A DNA stretch of 62,598 bases from Akkermansia muciniphila (GTDB lineage: Bacteria; Verrucomicrobiota; Verrucomicrobiia; Limisphaerales; SIAT01). Below the pieces are notes generated by a model that saw only the letters and a list, made by a program, of their open reading frames with translations, was not told where the DNA came from and ran no database searches. The stretch's first letter is position 1; each line of letters begins with the position of its first letter. The position numbers were made by a program, and so were the translations under genes. Below are positions 1 to 62,598 of this stretch, in pieces. Where the stretch lies: positions 1 to 62,598 of the forward strand of contig CAMASG010000004.1 of the NCBI GenBank assembly GCA_945860945.1. Direction: 5' to 3'.

Positions 1-2
1 GG

Positions 3-908
3 CCGGTGCTGATGCTTGGCGCGTGTCTGCCGGACGAAGTCGAGCGTGCCGTGCGCGACGACGTGATGCCGACGGTCTCGAGTTTGGCCGAGGCGAAAAT
101 GTTTTCTGCCGCCGCAATCCGACTGAAGCGCACCGTGAATGCGCATATCAAAGTGGACACGGGAATGGGTCGTCTCGGCGCGACGCCCGAGCAAGCGCGG
201 GAGTTAATCAAAGCGATCGGTCGGTTGCCAGGGTTGCGATTGGTTGGATTATACACGCATTACGCGGCGGTGGAGGACGACGCGGTGTTCTCTCGCGAGC
301 AACGGCAACGATTCAATCGTCTGCTAGCGCCACTGCTCAAAGCGGGACGTTCGATCGAGTATCTGCATGCGAACAACAGCGGCGCACTGCTGTTGGAGAA
401 GGCGACGATTTTCAACACCGTGCGGCCGGGGTTGGCGGTGTATGGCGTGGTGCCGCCGGGAAAGCGGCGGGTGGCCTCCGTGCTGAAGCGCCATTTGCGT
501 CCCGCGCTCGCGTGGAAATGTCGTGTGAGTTTGGTGAAGGAAGTGCCTGCAGGCACGCCGTTGAGTTACGGGCGGACGTTCATCGCGGCGCGGTCGATGC
601 GTGTGGTGACGCTCACGGCCGGTTACGGGGATGGTTATCTCCGTTCCGGAAGCGGTCGAGCGCAGGTGCTCATCGGCGGCAGGCTCTGTCCTGTTGTCGG
701 TCGCATCACGATGGATCAAATGCTGGTGGACGTCTCCGCGCTCAAGCGCGTGAGGGCGGGAGATGAAGCGGTTCTCATTGGTCGACAGGGGCGTAAAGCA
801 ATCACCGCGGCGCAGGTGGCGGAATGGGTGGGGACGATTCCGTGGGAGGTGCTCACGGCCATTACGTATCGCGTGCCGCGCGTGTATCTCGGCGGCCACG
901 CGGCGTAA
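3..908 (+). CDS. alr: Alanine racemase (5'-truncated by window edge)
   Basis: Motifs HIKVDTGMGRLG, HANNSG, VRPGLAVYG, GYGDGY, GRITMDQ, TIPWEVLT; frame is open to the window start and the N-terminal PLP-lysine motif is not in the window. Confidence 0.95.
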   Translation, partial: PVLMLGACLPDEVERAVRDDVMPTVSSLAEAKMFSAAAIRLKRTVNAHIKVDTGMGRLGATPEQARELIKAIGRLPGLRLVGLYTHYAAVEDDAVFSREQRQRFNRLLAPLLKAGRSIEYLHANNSGALLLEKATIFNTVRPGLAVYGVVPPGKRRVASVLKRHLRPALAWKCRVSLVKEVPAGTPLSYGRTFIAARSMRVVTLTAGYGDGYLRSGSGRAQVLIGGRLCPVVGRITMDQMLVDVSALKRVRAGDEAVLIGRQGRKAITAAQVAEWVGTIPWEVLTAITYRVPRVYLGGHAA

Positions 909-932
909 TTTAGATTTCCGCCGCGGCTGCGT

Positions 933-1595
933 TTACTTCGCAGAAGCCTTTTCCATCTTCAGCCGTTTGCGTTCGCGGAGGAATTCAAACACGCCAGGCA
1001 GGATGGAGATGATGATGATCATCAGAATGACGGTGGAGAATCGCTTCTTCACGAAGTCATGGCGGGCGAGGAAGTAGCCGAGCGGCACCAGCGTCACAGC
1101 CCAGATGATGCCGCCGAGGACATTGAAGGCCATGAAGCGGGGATAACTCATCTCTCCCACGCCAGCCACAAATGGCGCGAAGGTGCGTACGATGGGCACG
1201 AAGCGCGCGATGACGATGGTCTTCGCGCCGTAGCGTTCGTAGAACTTGTGAGTGCGGTCGAGGTATTCTTTTTTCACAACGCGCGGAAATTTCAAAGCGA
1301 GCTTGTGACCCGTGCTGCGGCCGATCCAGTAGTTCACCGTGTCACCGAGAATGGCGGCAACGGGAATGAGCACGAGCAACGCGGCGAGGTTCAATCCGTT
1401 CGGAATCGCGGCGAAGGTGCCGAGGGCGAAGAGCAGGGAATCGCCCGGCAGAAAAGGGGTCACCACCAAACCGGTTTCGCAGAAGATGACGAGGAAGACA
1501 ATCGCGTAGAACCACGGGCCGAAATCCTGGATGAGGCCGCCGAGATGGCGATCGAGATGGAGGACGATGTCGATGATTTGGAGGACGAGTTCCAT
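933..1595 (-). CDS. dedA: DedA family membrane protein
   Basis: C-terminal 220 aa of ORF 933..2489: MELVLQIIDIVLHLD...FCETGLVVTPFLPGDSLLF...GDTVNYWIG...ARFVPIVRTFAPFVAG; ATG at 1595. Confidence 0.92.
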   Translation of the reverse strand: MELVLQIIDIVLHLDRHLGGLIQDFGPWFYAIVFLVIFCETGLVVTPFLPGDSLLFALGTFAAIPNGLNLAALLVLIPVAAILGDTVNYWIGRSTGHKLALKFPRVVKKEYLDRTHKFYERYGAKTIVIARFVPIVRTFAPFVAGVGEMSYPRFMAFNVLGGIIWAVTLVPLGYFLARHDFVKKRFSTVILMIIIISILPGVFEFLRERKRLKMEKASAK

Positions 1596-1658
1596 CGCGC
1601 GAGACGGTGCGTGAGAAAGGCGTTGCGAGGCAAGGAAGATGTTGTCCACACTGCGCCG

Positions 1659-2690
1659 ATGAGAGCGGCTGTGCTGCATGGGAAAGAGGATGTGCGCGTC
1701 GAGCGCGTCCCCGTGCCGGCGCTGCGCGAGGGCGAGGTGCGTATCGCCATCGAGGCGGCTCTCACCTGTGGCACCGACCTGAAGGTCTTCAAGCGCGGTT
1801 ACCATGCGCGAATGATTGTGCCGCCGGCGGTCTTCGGTCACGAGTTGGCCGGTGTAATCAGCGAGGTGACTCCGCAAGCGCGCGATTGGCGCGTGGGCGA
1901 TCGCGTGGCGGTGGCAAACTCTGCGCCGTGCAGCGACTGCCGTTTCTGCCGCGGTGGGCAGGAGAATCTCTGCGATGATCTGCTTTTTCTGAACGGCGCG
2001 TATGCCGAATCCATCGCGGTGCCGTCGCGGTTGGTCGAAAAGAATTTGCTGCGTCTGAAACCCACGACGAATTTCCGCGCCGCGGCTTTGACCGAACCGC
2101 TCGGCTGCGTGGTGCAGGGTGTGGAGGATTGCAAGCTGCGCGCCGGTCAGCGCGTGCTCATCATCGGCGCGGGGCCGATTGGATTGATGTTCGTTGCATT
2201 GGCGAAGGAATCCGGTTGCGCGGTGAACGTGGTGGGTCGTGGCGAGAAGCGGCTGGCTACCGCGCGTAAGCTCGGCGCGAAACGGGTCATTGATGTAACC
2301 AATGGCGACGACGTGGTGAGCGCCGTGAAGACCGCAGTGTCGGAACCGTTCGATGTGGTGGTGGAGGCGGTCGGCAAGCCCGAGACGTGGGAAGCGGCTG
2401 TGAAGCTGGTCCGCAAAGGCGGCGTGGTGAATTTCTTCGGTGGCTGTCCGGCGGGCACGAGCATCACGCTCGACACGGGCCTGATCCACTATTCAAACTT
2501 GAGGCTGCTCGCGAGTTTTCATCACACCCCACGCACCATTCGCCGAGCACTGGAGTTGATTGAAGATGCCGTGATCCGTGCGGATGATTTCGTGGATGGC
2601 GAAGTGCTGCTGGCGGATCTGCCCGAATTATTCAAGGCGATGGCTAACGGGAGTCGCGCCGTAAAGACACTGGTGCGAGTGCGGATGTGA
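1659..2690 (+). CDS. Zinc-dependent alcohol/sugar-alcohol dehydrogenase (MDR family, Tdh/GutB-like)
   Basis: MRAAVLHG start at ATG 1659; CGTD, GHE, structural Zn CxxCxxC..C (CSDCRFCRGGQENLC), Rossmann GAGPIG. Confidence 0.9.
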   Translation: MRAAVLHGKEDVRVERVPVPALREGEVRIAIEAALTCGTDLKVFKRGYHARMIVPPAVFGHELAGVISEVTPQARDWRVGDRVAVANSAPCSDCRFCRGGQENLCDDLLFLNGAYAESIAVPSRLVEKNLLRLKPTTNFRAAALTEPLGCVVQGVEDCKLRAGQRVLIIGAGPIGLMFVALAKESGCAVNVVGRGEKRLATARKLGAKRVIDVTNGDDVVSAVKTAVSEPFDVVVEAVGKPETWEAAVKLVRKGGVVNFFGGCPAGTSITLDTGLIHYSNLRLLASFHHTPRTIRRALELIEDAVIRADDFVDGEVLLADLPELFKAMANGSRAVKTLVRVRM

Positions 2691-2724
2691 AGCTCGGAGG
2701 GAGCGTGTCAGCCGAAAAACAAAA

Positions 2725-3111
2725 CTACACGAGCGCGGAGAGGCGGCTATCGGACTGCTGTAGGATATTGGTCAACTGCTGGTAAGCGGTGCCGGCGGCG
2801 GATTGGAACTGACCGAATTCGGAGACGGTGCTCAGCGCATTGCTGCTGGCAGAGAGATCGGTCGAGAGACGGGAGGCAAAGGATTTGAGCGGATCGCTGT
2901 TTCCGAGGCTCGCGGCGGAAGCGGCGGCTTGCGCAGACATCTGCTGGAGCGCAGACATCGAGGGAGCAGAGCGTTGCTCGCTGATGGCTTGGGCTTGGGC
3001 GCGAGCATCAAGCTGCTTCGCGGAGGAAAGTTGCTGGGAGTTCTGGGAGCGCAAGCCACTGACGTGGCTGCTGTTCAAACGAACTAAATCTGAGTATCCA
3101 TCAACTCGCAT
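2725..3111 (-). CDS. Hypothetical 128-aa Ser/Gln/Ala-rich protein with flagellin-like termini
   Basis: ATG in the same TATG context as most genes here; AT-rich upstream region; LSSAKQL..AISEQ and AGTA/NILQQ words resemble flagellin N/C termini. Confidence 0.6.
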   Translation of the reverse strand: MRVDGYSDLVRLNSSHVSGLRSQNSQQLSSAKQLDARAQAQAISEQRSAPSMSALQQMSAQAAASAASLGNSDPLKSFASRLSTDLSASSNALSTVSEFGQFQSAAGTAYQQLTNILQQSDSRLSALV

Positions 3112-3291
3112 AGTACTTTGGTTGCTTGGCTTTCCTAGCTCTGATACTTCGGACGGCCTGCTGTCTACAGGAGGGCAGTGGATGATTCAAGGTAATTTTT
3201 ATTAATCATTCAAAAAACCTTTTCTGATTTAAATCGTGAAAGGACGAAACCGAGGTTTGTTGGTCGATGAAACGCGCCCGATAGTCTGGAA

Positions 3292-4290
3292 TCAGTGCGT
3301 CAGCAGGGAAAGGAGGTTCTCGCCGCTGGCGGTGAGAATCCATTTGCTTCCCTTCTTGAAAACGAGGCGTCGGCAGCCGGCGCGTTCGAACTCGGCTTGA
3401 TTCACGGAGAGAAGCTGCGATTTGCCCGTACCCTGAATCTCACTTGCTGCGCGGGGAATCAGCTCAAAAGGCACGCCGTTGTAGTTCAGCGCGATTTCGT
3501 AACCTGCGATTCCTTCCGTTTTGGCGCGGGGATTATCACGGACGAGAGCGGGGTGGCGCCGAAGCCACGGGAAATCCGTATCGCGGACAAAGACGCGGCA
3601 GAGCTCGGGTTGGCTGCGGACGTGTTCAAGCAGGCTGAACTTCGTGCCGAGACGTTGCTGCGCGAGGAGCAATTTACTGGGCGAGAGGCCGAGAAGGTTT
3701 TGGCCGTTCCAGTCACCGTGATCGTTGCGCTGGCCGGGGTGTTGAGCTTTGTACCATCCGGCGAAGCGGTCATTGACGAAGAGGTTGATCTCGAAATGGA
3801 GGTGCGCGCGCTCTTTGGATATCTGCTCGCGCGTGTTCGTGGTGCGTCCCATCACGCCGATGACCTCGCCGGATTGCACGGTGGCGCCAACTTTGAGACC
3901 GCTGGTAATCGAAGCGAGATGGGCGTAGAGCGTGTAAATCTCCAGCCCCTCAATCTGGTGGCGAAGGATGAGGTAGTTGCCGTAGTTCGAGAGCGACGGC
4001 TTGGCGTTGATGTAGGCGACGCTGCCGGCGGCGGCGGCGTGGACGGTATCGAGCGGTTCGGTGCGTTTGTCGCGCCGCAGGCAACGGATGTCGATGCCTT
4101 CGTGCATCTGCGCGCCACCGGTGCGGACGCAGCCGAAATCGCCGCTCGTCCACGGCTTGCCGACGGTGCCGACGAAGAATTTCTCCAACTGACTCACGTC
4201 GAGCAGGTGCCGGTTCGCGGTCGGGAACTGGAATGGTTGCGCGGCAGCGAGGAAGGGCAGGGCGGTGGCGAGCAGGAATGAGAGCTTCAT
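3292..4290 (-). CDS. M23 family metallopeptidase, secreted
   Basis: Signal peptide; HEGID (HxxxD), YAHL, HLHFEI (HxH) motifs; ATGA overlap with the upstream gene. Confidence 0.9.
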   Translation of the reverse strand: MKLSFLLATALPFLAAAQPFQFPTANRHLLDVSQLEKFFVGTVGKPWTSGDFGCVRTGGAQMHEGIDIRCLRRDKRTEPLDTVHAAAAGSVAYINAKPSLSNYGNYLILRHQIEGLEIYTLYAHLASITSGLKVGATVQSGEVIGVMGRTTNTREQISKERAHLHFEINLFVNDRFAGWYKAQHPGQRNDHGDWNGQNLLGLSPSKLLLAQQRLGTKFSLLEHVRSQPELCRVFVRDTDFPWLRRHPALVRDNPRAKTEGIAGYEIALNYNGVPFELIPRAASEIQGTGKSQLLSVNQAEFERAGCRRLVFKKGSKWILTASGENLLSLLTH

Positions 4291-4808
4291 TTTTTACGGA
4301 CGACGTCGAGGAGGTTGTTCAGGCCACTCACAATGCGCTCGGCTTCGGGTCGCGTGGCGTCCGGTGTGAAAATGATGATGCCGCTTTTTTCGGTGTTGAT
4401 GATCATCGGCGCAGCCAACCAGCGGGCTTCGGTGAAACGACTGCCGATGACGAGCCGCTTGTTGCGATGGGTGGTGGTGATGCTTTCGAACAGAGCGGTT
4501 CCAAAATCGTTGAACTTGACCCAGATGGCGAACCCGCCGTCACCGGTGTCCACCACTGCGGCGCGTTCAATATGGCTTTCGAAGATACACGGATCGAGGT
4601 CGATGGTGATGTACACGGGGCGCGTGCGACCGACGGCGGCGGTGCCGGTGCGACTCGAGTTCGATGCGTCGGACTTCGTTTCGAGGTGGAACTTGAACGT
4701 GCTGCCGCTCTTGTTGTTGCCTCGTGAAAGAGAATCACAACCGGTCGCAATCAAGAAGAGAACCGCGAGCAGCAGATTGATGTTGAACGGCGCGAAGCGA
4801 CCCCTCAT
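4287..4808 (-). CDS. Lipoprotein with SecDF P1-head-like domain
   Basis: Lipobox LIATGC; AIWVKFNDFGTALFESITTTHRNKRLVI...AAPMI resembles the SecD/SecF periplasmic head subdomain. Confidence 0.65.
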   Translation of the reverse strand: MRGRFAPFNINLLLAVLFLIATGCDSLSRGNNKSGSTFKFHLETKSDASNSSRTGTAAVGRTRPVYITIDLDPCIFESHIERAAVVDTGDGGFAIWVKFNDFGTALFESITTTHRNKRLVIGSRFTEARWLAAPMIINTEKSGIIIFTPDATRPEAERIVSGLNNLLDVVRKK

Positions 4809-4855
4809 AGTCCGCGGCCAGAAGAACGATTTGTTCCGACCTTGTAAAGAACCTT

Positions 4856-4957
4856 ATGGGCAAGCAATACAACAAAACCGAGAAACGTAAACGCCGTGTT
4901 AGCTATGTGAAGCGCAAGAAGGCCAGCATTGTGATCAAGAAGAAGAAAAAGGCCTGA
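4856..4957 (+). CDS. Small basic protein, 33 aa (MGKQYNKTEKRKRRVSYVKRKKASIVIKKKKKA)
   Basis: Translated by hand (below ORF-track cutoff); cttATG start context; directly followed by an intrinsic terminator; about half the residues are K/R. Confidence 0.75.
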   Translation: MGKQYNKTEKRKRRVSYVKRKKASIVIKKKKKA

Positions 4958-4973
4958 CGCCTCTCGCGTTTTC

Positions 4974-5000
4974 AAAGCCCGCCTCACGGCGGGCTTTTTT
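4974..5000 (+). terminator. Rho-independent terminator after the small basic ORF
   Basis: aaagcccgcc-tcac-ggcgggcttt stem-loop followed by T run. Confidence 0.9.
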
Positions 5001-5212
5001 GTTTTCAAGATCGATTGAGGAATCGTCGAGGTGCGTTGAGTTTTTTTGCGCGTGATGCGCGCTCAGTTATTCACCGCACCGTTTTCGAAGGCGTTTTCCG
5101 CAGCTTCAGTGATTCGTCAGAAGTGAATTTTAACCAATGGTGAAACCGTTTTTTTGAAGTTCTTAGAAAAGTTTAAGCGGTGTTCTTTGTGAGTAAGTGT
5201 GTGGACAAGATT

Positions 5213-5243
5213 TTGTGGGCGGATACAGAAAAACGACTATAAT
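5213..5243 (+). promoter_or_regulatory. Sigma70-type promoter for the large RNA
   Basis: Perfect TATAAT at 5238-5243; TTGTGG at 5213-5218 (19-bp spacer, suboptimal); AT-rich upstream sequence. Confidence 0.65.
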
Positions 5244-5249
5244 GATTAC

Positions 5250-5264
5250 GTTCTTTGAAAGAAC
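5250..5264 (+). promoter_or_regulatory. boxA-like antitermination motif within a 15-bp palindrome
   Basis: GTTCTTTGAAA matches the Firmicutes-type rrn boxA wording; GTTCTTT-G-AAAGAAC is a perfect 7-1-7 inverted repeat at the predicted TSS. Confidence 0.55.
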
Positions 5265-6082
5265 TGGAGCGACCGGCCGGAGTCAAAAGCCGAGGTTGGA
5301 AACTCCTAAGATAATCCCAGGTAACTGGGAAAAGGGCAGGTCAGGCTGATTGGCCTGCCCCCTCTAGGACGGTGTCGCGGACCGCAAGGTTCGAGGCGCA
5401 GGTCGGGAGGCAGAATTCACAGGTTCCGCTGGTGGCGTTCGCGCGCTGCCAGAACGCGAATCGGAACTGTGCGGCTAGGGACAATGAGAAGCTGTCCTCA
5501 GCCGAGTCAAGTAACCCAAGCTGGTTTCGGGCTTGGGCGAATCGCAGTCACCCTGAGGGTGAATGATTGCTACTGCGCATCAGCACGCGGCGGAGTGTTC
5601 CACCGTCTCCGGTCGGAGGCGGTTCGGCGAAAGACACCGAAAGGTGGACAAAGCCGGCACCCGCAGTGGGGAAGGCACGAGGGCTAGGCAAGCTCCGTGA
5701 AACTTTCCAGAACGTCGGCGATGCCCCGCAAGGGCACCGCTGGTTTGTGAGCCAAATGCAATCTGAGGGATAAGAGGCCAGACCCGTCGCACTGGGCCAA
5801 CGCCCCGCCAAAAGCGGGGGCCGTCCTGGTGCCAAGGGGTAGAGACGCGGATCGCAAGTCACAGGCGTGTCTCTACCGGGTTCGCGAGCCGGCGGCGCAA
5901 CCGCCAGCCCAAGCGAGCTGAGAGGCCCCACCCGAAATCCGGTCGCCGAAAGGTGCTGGACGGCCCTGCTATGAGGCCGATGACTCCGCTTGCCGTGGAG
6001 AATGGCGTCGGGAAGCTGGCGGCCTTTAAGGCGCCTAATGCCAGCAAGGGAAAGAGAGCGTGGCGCGCTCCCACACCCACTT

Positions 6083-6125
6083 TGTCCCCGTTCGGCCGCG
6101 AGGCTGGGCGGGGACATTCGTTTTG
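6083..6125 (+). terminator. Terminator-like hairpin closing the large RNA
   Basis: tgtccccgttcggcc-GCGA-ggctgggcggggaca (15-bp stem) followed by ttcgtttt. Confidence 0.7.
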
Positions 6126-6234
6126 CGGGGCAGCGGCCCATCTTCCGCGCGTGCGGCAGAAAAGGCTTGCCCAGTCCCGCTGTTCCGACAGAATCTCCGG
6201 GCTTAATTCGCAGCAACCTCAACCACCACACTTT

Positions 6235-7218
6235 ATGGGCCGCATCTACAATAACATCATCGAAACCGTCGGTCGCACTCCGCTCGTTCGACTGAACAAG
6301 GTCACCGAGGGGATTGACGCCACCGTCCTTCTCAAGTGCGAATTCTTCAACCCGCTCGGCAGCGTGAAGGACCGTATCGGTATGGCGATGATCGAGGACG
6401 CCGAGCGCAGTGGTATTCTCAAGAAGGACACCATCATCATCGAACCGACCAGCGGCAATACCGGCATCGCGCTCGCTTTCGTCGCCGCGGCGAAAGGATA
6501 CAAAATTATCCTCACGATGCCCGAGACGATGTCGCTCGAGCGCCGCACGCTTCTGGCGATGCTCGGCGCCAAGCTCGTTCTCACTCCTGGGCCCGAGGGA
6601 ATGAAGGGGGCCATTGCCAGAGCCATCGCGCTCGCGGCTGAGACTCCGAACTCGTGGATTCCGCAGCAGTTTGAGAATCCTGCCAACCCCGCCATCCACA
6701 TGAAGACCACGGCCGAGGAAATCTGGGACGATACCGACGGGAAGGTGGACATCTTCGTCGCGGCCGTCGGCACTGGCGGCACCATTACCGGCTGCACCGA
6801 GGCGCTCAAGCCGCGCAAGCCTTCCTTTCAAGCCATCGCCGTTGAACCGAAGGATTCGCCGGTCATTTCGCAGACGCTTGCCGGCGAAACGGTCAAGCCC
6901 GGCCCGCATAAAATCCAAGGCACCGGCGCCGGTTTCGTGCCGAAGAACCTTCACTTGAAAGACAGCGTCGGCAATCCTCAAATCGTCGAGTGCGTGCAGG
7001 TGAGTAACGATGACGCTTTCGCGATGGCTCGCCGCCTCGCCAAGGAAGAGGGTCTTCTCGTCGGCATTTCCACCGGCGCGAACGTCATCGCGGCGCTCGA
7101 GGTCGCCCGTCGTCCAGAGAACAAGGGCAAGACGATCGTGACCATCGCCTGTTCGACCGGCGAACGCTATCTTTCCACCGCGCTGGCTGCTGAGGCAAAA
7201 GCCGAGGTTGGCGGCTGA
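6235..7218 (+). CDS. cysK: Cysteine synthase A (O-acetylserine sulfhydrylase)
   Basis: tttATG start at 6235; [10 protein letters not shown] (PLP Lys), [39 protein letters not shown]. Confidence 0.96.
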
Positions 7219-7236
7219 AAAAGCCGAAAATAAGTG

Positions 7237-7265
7237 TTGCGCGCGCCGCTTGTTTTGCTTAAACA
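7237..7265 (+). promoter_or_regulatory. Putative sigma70 promoter of rho
   Basis: TTGCGC-17bp-TAAACA, overlapped by an 11-bp hairpin (7245-7271). Confidence 0.4.
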
Positions 7266-7423
7266 GGCGGCGGTCCGAGGTCGTTTGACCGTTCTCAACG
7301 TTCGTAAAGTTCCGAAAGTTCAGGTCAGCGTTTTCAGAAGGGATGGCTTACACGTTCGCATTTGCGTGTCGTGAAATCAGCTTCCCAACGTTCCGCACAC
7401 ACGCACACAGGTAGAGTTAGATT

Positions 7424-8551
7424 ATGAGCAAACCCATGTTGACAGTTCCGGAGACCGGTTGTGGTTTCCTTGAAGTTGCAGAGAAAGGCTTCGGCTTCCT
7501 CCGTTCGCCGGAGAATCGTTTCCAGCCCAAGCCGACCGATATTTTCGTGACGCCGGATACCATCAAGCGATGCTTCCTGCGCGAAGGGTGCAAGGTGGCC
7601 GGCAAGCTGCAACCGCCGCACCGCGGCAACAGCCCGCAGATGAAAGAGGTTCAGTCGGTGAACGACATGCCGTTCGAGGAGTTCATCCAAGCCGTGCGCT
7701 TCGAGAATCTCACCACCATTGATCCCATCGAGAAGTTCACGCTCGAGACCACACCTGACGTGCTCGAGACGCGCATCATCGACCTCGTCACGCCTGTCGG
7801 CAAAGGCACACGCGGCATCATTGTCGCTCCGCCGCGCACCGGCAAAACCACCATTCTCAAACAGATTGCCAACGCCATCACCATCAACCATCCCGACGTG
7901 TTTGTGATGGTGCTGCTGATTGATGAGCGCCCCGAGGAAGTGACCGATTTCCAGCGCAGTGTGAAGGCCGAGGTTGTCGCCAGCTCGAACGATATGGACA
8001 TCGAGACGCACGTGCGCCTCTCGCGTTTCATGATCGAGCGCTGCCGCCGTCTCGTCGAATGTGGTAAGGACGTTGTCGTCCTGCTCGACTCCATCACCCG
8101 TGTCGCCCGCGCTTACAACAGCAACCACGGCGGCTCCGGCCGCACGATGACCGGCGGTGTGGATGCCCGTGCGCTGGAAATTCCGCGCAAGATGTTCGCC
8201 GCCGCGCGCAAGATTGAGAACGGCGGTTCACTCACCATTCTCTCCACGGCGTTGGTCGATACCGGCAGCCGCATGGACGAACTTATTTTCCAAGAGTTCA
8301 AAGGCACCGGCAACATGGAACTCGTGCTCGACCGTAAACTTTCTGACCGCCGCATTTACCCCGCCATCGACATTCCGAAGTCCGGCACCCGGAAAGAAGA
8401 GAAGCTTTTTCCAGCGAAGCATCTCGACGCCATTCGCAAGCTGCGCCGCATGATGGTGGACCTCAATCCCATCGAAGCGATGGAGACCCTGCAGGCCGCG
8501 TGCAAGAAGCACAAGACGAACGAGGAACTGCTCGCTAAGCTCGCTTCTTGA
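7424..8551 (+). CDS. rho: Transcription termination factor Rho (short form lacking the N-terminal helical domain)
   Basis: GFGFLR RNA-binding motif, Walker A APPRTGKT, LIDERPEEVTD, LDSITR, EFKGTGNME; in-frame TAG at 7418-7420 rules out an N-terminal extension. Confidence 0.96.
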   Translation: MSKPMLTVPETGCGFLEVAEKGFGFLRSPENRFQPKPTDIFVTPDTIKRCFLREGCKVAGKLQPPHRGNSPQMKEVQSVNDMPFEEFIQAVRFENLTTIDPIEKFTLETTPDVLETRIIDLVTPVGKGTRGIIVAPPRTGKTTILKQIANAITINHPDVFVMVLLIDERPEEVTDFQRSVKAEVVASSNDMDIETHVRLSRFMIERCRRLVECGKDVVVLLDSITRVARAYNSNHGGSGRTMTGGVDARALEIPRKMFAAARKIENGGSLTILSTALVDTGSRMDELIFQEFKGTGNMELVLDRKLSDRRIYPAIDIPKSGTRKEEKLFPAKHLDAIRKLRRMMVDLNPIEAMETLQAACKKHKTNEELLAKLAS

Positions 8552-8588
8552 GGCTCGCCTCGCGTCGCGGTCGCTCATAATCTGTGGC

Positions 8589-9605
8589 GTGAAATTGCGC
8601 CGGAAAGCGCCGAAAGCCAGCCACGCCGCGCCCATTCGCGCCGCCCGCAGCCGTCCGCCTTTGGAGCGGATGCTGCGCATACATCAACTGCTCGCTGCGG
8701 GTGAGTTTCCAAACGCCGCATCGCTCGCTATCTCCCTCGAGGTCTGCACGAAGACGGTTCATCGCGACCTCGAATTCATGCGCGACCGACTCGCGTTGCC
8801 GCTGGTCTTCGTCGCCGCGCACAACGGCTACCACTACACCGAGCCGGTTGAGAGTTTTCCGGCGATGCAAATCAGCGAGGGCGAACTCTTCGCGCTGCTC
8901 GTCGCCGAAAAATCACTCGCGGCCTATCGCGGCACAGCTTTCGAAGCGCCGCTCTCCAGCGCCTTCAAAAAGATTAGTGCCGCGCTGCCGGATTCCGTTT
9001 CACTTCACCTCGCCGAGTGGGAGAAGACCGTTTCCTTTCACACCAGCACCGAGCCGCTGGTGAATCTCGAAGTGTTCGACCGCCTCGCCAAGGCCGTCGG
9101 CGCGCGCCAGCAACTCCGTATTCGCTATCGGAAGCCGGGACAGGCTGAGCCGGAGGCGCGCGTGGTGGATCCGTATCACCTCGGTAACATCAACGGTGAT
9201 TGGTTTCTCTTCGCCCACGACCATCTTCGCAATGACCTCCGCACGTTCGTCCCTGCGCGCGTGCTCGCCGCCGAACCGACGGGTAAGACCTTCGCGTCGC
9301 CGAAGAAATTCTCGCTGCAGGAACGGCTCCGCGACAGCTTCGGCGTTCATTCTGCAGAAGGGGATTTCAAGGTCGTGCTGCGCTTTCACGAACGCGTGGC
9401 GGATTACATCCGCGAGAAGCGCTGGCATCCATCGCAGGAACTGACGGAACTGCCCGATGGCGGTGCGGAGCTGCGCGTGCGCCTCTCCAGCCTCGTCGAG
9501 GTCACTCGCTGGGTTCTCTCGTGGAGCGGCGATTGCCGCGTGGTGGCTCCGAAGGAATTGGCCGAAACAGTCCGTGCCGCCGCGCGCAAACTGCTCGCAG
9601 AGTGA
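8589..9605 (+). CDS. WYL-domain transcriptional regulator (HTH-WYL-WCX; PafB/DriD-like)
   Basis: N-terminal HTH (LEVCTKTVHRDLEFMRD), RVVDPYHL...WFL...LRTFVPARV, C-terminal WHPSQ...WVLSWSG. Confidence 0.9.
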   Translation: MKLRRKAPKASHAAPIRAARSRPPLERMLRIHQLLAAGEFPNAASLAISLEVCTKTVHRDLEFMRDRLALPLVFVAAHNGYHYTEPVESFPAMQISEGELFALLVAEKSLAAYRGTAFEAPLSSAFKKISAALPDSVSLHLAEWEKTVSFHTSTEPLVNLEVFDRLAKAVGARQQLRIRYRKPGQAEPEARVVDPYHLGNINGDWFLFAHDHLRNDLRTFVPARVLAAEPTGKTFASPKKFSLQERLRDSFGVHSAEGDFKVVLRFHERVADYIREKRWHPSQELTELPDGGAELRVRLSSLVEVTRWVLSWSGDCRVVAPKELAETVRAAARKLLAE

Positions 9606-9637
9606 GCGTTCCGCACTGAAATGAGTGGAGGGTTGGT

Positions 9638-9685
9638 TTTCCATTTGTTGTGGTATTGTGAATAAGTAGCCACAACAGGTTGGGT
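9638..9685. promoter_or_regulatory. Two NrdR-box-like 16-mers in inverted orientation, 32 bp apart
   Basis: tttccatttgttgtgg (9638-9653) and ccacaacaggttgggt (9670-9685); they share a perfect TGTTGTGG/CCACAACA inverted repeat. Confidence 0.45.
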
Positions 9686-9692
9686 TTTTGAC

Positions 9693-9721
9693 TTTACAGC
9701 CATTTTGCCACGGCTTAACTT
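9693..9721 (+). promoter_or_regulatory. Sigma70 promoter of smc; predicted start site coincides with the ATG
   Basis: TTTACA-17bp-TAACTT; -10 ends 7 nt before ATG 9728. Confidence 0.5.
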
Positions 9722-9727
9722 TTCGCC

Positions 9728-12700
9728 ATGTATTTGAAGAGCCTCACGGCGCTCGGGTTCAAGTCTTTCGCGGACAAGACCACAATCCATTTCCAGCCCG
9801 GCATCACGGCAATCGTCGGACCGAACGGCTGCGGTAAATCGAACGTTTCCGATGCCATTCGCTGGGTGCTCGGCGAGCAGTCGGCGAAGGCGCTGCGTGG
9901 CGGCGAGATGGCGGACGTGATTTTCAATGGCACCGACAGCCGCAAAGCGCACGGCATGGCCGAAGTGTCGCTTACGATTGGCGACGTGGATGCCGAGCAT
10001 CTCAAAGCCGCCGGTGTCGAGCTGAGTTACAACGAAGTGACCGTCACGCGCCGCGTTTTCCGCGACGGCGGCAGCGAGTATTTCATCAACAAGACGTCGT
10101 GCCGGTTGAAGGACATCCAGCAGCTTTTCATGGGCACGGGGATGGGGCGCGCCAGCTACTCGATCATGGCGCAGGGTAACATCACGCAAATCATTTCCAG
10201 CAAGCCGGAGGATCGGCGGATGGTGTTCGAGGAGGCGGCGGGCATCACCAAGTTCAAAGCGCAGAAGCGCGAATCGCTCCGCAAGCTCGAGCTGACTGAT
10301 CAAAATCTATTGCGGCTCGACGACACAATCCGCGAAGTGAAGCGGCAGATCGGTTCCCTGCAACGCCAAGCCGGCAAAGCTCGCCGCTACAAGTCGCTCC
10401 AGCAGGAGTTGCAGCATCTCGACACGCAGTTCGCGCGGCACCAGTTCGACGTCGCGGTCGGCGACATTCGCGAACGCGAGGTGTCCATCGGAAAATTGCG
10501 CGCGGAAGTCGAGGTCGGCAACGAAAGCATCCTGCGGCAGGAGGACGAACTTTCCGCGCTGCGCGAACAGCTCAGCGGGCTTGAACAGCAGATCAACGCC
10601 GCCCAGCAGCAGGGGCTCGAGTTGAAGGGGCAGGCCGATCGCCACGAGAGCCGCATTCATTTCAACGAGGAACGGCTACGCGAGTTGGAGGCGCAGAATG
10701 CGCAGGCGTTGCACGAGATTCACGAATCCGAAGAGCGCCGCGCCATCGCCGAGCAGGAGCTCGTCTTGGTGCGCGAGCGTTTGGTCGAATCCCAGAAAGC
10801 ACTGGAGTTCAATCGCGCCGCGCTCGACGAGAAACGTGGCGCGCTTCACCGCGTGGAGACCGAGTTGACTCAGCGCAGCGACGCTCTGCGCCAGACGCAG
10901 GCCGCGGCGTTCACCGCCGCCCAGCAGCTCGCCCGCGTGCGCAACGAGATGACCGCGCTCGAAATCTCGAAGCAGGGCGGGATGATCCGTCTCGAGAAAC
11001 TTTCCTCCGAGAAAATTCAGCTCGAAGAGGAGCGCGCGCGGATCGAGTCGCGTGTGGCCGAGTTCACCACGAATTTCGAGACGGAGAAGCTCAGCGTACA
11101 AAATCGGCGCGGTACGGTTGAGGAACGGCAGAACCGTTTGCGCGTGTTGCAGCAGGAGATTTCCATCGTCACGCAGGAGCTTGATGCGCTCGTGCGCCAG
11201 CAGGCTGATCTGCGCGCGCGGCTGAACGTGCTCGAGCAACTCGAACAAAGCCACGAAGGTTTCGGTGCCGGTACGCAAGCCGCGCTGCGCCAATCGCAGG
11301 CCGTGCTCGGCACGCTCGCGGATAAGATTCGTGTGTCCGACCAGTACGTTGTCGCGATCGAGGCCGCGCTCGGACATCACCTTCAGATCGTGTTGACCGA
11401 GCAACCCGAGGCCGCGCAGCAGATTCTCTCCGACCTCGCCTCGCACAAGAAGGGCCGGGCAAGTATTGCAGCGCTCGCTCTGCATCAAAGCAGCACGGTT
11501 GCGACCGCCTCGGAATCTTTTGGCACGGCGGCGGCGGCGGTGGTCACTGCTGATCCGGCCGTTCAGCCGCTCGTCCAGCGATTGCTCGCGAGCACCATCA
11601 TTGTGGAGAGCCTCGCCGCGGCGACCGCTGCGTGGAAGCAGACGGATGGCCAGTATGATTACGTGACGCTCTCGGGTGAATTGCTCAGTCGTCACGGCGT
11701 TTTCACCGGCGGTGTGGCGGGTGGTTCAGGCAAAGCGCCCGGCTCGATTCTCGGCCGCAAAAACCAGATTGCTGAACTGCAGGTCGCGTTGAGCCGTTTG
11801 CAGGAGCAAGTGGCGGATGCGAGCCGGCGCAAAGGTGCGTCGCAAGCCGAGCAGACCGAGTTGCAGGCGAGCCTGCAAGTCGCGCAGACCGAGTTGCGCG
11901 CGCAGGAGGTGGCGATCGCCACGGCGCAGGGCGAGTTCAACGCGCTACAGAATTCCAATCGCGTCCTGCACCAGAAAATCGACACGGTCGTTTTCGAGAT
12001 TCAGAGCCTCGCTGCGCAGGATGCGGAAGGTAAACAGAAGTGGGCCGCTCTCTCGACGCAGCTCGGCGAACTGGAAGAGCGCGAACGCACCGCGCAGATG
12101 CAGGTCGGTGAATTGACCGCCACTCAAGAGACGCTGCGCCAGAATCGCGACGCGGCTCACGGTGACTTGGCTGAAGTGAAGGTGGCCGTCGCGACCGAGG
12201 AGCAGCTTTGCGCGTCGTACGCCAAACAGCAGCAACCGCTCGAGCAGCGCATCGCTGAATTGAAGTCGCTGGCCGAGCGCCGTCTCAGCGAGATTAGCGG
12301 GTTCACCCAGCGCAAGAGCCAGTTCGAATCCGAGATTGGCGATTCGCAGTCGCGCATCTCGGCTTTGCAGCATCAGCGCGAGCAGGTGAGCCAGAAGACC
12401 GCGGCGTTGCTCGATGAGAAGAGTTCACAGTCGTCGCAGATCAGCGGACGCGAAGACGATTTGCGTGAACGGCGGCTGGTGCTCACGGAAGTGCAGCAGC
12501 GTCGCGGCACGATCGAGGTCGAGTTGGCGCAGAAGCAGATGACCGCGCAGAACCTTCGCGAGCGCGTGCAGCAGAAATACGGACTGAACCTCGACGATAT
12601 CCGCAGCGAGTGCATCACCATCACTTTTGCCGATGAAGGTCAGCCGAAAGCTGAGACGCTCACGCCGGAACAGATGGCCGCCGGTGGCGCAGCGACGGAT

Positions 12701-13435
12701 TGGAATGCTGTCGGTGAGCAGGTCGCCGTGCTGCAGAAGCGCATCGATGAGATGGGTCCGGTGAACCTGGTCGCCATCGAGGAGTACGAGGAGACCGAAC
12801 AGCGTCACACATTCCTCAGTCAGCAGCACGCCGATCTCGTCAGCGCCAAGTTGCAGCTCGTCGAGGTCATCAACCGCATCAACACGCAGACGCGGCAGAT
12901 GTTCGTCGAGACGTTCGAGAAAATCCGCGACAACTTCCGCATCACGTTCACCGAGATGTTCGGTGGCGGCAAAGCCGATCTCGTCTTGCAGCAGGATGGT
13001 GACGTGCTCGAAGCGGGTATCGACATCGTCGCGCGCCCGCCCGGCAAGCAACTCCAGAGCATCTCCCTGCTTTCCGGCGGTGAGCAGACGATGACCGCCG
13101 TGGCGTTGCTCTTCGCGATCTATCAGGTTAAGCCCAGCCCGTTCTGCGTGCTGGATGAGTTGGACGCGCCGCTGGACGAATCGAACATCAGCCGTTTCGT
13201 TCACAAGCTGCAGAGCTTCGTGACGCACTCGCAGTTCGTCGTCATCACCCACAACAAGCGCACCATCTCCGCTGCGGACATTCTTTACGGCGTCACGATG
13301 CAGGAACGCGGCGTGAGCAAAATCGTGAGCGTGAAGCTACACAAAGCTGACGAGCCAGCGACGCAGCGGGCTGGCACGCCGCTTGTGCCGGAGCCGGAAG
13401 CAGCGAAGGAAGAGGAAGTTTTCATGGCGAAGTGA
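9728..13435 (+). CDS. smc: Chromosome segregation protein SMC
   Basis: FKSF, Walker A GPNGCGKSN, long coiled coils with hinge, signature LSGGE, Walker B LDELDAPLD, VITHNK. Confidence 0.97.
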   Translation: MYLKSLTALGFKSFADKTTIHFQPGITAIVGPNGCGKSNVSDAIRWVLGEQSAKALRGGEMADVIFNGTDSRKAHGMAEVSLTIGDVDAEHLKAAGVELSYNEVTVTRRVFRDGGSEYFINKTSCRLKDIQQLFMGTGMGRASYSIMAQGNITQIISSKPEDRRMVFEEAAGITKFKAQKRESLRKLELTDQNLLRLDDTIREVKRQIGSLQRQAGKARRYKSLQQELQHLDTQFARHQFDVAVGDIREREVSIGKLRAEVEVGNESILRQEDELSALREQLSGLEQQINAAQQQGLELKGQADRHESRIHFNEERLRELEAQNAQALHEIHESEERRAIAEQELVLVRERLVESQKALEFNRAALDEKRGALHRVETELTQRSDALRQTQAAAFTAAQQLARVRNEMTALEISKQGGMIRLEKLSSEKIQLEEERARIESRVAEFTTNFETEKLSVQNRRGTVEERQNRLRVLQQEISIVTQELDALVRQQADLRARLNVLEQLEQSHEGFGAGTQAALRQSQAVLGTLADKIRVSDQYVVAIEAALGHHLQIVLTEQPEAAQQILSDLASHKKGRASIAALALHQSSTVATASESFGTAAAAVVTADPAVQPLVQRLLASTIIVESLAAATAAWKQTDGQYDYVTLSGELLSRHGVFTGGVAGGSGKAPGSILGRKNQIAELQVALSRLQEQVADASRRKGASQAEQTELQASLQVAQTELRAQEVAIATAQGEFNALQNSNRVLHQKIDTVVFEIQSLAAQDAEGKQKWAALSTQLGELEERERTAQMQVGELTATQETLRQNRDAAHGDLAEVKVAVATEEQLCASYAKQQQPLEQRIAELKSLAERRLSEISGFTQRKSQFESEIGDSQSRISALQHQREQVSQKTAALLDEKSSQSSQISGREDDLRERRLVLTEVQQRRGTIEVELAQKQMTAQNLRERVQQKYGLNLDDIRSECITITFADEGQPKAETLTPEQMAAGGAATDWNAVGEQVAVLQKRIDEMGPVNLVAIEEYEETEQRHTFLSQQHADLVSAKLQLVEVINRINTQTRQMFVETFEKIRDNFRITFTEMFGGGKADLVLQQDGDVLEAGIDIVARPPGKQLQSISLLSGGEQTMTAVALLFAIYQVKPSPFCVLDELDAPLDESNISRFVHKLQSFVTHSQFVVITHNKRTISAADILYGVTMQERGVSKIVSVKLHKADEPATQRAGTPLVPEPEAAKEEEVFMAK

Positions 13436-13501
13436 GCGGGGGAAATCCCCTTCCTCTTGCCGGTGCCGAAGGCTAGTCTTCCGTCGCCTGCACCCTTTGC
13501 C

Positions 13502-15109
13502 ATGACTGATTCCTCGACCAATCCATCTCATCCTCGCAAGGCCCGTTCCTCTTGGCGCACGGGGTTTATTCTCGCCGGTCTTGCGACTGGGGCGCTTTGT
13601 CTATTTATCTACAAAGTGGGTTTTGGCAACACCGCCACCGTTGAGCAAGCGAAGCAGATTAAATTGGATCAAGCCGCGGTGCGCGTTTATCGCGAGGGAC
13701 TGCAGCGCGTGGTCGAGTATGTGGAGAAGACGCCGGCGCTGTTTCCGGAAACGAAACTCAGTGAGTCGCGCATTCTAAAACGCGAGGAGAAAGAACAGGT
13801 CTGGGCGGCGTGGAAGCGATATCTCGATTACCTTGTGGCGCTCGATGCGCTCAGCCAGCGGCACGCCGGCTATTGGAAGCTGGATGGCGCTGAGCGGGAG
13901 GAATCGTTCCTCATCGCTTACGCCGCGCACGCGGCCAAGCATCGCTTCACACTCCAGCTAGTTCATCGCCTCGCCAGCGATCCGGGCTTCGACACGATGC
14001 TCAATGAGCCGGTGCCGGAGCTTGGCTTGCCGTCGGGTGTTTTTGCCAAGCTCAAGTTCCGTTTCGTCAATGTTATCACGGCCGGTGAATTCGCCGCGTG
14101 GGAGGCGATTTACAAAGCCGACCGCGGCCGGCTTTCGCCGGAGTTGCGCGCGATCATCGATGCCGATGCCGAGGTGATCTGGAATTTCGGCAAGGGGCGC
14201 GGCGAAAAGCTGCTGCTTAAGAACGCGCTGCAGATCGTCAAATCCACCGCGCGTCAGGCGGTGTTGCCGGCGCAGGCCAGCATCTCCGAGTGGATGGGCG
14301 ACACGAAAGTGGCGAGGCTGAATCGCTCGCTGATTTCCGCCGAGCAAATCGCCGTGCTGCTGCCCAAGCTCGAGCCGGGCGATATTCTGCTCGAGCGGCG
14401 TTCGTGGTATCTTTCGAACATCGGCCTGCCCGGTTTCTGGCCGCACGCGGCACTGTTCATCGGTACGCCGGAGGTGCGAAAGAAGTTTTTCGACGACGTT
14501 GAGGTTCGCGAGTGGGTGAAGACGCAAGGCCGTCCGGATGGCGATTTCGAGGCGCTGTTGTTGGAGAAATATCCGCAAGCCTACGCGCTCGGAATCAAGC
14601 CGTAGGAGCACGATCACCGGCCGCGCTTGCTGGAGGCAATTAGCGAAGGCGTGTCGTTCACCACGATTGAGCACTCGGCCGACTGCGATACGCTCGCCGC
14701 GTTGCGCCCGAGATTGAGCAAGCTGGTGAAGGCTCGGGCAATCTTGCGCGCATTCCACTTCGCCGGTCGGCCGTATGATTTCGACTTCGATTTTCAGACC
14801 GACTCGGCATTGGTTTGCACCGAACTCGTTTGCAAAGCGTACGAGTCCGTCAGCAATCAACGTGGTTTGACGTTCCCGCTCTCGGAAGTGCTCGGCCGGC
14901 AAGTGGCGTCCGCAAACGATATGGTGCGGCAGTTCGACGAGCAGTTCGGGACCTCGGCGCAGCAGGTGGAGTTGGTGGCTTTCCTCGATGGTGTGGAAAA
15001 GGAGAACCGCGCGGTGGTGTCGGATGTGGCTGGGTTTCGCGCGAGCCACAAGCGGCCGAAGTGGTTCAACCTCGTTCAGGAGGGCAGTGGCAAGAAGAGC
15101 GACCAATGA
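13502..15109 (+). pseudogene. Permuted papain-like NlpC/P60 (YiiX/YebB-type) enzyme interrupted by an in-frame TAG at 14603-14605
   Basis: ORF1 carries LEPGDILL...GFWPHAALFIG (His half); the same frame continues after TAG with EHDHRPRLLEAISEGV...RPYDFDFDF...LVCTELV (Cys half). Confidence 0.75.
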
Positions 15110-16185
15110 TGGCAGGCGCGTTCAGTCGTCGGAAGATTTGGCCGCTGGCTGCATCGATTTGGATGCTCCTGTCGCTGGCGGTCGCCGCACAAATCAGCAA
15201 AGACGAGGCCGTCGTTTTCTTTCCGACCATCGCGCAGCGTGTCGGCGACGTGTGGGAAGCCGAGGTTCACGGCTGGATTTTTGAAGTGGAGCCGCGCAAA
15301 GCGTTGCTCGCGGTCTTCCGCAAAAGCGTTGGTCTTGATGAGTCGTCCGACGTGCAGACCCGCGCTATTTTCGCCGAGCGTGCGCGCTTGTTTCTGGCCG
15401 ACAACGAGCGCGACAAAAAGGTGAGCGTTAAAATTGGAGTAACGGTCCATCCGCTTGGAACGTCGTCGGCCAATGGGCATTTCGCCGCAACTATCAAGCT
15501 GGGCGCGGATGACGTGAAGCGGTTGGTTGATTCCGTTGGGCGGATTCATTTTCGCGCCGTCACCGCGACCGGAGATCGCCGCGAGTTTTCCGGAACAATC
15601 CATTTGATGGAAGAGACTGGCATCACGGTCATCTCAGACATCGACGACACGATTAAGATGAGTCATGTGCTCGATAAAAAGGAGCTGCTGGCGAACACGT
15701 TTCATCGTCCTTTCAAAACTGTCCCCGGCATGCCCGAGGTCTATCGCGCGTGGTCGGGGCAGGGTGTGTGTGTTCATTATCTCTCGGCCAGTCCGTGGCA
15801 GCTTTATCCAAGTTTGGCGGAGTGGATTGAAACCGCGCGATTCCCAGCCGGCTCATTTCAGATGAAAGACTTTCGCTGGAAAGACCGGACGGCGGTCAAC
15901 TTGTTCGAGAGTCCAGAGGAATATAAAACACCAGCAATCGAAAGGCTGTTGCTGCGTTTTCCGAAACGACGGTTCGTCCTCGTCGGCGACTCGGGCGAGA
16001 AAGATCCGGAGGTGTACGGAGTGGTGGCGCGGAAGTTTCCTGAACAGATTATCCGCATCCTCATCCGCGATGTGACTAGCGAAGAATCTACTGCGGCGCG
16101 TTACGCTACTGCGTTCCGAGATGTGTCGGCGGACAAGTGGCGAATTTTCAAGGAACCTGCCGAGATTAAAGACTCGGTGAAGTGA
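15106..16185 (+). CDS. App1-family (DUF2183) phosphatidate phosphatase-like protein with signal peptide
   Basis: ATGA overlap at 15106; HAD-type ISDIDDT, YLSASPWQLY, VLVGDSGEKDPEVY. Confidence 0.85.
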   Translation: MMAGAFSRRKIWPLAASIWMLLSLAVAAQISKDEAVVFFPTIAQRVGDVWEAEVHGWIFEVEPRKALLAVFRKSVGLDESSDVQTRAIFAERARLFLADNERDKKVSVKIGVTVHPLGTSSANGHFAATIKLGADDVKRLVDSVGRIHFRAVTATGDRREFSGTIHLMEETGITVISDIDDTIKMSHVLDKKELLANTFHRPFKTVPGMPEVYRAWSGQGVCVHYLSASPWQLYPSLAEWIETARFPAGSFQMKDFRWKDRTAVNLFESPEEYKTPAIERLLLRFPKRRFVLVGDSGEKDPEVYGVVARKFPEQIIRILIRDVTSEESTAARYATAFRDVSADKWRIFKEPAEIKDSVK

Positions 16186-16270
16186 CCTCGGTTTTCGACG
16201 GCTATCGTGCACCGCAGCCCGCCGTTCGCTTCTTTGCGAGAATTCCATCTTGCACAAAGAGCGAAAACCT

Positions 16271-16292
16271 ATTAATACGCACGCGTATTAAT
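16271..16292. promoter_or_regulatory. Perfect 10-2-10 palindrome, putative repressor operator
   Basis: ATTAATACGC-AC-GCGTATTAAT ending 1 nt before ATG 16294. Confidence 0.65.
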
Positions 16293-16293
16293 T

Positions 16294-17556
16294 ATGAACC
16301 CGACCGCTATTGAAGGCCATCTCAAGTTGGTGCTGCTCCAGTGGATGGTGATTATCGCCGTGGCGTGGGTGATGGGGCGATTGGCGCGAAAGGTCGGCCA
16401 ACCGCTTGCGGTCGGTGAAATTGCGGGTGGACTGCTCCTTGGCCCATCGGTCTTGGGCGCGCTTTGGCCGGAGGGAATGCACGGGCTTTTTCCAGCCGAG
16501 ACACAGCAGTCACTCCAGTTACTCGCGAAACTCGGCCTCATTCTCCTGCTGTTCCAAGTCGGGATAGAATTCGATTTCGGCCACTTGGCATCGCGTTCAA
16601 GAACGGTCACGGCTGTGTCGCTGGCCGGGATTATTGCGCCGATGCTGGGGGGCTTACTGATTGGCCCGTGGCTTCACCGGACCTTTGCGCCAGAAACGCC
16701 ACGGTTAGGTTTCCAGCTCTTTATCTGCATCGCGCTCTCCATCTCGGCGCTGCCGATCATGGGAAGGATTCTCCTGGAACTAAAACTGGAGCGAACGGTG
16801 CTGGGTGCTATGGCCGTGAGTTCGGCGGCGATTGATGACGTGATTGGCTGGATCCTTTTGGCGGTGGCGACGGCGCTGGTGACGTCGGGCTTCGACGTAT
16901 CTAAGTTGGCGTTTCAAGTGGTCGGGGTGACGGCGCTCTTTATTGTTCTGTTGAAACTCATCGGGCCGTGGCTCCGTCAACTGTGGCGTAAATGGACCAC
17001 AGCAGAACAACCGCTGCCGCCGGGGTTTCTTGCGCTATTGCTGATCGTGCTTTTTGCCTGCTGCCTCGCGACGGCGAAGCTCGGCGTATTCTCCATCTTC
17101 GGAGCATTTCTGCTCGGCGTCGCGTTGCATCAGGAAACCGGATTGGTGCGCGCGTGGCGGGAGAAGTTCGCCGACTTCGTGTTGGTGGCGCTTGTGCCAA
17201 TCTTTTTTACGAACACGGGTCTGCGCACGGAGATTGGCGCATTACAAAACAGCACGGCGTGGTTGGGATGCGCGGCTGTGATGGCGGTGGCGGTGGTAGG
17301 AAAGCTCGGTGGTTGCTGGCTGGGCGCCCGGTTGACGGGGCAAACGAATCGTGAGGCGGCGTGCGTGGGGGCTTTGATGAACACACGCGCGTTGATGGGG
17401 TTGGTGGCGATCAACATCGGCCTCGAGCTCGGCCTTCTCACGCGTGAGCTGTTCACGATGTTCGTGATCATGGCGCTGCTTACCACCGTGATGTGCACGC
17501 CGCTGCTGCGCTGGTGGCTGCCGGCGGAGTTTCGTAAACTCCTGCCGAAAGACTGA
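16294..17556 (+). CDS. Cation:proton antiporter (CPA2 family)
   Basis: About 12 TM segments; GQPLAVGEIAGGLLLGPS, SISALP, DDVIGW, FFTNTGL, MNTRAL. Confidence 0.92.
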   Translation: MNPTAIEGHLKLVLLQWMVIIAVAWVMGRLARKVGQPLAVGEIAGGLLLGPSVLGALWPEGMHGLFPAETQQSLQLLAKLGLILLLFQVGIEFDFGHLASRSRTVTAVSLAGIIAPMLGGLLIGPWLHRTFAPETPRLGFQLFICIALSISALPIMGRILLELKLERTVLGAMAVSSAAIDDVIGWILLAVATALVTSGFDVSKLAFQVVGVTALFIVLLKLIGPWLRQLWRKWTTAEQPLPPGFLALLLIVLFACCLATAKLGVFSIFGAFLLGVALHQETGLVRAWREKFADFVLVALVPIFFTNTGLRTEIGALQNSTAWLGCAAVMAVAVVGKLGGCWLGARLTGQTNREAACVGALMNTRALMGLVAINIGLELGLLTRELFTMFVIMALLTTVMCTPLLRWWLPAEFRKLLPKD

Positions 17557-18912
17557 TCAGGGCCGCCGCTCGGACTCGGGCAGGTGCAGGACGGTGAGCG
17601 CGCAGGAATCCCACGCGCGTGATGCGCGATTGGCGTTCCACGTGATGAACAATTTATCACCCTTCGGCGCGAGAGCGACACTGTAGGTGCCCTTCAGCGT
17701 GCATCCGTATTTCGCCTGATAGAACGGGTGCAGGAACGCGACGACCTTCCGTTGCCGTGTCTTCGTGTCGAATTGCACCACGGCCGAATTATCCAGCTCG
17801 CTGCCGCCGTGCGCGCCGGGGACGTAGTAGATGTAGCGGCCGGTCGAATCGGCATCGAGTGTGGTGATGTATTGCTGCGAGCCGACGCCCGCGGGGCCGA
17901 GCGCCTCAACCTTTTCGGTCTTCGTATCGAACGAGTAGAATTGCGCCCCCTCATCTTTCTTGCCTTGCGACACCGTGTAGACGATGCCCTGCGGCGTTTC
18001 CTCGGACGCGGCGCGGATGCCGATCTGTCCCGGAATCTTCACCGGCACGCCGCCTTTTTCAGGATCGTAGCGCATCAACTGCTCGGCCTCTTTACCCTGC
18101 GTGTAATAAATACGGCCGGTGGACGCGGCAAAAATCATCGCGCGCGCGGGGCCGTTCGGCACGTCGCAGACCACCTTTCGCTCGCGGATATCGTACGCGA
18201 AGAAGTGGACGCCATCCTCGTCGCCGCCAGTGCCGGGTGCGGTGCCGCCGTAGAAAATGAGCCGCTTCGGATCGAGCGCGCTGGTGGGGATGCAGTGCTT
18301 CGGCACTGGGCCCTGCGCGACGATTTCCGTTTTGCCGGAGCCGAGGTGATGACGAAGGATCCAATCGCCCTTGTAGTGATATTGGTCGGTGGTGACGCGC
18401 GTGGAGCCGCGGTGCGTGGAGAAATAGAGCCAGCCATCGCCGCCGAGATCGAGACGGCTGTGGATTTTTCCGGGCGCATAATGACCTTCGGGCAGTTTCA
18501 GGATGGAAAGCACGTCGAGCAACTGGCGGAGATTCTTCGTGACTGGATCATATTCGTAGACGAAAGCATTGCCGGCGGGCGCGAGATGGTCACCGATGCT
18601 GGCGTAGTATTTCTCGCCGACAGCGAGACTATCGCCCCAGTTCGACCACGGCTTACCCGGATAATTCTGGCCGGGGAAATAGAGAAAATCGACCGTCGGT
18701 GGGGTCTTCGCGATGGTCACGCCGGGACGCAACGTGCCAGGTGGCTTTAGAAAATCAGGCGAAGTGTCGGTGGCGATTTCTTTGCCGCCGGGCAAGCGCG
18801 GCGGGTAAGTGACTTCGGGCGTGGTTGATTTTGCCTTGCCAGTTTTCTTGGGCGCATCGGCAGCGTGGAGGGATGCGACGAAAAGTAGGGAGAGAAGGAG
18901 ACGAGGCTTCAT
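17557..18912 (-). CDS. Secreted beta-propeller protein of unknown function
   Basis: Signal peptide; repeated YxYDP blades; KIHSR motif; paralogous to 60312..61604. Confidence 0.7.
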   Translation of the reverse strand: MKPRLLLSLLFVASLHAADAPKKTGKAKSTTPEVTYPPRLPGGKEIATDTSPDFLKPPGTLRPGVTIAKTPPTVDFLYFPGQNYPGKPWSNWGDSLAVGEKYYASIGDHLAPAGNAFVYEYDPVTKNLRQLLDVLSILKLPEGHYAPGKIHSRLDLGGDGWLYFSTHRGSTRVTTDQYHYKGDWILRHHLGSGKTEIVAQGPVPKHCIPTSALDPKRLIFYGGTAPGTGGDEDGVHFFAYDIRERKVVCDVPNGPARAMIFAASTGRIYYTQGKEAEQLMRYDPEKGGVPVKIPGQIGIRAASEETPQGIVYTVSQGKKDEGAQFYSFDTKTEKVEALGPAGVGSQQYITTLDADSTGRYIYYVPGAHGGSELDNSAVVQFDTKTRQRKVVAFLHPFYQAKYGCTLKGTYSVALAPKGDKLFITWNANRASRAWDSCALTVLHLPESERRP

Positions 18913-20531
18913 TGTTCTGAAATGTTCAGGAGTTGGTCGGCGGTGACGCCGATGCGTTGGAGGGTTTTTCCATTCGGAAAACGGATTTCGATATCCACCT
19001 TCGTCGCGGTGCCGAGGCCAAAGTGGGCGAGCGCGGGTTGGCCGCTGGCGTAGCCGTAGCCGGTGCCGATTTCCTGAAAGCCGAGGAGCGCGCCGGTTTT
19101 GCCGAGTTGGCCGGCCGCAAAGAGCCGCACTTGCGCGCCGATGCCCATCCGGTTCATCTGCTTGCCGGTGACGCGCACCTGCAGCCAGGGGCGCGGCTCA
19201 CTTTCGTTGCGCAGCAGGCGCGAGTGGTTTCCGGCGAACCAGTTGATGAGAAAAAGATCGAGCCGTCCGTCATTGTCGAAATCGCCCGATGGGCCGCACG
19301 GGAAATAAACCATCGGTGCGCGGACGGGGCGCGGCGGCACGAAGCGCGGCAGTCCGTCCTTCATACCGGTGTTACGGAAGATGAGCGGCGTGATGATGTC
19401 ACCGTCGCGCCACGCGGCGGAGAGACAGATGTCCGGCCAGCCGTCGTTGTCGAAATCCTGAATCTCCACGTGCGGGCATTTGACCGGCACGGCATCGCCG
19501 AGGCCGACCTCTTTAGTCACATCGCGGAACTGCGGCACGCCGTCCTTGACGCCGTCGTTGAGGAAGACTTTGTTGCGAGCGGTCTCGCAGTGGATGCTCA
19601 AGACGAGGTCGAGCCGGCCATCGCGATTGAGATCACCAAACGCTGCGCCGCACGCCCAATCTTCGCGGTGCAGCGGTTTCCACGCGAACAGTTCGCGCAA
19701 CTCGAGCGATTCGCGATAGCGATTGCCGGGTTGGCTGAGGAAGATGCGGTTGCTGTCGCCGACAAAAAAGTCGGGGCGCCCGTCGCCATTCAAATCAGCC
19801 ACGGCGAGGCCGAGACCAAAGATATCTTCAGGCAAACCGACCTCGACGGTCACATCTTTGAATTTCATTCCGCCGAGATTTCGTAAAAGTACCGAGCGCG
19901 GTTTGGGCGTGAATTTATCCTCCACGACGAAGAGGTCGAGGAGGCCGTCGTTGTCGTAATCGAACACGCCGATGTTGCGCGCGGTGAAGAGCGATTCCGG
20001 ACAGGCACCGCTCGAGGCGGAGATATCCGTGAATTTCCCGCCGCTGTTTCGGAAGAGTTGGTTGTGGCGGAACTTTGACGAAGCTTGCGGCTCAATCTCG
20101 TTTTTGGGTTTCGCTTTGCCGGGCATTTTAGCGTTGTTGGCGACGTAGAGATCGAGCGTGCCGTCGTTGTCGAGATCGGCGAAGACAGCGCCACTGGTAC
20201 GCGAAAAGATTTCAGCGGGCGCGCCTTTTATCCATTCGAAGCGGCCGCCGCCGAGGTTGCGGAAAAAGCGATACGGCACGGGGCCTTTGGCCGGAAGGTA
20301 TTCGGCGTTCGGCCGGTCGCAGAAGCCGCCGACGAAAAGGTCGATGCGACCGTCGCCATCGAAGTCTCCCCACGCGCCACCGTGTCCCATCAATCCCGCG
20401 AGAGGTTCGCTGAGGCCGGCGGATTTGGTGGCATCAGTGAAACGGATGAGCGATTGAGCGCCGAGATTGGCGGCGAGAAAGAAGGGCAGACAGACGAAAA
20501 GAGAACGAGATATCCAGTGGGCGTGTTGCAT
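18909..20531 (-). CDS. CRTAC1-family protein (FG-GAP/VCBS repeats + ASPIC/UnbV C-terminus)
   Basis: Repeated D(F/L)DxDGxxDL Ca-binding motifs; C-terminal NRMGIGAQV...GYASGQPALAHFGLG. Confidence 0.88.
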   Translation of the reverse strand: MQHAHWISRSLFVCLPFFLAANLGAQSLIRFTDATKSAGLSEPLAGLMGHGGAWGDFDGDGRIDLFVGGFCDRPNAEYLPAKGPVPYRFFRNLGGGRFEWIKGAPAEIFSRTSGAVFADLDNDGTLDLYVANNAKMPGKAKPKNEIEPQASSKFRHNQLFRNSGGKFTDISASSGACPESLFTARNIGVFDYDNDGLLDLFVVEDKFTPKPRSVLLRNLGGMKFKDVTVEVGLPEDIFGLGLAVADLNGDGRPDFFVGDSNRIFLSQPGNRYRESLELRELFAWKPLHREDWACGAAFGDLNRDGRLDLVLSIHCETARNKVFLNDGVKDGVPQFRDVTKEVGLGDAVPVKCPHVEIQDFDNDGWPDICLSAAWRDGDIITPLIFRNTGMKDGLPRFVPPRPVRAPMVYFPCGPSGDFDNDGRLDLFLINWFAGNHSRLLRNESEPRPWLQVRVTGKQMNRMGIGAQVRLFAAGQLGKTGALLGFQEIGTGYGYASGQPALAHFGLGTATKVDIEIRFPNGKTLQRIGVTADQLLNISEQ

Positions 20532-20592
20532 AATTTGGTTCCGCGACGAGTTAAATCGAGAGAGTTGTTGTTGCGCAAAACAAATCGTCGGC

Positions 20593-20621
20593 TTGCCATC
20601 GTGGTGAGCCGTCTTTAGCCT
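20593..20621 (+). promoter_or_regulatory. Putative sigma70 promoter of the trxB operon
   Basis: TTGCCA-17bp-TAGCCT, 11 nt upstream of ATG 20633. Confidence 0.5.
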
Positions 20622-20632
20622 TCCGCCGGTTT

Positions 20633-21565
20633 ATGGAAAAAGTTGTCATCATTGGGTCCGGCTGCGCTGGCTGGACTTCCGCCCTTTACACGGCACGTGC
20701 TCAGCTCAATCCGCTGCTCATCACTGGCGTGATGCCGGGTGGACTGCTGACCACCACGAGCATCGTCGAGAATTTCCCCGGCTTCCCCGAAGGCGTGGAC
20801 GGCACAGACCTGATGATACGGATGCAGAAACAGGCGGAACGTTTCGGGGCGAAGACACGTTTCGGCAGCGTGGTCGAGGCGGTGGATCTTTCGAAGAAGC
20901 CGTTCACGCTGACCGTGGATGGCGAGCAGGTTCAGACGCAGTGCCTGATTATCGCGACGGGCGCGGGGCACAAGCATCTCGATGCGCCGGGCGAGCACGA
21001 GCTGGAAAAGAAAGGCGTGACCTACTGCGCGACCTGCGACGGCGCGTTGCCCCAATTCCGCAACCAACCGGTGGTCGTGGTCGGTGGTGGTGATTCGGCC
21101 TGCGAGGAGGCGACCTATCTGACGCGGTTCGCCTCGGAAGTTTATTTGATTCACCGCCGCGACACACTGCGCGCCTCCAAGGTGATGGCTGAGCGGGCGC
21201 TCTCGAACCCGAAGATCAAGCCGGTGTGGGACTCGGTCGTGACCGAGGTGCTCGATCTGAAGCAGAATAAAGTGACCGGCGTGAAGCTGAAGAATTTGAA
21301 GACGAACGAGGAACGCGTGCTGCCGTGCGCGGGCGTGTTCGTCGCAATCGGCCACGTGCCGAACACGCAGCTTTTCAAAGGCGTGATTGATATGGATGCG
21401 GATGGCTATATCCGCCCGAAGCAGGGGACAGAGACGAATGTGTCGGGCGTGTTCGTGGCCGGCGATTGTTCCGACCGCGTTTATCGTCAGGCGATCACGG
21501 CGGCGGGGATGGGTTGCGCGGCGGCGATTGATGCCGAGCGTTATTTGGGCAATCTGAACCAGTGA
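20633..21565 (+). CDS. trxB: Thioredoxin-disulfide reductase
   Basis: IIGSGCAG, VENFPGF, CATCDG redox motif, GGGDSA, GVFVAGD, YRQAITAAG. Confidence 0.96.
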   Translation: MEKVVIIGSGCAGWTSALYTARAQLNPLLITGVMPGGLLTTTSIVENFPGFPEGVDGTDLMIRMQKQAERFGAKTRFGSVVEAVDLSKKPFTLTVDGEQVQTQCLIIATGAGHKHLDAPGEHELEKKGVTYCATCDGALPQFRNQPVVVVGGGDSACEEATYLTRFASEVYLIHRRDTLRASKVMAERALSNPKIKPVWDSVVTEVLDLKQNKVTGVKLKNLKTNEERVLPCAGVFVAIGHVPNTQLFKGVIDMDADGYIRPKQGTETNVSGVFVAGDCSDRVYRQAITAAGMGCAAAIDAERYLGNLNQ

Positions 21566-21891
21566 GCGAGCGCGCCATTTTTCCGCTGGAGCTGGCCGTG
21601 GAATTGAAATCCACGAACCCGCCGCGGTTGCTCGATGTGCGCGAACCGGAGGAGAGCGAGTTGGTGACGTTGCCGGGTGCGAAGCTGATTCCGCTGGGGC
21701 AATTGCCGTCGCGCGCAAGTGAGTTGGAGGAGTGGCGCGATGAGGAGGTTGTGATTTACTGTCATCACGGCATGCGCAGTTTGCATGCGATCGGCTATTT
21801 GCAGCAACTCGGGTTCGTGCGGTTGCGAAACCTGACGGGTGGTATCGACGGATGGGCGCAGACGGTTGAGCCACAGATACGGCGTTATTAG
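21562..21891 (+). CDS. Rhodanese-like protein
   Basis: LLDVREPEE, active-site loop YCHHGMRS, NLTGGIDGW; GTGA overlap with trxB. Confidence 0.9.
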   Translation: MSERAIFPLELAVELKSTNPPRLLDVREPEESELVTLPGAKLIPLGQLPSRASELEEWRDEEVVIYCHHGMRSLHAIGYLQQLGFVRLRNLTGGIDGWAQTVEPQIRRY

Positions 21892-21968
21892 CTGCGGAAG
21901 TTTGATTGAATGCGCTTCGAATGCGGGCGTCTGTGTGAGGTCCGCGGCAGTCGAATGGGTTTGTTCCA

Positions 21969-22631
21969 ATGATAAAACGCGAAGCGAAAATCAAACGAGC
22001 GACGAAGGAGACGCGCATCGAGTTGGCTTTGAACATCGATGGCACAGGTAAAGCGTCGGTGAAGACCGGCGTGCCGTTCCTCGATCACATGCTGATGCTC
22101 GTGGCGCGTCACGGCGTGCTGGATCTTAAATTGATTTGCAAAGGCGATCTCGAAGTGGACGCGCACCACACGGTGGAAGATTGCGGCATTGCGTTGGGGC
22201 AGGCGTTCGCGCAGGCGCTGGGCGATAAGCGCGGCATCCGCCGCTACGGCGCTGGCTTCGATCCGAAGAACCCGTTCACCGGCGAGGCGTACGTGCCGAT
22301 GGACGAGTGCCTCGCGCGTTGCGTGATTGATTTCAGCGGCCGGCCTTATCTCGTGTGGCGCGGGATGGATGATCTGAACCAGAAGAAGATCACACGCGCG
22401 GAGCGGACGCAGGATATGTCGAGCGCGTTCCGGTTCGGTTTGGCGCGCGAATTCTTCCAAGGCTTCGCCAACGAGGCGCGATGCAATTTGCATTTGGAGC
22501 TGCTCTACGGGGGCGAACCGCATCACGTGGTGGAAGGGCTTTTCAAAGCGTTCGCCAAAGCAGTGGATTTCGCGTGTCAGCCGGATGCGCGGATTTCCGG
22601 AATCATCCCCAGTAGCAAGGGGAAGCTGTGA
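21969..22631 (+). CDS. hisB: Imidazoleglycerol-phosphate dehydratase
   Basis: RATKET, FLDHML, DAHHTVED, PMDE, PHHVVE..FKAF. Confidence 0.95.
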   Translation: MIKREAKIKRATKETRIELALNIDGTGKASVKTGVPFLDHMLMLVARHGVLDLKLICKGDLEVDAHHTVEDCGIALGQAFAQALGDKRGIRRYGAGFDPKNPFTGEAYVPMDECLARCVIDFSGRPYLVWRGMDDLNQKKITRAERTQDMSSAFRFGLAREFFQGFANEARCNLHLELLYGGEPHHVVEGLFKAFAKAVDFACQPDARISGIIPSSKGKL

Positions 22632-22664
22632 CTGAATAAGGGCTAGGTAGCTGCGTCGAACACT

Positions 22665-23270
22665 ATGGCGAGACGATTGGATCTCAAGACGGCCGAAGAT
22701 CAGGCGCTGGTGCGCGTTGCCCAGAGGGGTAATATGCCAGCCTTCGAGGAATTGATTTCCCGCCACCGCGACAAGCTGTATGCACGCGCTTTCAGCATGC
22801 TGCGGAACGAGGAAGAAGCCCTCGATGTATCGCAGGAAGCGTGGGTGAAGGGTTGGCAGCGGTTGAAGCAGTTTCAGGGCGAGGCTGGATTCGCCACATG
22901 GATGACGCGGATTGTCATCAACCTCTGCCTCGATCATCTGCGCAAAAAGAAGCGCCAGCAAACCGAGTCTCTCGAGGAACTGGACGAGGAATGGGGCGGA
23001 GCGGAACGCCGGATGCCGTTCTTGGTCGTTAATCCGACGGAAGGGCTCGAGCGGATTGAGCTCCGGAAGCGGATTGATCGGGCGCTGGTGCAACTCTCCG
23101 AGGCGCACCGACAAGTTTTGGTGTTGTATGAATTTGAAGAGATGGATTATAAACAGATTGCGAAAGTGACCCATTGTTCCATCGGGACTGTAATGTCCCG
23201 CCTCTTCTACGCCCGCCGTCGATTGGCCGCACTGCTGATGAGTTTAAAGAAAGAAAGAGATTCAGAATGA
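22665..23270 (+). CDS. ECF-family RNA polymerase sigma factor
   Basis: DVSQEAWVKGW, FATWMTRIVINLCLD (region 2); IAKVTHCSIGTVMSRLFYARRRL (region 4). Confidence 0.93.
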   Translation: MARRLDLKTAEDQALVRVAQRGNMPAFEELISRHRDKLYARAFSMLRNEEEALDVSQEAWVKGWQRLKQFQGEAGFATWMTRIVINLCLDHLRKKKRQQTESLEELDEEWGGAERRMPFLVVNPTEGLERIELRKRIDRALVQLSEAHRQVLVLYEFEEMDYKQIAKVTHCSIGTVMSRLFYARRRLAALLMSLKKERDSE

Positions 23271-23785
23271 ACATCGAATTGGAATTGAAGATTCAGGCTT
23301 GGCTGGATAACGAGTTGTCCGCTAATGAAGCCGCCGAGGTCGCCGCGTTGGTCGCCACGAACACCGAGGCGCAAGCGCTCGCCGCCGAGCTGAAGTCGCT
23401 CAAAGCTTTCGTCCACGCCAACGAGCCGGCTCTCACCGTGCCCGAGTCCCGCGAATTTTATTGGTCGAAGATTGAACGCGCCATCGCGCAGTCCGAGAGG
23501 GTCGCGCCGCAGTCCGAGTCCGCCGGCCTTTCGCCGATCTTCGCGTGGGCCCGCAGTTGGCTCGCGCCTGTCGCTGGCCTCGCAGCAATGATCGCCGTGT
23601 TGATTGTGATTGCCCCTCGCTCTTCCGAGCCGGAGTACAGCGAGACCGATACTCCGTCGGAGGGTGGTGGTGTAATTCATTTCAAGGACCCGGCCAGCGG
23701 GATGACCGTCATCTGGTTTTATGATCAGGCGGGGAACCCGATCCAGAATCCCGATTCGATTGATAACGTGGAGAAACCGGAGTGA
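23267..23785 (+). CDS. Putative membrane-anchored anti-sigma factor
   Basis: ATGA overlap with sigma; N-terminal IQAWLDNELS anti-sigma-like helix; one TM segment. Confidence 0.75.
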   Translation: MNIELELKIQAWLDNELSANEAAEVAALVATNTEAQALAAELKSLKAFVHANEPALTVPESREFYWSKIERAIAQSERVAPQSESAGLSPIFAWARSWLAPVAGLAAMIAVLIVIAPRSSEPEYSETDTPSEGGGVIHFKDPASGMTVIWFYDQAGNPIQNPDSIDNVEKPE

Positions 23786-24282
23786 ACGTGTTCGTTCGTA
23801 AATTTATTTGGTCTTGGGCGGTCGCGGGATTGCTCGTGATATCTTCGTCGCTGTTCGCGGCGGCCGCTGAGCCATCGTTGAATGTCGAAGTGCGCTTGGT
23901 GCTGGGTTCTGAGGACGGCAAGCCGATTCCGGCCGATTTCAAAAAGATGGACGCTGCTCTGGCGAAAACGCTGAGCCGTTCGTTCCGCTGGACTGAGTAT
24001 TACGAAGGCACGCCGCAGAAGGTGCAGGCGCCCGCGCAAAAGAGCCAGAAGGTGAAGCTGGACGAGGAGTGTTCCATCGAGCTGAAGAATCTTGGAGGTT
24101 CCAAGATCGAGGTGAAGTATTTCATTGGCGCAAAGCAGATCGGCAAGACCGTGAACACGCTCCCGCCGCAAAACTGGTTCACTGTCGGCAGTGTGGACAA
24201 GAACAACTCGGCGAAGTTCGTGATGATGCGCCTCGTGCTCGAGAAAGCCGCGAAGAAAGAAACGAAAGAGTCACGGAACTAG
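23782..24282 (+). CDS. Secreted hypothetical protein of the ECF operon
   Basis: GTGA overlap; signal peptide ending AAA; basic. Confidence 0.7.
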   Translation: MNVFVRKFIWSWAVAGLLVISSSLFAAAAEPSLNVEVRLVLGSEDGKPIPADFKKMDAALAKTLSRSFRWTEYYEGTPQKVQAPAQKSQKVKLDEECSIELKNLGGSKIEVKYFIGAKQIGKTVNTLPPQNWFTVGSVDKNNSAKFVMMRLVLEKAAKKETKESRN

Positions 24283-24303
24283 ATTTGGTTAGGGTTGTAG
24301 TCG

Positions 24304-24336
24304 CCCCGTCGGCCCACTGGACCGGCGGGGTTTTTT
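24304..24336 (+). terminator. Rho-independent terminator
   Basis: ccccgtcgg...ccggcgggg stem followed by TTTTTT. Confidence 0.8.
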
Positions 24337-24384
24337 GCTGCATATCCATCTGGAGTTCGCCGGTTGTTCTTCTGCGGCTTTAAC

Positions 24385-24650
24385 CGGTCTTTTTTCGAGC
24401 CAGCCAAAGGTGTTTTTGATTTCGCGAAAGGCATTTTTGCGTGCGGAAAAGCCTTTCTCGGACTCGGGAAAGGTCTTTTGCCGTCTGGAAAAGGCATTCT
24501 CGAGGGTGCGAAAGCCTTATTGCCGAGCAACAAAGGCTTTCTTGAACACGGAAAAGCCTTTCCTGTCGGCACAAAAGGCTTTCCCGAGAGCGAAAAAGGC
24601 TTTCCCGAGAGCGAAAAAGGCTTTGTCGGGGTCGCAAAAAGAGCTTTCTT
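24385..24650. repeat. Degenerate 21-bp tandem repeat array (11 clear units), core AAAG(G/C)CTTT
   Basis: AAAG cores at 24406, 24427, 24448, 24469, 24490, 24511, 24532, 24553, 24574, 24595, 24616; exact duplication aaaaggctttcccgagagcga x2 at 24573-24614. Confidence 0.9.
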
Positions 24651-24714
24651 AAAACACTCGGCTATGGGGTTACAACAATAGGTATTGTCAAGGTTTGGCT
24701 ATGGGCACAATTAG

Positions 24715-27366
<2,652 letters not shown>

Positions 27367-27385
27367 TTTTACGACTGCCTGAGTT

Positions 27386-30028
27386 ATGGCCGACCCGAAC
27401 GAACCCCACCTGCCTGTTTCCACCACGCCGCTCTTCGCCGCCAACGAGAAGATCGCCAAGATCAACGTTGCCGACGAGATCAAGAACTCCTTCCTCGATT
27501 ACTCGATGTCGGTGATCATCTCTCGTGCTCTGCCCGATGTGCGCGACGGCCTCAAGCCCTCCCAGCGGCGCATCCTTTTCGCGATGCACGAGCTCTCGCT
27601 CTATCCGCCGAGGAAGCACATGAAGTGCGCCAAGATTTGCGGCGACACCTCGGGCAACTACCATCCACACGGCGAAGCGGTCATCTACCCGACCCTCGTC
27701 CACATGGGTCAAACGTGGGCGATGCGGGAGCGACTCGTGCATCCGCAAGGAAACTTCGGATCCATCGAAGGCGATCCACCGGCTGCGATGCGTTACACCG
27801 AAGCGCGACTCACGCACCTCGGCGGCAGCCTGATGGAGGACATGGAGAAGGACACGGTGGACTTCGTCCCGAACTACGACGAACGACTCACTGAGCCCAA
27901 GGTTTTCCCCGCCGCATTTCCGAACCTCCTCGTCAACGGCGGCACCGGTATCGCCGTCGGCATGGCGACCAACATGGCGCCGCACAATCTCGGCGAGATC
28001 ATCGATGGCGTCTGCGCGCAGATTGATAATCCGGACATCACGATCCCTCAGCTGATGAAGCACGTGAAGGGGCCGGACTTTCCGACCGGCGCGATGGTCT
28101 GCGGACTTGATCCCATCAAGCAGTATTTCACCACTGGCCGCGGCAGCATGAAGGTGCGCGGCAAGGTCGGCATCGAGCAGATCAAAGGCGGCAAAGAGCA
28201 GATCGTCATCACCGAGATTCCCTACAACGTCAACCGCGCCACGCTCGTCGAACGTACCGCTGATTTGGTCAACCAGAAAATCATCACCGACATCACGGCC
28301 ATCCGCGACGAGTCGGACGAGAACACGCGTGTCGTCATCGAACTCAAGCGCGATGCCGTGCCGAAGGTAGTCATCAACAATCTCTATAAGTACACGCAGC
28401 TCGAGAGTTCCTTCTCCGTCAACGCGCTCGCCATCGATCACGGCCGCCCGAAGACGCTCAATCTCAAGGAGCTCATCTTCTGCTACATCGAGCACCGCCG
28501 CGAGGTCGTGCTTCGCCGCACGCGCTACGAACTACGCAAAGCCGAAGATCGCGCCGAGGTGCTCGAGGGTTATCTCATCGCGCTCTCCAATCTCGACGAG
28601 TTCATCCACATCATCCGTTCTTCCAAGAACCGTGATGAAGCCAAGGTTAAGCTGCTCGCCTTCGAGTGGAGCAAGGCGCAGGTGTTGCGCTGGGGCATTC
28701 TCCTCCGCAGCGAGACGCGCCTCTCCGCCGGTCGCTACGCGCTGACTGAGCGGCAGGTGGATTCCATTCTCGAGCTCCGTCTTTACCAGCTCACCGGTCT
28801 GGAAATCGACAAGGTCGAGACCGAATACAAAGCGTTGCTCAAGGTCATCGATGACCTGCTCGACATCCTCGCGAAGGAATCGCGCGTAATGACGATCATC
28901 AAGGCTGAGTTGAAAGTCATCAAAGAGAAGCACGCCACGCCGCGCCTCACCGTCCTCATGCCGGATGAAGGCGAGATGGCTATCGAAGATCTCATCACCA
29001 ACGAAGGCGTCATCATCACGCTCACCCACAACGGCCTCATCAAGCGCACCAGCATCTCCAACTACCGCGCCCAACGTCGCGGAGGCAAGGGCGTCATCGG
29101 GATGTCCACGCGCGAGGCGCAGAGTGAGGGCGAAGTGGGCGACTTCATCGAGCACCTTTTCACGGCCAGCACACACGATTACCTGATGTTCTTCACGAAC
29201 ACCGGCCGCGTGTATGTCGAGCGCGTCCACGAGATTCCCGATATGGGCCGCGCGGCGAAAGGCCGTTCCATCGCGAACCTGCTCGAGTTGAAGGCCGGCG
29301 AAACCATCGCCGCGCTCATCCGTATCATCTCCAAAACCAACGCGACTAAAGTGGACGTCACGTGGGAGCAGGAAGGCCACATCTTCTTCGCCACGCGACA
29401 GGGCACGGTGAAGAAGACCGCGCTCGCTGATTTCGGCAACGTCCGCAAGGGCGGCATCATCGCCATCGGCATCGAACCGGGCGACATCCTCATCGACGTG
29501 AAGCTCACCACCGGCGTGGATGAGGTCGTCCTCATCACCCGCGAAGGGATGAGCATTCGCTTCAAAGAAGAAGACGTCCGCTCGATGGGGCGTCCCGCCA
29601 CCGGTGTGCGCGGCATCTCGCTCGATAAGACCGACGCCGTCGTCGCTGCGGCAGTGGTCGTGGCGGACGCCACGCTGCTCGTCGCTGGCGAACACGGCAT
29701 TGGCAAACGAACCGAGTTTGGCGAATACCGTCTCCAATCCCGCGGCGGCAAAGGCATCATCACCATGAAGACCGGCGAAAAGACCGGCAACGTCGTGGGT
29801 GCACTCACCGTGCGCGCCACCGACGAAATCATGCTCATCACCGTCGGCGGCCAGATGGTTCGCACCGGTGTGGCAGGCATCCGCGAAACCGGCCGCAACA
29901 CGATGGGTGTGAAACTGGTGAACCTTGATGCCGGCGACAAACTCTCCGCCATTGCCCCTGTTATCAATGAAGACAAGACCGACGACAAGACCGACGACGA
30001 AGGCGCCGAAGAAGCACCTGCTGTTTAA
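27386..30028 (+). CDS. gyrA: DNA gyrase subunit A
   Basis: [27 protein letters not shown] catalytic Tyr, GyrA-box QRRGGKG, pinwheel repeats, acidic tail. Confidence 0.97.
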
Positions 30029-30047
30029 GGGAAGGCTCGATCCAATC

Positions 30048-30086
30048 AACGGCGGCGGCGGCCAACGCCCTCGCCGTTTTTCTTTT
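30048..30086. terminator. Terminator hairpin between convergent gyrA and methyltransferase genes
   Basis: aacggcg...cgccgtt stem followed by tttttcttttt on + strand. Confidence 0.7.
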
Positions 30087-31042
30087 TAACAACAGCGAGG
30101 ACCGCAATCGTTGCTGACGCCGCGGGTGGCGTTGAATGAAAGGCCATCCGTGCGAGACGGGGAGGTGAAGAGCGCGGCGGCGGATTTGGTGCGGAGACTT
30201 GAGGTGCCCGCGCCGTTCTTGATGGCTTCGATGGTCACGGAGCGGAATTCAATTCCTTCAATCACGCGCCACGGCTGTTCTTCGCGCTTGAGGATACGAA
30301 CGACGGGAAAGCCGGCTTCGGCAAAGGCGAGCGGAAATTTGTCTTCGCGGAACGCGCCGGAAAGACAGCCGCTCCAAAGATCGGCGTTGGTCTGCATCTC
30401 CGCTGGCACGTCCACGTCGCTGACGATGTCGGAGATGACGGCACGGCCACCGGGCTTGAGCACGCGGAAGATTTCAGCGAAGAGTTGACGCTTGGCCGCA
30501 GGAGCGACGAGGTTCAGTACGCAGTTGGAGACGACGACATCCACCAAATCGCTCGCGACCAGCGGAGTGCGCTGGCGCAATTCATCGGCGAGACGTTCGG
30601 CGCCGAGAAAAGCATCAAGGCTAGCGATCGGTTTCGCGCGCAACTCGCGGTCGAGCAGTTCCAAGTCGAGCGCGAGATCTTGAATGCGGCCTTTGCGAAA
30701 CTCGACGTTGGCGTAGCCGATGTTCGCAGCGACGAGCGGCGCATTGCGACGGGCGACTTCGAGCATCGCGTCGGTCATGTCCACACCGATGACGCGGCCG
30801 TTTGGTCCGACGACTTGAGCCGCGATGAAGCAGATTTTTCCAGTGCCGCTGCCGAGATCGAGAACCGTTTCGCCGGAGCGCACGTAGCGGCTCGGGTCGC
30901 CGCAGCCGTAATCCTTTTCGATGACCTCAGCCGGAATGGCTTTGAGATATTTCGGGTCGTAGCTGACGGGGCAGCAGAGGGCGGCCTCGGCAGCTTGAGA
31001 TGCGGCGCTGTAACGCTCGTGGACGGCGGTTTCGGTGTTCAT
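30086..31042 (-). CDS. ArsM-like (arsenite) SAM-dependent methyltransferase
   Basis: ATG 31042 (ATGA overlap); ALCCP, DYGCGDP, LDLGSGTG, VVSNCVLNL, LWSGCLSGA; ends in CGPRCC. Confidence 0.75.
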   Translation of the reverse strand: MNTETAVHERYSAASQAAEAALCCPVSYDPKYLKAIPAEVIEKDYGCGDPSRYVRSGETVLDLGSGTGKICFIAAQVVGPNGRVIGVDMTDAMLEVARRNAPLVAANIGYANVEFRKGRIQDLALDLELLDRELRAKPIASLDAFLGAERLADELRQRTPLVASDLVDVVVSNCVLNLVAPAAKRQLFAEIFRVLKPGGRAVISDIVSDVDVPAEMQTNADLWSGCLSGAFREDKFPLAFAEAGFPVVRILKREEQPWRVIEGIEFRSVTIEAIKNGAGTSSLRTKSAAALFTSPSRTDGLSFNATRGVSNDCGPRCC

Positions 31043-32202
31043 AGGCCGCGGTGAATGAGCTCGAGGGCGATCACGGAGTAGGCGGTGACGAGCGCGGTTT
31101 CTTTTTCCCACCAGCGCGCGGTCTGATCGTTGAGCCACGAGCCGTCGGGTTTCTGCAGATTGATGAGCTTCATCGCAACCTCGCGGCGCCAGTTGATCTT
31201 CCGGCCATCCTTGAGTTCCAGTTCGTTCACATTGTGGAGCGTGAGAGCCTTGGTCATGAGGTGCAGGTAATAGTAGTAACCCTGCGGTCCCATGCCGGGG
31301 TTTTCGTCGATCGCGTAATTCTTCTGCAGCCAGTCGAAGACGGCGGTAAGGCGCGGGTCGTCCTTCTTCATATCGGCGTAGGTGAAGCTGAGCATGCCGG
31401 CGTAGCTCACGCTGCCGTAGGAACGGAGAGCGACCTTGCCCGTGGCGGTATTAGTGACGCCGCCCGCCATGCTGTTGCCCGGAAAATAAACGAAGCCGCC
31501 GCGGTCTTTGGCATCGGCGGAAACCCACGACTGTTTGTTGGCGGGAACCTGCTGGCAATTCTTGAGGAACTCGATGGCGGCGGCCCAGTTCAAGTCCGCA
31601 TTCGCGGGGTTGTCTTTGACGAGGTGCTTGCTGTAGTGCAGAGCCTCGAGGGCGACCAGCGTGTTGTTCATGTCCGAGTTCGGATACCTGCTGCCGTAGC
31701 CGATACCGCCGTCCATGACATCGTCGTTTTTGCTCTTCTCGCCAAAATCACTCTGGCTCGAAACCAAGTAGGCGCGCGCTTTTCGGAGAATCGGCTCGTG
31801 CTCTTTTTTGTTCGTCGCGAGCAGCGCCATCATCGAGATTGCGGTGTTGTAATTGACGAGTTGGCCGCGGTGAATGGTGCCGTCGGGTTTTGCTGAATCG
31901 AGTAGAAAGGCATAGCCTTTGTCGATGTTCGGCTGCGGACCTTGTTTCCAGCGGCCGGTCGGCTCGCCCATGAAAGCCGAGAGTGCGAGCGCGGTGACGG
32001 CGGGGTGGTCGGCCGTGGACCAATAACCTTTCGGATCCTGATTTTTCTCGAGCCAGCTCAATCCTTTGTCGATGGCGCGCTGAATCTCGTGCCGGAACGA
32101 CTCGTTGCCATTGAGCGGTTTGCTCTGTGCGCTCGCCGACAGAGTGGCGGCGACGGTGAACGCAAGCGCGGCGATGAGCGCGAAGGGGATGAATCGTTTC
32201 AT
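31039..32202 (-). CDS. Prenyltransferase/squalene-oxidase repeat (terpene cyclase-like fold) secreted protein
   Basis: Signal peptide; WLEKNQDPKGYW, LVSSQ, DGGIGYG, LINLQKPDGSW QW-like repeats. Confidence 0.85.
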   Translation of the reverse strand: MKRFIPFALIAALAFTVAATLSASAQSKPLNGNESFRHEIQRAIDKGLSWLEKNQDPKGYWSTADHPAVTALALSAFMGEPTGRWKQGPQPNIDKGYAFLLDSAKPDGTIHRGQLVNYNTAISMMALLATNKKEHEPILRKARAYLVSSQSDFGEKSKNDDVMDGGIGYGSRYPNSDMNNTLVALEALHYSKHLVKDNPANADLNWAAAIEFLKNCQQVPANKQSWVSADAKDRGGFVYFPGNSMAGGVTNTATGKVALRSYGSVSYAGMLSFTYADMKKDDPRLTAVFDWLQKNYAIDENPGMGPQGYYYYLHLMTKALTLHNVNELELKDGRKINWRREVAMKLINLQKPDGSWLNDQTARWWEKETALVTAYSVIALELIHRGL

Positions 32203-32285
32203 ACGTTATCCTTTTTGATGTGCTGGAACTTAACGGAATTCATCTCGACGGCAAGTGTGACGTGAGGGTTCTCCAAAATGTAACA

Positions 32286-32999
32286 TCATTTCGCCGTCGG
32301 TTTTGCGGCGGGTTTGACGAGGCGGATGAGCACCTCCACGAGGGTGTCCTTCGGCGGCACCTTGTCTTTGGCGACGGTGAAGTTCTCGTCGTCATCGCGG
32401 CCAGGGCGGGGGTTATTGAACTGCGCATCGGCGTCCGTGATAAGCGAGACGATAGAGCCGTCACGCTGTGCGATGAAGGTGCCTTCGAAGATGCGCGAAC
32501 CGTTGAAGACGAAGGCGCCTTTGGGCATCGGCCCTTTGGCTTTTTTGTCGAGAATGAGATCCTCGATGCGTGCGGAATGTTCCTTTGCGCCAATTTTCCA
32601 GCGCAGCTCGATCTCAGCCGATTCACCGGGGATGGGCAGCGTCGGGTCGTTGAGCAAACGCTGGATCTGATCGGCGGGCGCGGGTTTGGCGCCGAGGAGC
32701 AGCATGGCGACCTGAATGTGCTGCGGTTGCACTTCGGTGCGAAGCAGCGACTCGTGCAACTTGCCGGCGGTGGTGACGATGAGATATTCGATGAGGCTCT
32801 CGGTGATGTGGAAGTGCCCGGGAAATGAGAGCGTCTGCTTGTTCTTGTCGAGCTTCACCGTGCCTACTTGGAAGATGCCGGGGGCGAGTTGCTGCACTTG
32901 CGGCGGGGCAGGGGCTTTCGGCGGCGCGTCTTGCGCGATGAGAGGAAAGGCGGAGAGGAATAGCGCGGCGGCGAAGGATTTCTTCCAAGGCGAGTTCAT
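32286..32999 (-). CDS. YdjY-domain secreted protein
   Basis: Signal peptide; IEYLIVTTAGKLHESLLRT..PQHIQVAMLLLG; FVFNGS. Confidence 0.7.
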   Translation of the reverse strand: MNSPWKKSFAAALFLSAFPLIAQDAPPKAPAPPQVQQLAPGIFQVGTVKLDKNKQTLSFPGHFHITESLIEYLIVTTAGKLHESLLRTEVQPQHIQVAMLLLGAKPAPADQIQRLLNDPTLPIPGESAEIELRWKIGAKEHSARIEDLILDKKAKGPMPKGAFVFNGSRIFEGTFIAQRDGSIVSLITDADAQFNNPRPGRDDDENFTVAKDKVPPKDTLVEVLIRLVKPAAKPTAK

Positions 33000-33069
33000 A
33001 AGGCGAGATCGAGACTAAGTCGATGGCGGCGCGCTGCCAATGGCAAAGGTGCCGTGCGCGACAGGCGGG

Positions 33070-33097
33070 TTGACTTGAAGAAGTATTCCAGTATCTT
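33070..33097 (+). promoter_or_regulatory. Putative sigma70 promoter of glgP
   Basis: TTGACT-16bp-TATCTT. Confidence 0.45.
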
Positions 33098-33187
33098 TGG
33101 CCTCGTCCGCACGCGACAAGCCAAGCCTCACCGGCTCTGCCAGCAGAACCACTTCCGAGAAAAATCCTCCGACGGCAACTATCGTTT

Positions 33188-35350
33188 ATGACCAACCAAC
33201 CGCTTTCCTCCGCTGAAGTGACCCATCTTGCCGCCGGATTGAATCGTGTGGCGCGAAACCTCTGGTGGACCTGGAATCAAGGTGCGCAGGAAGTCTTTCT
33301 CGAGCTTTCGCCACGCGGTTGGCAGACGCTCTATCACAACGCCGTAGCCGTCCTGCACGAGGTGTCGGACAGCGAGTTGCGCGCGCGCCTGCAGGATGTC
33401 GATCTCTCCTCGAAAGTGCGCAAGGTGATCACAGACTTCGATGCGTACATACAGGATCAGGGGACATGGGGGCGGCAGCACGCGCCGAGTTTGATGGCGC
33501 GGCCGGTGGCTTACTTCTCGGCTGAGTTCGGGTTTCACGAGACGTTGCCGATTGCTGCGGGCGGACTCGGCATTCTCGCCGGCGACCACGCTAAGAGCGC
33601 GAGCGACCTCGGCCTCGGCTTCGTCGGCGTCAGCCTTTTCTACCGCGAAGGCTATTTCCAGCAGGCCATCAATCAGGACAACTGGCAGACGGAGTTTTAT
33701 TCGCAACTCAATCCGAAGAACCTGCCGATTGAACCGGTGCTCGACGCGAAGGGAGAACCGCTTGTCTGCACGGTGAAAATCGCATCGGCTCAAGTGATGT
33801 TTCAGGTGTGGCGCGTGAATGTCGGCCGCGTGCCGGTGTTGTTGATTGATGCGAACCGTCCTGAAAACGAGCCGATGTATCGCGACCTGACGCAGCGTGT
33901 GTACGGCGGCGACAGCACCACGCGCATCATGCAGGAAATGCTGCTCGGCATCGGCGGCGTGCGTCTATTGCGTGCGCTCGGTTATCAGCCTTCAACTTTC
34001 CACATGAACGAAGGCCACGCGGCCTTCCTCACATTGGAACTCGCGCGTGAGAAGATGGCCGAGGGCAAGTCCTTCGCGGATGCGATTGAGGCGACCAAAC
34101 AGGAATGCATCTTCACAACGCACACGCCGGTTGAAGCCGGGCACGACCGTTTCAACAACGACTTGATGACCTTCGCCGCCGGCAAGTTCCAGCACCAACT
34201 CAAGCTCAGCCAGCACGAATTGATGGGGCTCGGCCGCGTGAACCCCGAGGATCGCAATGAGCCGTTCTGCATGACGGTGCTGGCGCTCAAATGCTCGCGC
34301 GCGGCCAACGGCGTGAGTGAGTTGCACGGCGCGGTAAGCCGACAGATGTGGCAATGCCTCTATCCGGACAAGAAGGTCGAGGAGGTTCCCATCGGCCATG
34401 TCACCAACGGCATTCACCTCACCGGTTGGATGAAGGGCACGATGCGCGCTTTCTGGTGGCGCAAGATCAATCAAGGTCACACTGCCGGCGCCCCCATCCC
34501 TAGCCTCGAGCGCGAAATCAACTCCAACGAGTTCTGGCTCCGGACGGCTGACACGAACTTCATCACCGACGAGGAACTCTGGGCGTTGCGCTACAAGCTC
34601 CGTCGCGAGTTGATCGAGTTCGCCCGCCGTCGGCTTCTCATGCAGGGGCAGCGCCTCGCGCACGGCGACTTCATTTCTTACGATCAGCTGCTGAACCCGA
34701 ACGCCTTGACCATTGGCTTCGCGCGGCGTTTCGCCACCTACAAGCGCGCCCCGCTCATCTTCCAGCAGCTCGAGAAAATTGTGCAGCTCGCCAAGGATCG
34801 TCAACAGCCAGTCCAGTTCATCTTCGCCGGCAAAGCCCATCCGCGTGATGACGAAGGCAAACGTTTCATCCAGCACATTATCCACCTCAGCAAGCACAGT
34901 GACTTGAAGGGGAACCTTGTCTTCATCGAGAACTACGACGTGCACGTCGCGCGGCAAATGGTTTCTGGCTGCGACATCTGGCTGAACAACCCGCGCCGTC
35001 CTCTCGAAGCCTCCGGCACCAGCGGGATGAAAGCGCTCTGCCACGGTTGCTTGAACATGTCCATCATGGACGGTTGGTGGCGCGAGGGCTACGACGGCAC
35101 CAACGGTTTTTCCATCGGCGACGACACGCATCCGCTCGACGTCCACGAGCAGGACGCTCGCGACTCCGAGAATCTCTACAAAGTTCTCACCGAGGAAGTC
35201 ATTCCTTGCTACTACAACCGCGACGCCAACGGCATCCCGCACCACTGGATTCAGAAGATCCGCCGCGCGATGGTCACTCTCGTGCCGCAGTTCAACACGT
35301 GGCGGATGGTCCGCGAATACACCGAAAAATATTACAACACGGCCAAGTGA
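33188..35350 (+). CDS. glgP: Alpha-glucan (glycogen) phosphorylase
   Basis: YFSAEFG, GGLGILAGD, HMNEGH, FTTHTPV, RRFATYKR, AGKAHP, EASGTSGMK PLP motif. Confidence 0.95.
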   Translation: MTNQPLSSAEVTHLAAGLNRVARNLWWTWNQGAQEVFLELSPRGWQTLYHNAVAVLHEVSDSELRARLQDVDLSSKVRKVITDFDAYIQDQGTWGRQHAPSLMARPVAYFSAEFGFHETLPIAAGGLGILAGDHAKSASDLGLGFVGVSLFYREGYFQQAINQDNWQTEFYSQLNPKNLPIEPVLDAKGEPLVCTVKIASAQVMFQVWRVNVGRVPVLLIDANRPENEPMYRDLTQRVYGGDSTTRIMQEMLLGIGGVRLLRALGYQPSTFHMNEGHAAFLTLELAREKMAEGKSFADAIEATKQECIFTTHTPVEAGHDRFNNDLMTFAAGKFQHQLKLSQHELMGLGRVNPEDRNEPFCMTVLALKCSRAANGVSELHGAVSRQMWQCLYPDKKVEEVPIGHVTNGIHLTGWMKGTMRAFWWRKINQGHTAGAPIPSLEREINSNEFWLRTADTNFITDEELWALRYKLRRELIEFARRRLLMQGQRLAHGDFISYDQLLNPNALTIGFARRFATYKRAPLIFQQLEKIVQLAKDRQQPVQFIFAGKAHPRDDEGKRFIQHIIHLSKHSDLKGNLVFIENYDVHVARQMVSGCDIWLNNPRRPLEASGTSGMKALCHGCLNMSIMDGWWREGYDGTNGFSIGDDTHPLDVHEQDARDSENLYKVLTEEVIPCYYNRDANGIPHHWIQKIRRAMVTLVPQFNTWRMVREYTEKYYNTAK

Positions 35351-35370
35351 TTTTGGATGTGGAGTCGGTT

Positions 35371-35398
35371 AAGCGCGGAGGATTGCTTCCGCGCTTTT
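35371..35398 (+). terminator. Terminator after glgP
   Basis: aagcgcggag-gattgc-ttccgcgctt followed by tt. Confidence 0.65.
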
Positions 35399-35435
35399 CC
35401 TGTTTCAAGAATCTGTTCTCTTCGGCTACTATTGA

Positions 35436-36569
35436 ATGGTGAGTGCTGATATCAAATCCCAGACGCGCGAGCAACTCGCGGTGAAGTTCGCCGAGTGGGG
35501 GCAGCCCGACTATCGCGTGGACCAGTTGCTCCAGTGGCTTTACACCAAACGTGTGGCCAAGTGGGAGGAGATGACCAATCTCTCGAAGCCCTTGCGCGAG
35601 CATCTCGCGGCGGAGTTCGCCTTGCACACTCACGAACTGGTCCGCAAGCAGGGCGCGCGCGACACCACGCAGAAATTTCTCTGGCGCCTCCACGACCATG
35701 CGCTCGTCGAGAGCGTTCTCATCCCAGCCAATCCCGCTCTCTACGGCGAGCAGAGCGATCGCCACACACTTTGCGTCTCCACGCAGGTCGGCTGCGCTTA
35801 CGGCTGCAAGTTTTGCGCGAGCGGTCTCGATGGATGGAAACGCAATCTCGAGCCGTACGAAATCGTCGAGCAGGTCACCGCGATTGAACGTTGGCATGAT
35901 GCCCAGCCCGAAGAGTTGGAACGCATCGACGGCACGCGCAAATCAGATCGTGCCATCAACAACCTCGTCATCATGGGAATGGGCGAGCCGCTGGCGAACT
36001 ACGACAACTTGCTCAAAGCCCTTCGCATTCTGAACGCGCCGTGGGGCGCCGGCATCGGTGCTCGAAAAATCACCATCTCCACCAGCGGCCTTGCTCCGCG
36101 CATCCGCCAACTCGCCGGAGAGCCGCTTCAGTTCCGTCTCGCCATCTCGCTTCATGGCGCGACCGATGATGTCCGCAGCCGTATCATGCCTGTGAATCGA
36201 AAGCACCCGATCGCCGAGTTGGCGGAGGCGTGCGCCTATTATCAGGAGAAAAAAGGGCGGATGATCACGTTCGAGTACATTCTCATCGCTGGTATCAATG
36301 ACGGCCTCGATCAAGTCCGTCCGCTCGCTGCGCTTGCCCGCCGCTTGAATGCGAAGGTGAATCTCATCCCTTACAACAAGGTCGATGGGCTCAAATGGGA
36401 ACGGCCCGACGAGCGGTCGCAGGAGAATTTTCTCGGTGCACTCGAGCATCAGGGGGTGATCGCCACGCTTCGCCGCGAGAAGGGCGGCGACATCGATGCC
36501 GCCTGTGGTCAGCTCCGGCTCAAAACTGAACGCGAGTTGAAGGACGCTCCCGTTAAAACTTCGCGCTGA
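35436..36569 (+). CDS. rlmN: 23S rRNA (adenine2503-C2)/tRNA methyltransferase RlmN
   Basis: CVSTQVGCAYGCKFCASG radical-SAM motif, MGMGEP, AISLHG, DAACGQL. Confidence 0.95.
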   Translation: MVSADIKSQTREQLAVKFAEWGQPDYRVDQLLQWLYTKRVAKWEEMTNLSKPLREHLAAEFALHTHELVRKQGARDTTQKFLWRLHDHALVESVLIPANPALYGEQSDRHTLCVSTQVGCAYGCKFCASGLDGWKRNLEPYEIVEQVTAIERWHDAQPEELERIDGTRKSDRAINNLVIMGMGEPLANYDNLLKALRILNAPWGAGIGARKITISTSGLAPRIRQLAGEPLQFRLAISLHGATDDVRSRIMPVNRKHPIAELAEACAYYQEKKGRMITFEYILIAGINDGLDQVRPLAALARRLNAKVNLIPYNKVDGLKWERPDERSQENFLGALEHQGVIATLRREKGGDIDAACGQLRLKTERELKDAPVKTSR

Positions 36570-36584
36570 TTTTTCTTCGCTGCG

Positions 36585-37217
36585 ATGATTGCTCTTCTCG
36601 ACTACGGCTCCGGCAACTTGCGCAGCGTGGAGAAAGCTCTGCGGCACGTCGGAGCTGATGTGCGCGTGGTGACGCGATCTGAAGAGATGCGCGCTGCCCA
36701 CGCGGTGGTATTGCCGGGCGTGGGAGCGTTCGACGATTGTCTGAACGCGATGCGCCGTCAGGAGCTGTTGGCGGGAGTGAAGGAGTTCATCACCAGCGGT
36801 CGACCTTTCCTCGGCATCTGCGTCGGCTATCAAGCGCTGTTCGAGAAGAGCGAGGAGTTCAATAGTTGCGCGGCGGGGCTTGGAGTTTTCGCCGGGAAAG
36901 TGGTTCGATTCACAGAGCGTCCCGGTTTGAAGATTCCTCAAATCGGCTGGAACCAAATCGAGATTGCGCAGCCGGAATGCCCGATCTATCGAGGGATTCC
37001 GAGCGGCAGCCACTTCTATTTCGTACACAGCTTTTATCCGCAGCCGGCAGATAGCACGATTGCGGCCACGCGCACCACGTACGGCGATGCCTTCGTTTCG
37101 TCGATCTGGAAAGAGAACGTCTTCGCCACGCAATTCCATCCGGAGAAGAGCCAGAAGGCGGGACTGCAATTGCTGAAGAACTTCGTCGAGTTGGCAGTGA
37201 GCTGCTCCGCTGATTGA
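36585..37217 (+). CDS. hisH: Imidazole glycerol phosphate synthase glutaminase subunit
   Basis: DYGSGNL, LPGVGAF, GICVG, YFVHSF, QFHPEKS. Confidence 0.96.
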   Translation: MIALLDYGSGNLRSVEKALRHVGADVRVVTRSEEMRAAHAVVLPGVGAFDDCLNAMRRQELLAGVKEFITSGRPFLGICVGYQALFEKSEEFNSCAAGLGVFAGKVVRFTERPGLKIPQIGWNQIEIAQPECPIYRGIPSGSHFYFVHSFYPQPADSTIAATRTTYGDAFVSSIWKENVFATQFHPEKSQKAGLQLLKNFVELAVSCSAD

Positions 37218-37297
37218 AGGGAGCGCTTGTGCGCAGATGGACTTACTGTTAATTTTCGTTCGCAACAGGAGTACTCAACCAACCAACCTCTCAGATT

Positions 37298-37927
37298 ATG
37301 GCACACGAACTCGCCCCTCTTCCCTACGCTCACGACGCTCTCGAACCGCACATCGATAAGCAGACGATGGAGATCCACCACGGCAAGCACCACAACGCTT
37401 ACGTGACCAATTTGAACAAGGCCATCGCCGGCAACGCGACGCTGGAGAGCAAGTCCATCGACGCGCTCATGGCCGATCTCGCGAGCGTTCCGGACAATAT
37501 CCGCGGCCCCGTGCGCAACAACAGCGGCGGTCACTGGAACCACAGATTCTTCTGGCGTCTGATGGGAGCGAACTCCGGTGGCGCGCCGACGGGCAAGCTG
37601 AGCGAGGCGATCACGGCAGCGTTCGGTAGCTTCGAGGCGTTCAAGGAAAAGTTCGAAGCCGCCGGCATCGGCCGTTTCGGCAGCGGTTGGGCGTGGCTCG
37701 TCGTCAACGGCGGTAAACTGGAGATTGTCTCCACCGCGAACCAGGACAATCCGCTTATGGGCAAAGCCATCGCCGGTTGCGAAGGGAAGCCGGTTCTCGG
37801 CTGCGACGTTTGGGAGCATGCCTATTATCTCAAATACCAGAACCGCCGAGCGGACTATCTCAAGGCCTTCTGGAGCGTGGTGAATTGGGCCGAGGTGACC
37901 CATAACTACGAGGCGGCGACCAAATAA
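37298..37927 (+). CDS. sodA: Superoxide dismutase, probably Mn-type
   Basis: [36 protein letters not shown]. Confidence 0.93.
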
Positions 37928-37943
37928 TCGCTTCCATCTTTGC

Positions 37944-37975
37944 AAAGGCACGCCGTTCGCGCGGCGTGTCTTTTT
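37944..37975 (+). terminator. Terminator after sod
   Basis: aaaggcacgccgt-tcgc-gcggcgtgtcttt followed by T run. Confidence 0.85.
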
Positions 37976-38006
37976 ATTTTCGGGAAGGGTGACTCCATCG
38001 AAAAGG

Positions 38007-38035
38007 TTGATTTCCCACCCGCGTTTGTGTAGTTT
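38007..38035 (+). promoter_or_regulatory. Putative sigma70 promoter of the Sel1 gene
   Basis: TTGATT-17bp-TAGTTT; AAGGAGG SD precedes ATG 38065. Confidence 0.55.
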
Positions 38036-38064
38036 CCAACCAGTTCCAAACAAAGGAGGGGCTA

Positions 38065-38883
38065 ATGAAAGCGAAACCAATTCTCGCAACTTTGACCACG
38101 GTGCTGCTGGTGCTCGCGTGCTTGCTCGATCAGACCGCGTACGTTTGGGCTCAAGCGGCCGTTCCAGCCGTTGTTCCTCCCGTTGTTCCGCCGCCCGGCG
38201 GTCTGATTCCTCCTGGGGGCGTGCCGCCGCCCGAGGAAGTTGATCCGGAAGTTGAAAAAGCTAAGGCCGCGGCCAAGAACAAAAAGAAAGAGGACGATGC
38301 GCGCAAGGTGCTAGAGGAGAAAAGGAAGAAGATTGAGGAAGAGGCGAAGAAACTGCGCGACATCATTGCCCGCGCTAAGGTTTCAAAAGCTGGAGCAGCG
38401 GAAGGAAATCCTTTCGAGCAGTATAATCTCGGCGTGATGTATAGCGATGGAATCGGCGTGCCGCTCGACTATTCTGAGTCATTCAAATGGCATCAACGAT
38501 CGGCCAAACAATGGCATCCCGAAGCGCAGTACGCGCTCGGTGTGGCCTATTATCTTGGACAAGGAATCCCCAAGAACAAGATTGAGTCCTACGCGTGGTG
38601 GAACCTCGCCGCATCGCAGGGGAACAAAGATGCGATTGTGGATCGAGAAAAGTTGGCACAGGAGATGACCGCGTATCAAGTCGAGGTTGCGCAGCGTCTC
38701 ACGCGTGGCTACATCGCCGAAAAGGAAGCTGCCGAGCGATTCCCGAAGCCGGGCCAGAAGAAATTTGTGGCCAAGGTCGAACCTCCTTCACCTGAACCAG
38801 CGCCGCCGCCGGAACCCGCGCCGAAGAAAGAGCCGGCACCGGCGCCAAAAGTGGAACCGCCTCCCGTCGCTCCAGCGGAGTAG
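38065..38883 (+). CDS. Sel1-repeat protein with signal peptide and Pro-rich termini
   Basis: EQYNLGVMYSDGIGVPLDY, AQYALGVAYYLGQGIPKNKIESYAWWNLAASQG. Confidence 0.88.
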   Translation: MKAKPILATLTTVLLVLACLLDQTAYVWAQAAVPAVVPPVVPPPGGLIPPGGVPPPEEVDPEVEKAKAAAKNKKKEDDARKVLEEKRKKIEEEAKKLRDIIARAKVSKAGAAEGNPFEQYNLGVMYSDGIGVPLDYSESFKWHQRSAKQWHPEAQYALGVAYYLGQGIPKNKIESYAWWNLAASQGNKDAIVDREKLAQEMTAYQVEVAQRLTRGYIAEKEAAERFPKPGQKKFVAKVEPPSPEPAPPPEPAPKKEPAPAPKVEPPPVAPAE

Positions 38884-38921
38884 AACCAGTAACTGCAGAC
38901 TCCTCGTTGGATTTACCTAAA

Positions 38922-39740
38922 TCACTCGGCTTTCAGGCGCAGTAGATAGACGTGAACGCTGCTCCCCCGTCCGTGGGCATCCTGCAGAGCCAAGTAATAG
39001 ATTCCGTCTCGCGGGAGCTTCGCTTTCAGCACCGCATCGTTTCCGCTAGCGTCGTCGTTGCTGGCGATGATTTGGCCGCGCGCATCGAACAGCGTGAGCG
39101 AGGCATCGAGCGGCGATCCGAGTTGTGCAGCGCGTACTTCGGCGGCGATGGTTTGGGCGGCTTTGCCAGAGAACTGGAATGTGTCCACGTCATTGCCATC
39201 GCTGATTTCGCCTTGGATGGTCTGACCTAAATTGAGTGCCTGAGCTTGGCGAAAACCACCGTTGAATTCCTTCTCCTTTACAATGTCGGCAGGGATGAAC
39301 ACGGGTATCGTGTGCGGTTTGCTTTCACCATCCGGTGTGACAACGAACAGCGTGAGCGGAGTTGCGGGCGCAGAGGACGTCACGATAAGAGAGATTTCAA
39401 CCTGCGTGTCGCCGAGTTTCTTCGCCTCCATCGGTTTTGGTGCATCCGCTTTGCTCTTGGATTTGAGAGTGATTTGGATGTTCGCGTTGGTCGTGATTAG
39501 GCGCACGGCGGTGGCGTTGTCGAGGTAGAGGCCTCGCAGTTTAATCAAGTTCGTCGTGCCGCTGATTGCGTTGAGCGGAACGGCCACGAGGATTTGCGGC
39601 GGTCCTTTCTTTTCCTCCTTCTTTTTCTCTTGGGCGAAGGAGATGCCAGCAGACAACGAGATGAGCGCAGTCAGAAAAAATGTGAGGCGGACGAAAACGA
39701 AACGGCCGCCCGATTGCGGGAATGAAGGTTTTGAGCGCAA
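38922..39740 (-). CDS. PPC (pre-peptidase C-terminal) domain secreted protein
   Basis: EKEFNGGFRQAQ, GEISDGNDVDTFQFSG, GSPLDASLTLFD...ASNDD; start codon uncertain. Confidence 0.8.
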   Translation of the reverse strand: MRSKPSFPQSGGRFVFVRLTFFLTALISLSAGISFAQEKKKEEKKGPPQILVAVPLNAISGTTNLIKLRGLYLDNATAVRLITTNANIQITLKSKSKADAPKPMEAKKLGDTQVEISLIVTSSAPATPLTLFVVTPDGESKPHTIPVFIPADIVKEKEFNGGFRQAQALNLGQTIQGEISDGNDVDTFQFSGKAAQTIAAEVRAAQLGSPLDASLTLFDARGQIIASNDDASGNDAVLKAKLPRDGIYYLALQDAHGRGSSVHVYLLRLKAE

Positions 39741-39752
39741 GGCGTGTGAGGC

Positions 39753-41087
39753 TTAGGAGTACAACTCTTTAATCAAGTCACCTTGATCGAGGATTTCCTG
39801 CGGACGCCCCTCGGGAGTACGGAGCTCTTTGCGTGGATTGATGCCGAGGGCTTCGTAGATGCTGTAGGCGACATCGGCTGGGCGCACGGGGCGATCGGTG
39901 ACGTAGGCGCCGTGCTTGTCGGTCGCGCCGATGACATTGCCGCCACGCACGCCGGCGCCGGCGAAGAGCAGCGACGCGGCGGGGCCCCAATGGTCGCGTC
40001 CGTTGTCCTTGTTGACTTTTGGGGAGCGGCCGAACTCGCCCATCACGACAACGAGCGTCTCCTTGAGCAGTCCGCTTTGGTCGAGATTCTTGATGAGCGC
40101 GGCAAGGCCTTGATCGAGGTGCGGAACTTTTTTCTCGAGGCCTTCCCAGATTTTCGCGTGGTGATCCCAGCCGCCGCTGTTGATGGTGACGAAGCGGACA
40201 CCGCGCTCGACCAGTCGCCGTGCGAGCAGGCAGCTCTGACCAAATTCGCTGCGGCCGAATTCGTCGCGCACCTTCGAATCTTCCTTTTCAATTTCGAAAG
40301 CGGTCTGCGCTTCGGGCGAGAGGATCATCTCGGCGGCGCGTTGCTGGAACTCGCCGTAGGTGGCGAGTTGGTCATTGCCCTTCACGCGCGCGGAGAGCGT
40401 GTCCACCGCGGCGAGCAGCGACTTGCGGCGGTCGAGGCTTTGCGTGGTGCATTCCTGCGCCTTCGCGAGATCGCGAACCTTGTAACCTTCCGCGTTCGGA
40501 TCGCCGGCTTTGAAAGATTCATAGCGACCGCCAAGCCACACGCTCCGGCCCAGTTCCCAAGTGAAGGAAGGATTGCGCGGCACGGCCACATAAGGCGGTA
40601 ACGCGCCATTGAAGCCGCTTTCGTGCGCGACGATTGAGCCGATGGAAGGATGATCGCCAAAGGCGGATCCGAAGCGGCCGCTTAACACCCAGTTCGTGGC
40701 GGTTTCGTGGTGGTCGTTCTCGTGCGCACCGGAGCGGATGAGGGAGACTTTGTTCATCATCTTGGCCATGCGCGGCAAGAGTTCGCTGACGTGCAGGCCG
40801 GTGACATTGGTCGGGATCGACTTGTACTTGCCGCGAATTTCCTCGGGCGCGTCGGGCTTCGGATCGAAGGTGTCGTGGTGCGAGAGGCCGCCGCCGAGAT
40901 AGACGAGGATGACCGATTTGGCGCGGGCTTTGCCGCGGGCGCCGTCGGCGGCGATGGCTTTTTCAAAGGAGAGCAGATTGCCCAGCGAGAGTCCGAGAGG
41001 GGCGAGTCCGCCGACGCGGAGGAAATCGCGGCGGCTCCAGCCGTTGCAGAACTTGTGCCGTTTGTGGTCGAGAGATATGTCGAGCAT
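39753..41087 (-). CDS. DUF1501 domain protein (Tat signal)
   Basis: SRRDFL twin-arginine; LGGGLSHHDTFDPKP, LLARRLVERGVRFV, GWDHH, GEFGRSP, GRDHW. Confidence 0.92.
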   Translation of the reverse strand: MLDISLDHKRHKFCNGWSRRDFLRVGGLAPLGLSLGNLLSFEKAIAADGARGKARAKSVILVYLGGGLSHHDTFDPKPDAPEEIRGKYKSIPTNVTGLHVSELLPRMAKMMNKVSLIRSGAHENDHHETATNWVLSGRFGSAFGDHPSIGSIVAHESGFNGALPPYVAVPRNPSFTWELGRSVWLGGRYESFKAGDPNAEGYKVRDLAKAQECTTQSLDRRKSLLAAVDTLSARVKGNDQLATYGEFQQRAAEMILSPEAQTAFEIEKEDSKVRDEFGRSEFGQSCLLARRLVERGVRFVTINSGGWDHHAKIWEGLEKKVPHLDQGLAALIKNLDQSGLLKETLVVVMGEFGRSPKVNKDNGRDHWGPAASLLFAGAGVRGGNVIGATDKHGAYVTDRPVRPADVAYSIYEALGINPRKELRTPEGRPQEILDQGDLIKELYS

Positions 41088-41100
41088 ACGTTTCTTTTGG

Positions 41101-43812
41101 TCAATGGTTGAAGGCGAATTCCTTGCTGTTCAGCAACGCCCAGAAGAGGTCGCGATACACCTCTTCGCGCGGATCGCCGCTCGCGAGAGCTTTGGTCACG
41201 GCAGCGCTCTCGCTCTCGTTTGGTCGACGGCAGAGTGTGGCGAGGAAAATGGTTTCGGTGATGCGAGTGTTGTCGCTCGTCTCTTTCAGCAGGGCAACGA
41301 GTCGGCTCTCATTGGAACGCAGCTTCGTTTGCACGCCATCGCCGTTTTGCAAATGAAGGAGCTGCGGCAACGTGACCTCGCCATTCCGCTCGCAAGCGCA
41401 AGCAGTCACGCGGTCGGATCGCCCGAAGAGTCCGAGGAAATAAGAGCCGACGTGAGGCTCGGGGAGTTGAGTGGCACGGAGACCGACGGGATAACCGATG
41501 AACTGATCGGGCACAGCGGTGGCTTGGCTGATGGCGTCGAGCAACACCTCGGCGGGTAGACGGCGCGCGTAGTAGTGCGAGTGAAAACGGCGATCGTTCT
41601 CATTCGCCGCGAGCGGTTCGGCGCTGAGTTGATAGGCGCGCGAGTTGAGGATGAGCCGCATCACGTGCTTGAGATCGTAACGATTGGCGACGAACTCGCG
41701 GCTGAGAAAACGCCACAGCTCGGGGTTTGAAGGGGGATTACTGGCCCGCAAATCGTCCACCGGTTCGACCATTCCGGCGCCCATGAAATGTTTCCAAAGC
41801 CGGTTCACCATCGCACCGCTGAATTGTTCGTTCTTCGGATCAGTCATCCACGCGGCAAGAGTTTCGCGCGGATCCTGCCCCGGTTGGGTGAGTAGCGTGG
41901 CGCGGTCGAGGGGCTGTGGCTGCATCGCTTTTTGCGTGCGCGGCTGCGTGACGGTGACTGGCTTGATGCGGAGCTTCGTCAACTGCTCACGGTTGGAATC
42001 GAGTTGCTTGCGCTGGTCGGCAATCTTCTTGTTCGCCTTTTCCAGATCGGGTCCCGCGAGCGGTTTCGCGGCGGTCTCGGCGTCGGTGAGGCTTTTTTCC
42101 ATCTGAGAAATCTGCTGCTGCTTCTGCTCTTCCTCGTTGGTGGTGACGAGCAATTCGGTCGCGCCCAACTCGGGACTCGTGCGCTTGAGTTGGACGCGGC
42201 CGAAGTAGGCCGCGAAGTGGTAGAAGTCGTCCTGCGTGTATTTCTCGAGCGGATGGTTGTGGCAACGCGCGCAGCCGATGCGCGTGCCGAGAAACGCCTG
42301 CGCGACCGAGTCGGTCACCTCGCTCTTGGCCACTTCGCGGTGCTCGCCGATGGTGGTGATGAAATAGCCGATCTGCGGCCGGCTCACGCTGTCTCCGGTG
42401 GCGGTGATGATATCGCGAGCGAGTTCATCCCACGGCCGGTTCGCCGCAATCTGCGTGCGCAGCCACGAATGAAACGCGCGCACTCCTTTTGTGCCGCGCA
42501 CATCGTGGTCGCGTTCTTTTCGATTCTGCAGCAGGTCGGCGAGTTGAAGCGTCCAATAGTCGGCGAACTCATCGCGCACGAGCAATTGATTGATGATGCG
42601 ATTGCGCTTGTCCGCTGAGTTGTCGGCGAGAAATGCACGGACCTCTTCGGGCGTTGGCAACGTGCCGATGGTGTCGAGCGAAACGCGCCGAAGGAACGTG
42701 GCATCGTCGCACAATTCAGAGGGTGGCAGGCGCAACGACGCGAGCTTGGCGAACACGTGCTGGTCAATGGTGTTGTTTGTTTTGGCGAAGGCGGCGGGTT
42801 CGATTTTGTTATCGTGAGGCGCGGTGAAGGTGATCACTTCCACTTGTCCTTGAAAATGAACGCGCGCAGCGGTTTCACCCGCGCGAATTGAACGAGCCAG
42901 GCCAGTCGGCGTGACTTCGATAGTGGCGGCATCGTTGGAGAAAAATTGCGCGAGCCACGTCACGTCGCGCACGTGGCCGTCCGGATAATGAGCGCGGACG
43001 AGCAGTTGCTGCGTCTCGCCAACGCGTAAGGTGCGGGTGCCGGGGAGGATTTCAATGCGGCTGGGGTTGCTCTCGCTGGCAATCGGTCCGGGCGCGCGAT
43101 GAGTGATCCATTCGACCAACGTGCGGTGTGCGCGCGAATCTTCGGCAATCCGCTGACCTCCCTCGTGCGGAATGATGGCGAGCGGTTTCAAGACGAACAG
43201 GCTCTGCGCGGGCGCGCCGTGGTTGAGGCGGCGGCCATTGAGTTCTTTGACAATCCAGTCGTGGTCCCATTCTGGAGCGTAACCGCGCAGCGAAAGCTTG
43301 AAGCCATTTTGGCCGGCGAGCTTGCCGTGGCAGGCGCCGTTGTTGCAGCCGTTGCGCGTGAGAATCGGAATGATGTCTTCGCGGAAGGAAGGGGGTTGAG
43401 CCACCGTCGCGTCGGTGACGTTGATGGAAATTTTCTGCGACACGCCTTTGTAACTGACGGTGATTTCCGTTTGACCATCGGCGAGGGCGCGGCAGTTCGC
43501 GTCAGTGTCGACGCTGGCGAGTTTCGGATCTTTGACTGAAAACTTCGCCTGCGCGGTGACGTCGGTTGTGCGGCCATCGGCGGCGACGGCGGTGACGAGT
43601 AAACCGTGTTCGGCATTCGCGCCTCGGAGTTCAATCGCGTTCGGTTGGACAATCAGTTTGGCCGGCTTGTCACTTGTGCCGAAAATCCAGAAAGCGTGCG
43701 CAGAGCAGGGAAGGAGCACGGCGAGGAATGCTGTAATCACAGCACGGTGGAAAAGGCGTTTGTAAAATGGCTTTGGCGCGGAGTGTGTCATACAGGCCGT
43801 ACTGGTCGGCAT
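41101..43812 (-). CDS. DUF1549/DUF1553 (PSCyt2/PSD1) protein with Ig-like domains
   Basis: GCNNGACHG, FLRRVSLDTIGTLPT, GCARCHNHP, VNRLWKHFMGAG, ALLNSKEFAFNH. Confidence 0.9.
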   Translation of the reverse strand: MPTSTACMTHSAPKPFYKRLFHRAVITAFLAVLLPCSAHAFWIFGTSDKPAKLIVQPNAIELRGANAEHGLLVTAVAADGRTTDVTAQAKFSVKDPKLASVDTDANCRALADGQTEITVSYKGVSQKISINVTDATVAQPPSFREDIIPILTRNGCNNGACHGKLAGQNGFKLSLRGYAPEWDHDWIVKELNGRRLNHGAPAQSLFVLKPLAIIPHEGGQRIAEDSRAHRTLVEWITHRAPGPIASESNPSRIEILPGTRTLRVGETQQLLVRAHYPDGHVRDVTWLAQFFSNDAATIEVTPTGLARSIRAGETAARVHFQGQVEVITFTAPHDNKIEPAAFAKTNNTIDQHVFAKLASLRLPPSELCDDATFLRRVSLDTIGTLPTPEEVRAFLADNSADKRNRIINQLLVRDEFADYWTLQLADLLQNRKERDHDVRGTKGVRAFHSWLRTQIAANRPWDELARDIITATGDSVSRPQIGYFITTIGEHREVAKSEVTDSVAQAFLGTRIGCARCHNHPLEKYTQDDFYHFAAYFGRVQLKRTSPELGATELLVTTNEEEQKQQQISQMEKSLTDAETAAKPLAGPDLEKANKKIADQRKQLDSNREQLTKLRIKPVTVTQPRTQKAMQPQPLDRATLLTQPGQDPRETLAAWMTDPKNEQFSGAMVNRLWKHFMGAGMVEPVDDLRASNPPSNPELWRFLSREFVANRYDLKHVMRLILNSRAYQLSAEPLAANENDRRFHSHYYARRLPAEVLLDAISQATAVPDQFIGYPVGLRATQLPEPHVGSYFLGLFGRSDRVTACACERNGEVTLPQLLHLQNGDGVQTKLRSNESRLVALLKETSDNTRITETIFLATLCRRPNESESAAVTKALASGDPREEVYRDLFWALLNSKEFAFNH

Positions 43813-43893
43813 TTGAGCATAGGTGAGTGGGTTTGTTCAAAAGCTTTTCCAGAGCTTCGGTGGTCGGGAAGTAGATGAAAATGGAAATAACGC

Positions 43894-43922
43894 TTGCGTT
43901 GAGGTTGGGAGATTCCTATATT
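43894..43922 (+). promoter_or_regulatory. Sigma70 promoter of rpmI-rplT
   Basis: TTGCGT-17bp-TATATT. Confidence 0.65.
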
Positions 43923-43951
43923 CGCCGTCCTTTTTAGTAAGGAAAAAGATT

Positions 43952-44161
43952 ATGCGTCGTCCCAAAGGCATCAAAACAAAGAAGTCGGTCGTGAAGCGTT
44001 TTAAACTCACCGCTACGGGCAAGCTGCTCCGCGGCCGTGCCGGCAAGCGGCACTTGCTCTCGACCAAGAGTCCGAAGCGCCGCCGTTCGCTCGGCACCGC
44101 CACGCTGGTGGATAAAACCGACATGTACCGTGTCATGCGGTGCCTGCCGTTCACGCGCTAA
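43952..44161 (+). CDS. rpmI: 50S ribosomal protein L35
   Basis: attATG 43952; KTKKSVVKRFKLTATGK...HLLSTKS..RRRSL. Confidence 0.95.
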   Translation: MRRPKGIKTKKSVVKRFKLTATGKLLRGRAGKRHLLSTKSPKRRRSLGTATLVDKTDMYRVMRCLPFTR

Positions 44162-44194
44162 CCGACCTCGTTCACTATTTAATTTTTCCGACCT

Positions 44195-44566
44195 ATGAGA
44201 GTTACAAACGCCCCAGCTTCACGCAAACGCCGCTCACGGATGATCAAAGCCGCGAAAGGCTTCCGGATGCGCCGCAGCAAACTGTATCGCTACGCATCTG
44301 ACGCGGTCGATCACGCCCGCCAGTATTCTTTCCGCGATCGTAAGGCCAAGAAGCGCACTTTCCGCGGGCTTTGGCAGATACGCATCAACGCCGCCGCTCG
44401 GGCCGCCGGCATCACCTACAGCCGCTTCATTGAAGGACTGAAGGCGGCTTCGATCGCCCTCGACCGCAAGGTGATTGCCGACCTCGCCGCGCAGGACGCG
44501 ACCGCGTTTAGCCAGTTGGTCAAGATCGCCCAAGCCGCTCTGAAGACCAAGACTGCGAAAGCATAA
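44195..44566 (+). CDS. rplT: 50S ribosomal protein L20
   Basis: AKGF, RDRKAKKRTFRGLWQIRINAA, YSRFI.GL, LDRKVIADLA. Confidence 0.97.
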   Translation: MRVTNAPASRKRRSRMIKAAKGFRMRRSKLYRYASDAVDHARQYSFRDRKAKKRTFRGLWQIRINAAARAAGITYSRFIEGLKAASIALDRKVIADLAAQDATAFSQLVKIAQAALKTKTAKA

Positions 44567-44591
44567 CGAGAGCCCGAGAACCGATTTCACG

Positions 44592-44622
44592 AACGGGCGA
44601 CCAGCGATGGCCGCCCGTTTTT
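44592..44622 (+). terminator. Terminator after rplT
   Basis: aacgggcg-a-cca-GCGA-tgg-c-cgcccgtt followed by TTT. Confidence 0.8.
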
Positions 44623-44669
44623 CATTTCACGACACGAGCACACTCGATTAACCTGCGCGCACATTTAGT

Positions 44670-45674
44670 ATGTCTTTCCTGAACGAGATTGAACCGCTCA
44701 AGCTGGCCGCGTTGGCTGAACTGCGTGCCGCCGCCGATTTGCCCGCGCTGGAGCAATCCAAAGGCGCGTGGATCGGCCCAGTCGGAAAGTTCACCGCGCT
44801 GATGAAACAGCTCGGGTCGCTCTCGAAGGAAGAGAAGCCCGCCGCCGGTAAGCTCATCAACCAAGCCAAGGTCGAGATTGAAACGGTGCTCGCCGAACGT
44901 CGCGCGGAACTGGAGATCAAAGCCGCGCTGCCGAAGGAGCCGACTGACTTTAGTCTTCCTGGCCGCCGCCGCACGCTGGGCAAGCTCCACCCGCTGACGC
45001 AGGTCACCGAGGACATTATCCGCTGCTTCCGCAAAATCGGCTTCGCTGTTGCCGACGGTCCTGAGATCGAGGACGAATACCACTGCTTCGACGCGCTCAA
45101 CACGCCCGCCGACCATCCCGCTCGCGACGCGCAGGACACGTTCTACCTCGGCACGCCCGCGCGCCCGTTGCTTCGCACGCACACCAGTTCGGTGCAGATT
45201 CGTGCGATGAAAAGCCGGCCGCCGCCGATTCGCATCATCGTTCCCGGCCGTGTCTATCGCCGCGACAACGCCGATGCCACGCACAATCCGACCTTTCACC
45301 AGATCGAAGGCCTTTACGTTGACAAAGGCGTCACTGTCAGCGATTTGAAAGGCACGGTTGAATTCGTCTTCAAGCAGTTGCTCGGCGACGATGTGAAGCT
45401 CCGCTTTCGTCCGCACTATTTCAGTTACACCGAACCGAGTTTCGAAATCGATTTTTCCAACGCGCTCGTGAAGAAGCTCGGCAAGGATTGGCTCGAAATC
45501 GCCGGCTGCGGCATGGTCCATCCGCAGGTGTTCGAGAATGTCGGCTACGATCCCGAGCAGTGGAGCGGTTGGGCGTTCGGCTTCGGCATTGAGCGTATCG
45601 CGATGATCCGCTACGGCATCAACGACATTCGCCTCTTCTACGAGAACGACGCGCGGTTCCTGAAGCAGTTCTGA
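44670..45674 (+). CDS. pheS: Phenylalanine-tRNA ligase alpha subunit
   Basis: HPARDAQDTFY, LRTHTS, GRVYRRD, FHQIEGL, FSYTEPS, GFGIER. Confidence 0.97.
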   Translation: MSFLNEIEPLKLAALAELRAAADLPALEQSKGAWIGPVGKFTALMKQLGSLSKEEKPAAGKLINQAKVEIETVLAERRAELEIKAALPKEPTDFSLPGRRRTLGKLHPLTQVTEDIIRCFRKIGFAVADGPEIEDEYHCFDALNTPADHPARDAQDTFYLGTPARPLLRTHTSSVQIRAMKSRPPPIRIIVPGRVYRRDNADATHNPTFHQIEGLYVDKGVTVSDLKGTVEFVFKQLLGDDVKLRFRPHYFSYTEPSFEIDFSNALVKKLGKDWLEIAGCGMVHPQVFENVGYDPEQWSGWAFGFGIERIAMIRYGINDIRLFYENDARFLKQF

Positions 45675-45686
45675 TTTCGCCATGCC

Positions 45687-48122
45687 ATGAAAGTCACACT
45701 CAACTGGCTCAAGCAGTACGTCGATTTCAACTGGTCGCCCGAGGAGTTGACCGAGCGCCTCACGATGCTCGGACTCGAGGTCGAGGGCGTGCAGAAGTTC
45801 AGCGGCGAGTTCGAGAGCATCGTCGTCTCAGAAATTATCACGCACGACAAGCACCCGAACGCCGACAAGCTTTCGGTCTGCCGCGTCAACAACGGCACGG
45901 GCGAGCGGCAGATTGTTTGCGGCGCGCAGAATTTCAAAGTCGGCGACAAAGTGCCGCTGGCGCTACCGGGCGCCGTGATGCCCACACCTGCCGGCGCGCC
46001 GCCGTTTGTCATTAAGGTTGGAAAGATTCGCAGCGTCGAATCGCACGGCATGATGTGTTCCGCGAAGGAGCTCGGTTTGGCCGAGGATGCCGAGGGACTT
46101 CTTCTTTTGCGCGACGATGCGAAGGTCGGTCAGTCGCTCGCCGAATATCTCGGCCGCGCTACGGGCGACGTGTTGTACGACCTCGAGATCACGCCGAACC
46201 GTCCGGATTGGAACAGCGTCATCGGTATCGCGCGCGAAATCAGCGCACTGACAGGGAACCCACTCAAGTTGCCGGAAGCCAACTTGCCTGTTGGTGTTGA
46301 AAAAGTGGACAGCCTCGTTGCTGTCCGCGTGGAGAACGTCGAGCTTTGCGGCCGTTACACTGCACGTGTTATCCGTGGCGTGAAGATTGGTCCGAGTCCC
46401 GACTGGCTTCGTGCCGCGCTCGAGAAGGCCGGCCTGCGCAGCATTAACAATGTGGTGGACGTCACGAACTTCGTGATGCTGGAGACCGGCCAACCGCTGC
46501 ACGCGTTCGACTACCACCTCGTCGCCAAGGCTGCTGATGGCAAGCCGACCGTCGTCGTTCGCCGCGCGCAGGAAGGCGAGTTGTTCGTCACGCTCGACGG
46601 ACAAAAGCGCGCGTTGACGGAGGATATGTTGCTCATCGCCGATGGTGAGAAAGGCATCGCGCTCGCTGGCGTGATGGGCGGGCAGAACACCGAGATCAAC
46701 GAGCAGACCCTTGATGTTCTGATTGAGAGCGCGTATTTCAAGCCGCAGAACATCCGCGCCACTTCCAAGAAGCTCGGCCTGCGCACCGATTCCTCTTACC
46801 GCTTCGAGCGCGGCGGCGACATCGGCGTTTGCGACTCGGCTAGCCGCCGGGCCGCACAACTGATTCTCGAAACCGCCGGCGGCCAACTTGCCGAAGGAGT
46901 GGTGGATACCTGCCCGAACCCGTCCGAGCTGAAGGCGGTTTCTCTCCGTCACGAGAAAACTACGGCGCTGCTTGGCGTGGAAATTTCAGCGGCGAAGCAG
47001 ATTGAAATGCTGCAAAGCCTCGGGTTGGCCGTTGCCACTAGCCAAGAGGCGGGCACCACGTCTTTCCGCATCCCGACCTTCCGCGTGGATTTGAAGCGCG
47101 ATGTGGACCTCATCGAGGAAATCGCGCGTCTTTACGGCGTGGATAAGATTCCGAGCACGCCGCCGCGTGGCGCCACGGGCACGCACGCGTACGACGCCGT
47201 CCACGACCAACTCGCCGAGGCGCGGCGCATTCTCGCCGGCCTTGGTTTGAGCGAAGCGCAGGGGCAGACGCTCATCGCTGAAAGTGCAGCGAAGCTCGCC
47301 GTCGCGTCCGAAACGATCGTCACGCTCGCCAATCCGCTGAGTAGCGATATGAACGTGTTGCGCCCGTCGCTTCTACCGGGATTGCTCGACTCGCTTCAGC
47401 ACAATCTCAGTCGTAAAAACGGCGATGTAGCGTTGTTCGAAATCGGCCGCGTCTTCACGCTCGTCAACGGCCAGTCGAAGGAAGAGCGCCGGATTGCTAT
47501 GGCCCTCACCGGTCGCCGCGCGGCGGCTTTCTGGAGCGGTGACGAGCGCGACGCGAAGTTCGACGCTTTCGATTTGAAGGGCATCCTCGAGGAGTTTCTC
47601 GAGCAGTTCGGTCTGCGCGGCATCGCTTACACCAAGCGCGTGGAGAGTACGCCGCTTCTTCTCGAGTCCGCCGTCATCGCTCTTGGCGGCAAGCATTCGC
47701 TCGGCGAGATGGGCCAACTCACACCGACGCTGGCGAAGAAATACGACCTGCGCGACGCAGTCTTCCTCGCGGAGTTGAACCTCGACCTGCTGCTCGCGCG
47801 TCGCAATCCGGCAAAGTCGTTCAAAGCGCTGCCGCAATTTCCAAGCATCGGCCGCGACGTGGCGATGCTCGTGGCGGAGGCGACGACGCATGACGCGGTG
47901 CTCGCCGCGGTGAAGCAGGCGAAGGCCGGCAATCTCGAGAGCGTGGAACTGTTCGACGTCTTCCGCGGCAAAGGCGTGCCCGACGGGCAGAAGAGTGTGG
48001 CGTACGCTTTCACTTATCGCGCCGCCGACCGCACGCTCACCGATGCCGAGGTGGCGGCCGCGCACGAGAAACTCGTGGCGCGCCTGACGCAGTCGCTCAA
48101 TGCGACCGTGCGAGAGGGTTGA
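45687..48122 (+). CDS. pheT: Phenylalanine-tRNA ligase beta subunit
   Basis: [59 protein letters not shown]. Confidence 0.97.
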
Positions 48123-48136
48123 GTTTTCTTCTCTCA

Positions 48137-48939
48137 ATGAAGACTGCTTTCAATCCATCGCCTTTGTTGCCGTTACGCGCTGCTCTCGATGCGCATCCGG
48201 TTTACCAATCCGTTCGCACGCTGGATGACCTACGCTGTTTCATGCAGCATCACGTCTATCCGGTTTGGGATTTCATGTCGTTGCTGAAGTCGCTTCAGCA
48301 GACGCTCGCGCCGTCGTCAGTGCCGTGGCTTCCGGTGGGAAATCCGCAGCTGCGCCGTTTTGTAAATGAGATCGTGCTTGCCGAAGAGTCCGACGAAGGG
48401 CTCCCAGGAACGGGGGGCGCACGACGCACGTCAGCCATTTCGAGCTTTATCTACAAGCGATGCGTGAAGTCGGCGCCGACACAAGCCGCCCGCCGCAGTT
48501 CCTTGAGCGCGTCCGGCAGAGCGGCCTCGAAGCGGGATTGAGTTCCGGACTTGCGCCCCCGCCGTGTGTCGAGTTCATGCGCGCGACATTCGGCTTCATC
48601 GCCACCGGCAAACCGCACGTTGTGGCCGCGGCTTTCTCGCTCGGTCGCGAAGAAATCGTTCCGGGCATGTTCCGCGCGCTGTTGAGCCGGATGCATATCG
48701 CACCGCAACAGGCTCCTTCATTTCACTATTATCTAAATCGGCATTTGGAGTTGGACGAGGGATCGCACGGACCGCTGGCGATGTTGCTGTTAGACGAACT
48801 CTGCGGTGGTGACGGCGTCAAGTTGCGCGAAGCGGAGATCGCCGCGGAGCAAGCCATCCGTGCGCGCCTCCATTTCTGGGACGGCGTGCAGGCGGCCATT
48901 CACGAACAGGCCAAGCGTCCCGTGGCGGTTGCGGTCTAA
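48137..48939 (+). pseudogene. DUF3050 (heme-oxygenase-like fold) gene split by a frameshift at a G6 run (48412-48417)
   Basis: Frame A gives [20 protein letters not shown]...[10 protein letters not shown]; frame B continues [18 protein letters not shown]...AFSLGREEIVP...YYLNRHLELD..HGP; adding one G joins them. Confidence 0.8.
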
Positions 48940-48962
48940 TCCAGAATCCCTCGCGCTGAGGT

Positions 48963-48991
48963 TTGCCAAGCCGCTGGAGGTACGCTAGTTT
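48963..48991 (+). promoter_or_regulatory. Putative sigma70 promoter
   Basis: TTGCCA-17bp-TAGTTT, 20 nt before ATG 49012. Confidence 0.5.
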
Positions 48992-49011
48992 GCGCTCGCG
49001 TATCACCTCTT

Positions 49012-49581
49012 ATGGAAACCTTGCTCAGCATTCTTGTCGGGATTGGACTCAGTGCGGCGTGTGGCTTTCGCGTCTTCATTCCGCCGCTCATCATCAGCAT
49101 TGCCGCGTCATCGGGACATTTGAAGCTCGCTGGCGAATTCGCATGGATGGCGGGTACGCCGGCGCTGATCGCTTTCAGCATCGCGGCAGGCCTTGAAATC
49201 GCAGCCTACTACGTCCCGTGGCTGGACAACCTGCTCGACACTGCCGCGACGCCAGCGGCCATCGTCGCAGGCAGCATTGTCAGCGCCTCGATGGTCGGCG
49301 ATGTGAGCCCTTTTCTGAAATGGACACTGGCGATCATCGCCGGCGGCGGTGCGGCGGCGGCGGTGCAGGGAGTCACAGTCGTTGCGCGTGGGGCTTCCAC
49401 GGCGCTCACCGGAGGACTCGCCAACTGGGTCGTGGCCACGGGCGAATGGCTCGCTGCCATCGTCACCGCGATTCTTGCCGTGATGCTTCCCATTCTCGCT
49501 CTTCTTTTGCTTGTCGTGTCTGGCGCGTTGATTCTGTGGTGGGCGCTCCGCAAAAAGACGGTCAAGCCCGCGGCCGTGTGA
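49012..49581 (+). CDS. DUF4126 membrane protein
   Basis: GLSAACGFRVFIP, EIAAYYVPWLDNLLD, multiple TM helices. Confidence 0.85.
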   Translation: METLLSILVGIGLSAACGFRVFIPPLIISIAASSGHLKLAGEFAWMAGTPALIAFSIAAGLEIAAYYVPWLDNLLDTAATPAAIVAGSIVSASMVGDVSPFLKWTLAIIAGGGAAAAVQGVTVVARGASTALTGGLANWVVATGEWLAAIVTAILAVMLPILALLLLVVSGALILWWALRKKTVKPAAV

Positions 49582-49646
49582 GCAGACTTCTCTCCGCGCA
49601 AACTGAAGGTTGAACAGGTTTGCCGCGTCTTCTAGGCTGCATGTCT

Positions 49647-50936
49647 ATGAACCGAAGCCACATTCCACTTCTCGCATTCGCGCTCGTTATCTCCAATGTT
49701 TCCGCCGCGAATTGGCCAGCGTGGCGCGGAGCGGAAGGTACAGGTGTTTCCTCCGAGAAAGATTTTCCGCTTCAATGGAGTGTTACGAATGGCGTGACCA
49801 ATAATGTGAAGTGGCGCGTGGCGTTGCCCGAACGCGGCAACTCGACGCCGATTGTCTGGGGCAAGCGCATTTTCGTCACGCAAGCTATGGAGAAGGATGG
49901 TCGCCGCGAATTGTTCTGCTTCGACCGCGCAGACGGTAAACGGCTCTGGCAGCAAGGCGTCACGTTCACGGAGAAGGAATTGACCCACGGCACCAACCCG
50001 CAGTGCTCGGCATCGCCGGTCACTGATGGCGAGCGGGTCATCGCCTCGTATGGTTCGGCCGGCATTTATTGTTACGACATGGATGGGAAGGAGCTTTGGT
50101 ATCGTGACCTCGGCAAGCAGACGCACATCTGGGGAGGAGCGGCATCGCCGGTGATTCACGGCGACCTGTGCCTGCTCAACTTCGGTCCCGGAGCGAACAC
50201 GTTTCTCATCGCGCTCGATAAGCGGACCGGTAAAACCATTTGGCAGCACGACGAGTCAGGCGGCCATTCGGGCGAGAAAAAAGCGAGCGAGCAGGGGAAC
50301 CAGTGGATTGGTTCGTGGACGACGCCGGTGGTGATCAAAGTCGGCGGTCGCGAGGAGTTGGTGATGAGTTGGCCGAAGCGCGTGGCGGGCTTCGACTTGA
50401 AGGCTGGCAAAGAACTTTGGACCTGCGCGGGGCTCAATCTGCTCGTGTACACCTCGCCCATTCACGGTGACGGCATCGTGGTCGCGATGGGGGGGTTCGG
50501 CGGTTCGGATCTCGCGGTGCGACTTGGCGGTACGGGCGACGTCACGGCCACTCATCGGCTCTGGCAACATCCGCGCAACACGCAGCGCATCGGTTCGGGC
50601 GTCGTCAACGGGGGCCATGCATACATCTTGAACGAATCGGGCGTGGTGCAGTGCATCGACATCAAAACCGGCGAGGACAAGTGGGCCGCTGAGAAGCCGC
50701 GTCTCACGGGTATTGGCGGTCGCTCGACGTCGTGGGGTTCGATGGTGCTCGCTGGTGACCGGATTTATGTGATGAACAAAAGCGCGGATACCTTCGTGCT
50801 GAAGGCCAATCCGAAGTTCGAGTTGCTCGCCTTGAATTCCCTCAACGAACCGACGGAATCTTCGCCCGCGCCTTCGGACGGCGAGATTTTCCTGCGCACA
50901 TATAAAGCACTTTGGTGCATCGGTCAGAAGAAATAA
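49647..50936 (+). CDS. PQQ-like beta-propeller protein (BamB-like, PVC-expanded family)
   Basis: Signal peptide; NWPAWRG, GNSTPIVWG, ASPVTDG, SSPAPSDGEIFLRT. Confidence 0.88.
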   Translation: MNRSHIPLLAFALVISNVSAANWPAWRGAEGTGVSSEKDFPLQWSVTNGVTNNVKWRVALPERGNSTPIVWGKRIFVTQAMEKDGRRELFCFDRADGKRLWQQGVTFTEKELTHGTNPQCSASPVTDGERVIASYGSAGIYCYDMDGKELWYRDLGKQTHIWGGAASPVIHGDLCLLNFGPGANTFLIALDKRTGKTIWQHDESGGHSGEKKASEQGNQWIGSWTTPVVIKVGGREELVMSWPKRVAGFDLKAGKELWTCAGLNLLVYTSPIHGDGIVVAMGGFGGSDLAVRLGGTGDVTATHRLWQHPRNTQRIGSGVVNGGHAYILNESGVVQCIDIKTGEDKWAAEKPRLTGIGGRSTSWGSMVLAGDRIYVMNKSADTFVLKANPKFELLALNSLNEPTESSPAPSDGEIFLRTYKALWCIGQKK

Positions 50937-50987
50937 TCGCGCGGCATGCGCGCGCGAAGCATTCAACCCGTCATGAGACAACCCTCG

Positions 50988-52988
50988 ATGAAATCGATCG
51001 CCCTGTTATTCCTCGTATCCGTGTGCTCGCTGGCCGCTGCGCCGTTCGGGTCATTGCCGCCAAACGCCACGCGCGGCGATCGGATGTTCGCCGACTATTT
51101 CAAACTCGAGACCGCGCGGTTGGCGGACCGTAGTTTGGCCGAGATTAAAACGCTCGATGATTGGAACGCGCGAAAGACCGAGTATCGCCGTCAACTCGGC
51201 GAGATGCTCGGGCTCGATCCGATGCCTGCGCGCACGGATCTGAAACCCGTCGTCACCGGTCGCGTGGATCATCCTGAGTTCACGGTCGAGAACCTGCACT
51301 TCCAGTCGTCGCCCGGCCTGTATGTCACCGCGAATCTTTATCTGCCGAAGAAGCTGACGAAGCCTGCACCGGCGATTCTCTACGTCTGCGGCCACGCGGT
51401 GGTGAAGACGAACGGCGTGAGCTACGGCAACAAGACCGGCTACCAGCACCACGGCGCGTGGTTCGCGCGCAACGGCTACGTCTGCCTCACCATCGACACC
51501 ATCCAACTCGGCGAGATCGAGGGGATGCATCACGGCACGCATCGCTTTGCGAATTGGTGGTGGAACGCGCGCGGCTACACGCCGGCTGGCGTCGAAGCGT
51601 GGAACGGCATTCGCGCGCTCGATTATCTCGAGACGCGGCCGGAAGTGGACAAGACGCGGTTCGGTGTGACCGGTCGCTCCGGTGGTGGCGCTTACTCGTG
51701 GTGGGTCGCTGCGCTGGATGAACGAGTCAAGGTCGCCGCGCCTGTCGCCGGCATCACGGATTTGAAAAACCACGTGGTGGATGGTGTCGTCGAGGGTCAT
51801 TGCGATTGCATGTTTCATGTGAACAGTCGCGGCTGGGATTACGCGCAGATTGCCGCGCTTGTTTCCCCGCGACCGCTGCTCATCTGCAACACGGACAAGG
51901 ATTCGATCTTCCCGTTGGACGGTGTCGCGCGCGTTCACGAGAAAACGCGGCGCATCTACGACCTTCACAAGGCCGGCGGCAATCTTGGTTTACTCATCAC
52001 CGAAGGCCCGCACAAGGATACGCAGGATTTGCAGGTGCCGGTCTTCCGCTGGTTCAACCGCTTTCTCAAAGACGAGCAGACGCCTATCACGCTCGCCGTA
52101 GAAAAACTCTTCACGCCGGCGCAGCTGAAGGTTTTCGATAAACTTCCCGCCGACGAACGCGTGACGAAGATCCACGAAACATTTGTGCCGATGGCGACCG
52201 GTGACAAAGCCATCACGCCCGAGGTGCTGCGGGCGAAAGTCTTCATTGGCTGGCCGGAGAAGGTTGGATCGACGGCCGTGCGCGAACTGGCTCGTGTTGA
52301 AACGAACGGCGTGCGACTCACCGCGCACGAGTTTGAGAGTCAGCCGGGCGTGACGCTCCGTTTTTATCTCGCGCAGCCGGTGGCGACGAAAGCGAAGGCG
52401 CTGCATCTCGAGGTGGTGGATGATGCGGGTTGGCGTCAGCAACTCCAACTCGCGCGCGCCGGGTTCGCTCCGGCCTTTCGCGAAGAACTGGCGCAGGCGG
52501 GCGTGGACGCTTCGACGCCGTTGCCCGAGCCGTTGCGGCAGCAGTTCACCAAATGGATGGGCTACATTCGCGACCACGGCAGCGCCTACATCACCTTCGC
52601 GCCGCGCGGCGCGGGCTTCACCGCGTTGAGTAGCGACGAGAAGCATCGCACGCAGACGCGCCGCCGTTTCATGCTGCTCGGCCAGACGCTCGATGGGATG
52701 CGCGTGTGGGATGTCCGCCGCGCGCTGCAATCCGCGCGCACGCTGGACGGGCTCGGTGATTTGCCGACGGTGTTCTGGGGCAATGGAAGCGCGGGATGCA
52801 ACGCGCTCGTCGCCTCACTCTTCGAACCGCGCATCGCCGAACTGCAGATCACGGGCTTGCCGGAGAGTGAAAAGGAGTGGCCCGATTATCTCAACGCGTG
52901 GCGCGTGACCACGCCGAAGCAGTTGATCTCGCTCGCCAGCGCGCGGAGCAAGTTGCCTGCGCCATCGAAGAAGACTTCAAAGAAGTGA
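50988..52988 (+). CDS. Secreted alpha/beta-hydrolase (acetylxylan esterase/dienelactone hydrolase-like)
   Basis: Signal peptide MKSIALLF; AILYVCGH, nucleophile motif GRSGGG, HCDC. Confidence 0.8.
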   Translation: MKSIALLFLVSVCSLAAAPFGSLPPNATRGDRMFADYFKLETARLADRSLAEIKTLDDWNARKTEYRRQLGEMLGLDPMPARTDLKPVVTGRVDHPEFTVENLHFQSSPGLYVTANLYLPKKLTKPAPAILYVCGHAVVKTNGVSYGNKTGYQHHGAWFARNGYVCLTIDTIQLGEIEGMHHGTHRFANWWWNARGYTPAGVEAWNGIRALDYLETRPEVDKTRFGVTGRSGGGAYSWWVAALDERVKVAAPVAGITDLKNHVVDGVVEGHCDCMFHVNSRGWDYAQIAALVSPRPLLICNTDKDSIFPLDGVARVHEKTRRIYDLHKAGGNLGLLITEGPHKDTQDLQVPVFRWFNRFLKDEQTPITLAVEKLFTPAQLKVFDKLPADERVTKIHETFVPMATGDKAITPEVLRAKVFIGWPEKVGSTAVRELARVETNGVRLTAHEFESQPGVTLRFYLAQPVATKAKALHLEVVDDAGWRQQLQLARAGFAPAFREELAQAGVDASTPLPEPLRQQFTKWMGYIRDHGSAYITFAPRGAGFTALSSDEKHRTQTRRRFMLLGQTLDGMRVWDVRRALQSARTLDGLGDLPTVFWGNGSAGCNALVASLFEPRIAELQITGLPESEKEWPDYLNAWRVTTPKQLISLASARSKLPAPSKKTSKK

Positions 52989-53027
52989 CGCGAAGGGAAG
53001 CGTTCGCGAACTGAACCGGCTGCGCTT

Positions 53028-54443
53028 TCACGCGCCCGCTGGCAGTATCTCGCGGATCGGTTCGCCGAACGGAAGGATCGGCATCGGGCGGCCGCTGTGG
53101 TCGGGGAAGCTCGCTTCGTAATCGATGCCGAGGTGGCGATAGACCGTGGCCCAGAGATCGTTCGGTGTGAACGGACGTTCAATCGGATGTTCGCCGCGGC
53201 TGTTCGTCGCGCCGACGACCTGTCCGGTGCGCATGCCCCCGCCGGAGACGAGCATCGAGAAGGCTCCGGGCCAGTGGTCGCGGCCGGGCTGCGCCGCTTT
53301 CGTCTGGGTGCCCATCTGCGTGTTGAGCCGCGGCGTGCGGCCGAACTCGCCGGTGACGACGAGCAGTACGTCCTTGTCCAGACCGCGCGCGTAAAGATCC
53401 TCGATGAGCGCCGTGACGGCTTGATCGTAATACGGCAAACGCCAGCGGCAATCGTCGAAGATGTGGGCGTTCACCGCGTGCGAATCCCAGTTGTACGTGC
53501 CGCCCTCGGGCATCTTCGTCCCGGGATGTTCCCAGACCATCGTGACGAACCGGCAGCCGGCCTCGACGAGTCGCCGCGCCATCAGCCCCCGTTGGCCGTA
53601 GGCGTGCATGCCGTAACGCTCGCGTGTCCGCTTGGATTCCTGCGTGAGATCGAACGCCGCGCGCACCTGCGGGCTGGTGAGCATCTCAAAGGCGCGCTGG
53701 CTGAAGATATCCATCGCCCCCATCAAGCCCGCCTGATCCGCATTGCGCTCGAGACGGTCGAGGCTCCGCATCAGGTGCATGCGGTCATCGAGACGCGCTT
53801 CCATCTCGGGCGTGAGGCCGAGATTCTGCACCTTGAAATCAGGCGAACTCGGATCGCCGCCAACCATGAAAGGGGTGTTCGCGCTGCCAAGCCACGCCGC
53901 GCCGAGACAAAAGGTGTCGATCTGCATCCGGCCGCCATCCGTCCCCGCAATGCACGCCGGCATGCCGCCGGTTTTTCCCGCGAGCAAGCGCGTGATGTAA
54001 GAGGTGACCGCAGGCGCGTCATTCACGAAGCCTGTCGGCTCGGCCGGCTTGCGGCCGGTCATGAACCGCTTGTGCCCACCGCCGTGGTCGGCGAACTCGT
54101 GGTGCATCGAGCGGATGATCGTGTACTTGTCCGCGCACTTCGTGTGGCGTGGCAGCAATTCGCAAACATCGAGACCCCGCACATTGGTGCGCACAGGGCT
54201 GAAGATGCCGCGATACTCCGCCGGCGCGTCCGGCTTCATATCATACATCTCCATGTGCGGTGGACCGCCGGGGAGCCAGACGAAGATGACCGACTTGTCG
54301 CGCGCGGACTTGCCGGCTTCCTTGCCGAGAGCCTGCAGACGCAGCAAATCGCTGAGTCCCAAGCCGCCAAGGCTCAACGCGCCCGCCTCGAGAAAGCTGC
54401 GGCGTGAGACTGGTCCGGGACAGAATCCGTTGTGGGTACTCAT
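53028..54443 (-). CDS. DUF1501 domain protein (Tat signal), second copy
   Basis: SRRSFL; WLPGGPPHMEMYDMKP, ARRLVEAGCRFV, WDSH, GEFGRTP, GRDHW. Confidence 0.92.
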   Translation of the reverse strand: MSTHNGFCPGPVSRRSFLEAGALSLGGLGLSDLLRLQALGKEAGKSARDKSVIFVWLPGGPPHMEMYDMKPDAPAEYRGIFSPVRTNVRGLDVCELLPRHTKCADKYTIIRSMHHEFADHGGGHKRFMTGRKPAEPTGFVNDAPAVTSYITRLLAGKTGGMPACIAGTDGGRMQIDTFCLGAAWLGSANTPFMVGGDPSSPDFKVQNLGLTPEMEARLDDRMHLMRSLDRLERNADQAGLMGAMDIFSQRAFEMLTSPQVRAAFDLTQESKRTRERYGMHAYGQRGLMARRLVEAGCRFVTMVWEHPGTKMPEGGTYNWDSHAVNAHIFDDCRWRLPYYDQAVTALIEDLYARGLDKDVLLVVTGEFGRTPRLNTQMGTQTKAAQPGRDHWPGAFSMLVSGGGMRTGQVVGATNSRGEHPIERPFTPNDLWATVYRHLGIDYEASFPDHSGRPMPILPFGEPIREILPAGA

Positions 54444-54545
54444 TCCTCTAAGGATGTATGACGTTCAACAGACCATTCCATTCAACCGCCTGCATGGCAA
54501 GGCAAACGAGGCGCGTGGAGGAATGAATGAACCCTTCAGCGGGGG

Positions 54546-54630
54546 ATTTAGACGGGTGAATTACCAATTCAAGCGGTCAAACGACGGATTCAGACGCTTG
54601 GATGGCTCATTCAAGGGGGAAATGACCGAT
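54546..54630. repeat. Short degenerate 21-bp repeat (4 units)
   Basis: ATT(T/C)A at 54546, 54567, 54588, 54609; reads F-x-R-x-N/D heptads on the + strand. Confidence 0.55.
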
Positions 54631-54751
54631 GAGACCGGGAAAGCGCCATAATTATGAGCGGGCGATTCATAAATATGACGTGGAATTCGAGAGATTCTCA
54701 GGGAAGGGATAAATATGGAGAGTGGGAAGAGGTGGGAGGGGTTTGAGTCAT

Positions 54752-54906
54752 CTAGGGAATCGCTGATTTAATCGGCAACCAGAAACTTTGATCCACTTTT
54801 GACCTTCAAAATCCCTTCCTGTGAAATCAAAATCGTTTCTACGCCATCCTGGCGTGTCGGATTTCACGCGAAATTACGAACCTCGATTAAATCAGCCGTT
54901 CCCAAG
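54752..54906. repeat. Nested inverted-repeat element (~155 bp)
   Basis: GCTGATTTAATCG (54762-54774) / CGATTAAATCAGC (54884-54896) perfect, extending to GGGAAT/GTTCCC; inner GTGAAATC/GATTTCAC, ACGCC/GGCGT and TTTTGA/TCAAAA stems. Confidence 0.7.
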
Positions 54907-55004
54907 ATTGAGGGGCGATAAGAAGCTGCTTTTCCCCTGTGTCGCTGCGCGTTATTTCGCGCGGTTGAGACACCTGCAAAGTAGGCCACGCAGAGGCGAA
55001 GTTG

Positions 55005-55060
55005 AAGCCCGCGGGCTTGGTGCGGCTGTGGATTGCCGATGGCAATGACAAGCCCGCGGG
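55005..55060. repeat. REP-like GC-rich palindrome pair
   Basis: AAGCCCGCGGGCTT 14-bp perfect palindrome; CCCGCGGGCTTG / CAAGCCCGCGGG 12-bp inverted repeat enclosing ATTGCC-GAT-GGCAAT. Confidence 0.65.
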
Positions 55061-55092
55061 GGAGCGCTGAGGCGCGTTGAAATTGTTCGCGA

Positions 55093-56400
55093 CTATTTCC
55101 GGCGGAAGTGGCGGTCAGCGAAGTCGAGGTAGCGCGCCCAGTCGTAATCGGTCACATCGTGCTTGCCGGTGCGGACGTGGTAGCCGATGGCGTCGCCAAC
55201 GGGCTTGTTGACCTCCGGCCATTCTGCGACACCGAGTCCGTTCTTGTTGAAGAGGCGATAGACCGGCTCAGCGTGTTTCGCGGAGAGGAACTCGCCCTTC
55301 GGATCGGCCCACTTATCCTCGTCAGCGCTGGCGACATACACGGGGCGCGGCGCGATGAGGGCGATGAGTTGATGGGCGTCCACCGGCAAGCTGGTGGCGT
55401 CTTGATTGTATTTCTTGAAGTTGCCGCAGAACCAGTGCGGGAAGGAGGTATTGATGCGCTCGATGGTCTCGCCGAAGTTGCGTCGCATCAGAGCCGCACC
55501 GCCTTCGCCGGAATCATTTGAGATGACGATGGCGAAACGCTCGTCCTCCGCACCGGCCCAGAGCGCGGCTTTGCCGAGACGCGAGTGGCCGAGGAGCGCG
55601 ATACGCTGGGCGTCCACATCCGTGCGTGTGCCGAGATAATCGAGCGCGCGGCTGAGGCCCCAACCCCACGCGGCGACAGCGCCCCAATCATCCGCTTTCC
55701 ATTGCGTGTCCGCGCCATCCTTGCTGAGCGCAGCGCGCAGGCCGTGCTTCCAACCGGTCGTGTAATCGGGCTCGACGTCGGCGCGGGCGATGGTGGCCAC
55801 GGCGTAGCCGCGCGCGAGAATCGTCTCGAGCGGCCAGCGGCCGATGCTCTTGCCGCGCGTGGTCTCGGCGGGTTTCACGAGCTTGTCGATCTTCGTCTTG
55901 GCATCCGGCGTCCATTGCTCCGCGATGGTGATGGCGGGATCGGCATCAATGGTGTGGTTGCCCTCGAAATTCATCCCGAGGAAGGCGGGCACGGGTTGTT
56001 TCGCGCCGTTCGGCAAAAAGAGGAGGAGCGTCATGCGGTGCCCGCCCTTTTTGCCATCGAGAAAGATGTGGATCTCCTGACGCGTGGCTTTGCCGCCGAG
56101 AGCTTTCGTATCGGCAGCGCCGACTTCGTAAATCAGCTTGGCCGGCTTGGCGGGACTGCGGCCATACATGTGCGTGCGGAAGAGTTCGAGAATTTCAGGC
56201 CGCCGCTTCTCTCGCCAGACTTTCGCGTCGGTGACCTTCGTGCCATCGGCGCAGAGGAGGGGATTGGGCAACGTGTAGGAGACAACTTTCGCTTCGTCGT
56301 AGTTGTAACCAGCAGGCTGGGCCTCGGCGTCGTCGGGAATGAAGGCGGTGGACATGATTGTGGCGATGGCGAACGCGGCGGTGCGGGATGAGAATTTCAT
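55093..56400 (-). CDS. Glucuronoyl esterase-like protein (carbohydrate esterase family 15)
   Basis: Signal peptide; WAWG-like AAWGWG, GHSRLGKAALWAGA nucleophile motif, NDSGEGGAA, HWF, W.DP.GE. Confidence 0.88.
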   Translation of the reverse strand: MKFSSRTAAFAIATIMSTAFIPDDAEAQPAGYNYDEAKVVSYTLPNPLLCADGTKVTDAKVWREKRRPEILELFRTHMYGRSPAKPAKLIYEVGAADTKALGGKATRQEIHIFLDGKKGGHRMTLLLFLPNGAKQPVPAFLGMNFEGNHTIDADPAITIAEQWTPDAKTKIDKLVKPAETTRGKSIGRWPLETILARGYAVATIARADVEPDYTTGWKHGLRAALSKDGADTQWKADDWGAVAAWGWGLSRALDYLGTRTDVDAQRIALLGHSRLGKAALWAGAEDERFAIVISNDSGEGGAALMRRNFGETIERINTSFPHWFCGNFKKYNQDATSLPVDAHQLIALIAPRPVYVASADEDKWADPKGEFLSAKHAEPVYRLFNKNGLGVAEWPEVNKPVGDAIGYHVRTGKHDVTDYDWARYLDFADRHFRRK

Positions 56401-56436
56401 GCGCGCACTTTAAGGAGCGGCGCGCTCGGGCTCAAG

Positions 56437-57459
56437 TCACTTCACGTCCGGCTTTGGCGCAGGCCCCGTGCTGTCACGCACAATGATCTCGGCAGGGAGG
56501 CGCTTGCTCTCGATTGGCTGGCCGCCGAGAAGTTTGAGCATGGATTCCATCGCGGCGATGCCTTGGCGGAACTTGGGCTGGCGCACGGTGGTGAGCGGCA
56601 CGCGGAAATGTTCCGCGGAAAGAATGTTGCCGAAGCCGACGATGGAGAGGTCCTGCGGGATACGGACGCCCTGCTGCATGAAAGTGGTCGCGGCACCGAT
56701 GGCGACGAGGTCGTTCACGCACTGGATGGCCGTGGCGCGCACGCCTTCATCGATCATTTGAAGCGCAGCCTTCGCGCCTTCCTCGATGGTGCCGCCGGCA
56801 TTGAACATCAGCTTGTCCTCGACCTCGATGCCCGCCTCGCGCAACGCGCGGCGATAGCCCTCGAAACGTTCCTGCGCGGTGGGCGCGAAGACTTGTCCAG
56901 CGAAACAGGCGATGCGGCGGTGGCCCAACTCGAGCAGATGACGCGTGACGGCTTTGCTGGCGTTGAGATCGTCGGTCTCCACATTGATGAAACGGGAGCA
57001 GAAGGCTGCGCGATGACCGAGCAGCACGGTGGGCGTGCCGCGCCGGAGCAAGTCGTCGTAGATGCGCGCGTTGGTCTCGCGGCGATAAACGGGGTGGATG
57101 AACAGGCCATCCACGCGCCGCGAGAGTAGGCGGCGGATGCACTCCTCTTCGCGCTCGGGATTGTTCAACGAATGCGCGAGGATAATCTCGTAGCCGAGCG
57201 CGTGAGCTTGCTCTTCGATTGCCATCACCACGCGCGCGTAAATCGGATTCGTTATCGCGGGAATGACGAGGCCGAAAAACTTGGTTGAACGCAGGCGCAG
57301 GCTGCGCGCCGCGGTGTTCGGCACGTAGCCGAATTGATCGGCAAGCTGGCGAATCTTCGCTTTGGTGCGCCCGGAGATGTCCGGTTCGTCGCGCAACGCC
57401 TTCGAGACAGTCATCACCGAGACACCCGCGTGCTGGGCGATGTCCTTCAAACGAATCAT
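56437..57459 (-). CDS. LacI-family transcriptional regulator
   Basis: LKDIAQHAGVSVMTVSKAL HTH, YVPN..ARSL, CVNDLVAIGA, DLSIVGF, LTTVRQP. Confidence 0.95.
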   Translation of the reverse strand: MIRLKDIAQHAGVSVMTVSKALRDEPDISGRTKAKIRQLADQFGYVPNTAARSLRLRSTKFFGLVIPAITNPIYARVVMAIEEQAHALGYEIILAHSLNNPEREEECIRRLLSRRVDGLFIHPVYRRETNARIYDDLLRRGTPTVLLGHRAAFCSRFINVETDDLNASKAVTRHLLELGHRRIACFAGQVFAPTAQERFEGYRRALREAGIEVEDKLMFNAGGTIEEGAKAALQMIDEGVRATAIQCVNDLVAIGAATTFMQQGVRIPQDLSIVGFGNILSAEHFRVPLTTVRQPKFRQGIAAMESMLKLLGGQPIESKRLPAEIIVRDSTGPAPKPDVK

Positions 57460-58340
57460 ACGTTCGATCCGCTCCAGTGCAATTTGTGGCGCAACGTGGC
57501 GAAGAACGAATCGCCGGTGAGGCGCAGCAGTCGCACGGTCTGCCTGCTGCGGCGGATGGTGATGCGGTCACCGGCGTGAAGGTCCGCGCGCACTTGGCCG
57601 TCGGCCGAGAGATAGCTTTCGACGTGCTTGCTGATCACCTTCACCTCGATCGCGGAATCGAGGCTCACGATCAGCGAACGGTTCGAGAGCGTGTGCGGGC
57701 AGATTGGCGTGATGGCGAAAACCTCCGCGTTCGGGCTGACGATCGCGCCACCGGAGGCGAGCGAGTAAGCCGTGGAACCGGTCGGCGAGCTGAGGATGAG
57801 CCCGTCGCAGCGGTAGCGCGTGAGAGCCTCGCCGTCCACGCTCACTTCCAGTTCGATGAGGCGCGGCACGGTGCCGCGGCTGATGACGAGGTCGTTGACC
57901 GCGAGTTCAAGGAAAGGGCTGCCTTGCTTGCGGCCCGTGGCCTCGATCATCGGCAGCGTCTCCACGTTGCCGCCGCCGCTCCAGAGTTGTTTCAACGCTT
58001 GTGGAAGTTGCTTGGCCGACGCAGCGGTTAGGAATCCGAGACCGCCGATGTTGATGCCGAAGATAGGCGTCTTCGTTCCCGCCACTTCGCGGGCGACGCG
58101 GAGAATCGTGCCGTCGCCGCCAAAGACGAGAAGCAGATCTGCTTGGCGCGCGAGCGCGGCGGCGTTCTCGACGGTCGGCAGTTTCAGGCCGCTCATCTCA
58201 GCCGTGGCCTGCTCGGTGAGCGCGGCGCAACCGGCGGCGGTGATGAGGCTCGCGGCTTTGCACAAGATGGCGCGGCTCGCCGCCTTCTCGGTGTGGGCGA
58301 TGAGTCCGATGCGACGGAATTTGTCAGGCGACTTTTTCAA
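57456..58340 (-). CDS. nadK: NAD kinase
   Basis: GGDGT, GINIGGLGFL, NDL, DGLILSSPTGSTAYSLASGG. Confidence 0.95.
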   Translation of the reverse strand: MKKSPDKFRRIGLIAHTEKAASRAILCKAASLITAAGCAALTEQATAEMSGLKLPTVENAAALARQADLLLVFGGDGTILRVAREVAGTKTPIFGINIGGLGFLTAASAKQLPQALKQLWSGGGNVETLPMIEATGRKQGSPFLELAVNDLVISRGTVPRLIELEVSVDGEALTRYRCDGLILSSPTGSTAYSLASGGAIVSPNAEVFAITPICPHTLSNRSLIVSLDSAIEVKVISKHVESYLSADGQVRADLHAGDRITIRRSRQTVRLLRLTGDSFFATLRHKLHWSGSNV

Positions 58341-59091
58341 TCCAGGTCAAAAATTCTTTATTGCCAGCTGGGCCGAGTAACGGCGATTCGGTCACGCCGC
58401 GCCAGCGCAAATTCGGTTGCACGCTGATAAACGCTTCCAACTCGGCCAGCACTCGGGCGTGGATGGCGGGGTCGGTGATGACGCCCGCGCCTTTATCCGC
58501 TTCGGCTTTGCCGGCTTCGAACTGCGGCTTAATCAACGCGACGATGTTACCGCCCGGCCGAAGGATTGCAACCGCGGCGGGGAGCACGAGCCGGAGCGAG
58601 ATGAACGAGCAATCCACTACCACAAGATCCGGCGGGGCGGGGAAGTGCGCGGGCGTGAGGTGCCGCGCGTTGGTGCGTTCCATCACCGCGACGCGTGGGT
58701 CTTGCCGCAGCTTCCACGCGAGTTGACCGTGGCCAACATCGACAGCGAAGATTTTGGCGGCGCCGCGTTGTAGCAAACAATCGGTGAAGCCGCCGGTCGA
58801 AGCGCCGAGATCCGCGGCGATCCCGCCGGTCACGCTGAGTTTGAAAAAGTCGAGCGCGTGCTCGAGCTTGAATCCGCCTCGGCTGACGAACTTGTCACCA
58901 CTCTCGATGCCGATCACATCATCCGCCTTCACCGTGTCACTGGCCTTGTGCGCCAACTGGCCGTTCACGCGCGCCTGCCCCGCGAGGATAGCGCGTTTAG
59001 CCTTCTCGCGGCTATCGCACAGGCCGCGCTCGACCAAGGCCTGATCGAGGCGAATGGCTTTGCCGGTCGGTTTTGGTGCGGAGGGATTCAA
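58324..59091 (-). CDS. tlyA: TlyA-family rRNA 2'-O-methyltransferase
   Basis: S4-like RLDQALV; FVSRGGFKL, DLGASTGGFTD, DVGHGQL, DCSFISL, LIKPQFE, GPAGNKEF. Confidence 0.94.
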   Translation of the reverse strand: MNPSAPKPTGKAIRLDQALVERGLCDSREKAKRAILAGQARVNGQLAHKASDTVKADDVIGIESGDKFVSRGGFKLEHALDFFKLSVTGGIAADLGASTGGFTDCLLQRGAAKIFAVDVGHGQLAWKLRQDPRVAVMERTNARHLTPAHFPAPPDLVVVDCSFISLRLVLPAAVAILRPGGNIVALIKPQFEAGKAEADKGAGVITDPAIHARVLAELEAFISVQPNLRWRGVTESPLLGPAGNKEFLTWIEKVA

Positions 59092-59158
59092 TTTGAAATG
59101 ACGCGCATCGCGGTTGCGTCGGCTGGGGTTTTAGCCAAACTCACCGCCGGTCGCAAGG

Positions 59159-60244
59159 ATGAGCGAGCTGATTAAAAAAATCCGTGGCGAGATTGAGGCG
59201 AAAGGAATCGTCTCTTTCGCGCATTTTATGGAGCTCGCCCTCTACGCGCCGGGACTGGGTTATTACGAATGCGCCTCGCAACGCGTTGGTCGCGCGGGCG
59301 ATTTTTACACGAGCGTGAGCGTCGGCAGCCTGTTCGGTGAATTGCTGGCGTTTCAGTTCGCCGAATGGCTGAAGGCCGATGCCTGCGAGAAATGCCAACT
59401 GGTCGAAGCCGGCGCGCACGACGGCAAACTTGCGGCGGACATCCTCGGCCATCTTCAGAAGTTTCGTCCGCAGCTTTTCGAACGGCTCGAATACTGCATC
59501 ATGGAACCATCCGGCTCGCGGCAACAATGGCAGCGCGAGACGTTGGCCGGTTTCACGGGCAAGGTGAAATGGTTCGACTCGCTGGCGGCGCTGCCGGCCG
59601 TTCGCGGTGTGATTTTTAGCAACGAGTTGCTCGACGCTTTTCCTGTTCACCGCATCGGCTGGGACGCCGCGGCGCAGCAATGGTTCGAATGGGGCGTGCG
59701 CTGTGAGGGTGAACGATTTGTTTGGGAACGAATGATTGAGCCGGCGGCAAAAGCGGTGAGGAGCCAGACGTTGCAAGTGCCGCGTGAGTTGCGCGCGGTG
59801 TTGCCGGATGGTTTCACAACGGAGATCTGCCCCGCCGCTGCTGAGTGGTGGAGCGCCGCCGCGCGGAAGCTCGAGCACGGCCGATTGCTCGCGATTGATT
59901 ACGGGTTCTTGGCCGAGGAGTTTTACGCGCCGAACCGGGCAAACGGCACGCTGCGCGCCTACGCGCAGCACCGCGTGTGCGAGGATCCGTTGGCGAACGC
60001 TGGAGAACAGGATCTCACCGCCTCGGTGAATTTCACGGTGCTGCAAGTGATGGGTGAGTTGGAGGGATTGAAAACAGAACCGCTGGCAACGCAGGCGCAG
60101 TTTCTCACGCGCATTTTCGCAAGCACGATTTCGGAGAAGGGGCGGTTCGATGAGTGGACGTCGGCGCGCACGCGGCAGTTCCAGACGTTGACGCATCCCG
60201 AGCATCTCGGCCGACCGTTTCGCGTGGTGGTGCAATCGCGCTAA
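59159..60244 (+). CDS. MidA/NDUFAF7-family SAM-dependent methyltransferase
   Basis: FMELALYAPGLGYY, DFYTS, EAGAHDGKLA, SNELLDAFP, IDYG, QDLTASVNF. Confidence 0.9.
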   Translation: MSELIKKIRGEIEAKGIVSFAHFMELALYAPGLGYYECASQRVGRAGDFYTSVSVGSLFGELLAFQFAEWLKADACEKCQLVEAGAHDGKLAADILGHLQKFRPQLFERLEYCIMEPSGSRQQWQRETLAGFTGKVKWFDSLAALPAVRGVIFSNELLDAFPVHRIGWDAAAQQWFEWGVRCEGERFVWERMIEPAAKAVRSQTLQVPRELRAVLPDGFTTEICPAAAEWWSAAARKLEHGRLLAIDYGFLAEEFYAPNRANGTLRAYAQHRVCEDPLANAGEQDLTASVNFTVLQVMGELEGLKTEPLATQAQFLTRIFASTISEKGRFDEWTSARTRQFQTLTHPEHLGRPFRVVVQSR

Positions 60245-60311
60245 TGGATCGCGTGCGCTTGCATTCACTCGAATAGCCGGCAGACTTGGCGTGTCCCGCA
60301 AACGTGTCCCG

Positions 60312-61604
60312 ATGAAAACAAGCAACCCACTCACTCTCCTCGTTTTATTGACGACGTTCCTTCTCGCTCAATTCGTTCACGCTGCCGAGCAGTTGCCGAT
60401 CAAGCGGCTTCCTGCAACGGCCTTCGCCGTCCCGAAGGAGACGACGAGTGAGGGCAGCGGTTACTTCTCGATTATCGAAGGGCGGAATAACCGGCTCTAC
60501 ATCGGCACGGCGAAGTACCATCAGAACGGGTTTCTCGTCGAGTTCGATCCGATGACGCAAACGATGCGCGTGTCGGTGGATGCGCAGAAGGAGATTGGAA
60601 CCACAGCCACTGGTTTCGCCGCACAGGCGAAGATTCATACGCGCAATAACACTGGCCCGAGCGGTAAAATCTATTTCGGCACGAAGCAGGGTTATCCGAC
60701 AAAGGACGAGCAACGTAGCGATTATCTAGGTGGTTATCCGATGGTTTACGATCCAGCTACGGGCCAGACGAGGGTCTATCCGATTCCCGTTCCTCACCAC
60801 GGCATCATCAGCGTGACACCCGATGAAGCCCGGGGCGTGGCGTATGTCTCGACCTGTTCCGATGAGCGCCCGACGGAGAGCACGCACTTCATGGTGCTCG
60901 ATTTAGCGAATGGTACTTATCGCGAATTGCTCGATTGCCGGCACATGTACGGCTTCATCGTGGTGGACTGGCTCGGGCGCGCGTATCATCCGATCCTCGG
61001 CGGCGACATCGCGCGCTACGGTCCGCGCAGCGACAAGCTCGAACGATTGAAGCAAACCATCGACGGCCAGGCGCCCTCGAAAGAATCGTTACTCGCGCAT
61101 CCCGAGAGCCACCCGATCAACTGGGATATTTCGCCGGACGGCAAAACGCTTTTCGCGGTGGCGATGAGCGGCAACCAGCTTTACAGCTACGACCTCACGC
61201 AGTTGGGCGGGACGCTTCGCGGCCGCAGTCTTGGAAAACTTCTCGCCGACACAGAACGAACCGACTGTCGCGCGCTGTGCGTCGGGCCAAGCGGCACGGT
61301 TTGGGCGGCCGTCTGGGGCGTATCGAAAAGTGCTGGCAGTTATCTTCACGCGGTGAGTTGGCGGACTGGCGTTGCGCCGCCGCGCGATCACGGCGCGGTT
61401 GTCGTGCGTAATCCGAATTACACTCCGTTCGTGGACGCGGCCAGCAAGCCGTTGCCGTCGCATCACGGGATGAAACGGCTCGCTAATGGCACGATGGTGC
61501 CGCTCTATCACATGGGCATCTGCGAAGGACGCGACGGCGCGGTGAACATCCTGACCATCGCGCCCTACACGCTGCACCGCATTGCGTCGGGGGATTTGAA
61601 GTGA
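60312..61604 (+). CDS. Secreted beta-propeller protein of unknown function
   Basis: Signal peptide; AKIHTR motif; blades similar to 17557..18912. Confidence 0.7.
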   Translation: MKTSNPLTLLVLLTTFLLAQFVHAAEQLPIKRLPATAFAVPKETTSEGSGYFSIIEGRNNRLYIGTAKYHQNGFLVEFDPMTQTMRVSVDAQKEIGTTATGFAAQAKIHTRNNTGPSGKIYFGTKQGYPTKDEQRSDYLGGYPMVYDPATGQTRVYPIPVPHHGIISVTPDEARGVAYVSTCSDERPTESTHFMVLDLANGTYRELLDCRHMYGFIVVDWLGRAYHPILGGDIARYGPRSDKLERLKQTIDGQAPSKESLLAHPESHPINWDISPDGKTLFAVAMSGNQLYSYDLTQLGGTLRGRSLGKLLADTERTDCRALCVGPSGTVWAAVWGVSKSAGSYLHAVSWRTGVAPPRDHGAVVVRNPNYTPFVDAASKPLPSHHGMKRLANGTMVPLYHMGICEGRDGAVNILTIAPYTLHRIASGDLK

Positions 61605-62598
61605 GCCGCGCCTTTCGTCTCGGAGGATTGTTTTCTCTGCTGCTGGCCGCGATTGGTTGCGCCACGCCGCCGAAGAAAATCGCCGCCATCGTTTCGGTGT
61701 ATAACCACAACTCGCACGCGGACGCGATTGTCGGGCGGCTCATCGAGACCCACACGCTTGATGGCAAAGGGCCGCGGCCGAATCTTCAACTCGTCTCGCT
61801 CTACACCGATCAAGTACCGATCGATGACAAGAGCCGTCGCCTCGCAGCCAAGCACGGGTTCGCGATTTACACGAACGTGGCCGACACTCTCACGCTCGGC
61901 ACCGGCAAGCTCGCAGTGGATGGTGTGCTCTTCGTGATCGAGCACGGCAAATATCCCACGAACGAACTTGGCGCGACGATTTATCCGAAGCGCCGTTTGT
62001 TTGAAGAAGTCACGCAAGTGTTCCGCGACAGCAAGCGTGCTGTGCCGGTGTTTGTGGACAAGGCGCTCGCCGATAATTGGCGCGATGCGAAATGGCTGTA
62101 CGACGCTGCGCGTGAGTTGAACGCGCCGCTGATGGCCGGTTCGTCGTTACCGGTGCTGTGGCGCAAACCGCCGGCCGATGTGCGGCGTGGCGCGAAGTTG
62201 AAGGAGATTGTGGCCGTCTCTTATCACACGCTCGACCATTACGGCTTTCACGCGCTGGAGATTGTGCAGTGCCTTGCGGAGCGGCGCGCGAACGGGGAGA
62301 CCGGCGTGCGTGCGGTGCAGTGTTTGGTTGGTGACGCGGTGTGGGTCGCGGGCGAGCAGGGGATGTACGACAAGGAACTGCTCGCGGCCGCGTGGAGCCG
62401 CCTTGAGCCAAAACCCTCCACCAAAAAGCCAGTGCGCGAACTGGTGAAGGAGCCAGTGCTATGGTCGATCGAATATACCGATGGACTGCGCGCGACCATC
62501 CTCACATTGAATGGTGCGGTGACCGAATGGGCCGCGGCGTGGCGCGAAGCCGATGGCCGGAGCGACTCAACGCTTTTCTGGACGCAAGAGGCGCGGCC
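61601..62598 (+). CDS. Hypothetical lipoprotein, Gfo/Idh/MocA-like fold (3'-truncated by window edge)
   Basis: GTGA overlap; lipobox LAAIGC; SHADAIVGR, VDGVLFVIEHGKYP, PLMAGSSLP, HYGFHALE; no stop before window end, so absent from ORF track. Confidence 0.75.
   Translation, partial: MSRAFRLGGLFSLLLAAIGCATPPKKIAAIVSVYNHNSHADAIVGRLIETHTLDGKGPRPNLQLVSLYTDQVPIDDKSRRLAAKHGFAIYTNVADTLTLGTGKLAVDGVLFVIEHGKYPTNELGATIYPKRRLFEEVTQVFRDSKRAVPVFVDKALADNWRDAKWLYDAARELNAPLMAGSSLPVLWRKPPADVRRGAKLKEIVAVSYHTLDHYGFHALEIVQCLAERRANGETGVRAVQCLVGDAVWVAGEQGMYDKELLAAAWSRLEPKPSTKKPVRELVKEPVLWSIEYTDGLRATILTLNGAVTEWAAAWREADGRSDSTLFWTQEAR

Follow-up and report, generated by a model that had tools for sequence, protein, structure and literature searches.

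Results

A match to the MISL family between a lipoprotein gene and cysK

The window, by which we mean the whole 62,598-nt stretch of DNA that was analysed, belongs to a 2.63-Mb lake-water MAG that is 94% complete and carries one copy of MISL. In the taxonomic order of the window, genes for an M23 peptidase and a 173-aa lipoprotein lie upstream of MISL, and cysK, followed by rho, lies downstream. The locus has the following parts.

5238-5243, + strand: -10 hexamer TATAAT; the -35 is weak, and relatives have an extended -10 (TGnTAnnnT) in the same column
5250-6078, + strand: mature MISL RNA, the abundant species; ~829 nt, both ends accurate to a few nt
5250-5264 (+1 to +15), + strand: near-invariant 5' element GUUCUUUGAAAGAAC (GUUCnUUGAnAGAAC), outside the Rfam model
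5265-5308, + strand: variable hairpin P0, closing helix 5266-5269/5303-5306, outside the Rfam model
5309-6071, + strand: MISL core, Rfam RF03079, 527.6 bits
5433-5459, + strand: hairpin 5433-5437/5444-5448 with a loop-to-downstream pairing 5439-5443/5455-5459, both covarying
6048-6078, + strand: 3' closing helix, GGG 6048-6050 with CCC 6076-6078, which encloses the last hairpin; 92.9% paired
6083-6123, + strand: intrinsic terminator, stem 6083-6116 plus a T-rich tail; in the primary transcript only

A scan of the whole window against Rfam yields a single match at the gathering threshold, to RF03079 (MISL) on the plus strand, at nearly twice the cut-off (527.6 against 274.6 bits; E 2.9e-159) and full-length, with model positions 1-751 of 751 covered. 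When window positions 5150-6200 were searched with cmscan at E <= 10, there was no match to GOLLD, ROOL, OLE, HEARO or raiA, nor to RNase P RNA, tmRNA or group I/II introns; besides MISL, this permissive search gave just three noise-level hits of 10-16 bits (TP53TG1_1, AsdA and Six3os1_3). The original prediction, made from the letters of the window, had proposed an RNA like MISL or GOLLD, or else a new class, and had ranked it as the strongest candidate for an undescribed system, adding that a strong Rfam match would make it a known class. It is a known class by that measure. MISL itself was the correct guess, the resemblance to GOLLD does not hold at E <= 10, and the full-length match is at odds with a new class or an undescribed system: the RNA class is already described, and any Rfam/Infernal annotation would label the locus MISL. 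We are confident that positions 5250 to ~6078 (+) are a single-copy MISL RNA gene (RF03079), specifying a structured noncoding RNA of ~830 nt that is restricted to Verrucomicrobiota.

In the literature on MISL we found no assigned function and no expression data; the only use that we found is as a substrate for chemical mapping, and the main text of the 2017 motif-discovery paper does not mention the RNA. Very large bacterial RNAs that lack an assigned function are few, and the place of MISL among them gives the locus a modest importance.

MISL helices are maintained by compensatory change

The interval had been described as a run of continuous stems, for which covarying homologues were to be expected. 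Both points are borne out by an alignment of 47 homologues, which represent the order of the window, an Opitutaceae-like family and more distant lineages. Standard pairs fill 86.6% of pair cells in this alignment, versus 36-42% when partners are slid by 1-3 columns. Changes on both sides are seen in 152 of 178 pairs, versus 90-94 in the slid controls, and the covariation score is 0.426, versus 0.08-0.11; the observed values were reached by none of 500 shuffles. Compensatory changes have preserved about 36 MISL helices throughout the phylum. In the window itself, 155 of the 162 projected Rfam consensus pairs are standard pairs. G-U pairs are frequent and conserved (one is U-G in 46 of the 47 sequences), which places the RNA on the plus strand, as had been argued from the window.

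Individual stems fared unevenly. Those predicted at 5315-5330, 5334-5360, 5472-5504, 5515-5537, 5669-5708, 5803-5819, 5838-5877, 5938-5960 and 6015-6045, together with ccgtctcc/ggaggcgg and cacc/ggtg, match the conserved structure and covary. At 5418-5471 the outer helix covaries, but the inner gcgttc/gaacgc was drawn in the wrong register and is 62% paired. The stem cggacc/ggttcg (5378-5393) is present in the sequence, although within a genus-specific insert and not as a feature of the family. Two proposals are not retained: gcagtca/tgattgc (5544-5570) loses to CGCAG/CUGCG at 5543-5547/5573-5577, which is paired in 100% of cells and covaries in 4 of its 5 pairs, and the supposed junction closed by actgcg/cgcagt (5572-5667) reaches only 55% pairing.

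Conserved elements beyond the Rfam model

The MISL transcript exceeds the Rfam model by ~59 nt at its 5' end and by ~7 nt at its 3' end. The 5' element stands at the 5' start of all 47 homologues, 7 nt past the -10 element. It occurs once in the genome, and since it does not covary, its conservation is one of sequence. The LexA motif of Verrucomicrobia is TGTTC-N4-GAACA; we considered whether the palindrome at +1 to +15 (GTTCTTT-G-AAAGAAC) might be a LexA operator and dropped the idea, since its spacing differs from that motif.

The closing helix of P0 is paired in 87.8% of cells, and each of its four pairs changes on both sides. The 3' closing helix, whose 3' strand lies beyond the model end at 6071, has the compensatory variants GGAG/CUCC, GAGG/CCUC and CGGG/CCCG. 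Within the core, the hairpin at 5433-5448 has 92.9% of cells paired and covariation in all 5 pairs, and its loop (UCGCG, 5439-5443) is complementary to CGCGA at 5455-5459. The loop pairing is 93.6% paired, its pairs vary with counts of CG:30/UA:14 and GC:34/AU:8, and it is not visible in the nested consensus of the Rfam model. Because hairpin and loop pairing both covary, the two form either an H-type pseudoknot or alternative states. Three helices with compensatory support can be added to the MISL model.

MISL is a discrete and very abundant RNA

A transcript over the interval had been anticipated, and metatranscriptomes contain one that is both discrete and very abundant. MISL sequence is present in at least 18 freshwater metatranscriptomes, two of which (X25 and X26) gave the depths listed below. 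The measure is summed contig word depth, which is crude, pools close strains and comes from contigs that carry no strand information.

MISL, 5237-6055: 3.3-9.2e5 in X25; 8,769 in X26
cysK: 122-150 in X25; 19 in X26
Region upstream of MISL: ~5 in X25
RNase P RNA, same genome: 2e5-1.3e6 in X25; 7,762 in X26
tmRNA, same genome: 4.5-8e5 in X25; 7,819 in X26

The DNA depth at MISL in sister samples is only 14-70. MISL RNA exceeds cysK and the flanks by ~2,500-7,500-fold on this crude scale. Its level is that of the RNase P RNA (gene at C38:9124-9519) and the tmRNA (gene at C24:775-1125) of the same genome, thousands-fold above the neighbouring mRNAs, which puts MISL in the top class of stable RNAs and, in nature, among the cell's most abundant RNAs other than rRNA. 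All RNA runs carry G in place of A at position 5381. RNA editing was rejected as the cause because G is also seen in DNA runs from the same study; the difference is a strain variant.

Five runs have their first covered position at 5255-5264, and in X26 adapter sequence immediately precedes 5258. Coverage stops at 6075-6079; in X28 and X30, adapter sequence immediately follows 6075. Depth in X25 falls from 66,000 at 6055-6059 to 132 from 6080 on, a drop of ~500-fold that precedes the terminator. As a calibration we used tmRNA, an RNA with known ends, in the same X25 library. There, 9-10 nt are missing at the 5' end of tmRNA and 0-3 nt at its 3' end, from which MISL is placed at a start of ~5248-5250 and an end of ~6076-6079. 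The start fits G5250 as +1, which is also where the TATAAT hexamer would set it. A strict two-hexamer sigma-70 promoter scan found nothing at the locus because the -35 is weak.

The primary transcript stops at the intrinsic terminator, whose hairpin (15 pairs, of which 10 are G-C, around a 4-nt loop) is followed by the tail TTCGTTTTGC and is conserved with covariation among homologues. The species that accumulates ends directly past the short helix that closes the 3' domain. Since its end lies at ~6076-6079, the terminator hairpin has been removed, as in other stable RNAs. Part of this apparent 3' trimming could arise if the libraries under-represent a hairpin of such stability. The proposal of an independent transcription unit, with a promoter at 5238-5243 and a terminator at 6083-6116, is upheld. 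Its extent, given as 5250-6125 or ~875 nt, describes the precursor but not the mature RNA, which is ~829 nt long and lacks the terminator hairpin. These data define the mature ends of MISL (~5250 and ~6078), with the conserved 5' extension included and the terminator absent. Rfam lists MISL under the type 'Gene; sRNA', a free-standing gene and not a leader, and the locus has its own -10 element, its own terminator and a discrete transcript.

An array of DnaA-box-like sites precedes the promoter

We counted as DnaA-box-like any site within one mismatch of TTATNCACA. Three such sites lie upstream of MISL in the window.

5067-5075, + strand: TTATTCACC, identical to TTATTCACA in 8 of 9 positions
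5188-5196, - strand: TTACTCACA, at about -62 from +1; positional orthologue of GTGAATAAG (TTATTCAC) in relatives
5200-5208, - strand: TTGTCCACA, at about -50 from +1

These sites are part of a conserved array. Across the 47 loci, box density is 13.1/kb in the 200 nt upstream of +1 and 0.16/kb in the rest, an ~80-fold difference; 46 of the loci have at least one box in these 200 nt and 41 have at least two. In the window's order the boxes are fixed at -51 and -62, 11 bp apart and in the same orientation, and the promoter alignment shows a conserved GTG.ATA box at ~-50, a position occupied by TTATCCACA, TTATGCACA, TTATACACA, TTGTCCACA or ATATCCACA in 17 of 23 loci of the order. The 2.63-Mb genome contains 619 sites (0.236/kb), and the region upstream of MISL is its only 150-bp window with at least three. 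Across the phylum, MISL loci have such an array as a conserved component.

Boxes in a conserved position relative to a promoter are what a DnaA-controlled promoter has, and the simplest reading of the array is that DnaA acts as a transcription factor on the MISL promoter. DnaA bound at about -50 and -62 would tune MISL transcription and so couple the supply of the RNA to replication or growth status. We put this forward tentatively, at somewhat less than even odds.

Alternatively, the array may have no part in DnaA regulation of MISL and be the site of another factor, DnaA-titrating or reactivating DNA of the datA/DARS kind, or a replication origin that adjoins MISL. The case for DnaA is a matter of sequence, and the boxes of the window are imperfect: each has one mismatch, and none of the three fits the strict TTWTNCACA. 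The flanking genes diverge here, as at origins, and the 94%-complete assembly has no oriC-type cluster of DnaA boxes elsewhere, only one perfect box upstream of dnaA. Against this, the box positions relative to the -10 element are fixed across families, as those of a promoter-proximal regulator site would be. Another factor could read the same motif, but the GTGAATAAG motif, including a perfect TTATTCACA, also lies ~320 bp upstream of dnaA itself in this genome. A replication origin at the cluster was rejected on G-C skew: it is +0.174 and +0.129 in the bins that span positions 1-6000, which include and precede MISL, and stays mostly positive to the contig end, with no sign switch at the locus, while contigs of this genome show skew of both signs. 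We regard a non-regulatory array, or one read by a factor other than DnaA, as unlikely, and retain DnaA control of the MISL promoter as the preferred reading.

Distribution and gene neighbourhood

MISL was found in 27 of 41 relatives from the same order, one per genome. A phylum-wide sample of 301 genomes contained 26 carriers, most of which belong to one family that includes several complete genomes. One of the 301 has two copies; all other carriers have one. A pattern scan of one genome per species gave almost only Verrucomicrobiota (Opitutaceae, Lacunisphaera, Nibricoccus, Limisphaerales, Pedosphaera). The same scan also returned a few MAG contigs with odd labels, which look mis-binned. About one third of the sampled genomes of the window's own order, some of them 96-98% complete, lack MISL by filters that are strict and lose weak matches; the RNA is therefore not universally essential.

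Neighbouring genes were called from ORFs with a GC3 filter against shadow ORFs. cysK lies downstream of MISL in only 8 of 25 loci of the window's order. In Opitutaceae-like genomes an HrpB-like DEAH helicase gene lies upstream and typA/bipA downstream. Among the loci compared across orders no protein gene is a universal neighbour, so a partner protein cannot be named, and a link of MISL to the helicase or to the GTPase TypA/BipA is suggestive only. Conservation of neighbours within orders alone points to vertical inheritance and argues against both a leader function and mobility.

It is very improbable that MISL is a cis-acting leader of cysK, a riboswitch or attenuator with the terminator hairpin as its expression platform. 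Here cysK is on the same strand and starts 112 nt past the terminator tail, and in X25 one contig extends from 6047 across the terminator and on into cysK at cysK depth (132 vs 122), so that some read-through may feed cysK. However, Opitutaceae have typA/bipA in place of cysK, the RNA accumulates to ~2,500-7,500 times the level of cysK, it ends before the terminator hairpin, with the fall in depth already complete there, and a structure of 830 nt and ~36 helices exceeds any known leader.

We give equally little credence to an RNA of a mobile element or phage, whether of the GOLLD/ROOL or HEARO kind or a degenerate group II intron. MISL is large and ornate like these RNAs, but it is single-copy, with more than one copy in just one of the 301 genomes, and its synteny is conserved by order. 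No transposase, nuclease or reverse-transcriptase ORF adjoins it, the neighbours being the M23 peptidase, the lipoprotein, CysK and Rho, and Rfam models of GOLLD, ROOL, HEARO and introns do not match at E <= 10. A protein-coding interval can be practically discounted: the overlapping ORFs of 45-477 aa, among them a 477-aa minus-strand ORF (5548-6981) and small plus-strand ORFs, are what chance provides at 60-63% G+C, but each of the six frames has 2-10 stops within 5250-6080, of 314 indel runs in comparisons with relatives only 34 have a length divisible by three, the helices carry compensatory substitutions, and the 477-aa ORF is the antisense shadow of cysK, in keeping with the original view of these ORFs as shadow frames.

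Discussion

We propose that MISL RNA works in trans as a stable housekeeping RNA and not as an mRNA leader. It would most likely scaffold protein partners; alternatively, it may itself be a ribozyme or an assembly, as has been proposed for OLE-type RNAs. We give a role as an RNP scaffold about an even chance. A broader proposal joins the RNA and its upstream array into one module, in which DnaA would set MISL synthesis and the RNA, for instance as an RNP scaffold or a self-assembling particle, would act on the chromosome, on the replication cycle or on growth-coupled physiology. This combination is speculative and we doubt that all of it will hold. If true, it would be a first on two counts: a functional handle on an orphan large RNA, and DnaA control of a large structured RNA. 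The findings provide a concrete starting point for genetics in cultured Opitutaceae.

Comparison with known systems

The locus agrees with MISL RF03079 in its full-length match, in helices with covariation and in its phylum, Verrucomicrobiota. OLE RNA of Firmicutes is ~600 nt long, highly structured, chromosomal, single-copy and very abundant; its function was long obscure, and it has protein partners. It offers the best functional analogy to MISL, which is likewise large, structured, single-copy and abundant. The two RNAs have no sequence or structure match and belong to different phyla, and OLE has dedicated partner genes adjacent to it, whereas MISL has no universal neighbour.

GOLLD and ROOL are often associated with phages or prophages, and HEARO is the guide RNA of IS200/605 nucleases. 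GOLLD and ROOL resemble MISL as large ornate bacterial RNAs discovered by comparative genomics, but MISL is syntenic, single-copy and chromosomal, and lacks an Rfam match to either. Cryo-EM work describes RNA-only multimeric assemblies of GOLLD and ROOL (10.1101/2024.12.08.627333). Self-assembly of this kind is, by analogy, a possibility for MISL.

RNase P RNA and tmRNA share with MISL an abundance class in two metatranscriptomes, transcription units of their own and the removal of 3' trailing sequence. They differ from it in structure, and MISL replaces neither, as the genome has its own copies of both.

DnaA-regulated promoters and clusters of DnaA boxes outside oriC include the dnaA promoter, datA and DARS of E. 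coli, and clusters in B. subtilis. The array upstream of MISL is similar in placing TTATNCACA-type boxes at a non-origin site in a fixed phase to a promoter. It differs in that the gene it precedes encodes a large noncoding RNA, to whose promoter DnaA is predicted to bind.

Sequence elements at the MISL promoter

The invariant 5' element of MISL (window 5250-5264, +1 to +15) is, as DNA, a perfect 7+1+7 palindrome in this window, GTTCTTT-G-AAAGAAC. The palindrome could be the operator of a dimeric regulator, instead of or besides an RNA hairpin. Half-sites akin to it lie at -91 (GTTCTTAG) and -68 (GTTCTTTG), and these are found only in this window.

DnaA-type sites are present near dnaA in the same genome (G000, a lake-water MAG):

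G000:C3:19300-19350: a tandem pair of sites resembling GTGAATAAG, spaced 11 bp from each other (CTGTGAATAAGTCCTGAATAAGTG) and located some 320 bp upstream of dnaA

An oriC-typical box cluster was sought across the whole 94%-complete assembly, and none was found. Two MISL copies occur in only 1 of 301 genomes (G325, contigs C5 and C33; loci L039 and L047, with bit scores of 502 and 405). Among the 47 loci of the homologue alignment, only the second of these copies lacks any DnaA-box-like site in its upstream region.

Flanking transcription and strain variation

A single contig from the freshwater metatranscriptome run X25 (window 6047-6711) extends from the MISL 3' end across the terminator into cysK, at a summed word depth of 132 versus 122 for cysK. 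Because this contig crosses the terminator at cysK-like depth, rare read-through by transcripts that start at the very strong MISL promoter may supply part of the cysK mRNA. On the other side of MISL lies a small reading frame:

4856-4957, + strand: 33-aa ORF rich in Lys and Arg (MGKQYNKTEKRKRRVSYVKRKKASIVIKKKKKA), with its own terminator at 4974-4997

This ORF may encode a genuine small basic protein. Three relatives (L017, L019 and L022) carry similar DNA at the equivalent position, as seen with a query that was one base out of frame, and one contig from a second freshwater run, X26, covers 4834-4954 at a depth of 9.6. A Pfam search with the ORF returned no match.

Within MISL, position 5381 is G in all RNA runs versus A in the window. 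RNA editing is rejected, since the DNA runs of the same study carry G as well. Position 5389 is C in two of that study's DNA runs. Both differences are strain variants inside a genus-specific hairpin.

MISL in other genomes

By pattern match, the MISL signature is also present in L084, L093, L094, L127 and L128 (the last four by signature alone), on contigs labelled Dongiaceae, Stutzerimonas, Saccharimonadales and Bifidobacteriaceae; the Stutzerimonas-labelled contig is an 858-nt scaffold. These are most likely Verrucomicrobiota contigs that were mis-binned or are contaminants in public assemblies. Among the Opitutaceae-like loci (L030-L044), MISL is flanked on one side by a divergent gene for an HrpB-like DEAH-box RNA helicase (10 loci) and is followed downstream by the translational GTPase gene typA/bipA (12 loci). 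The products of both neighbours are RNA- or ribosome-linked.
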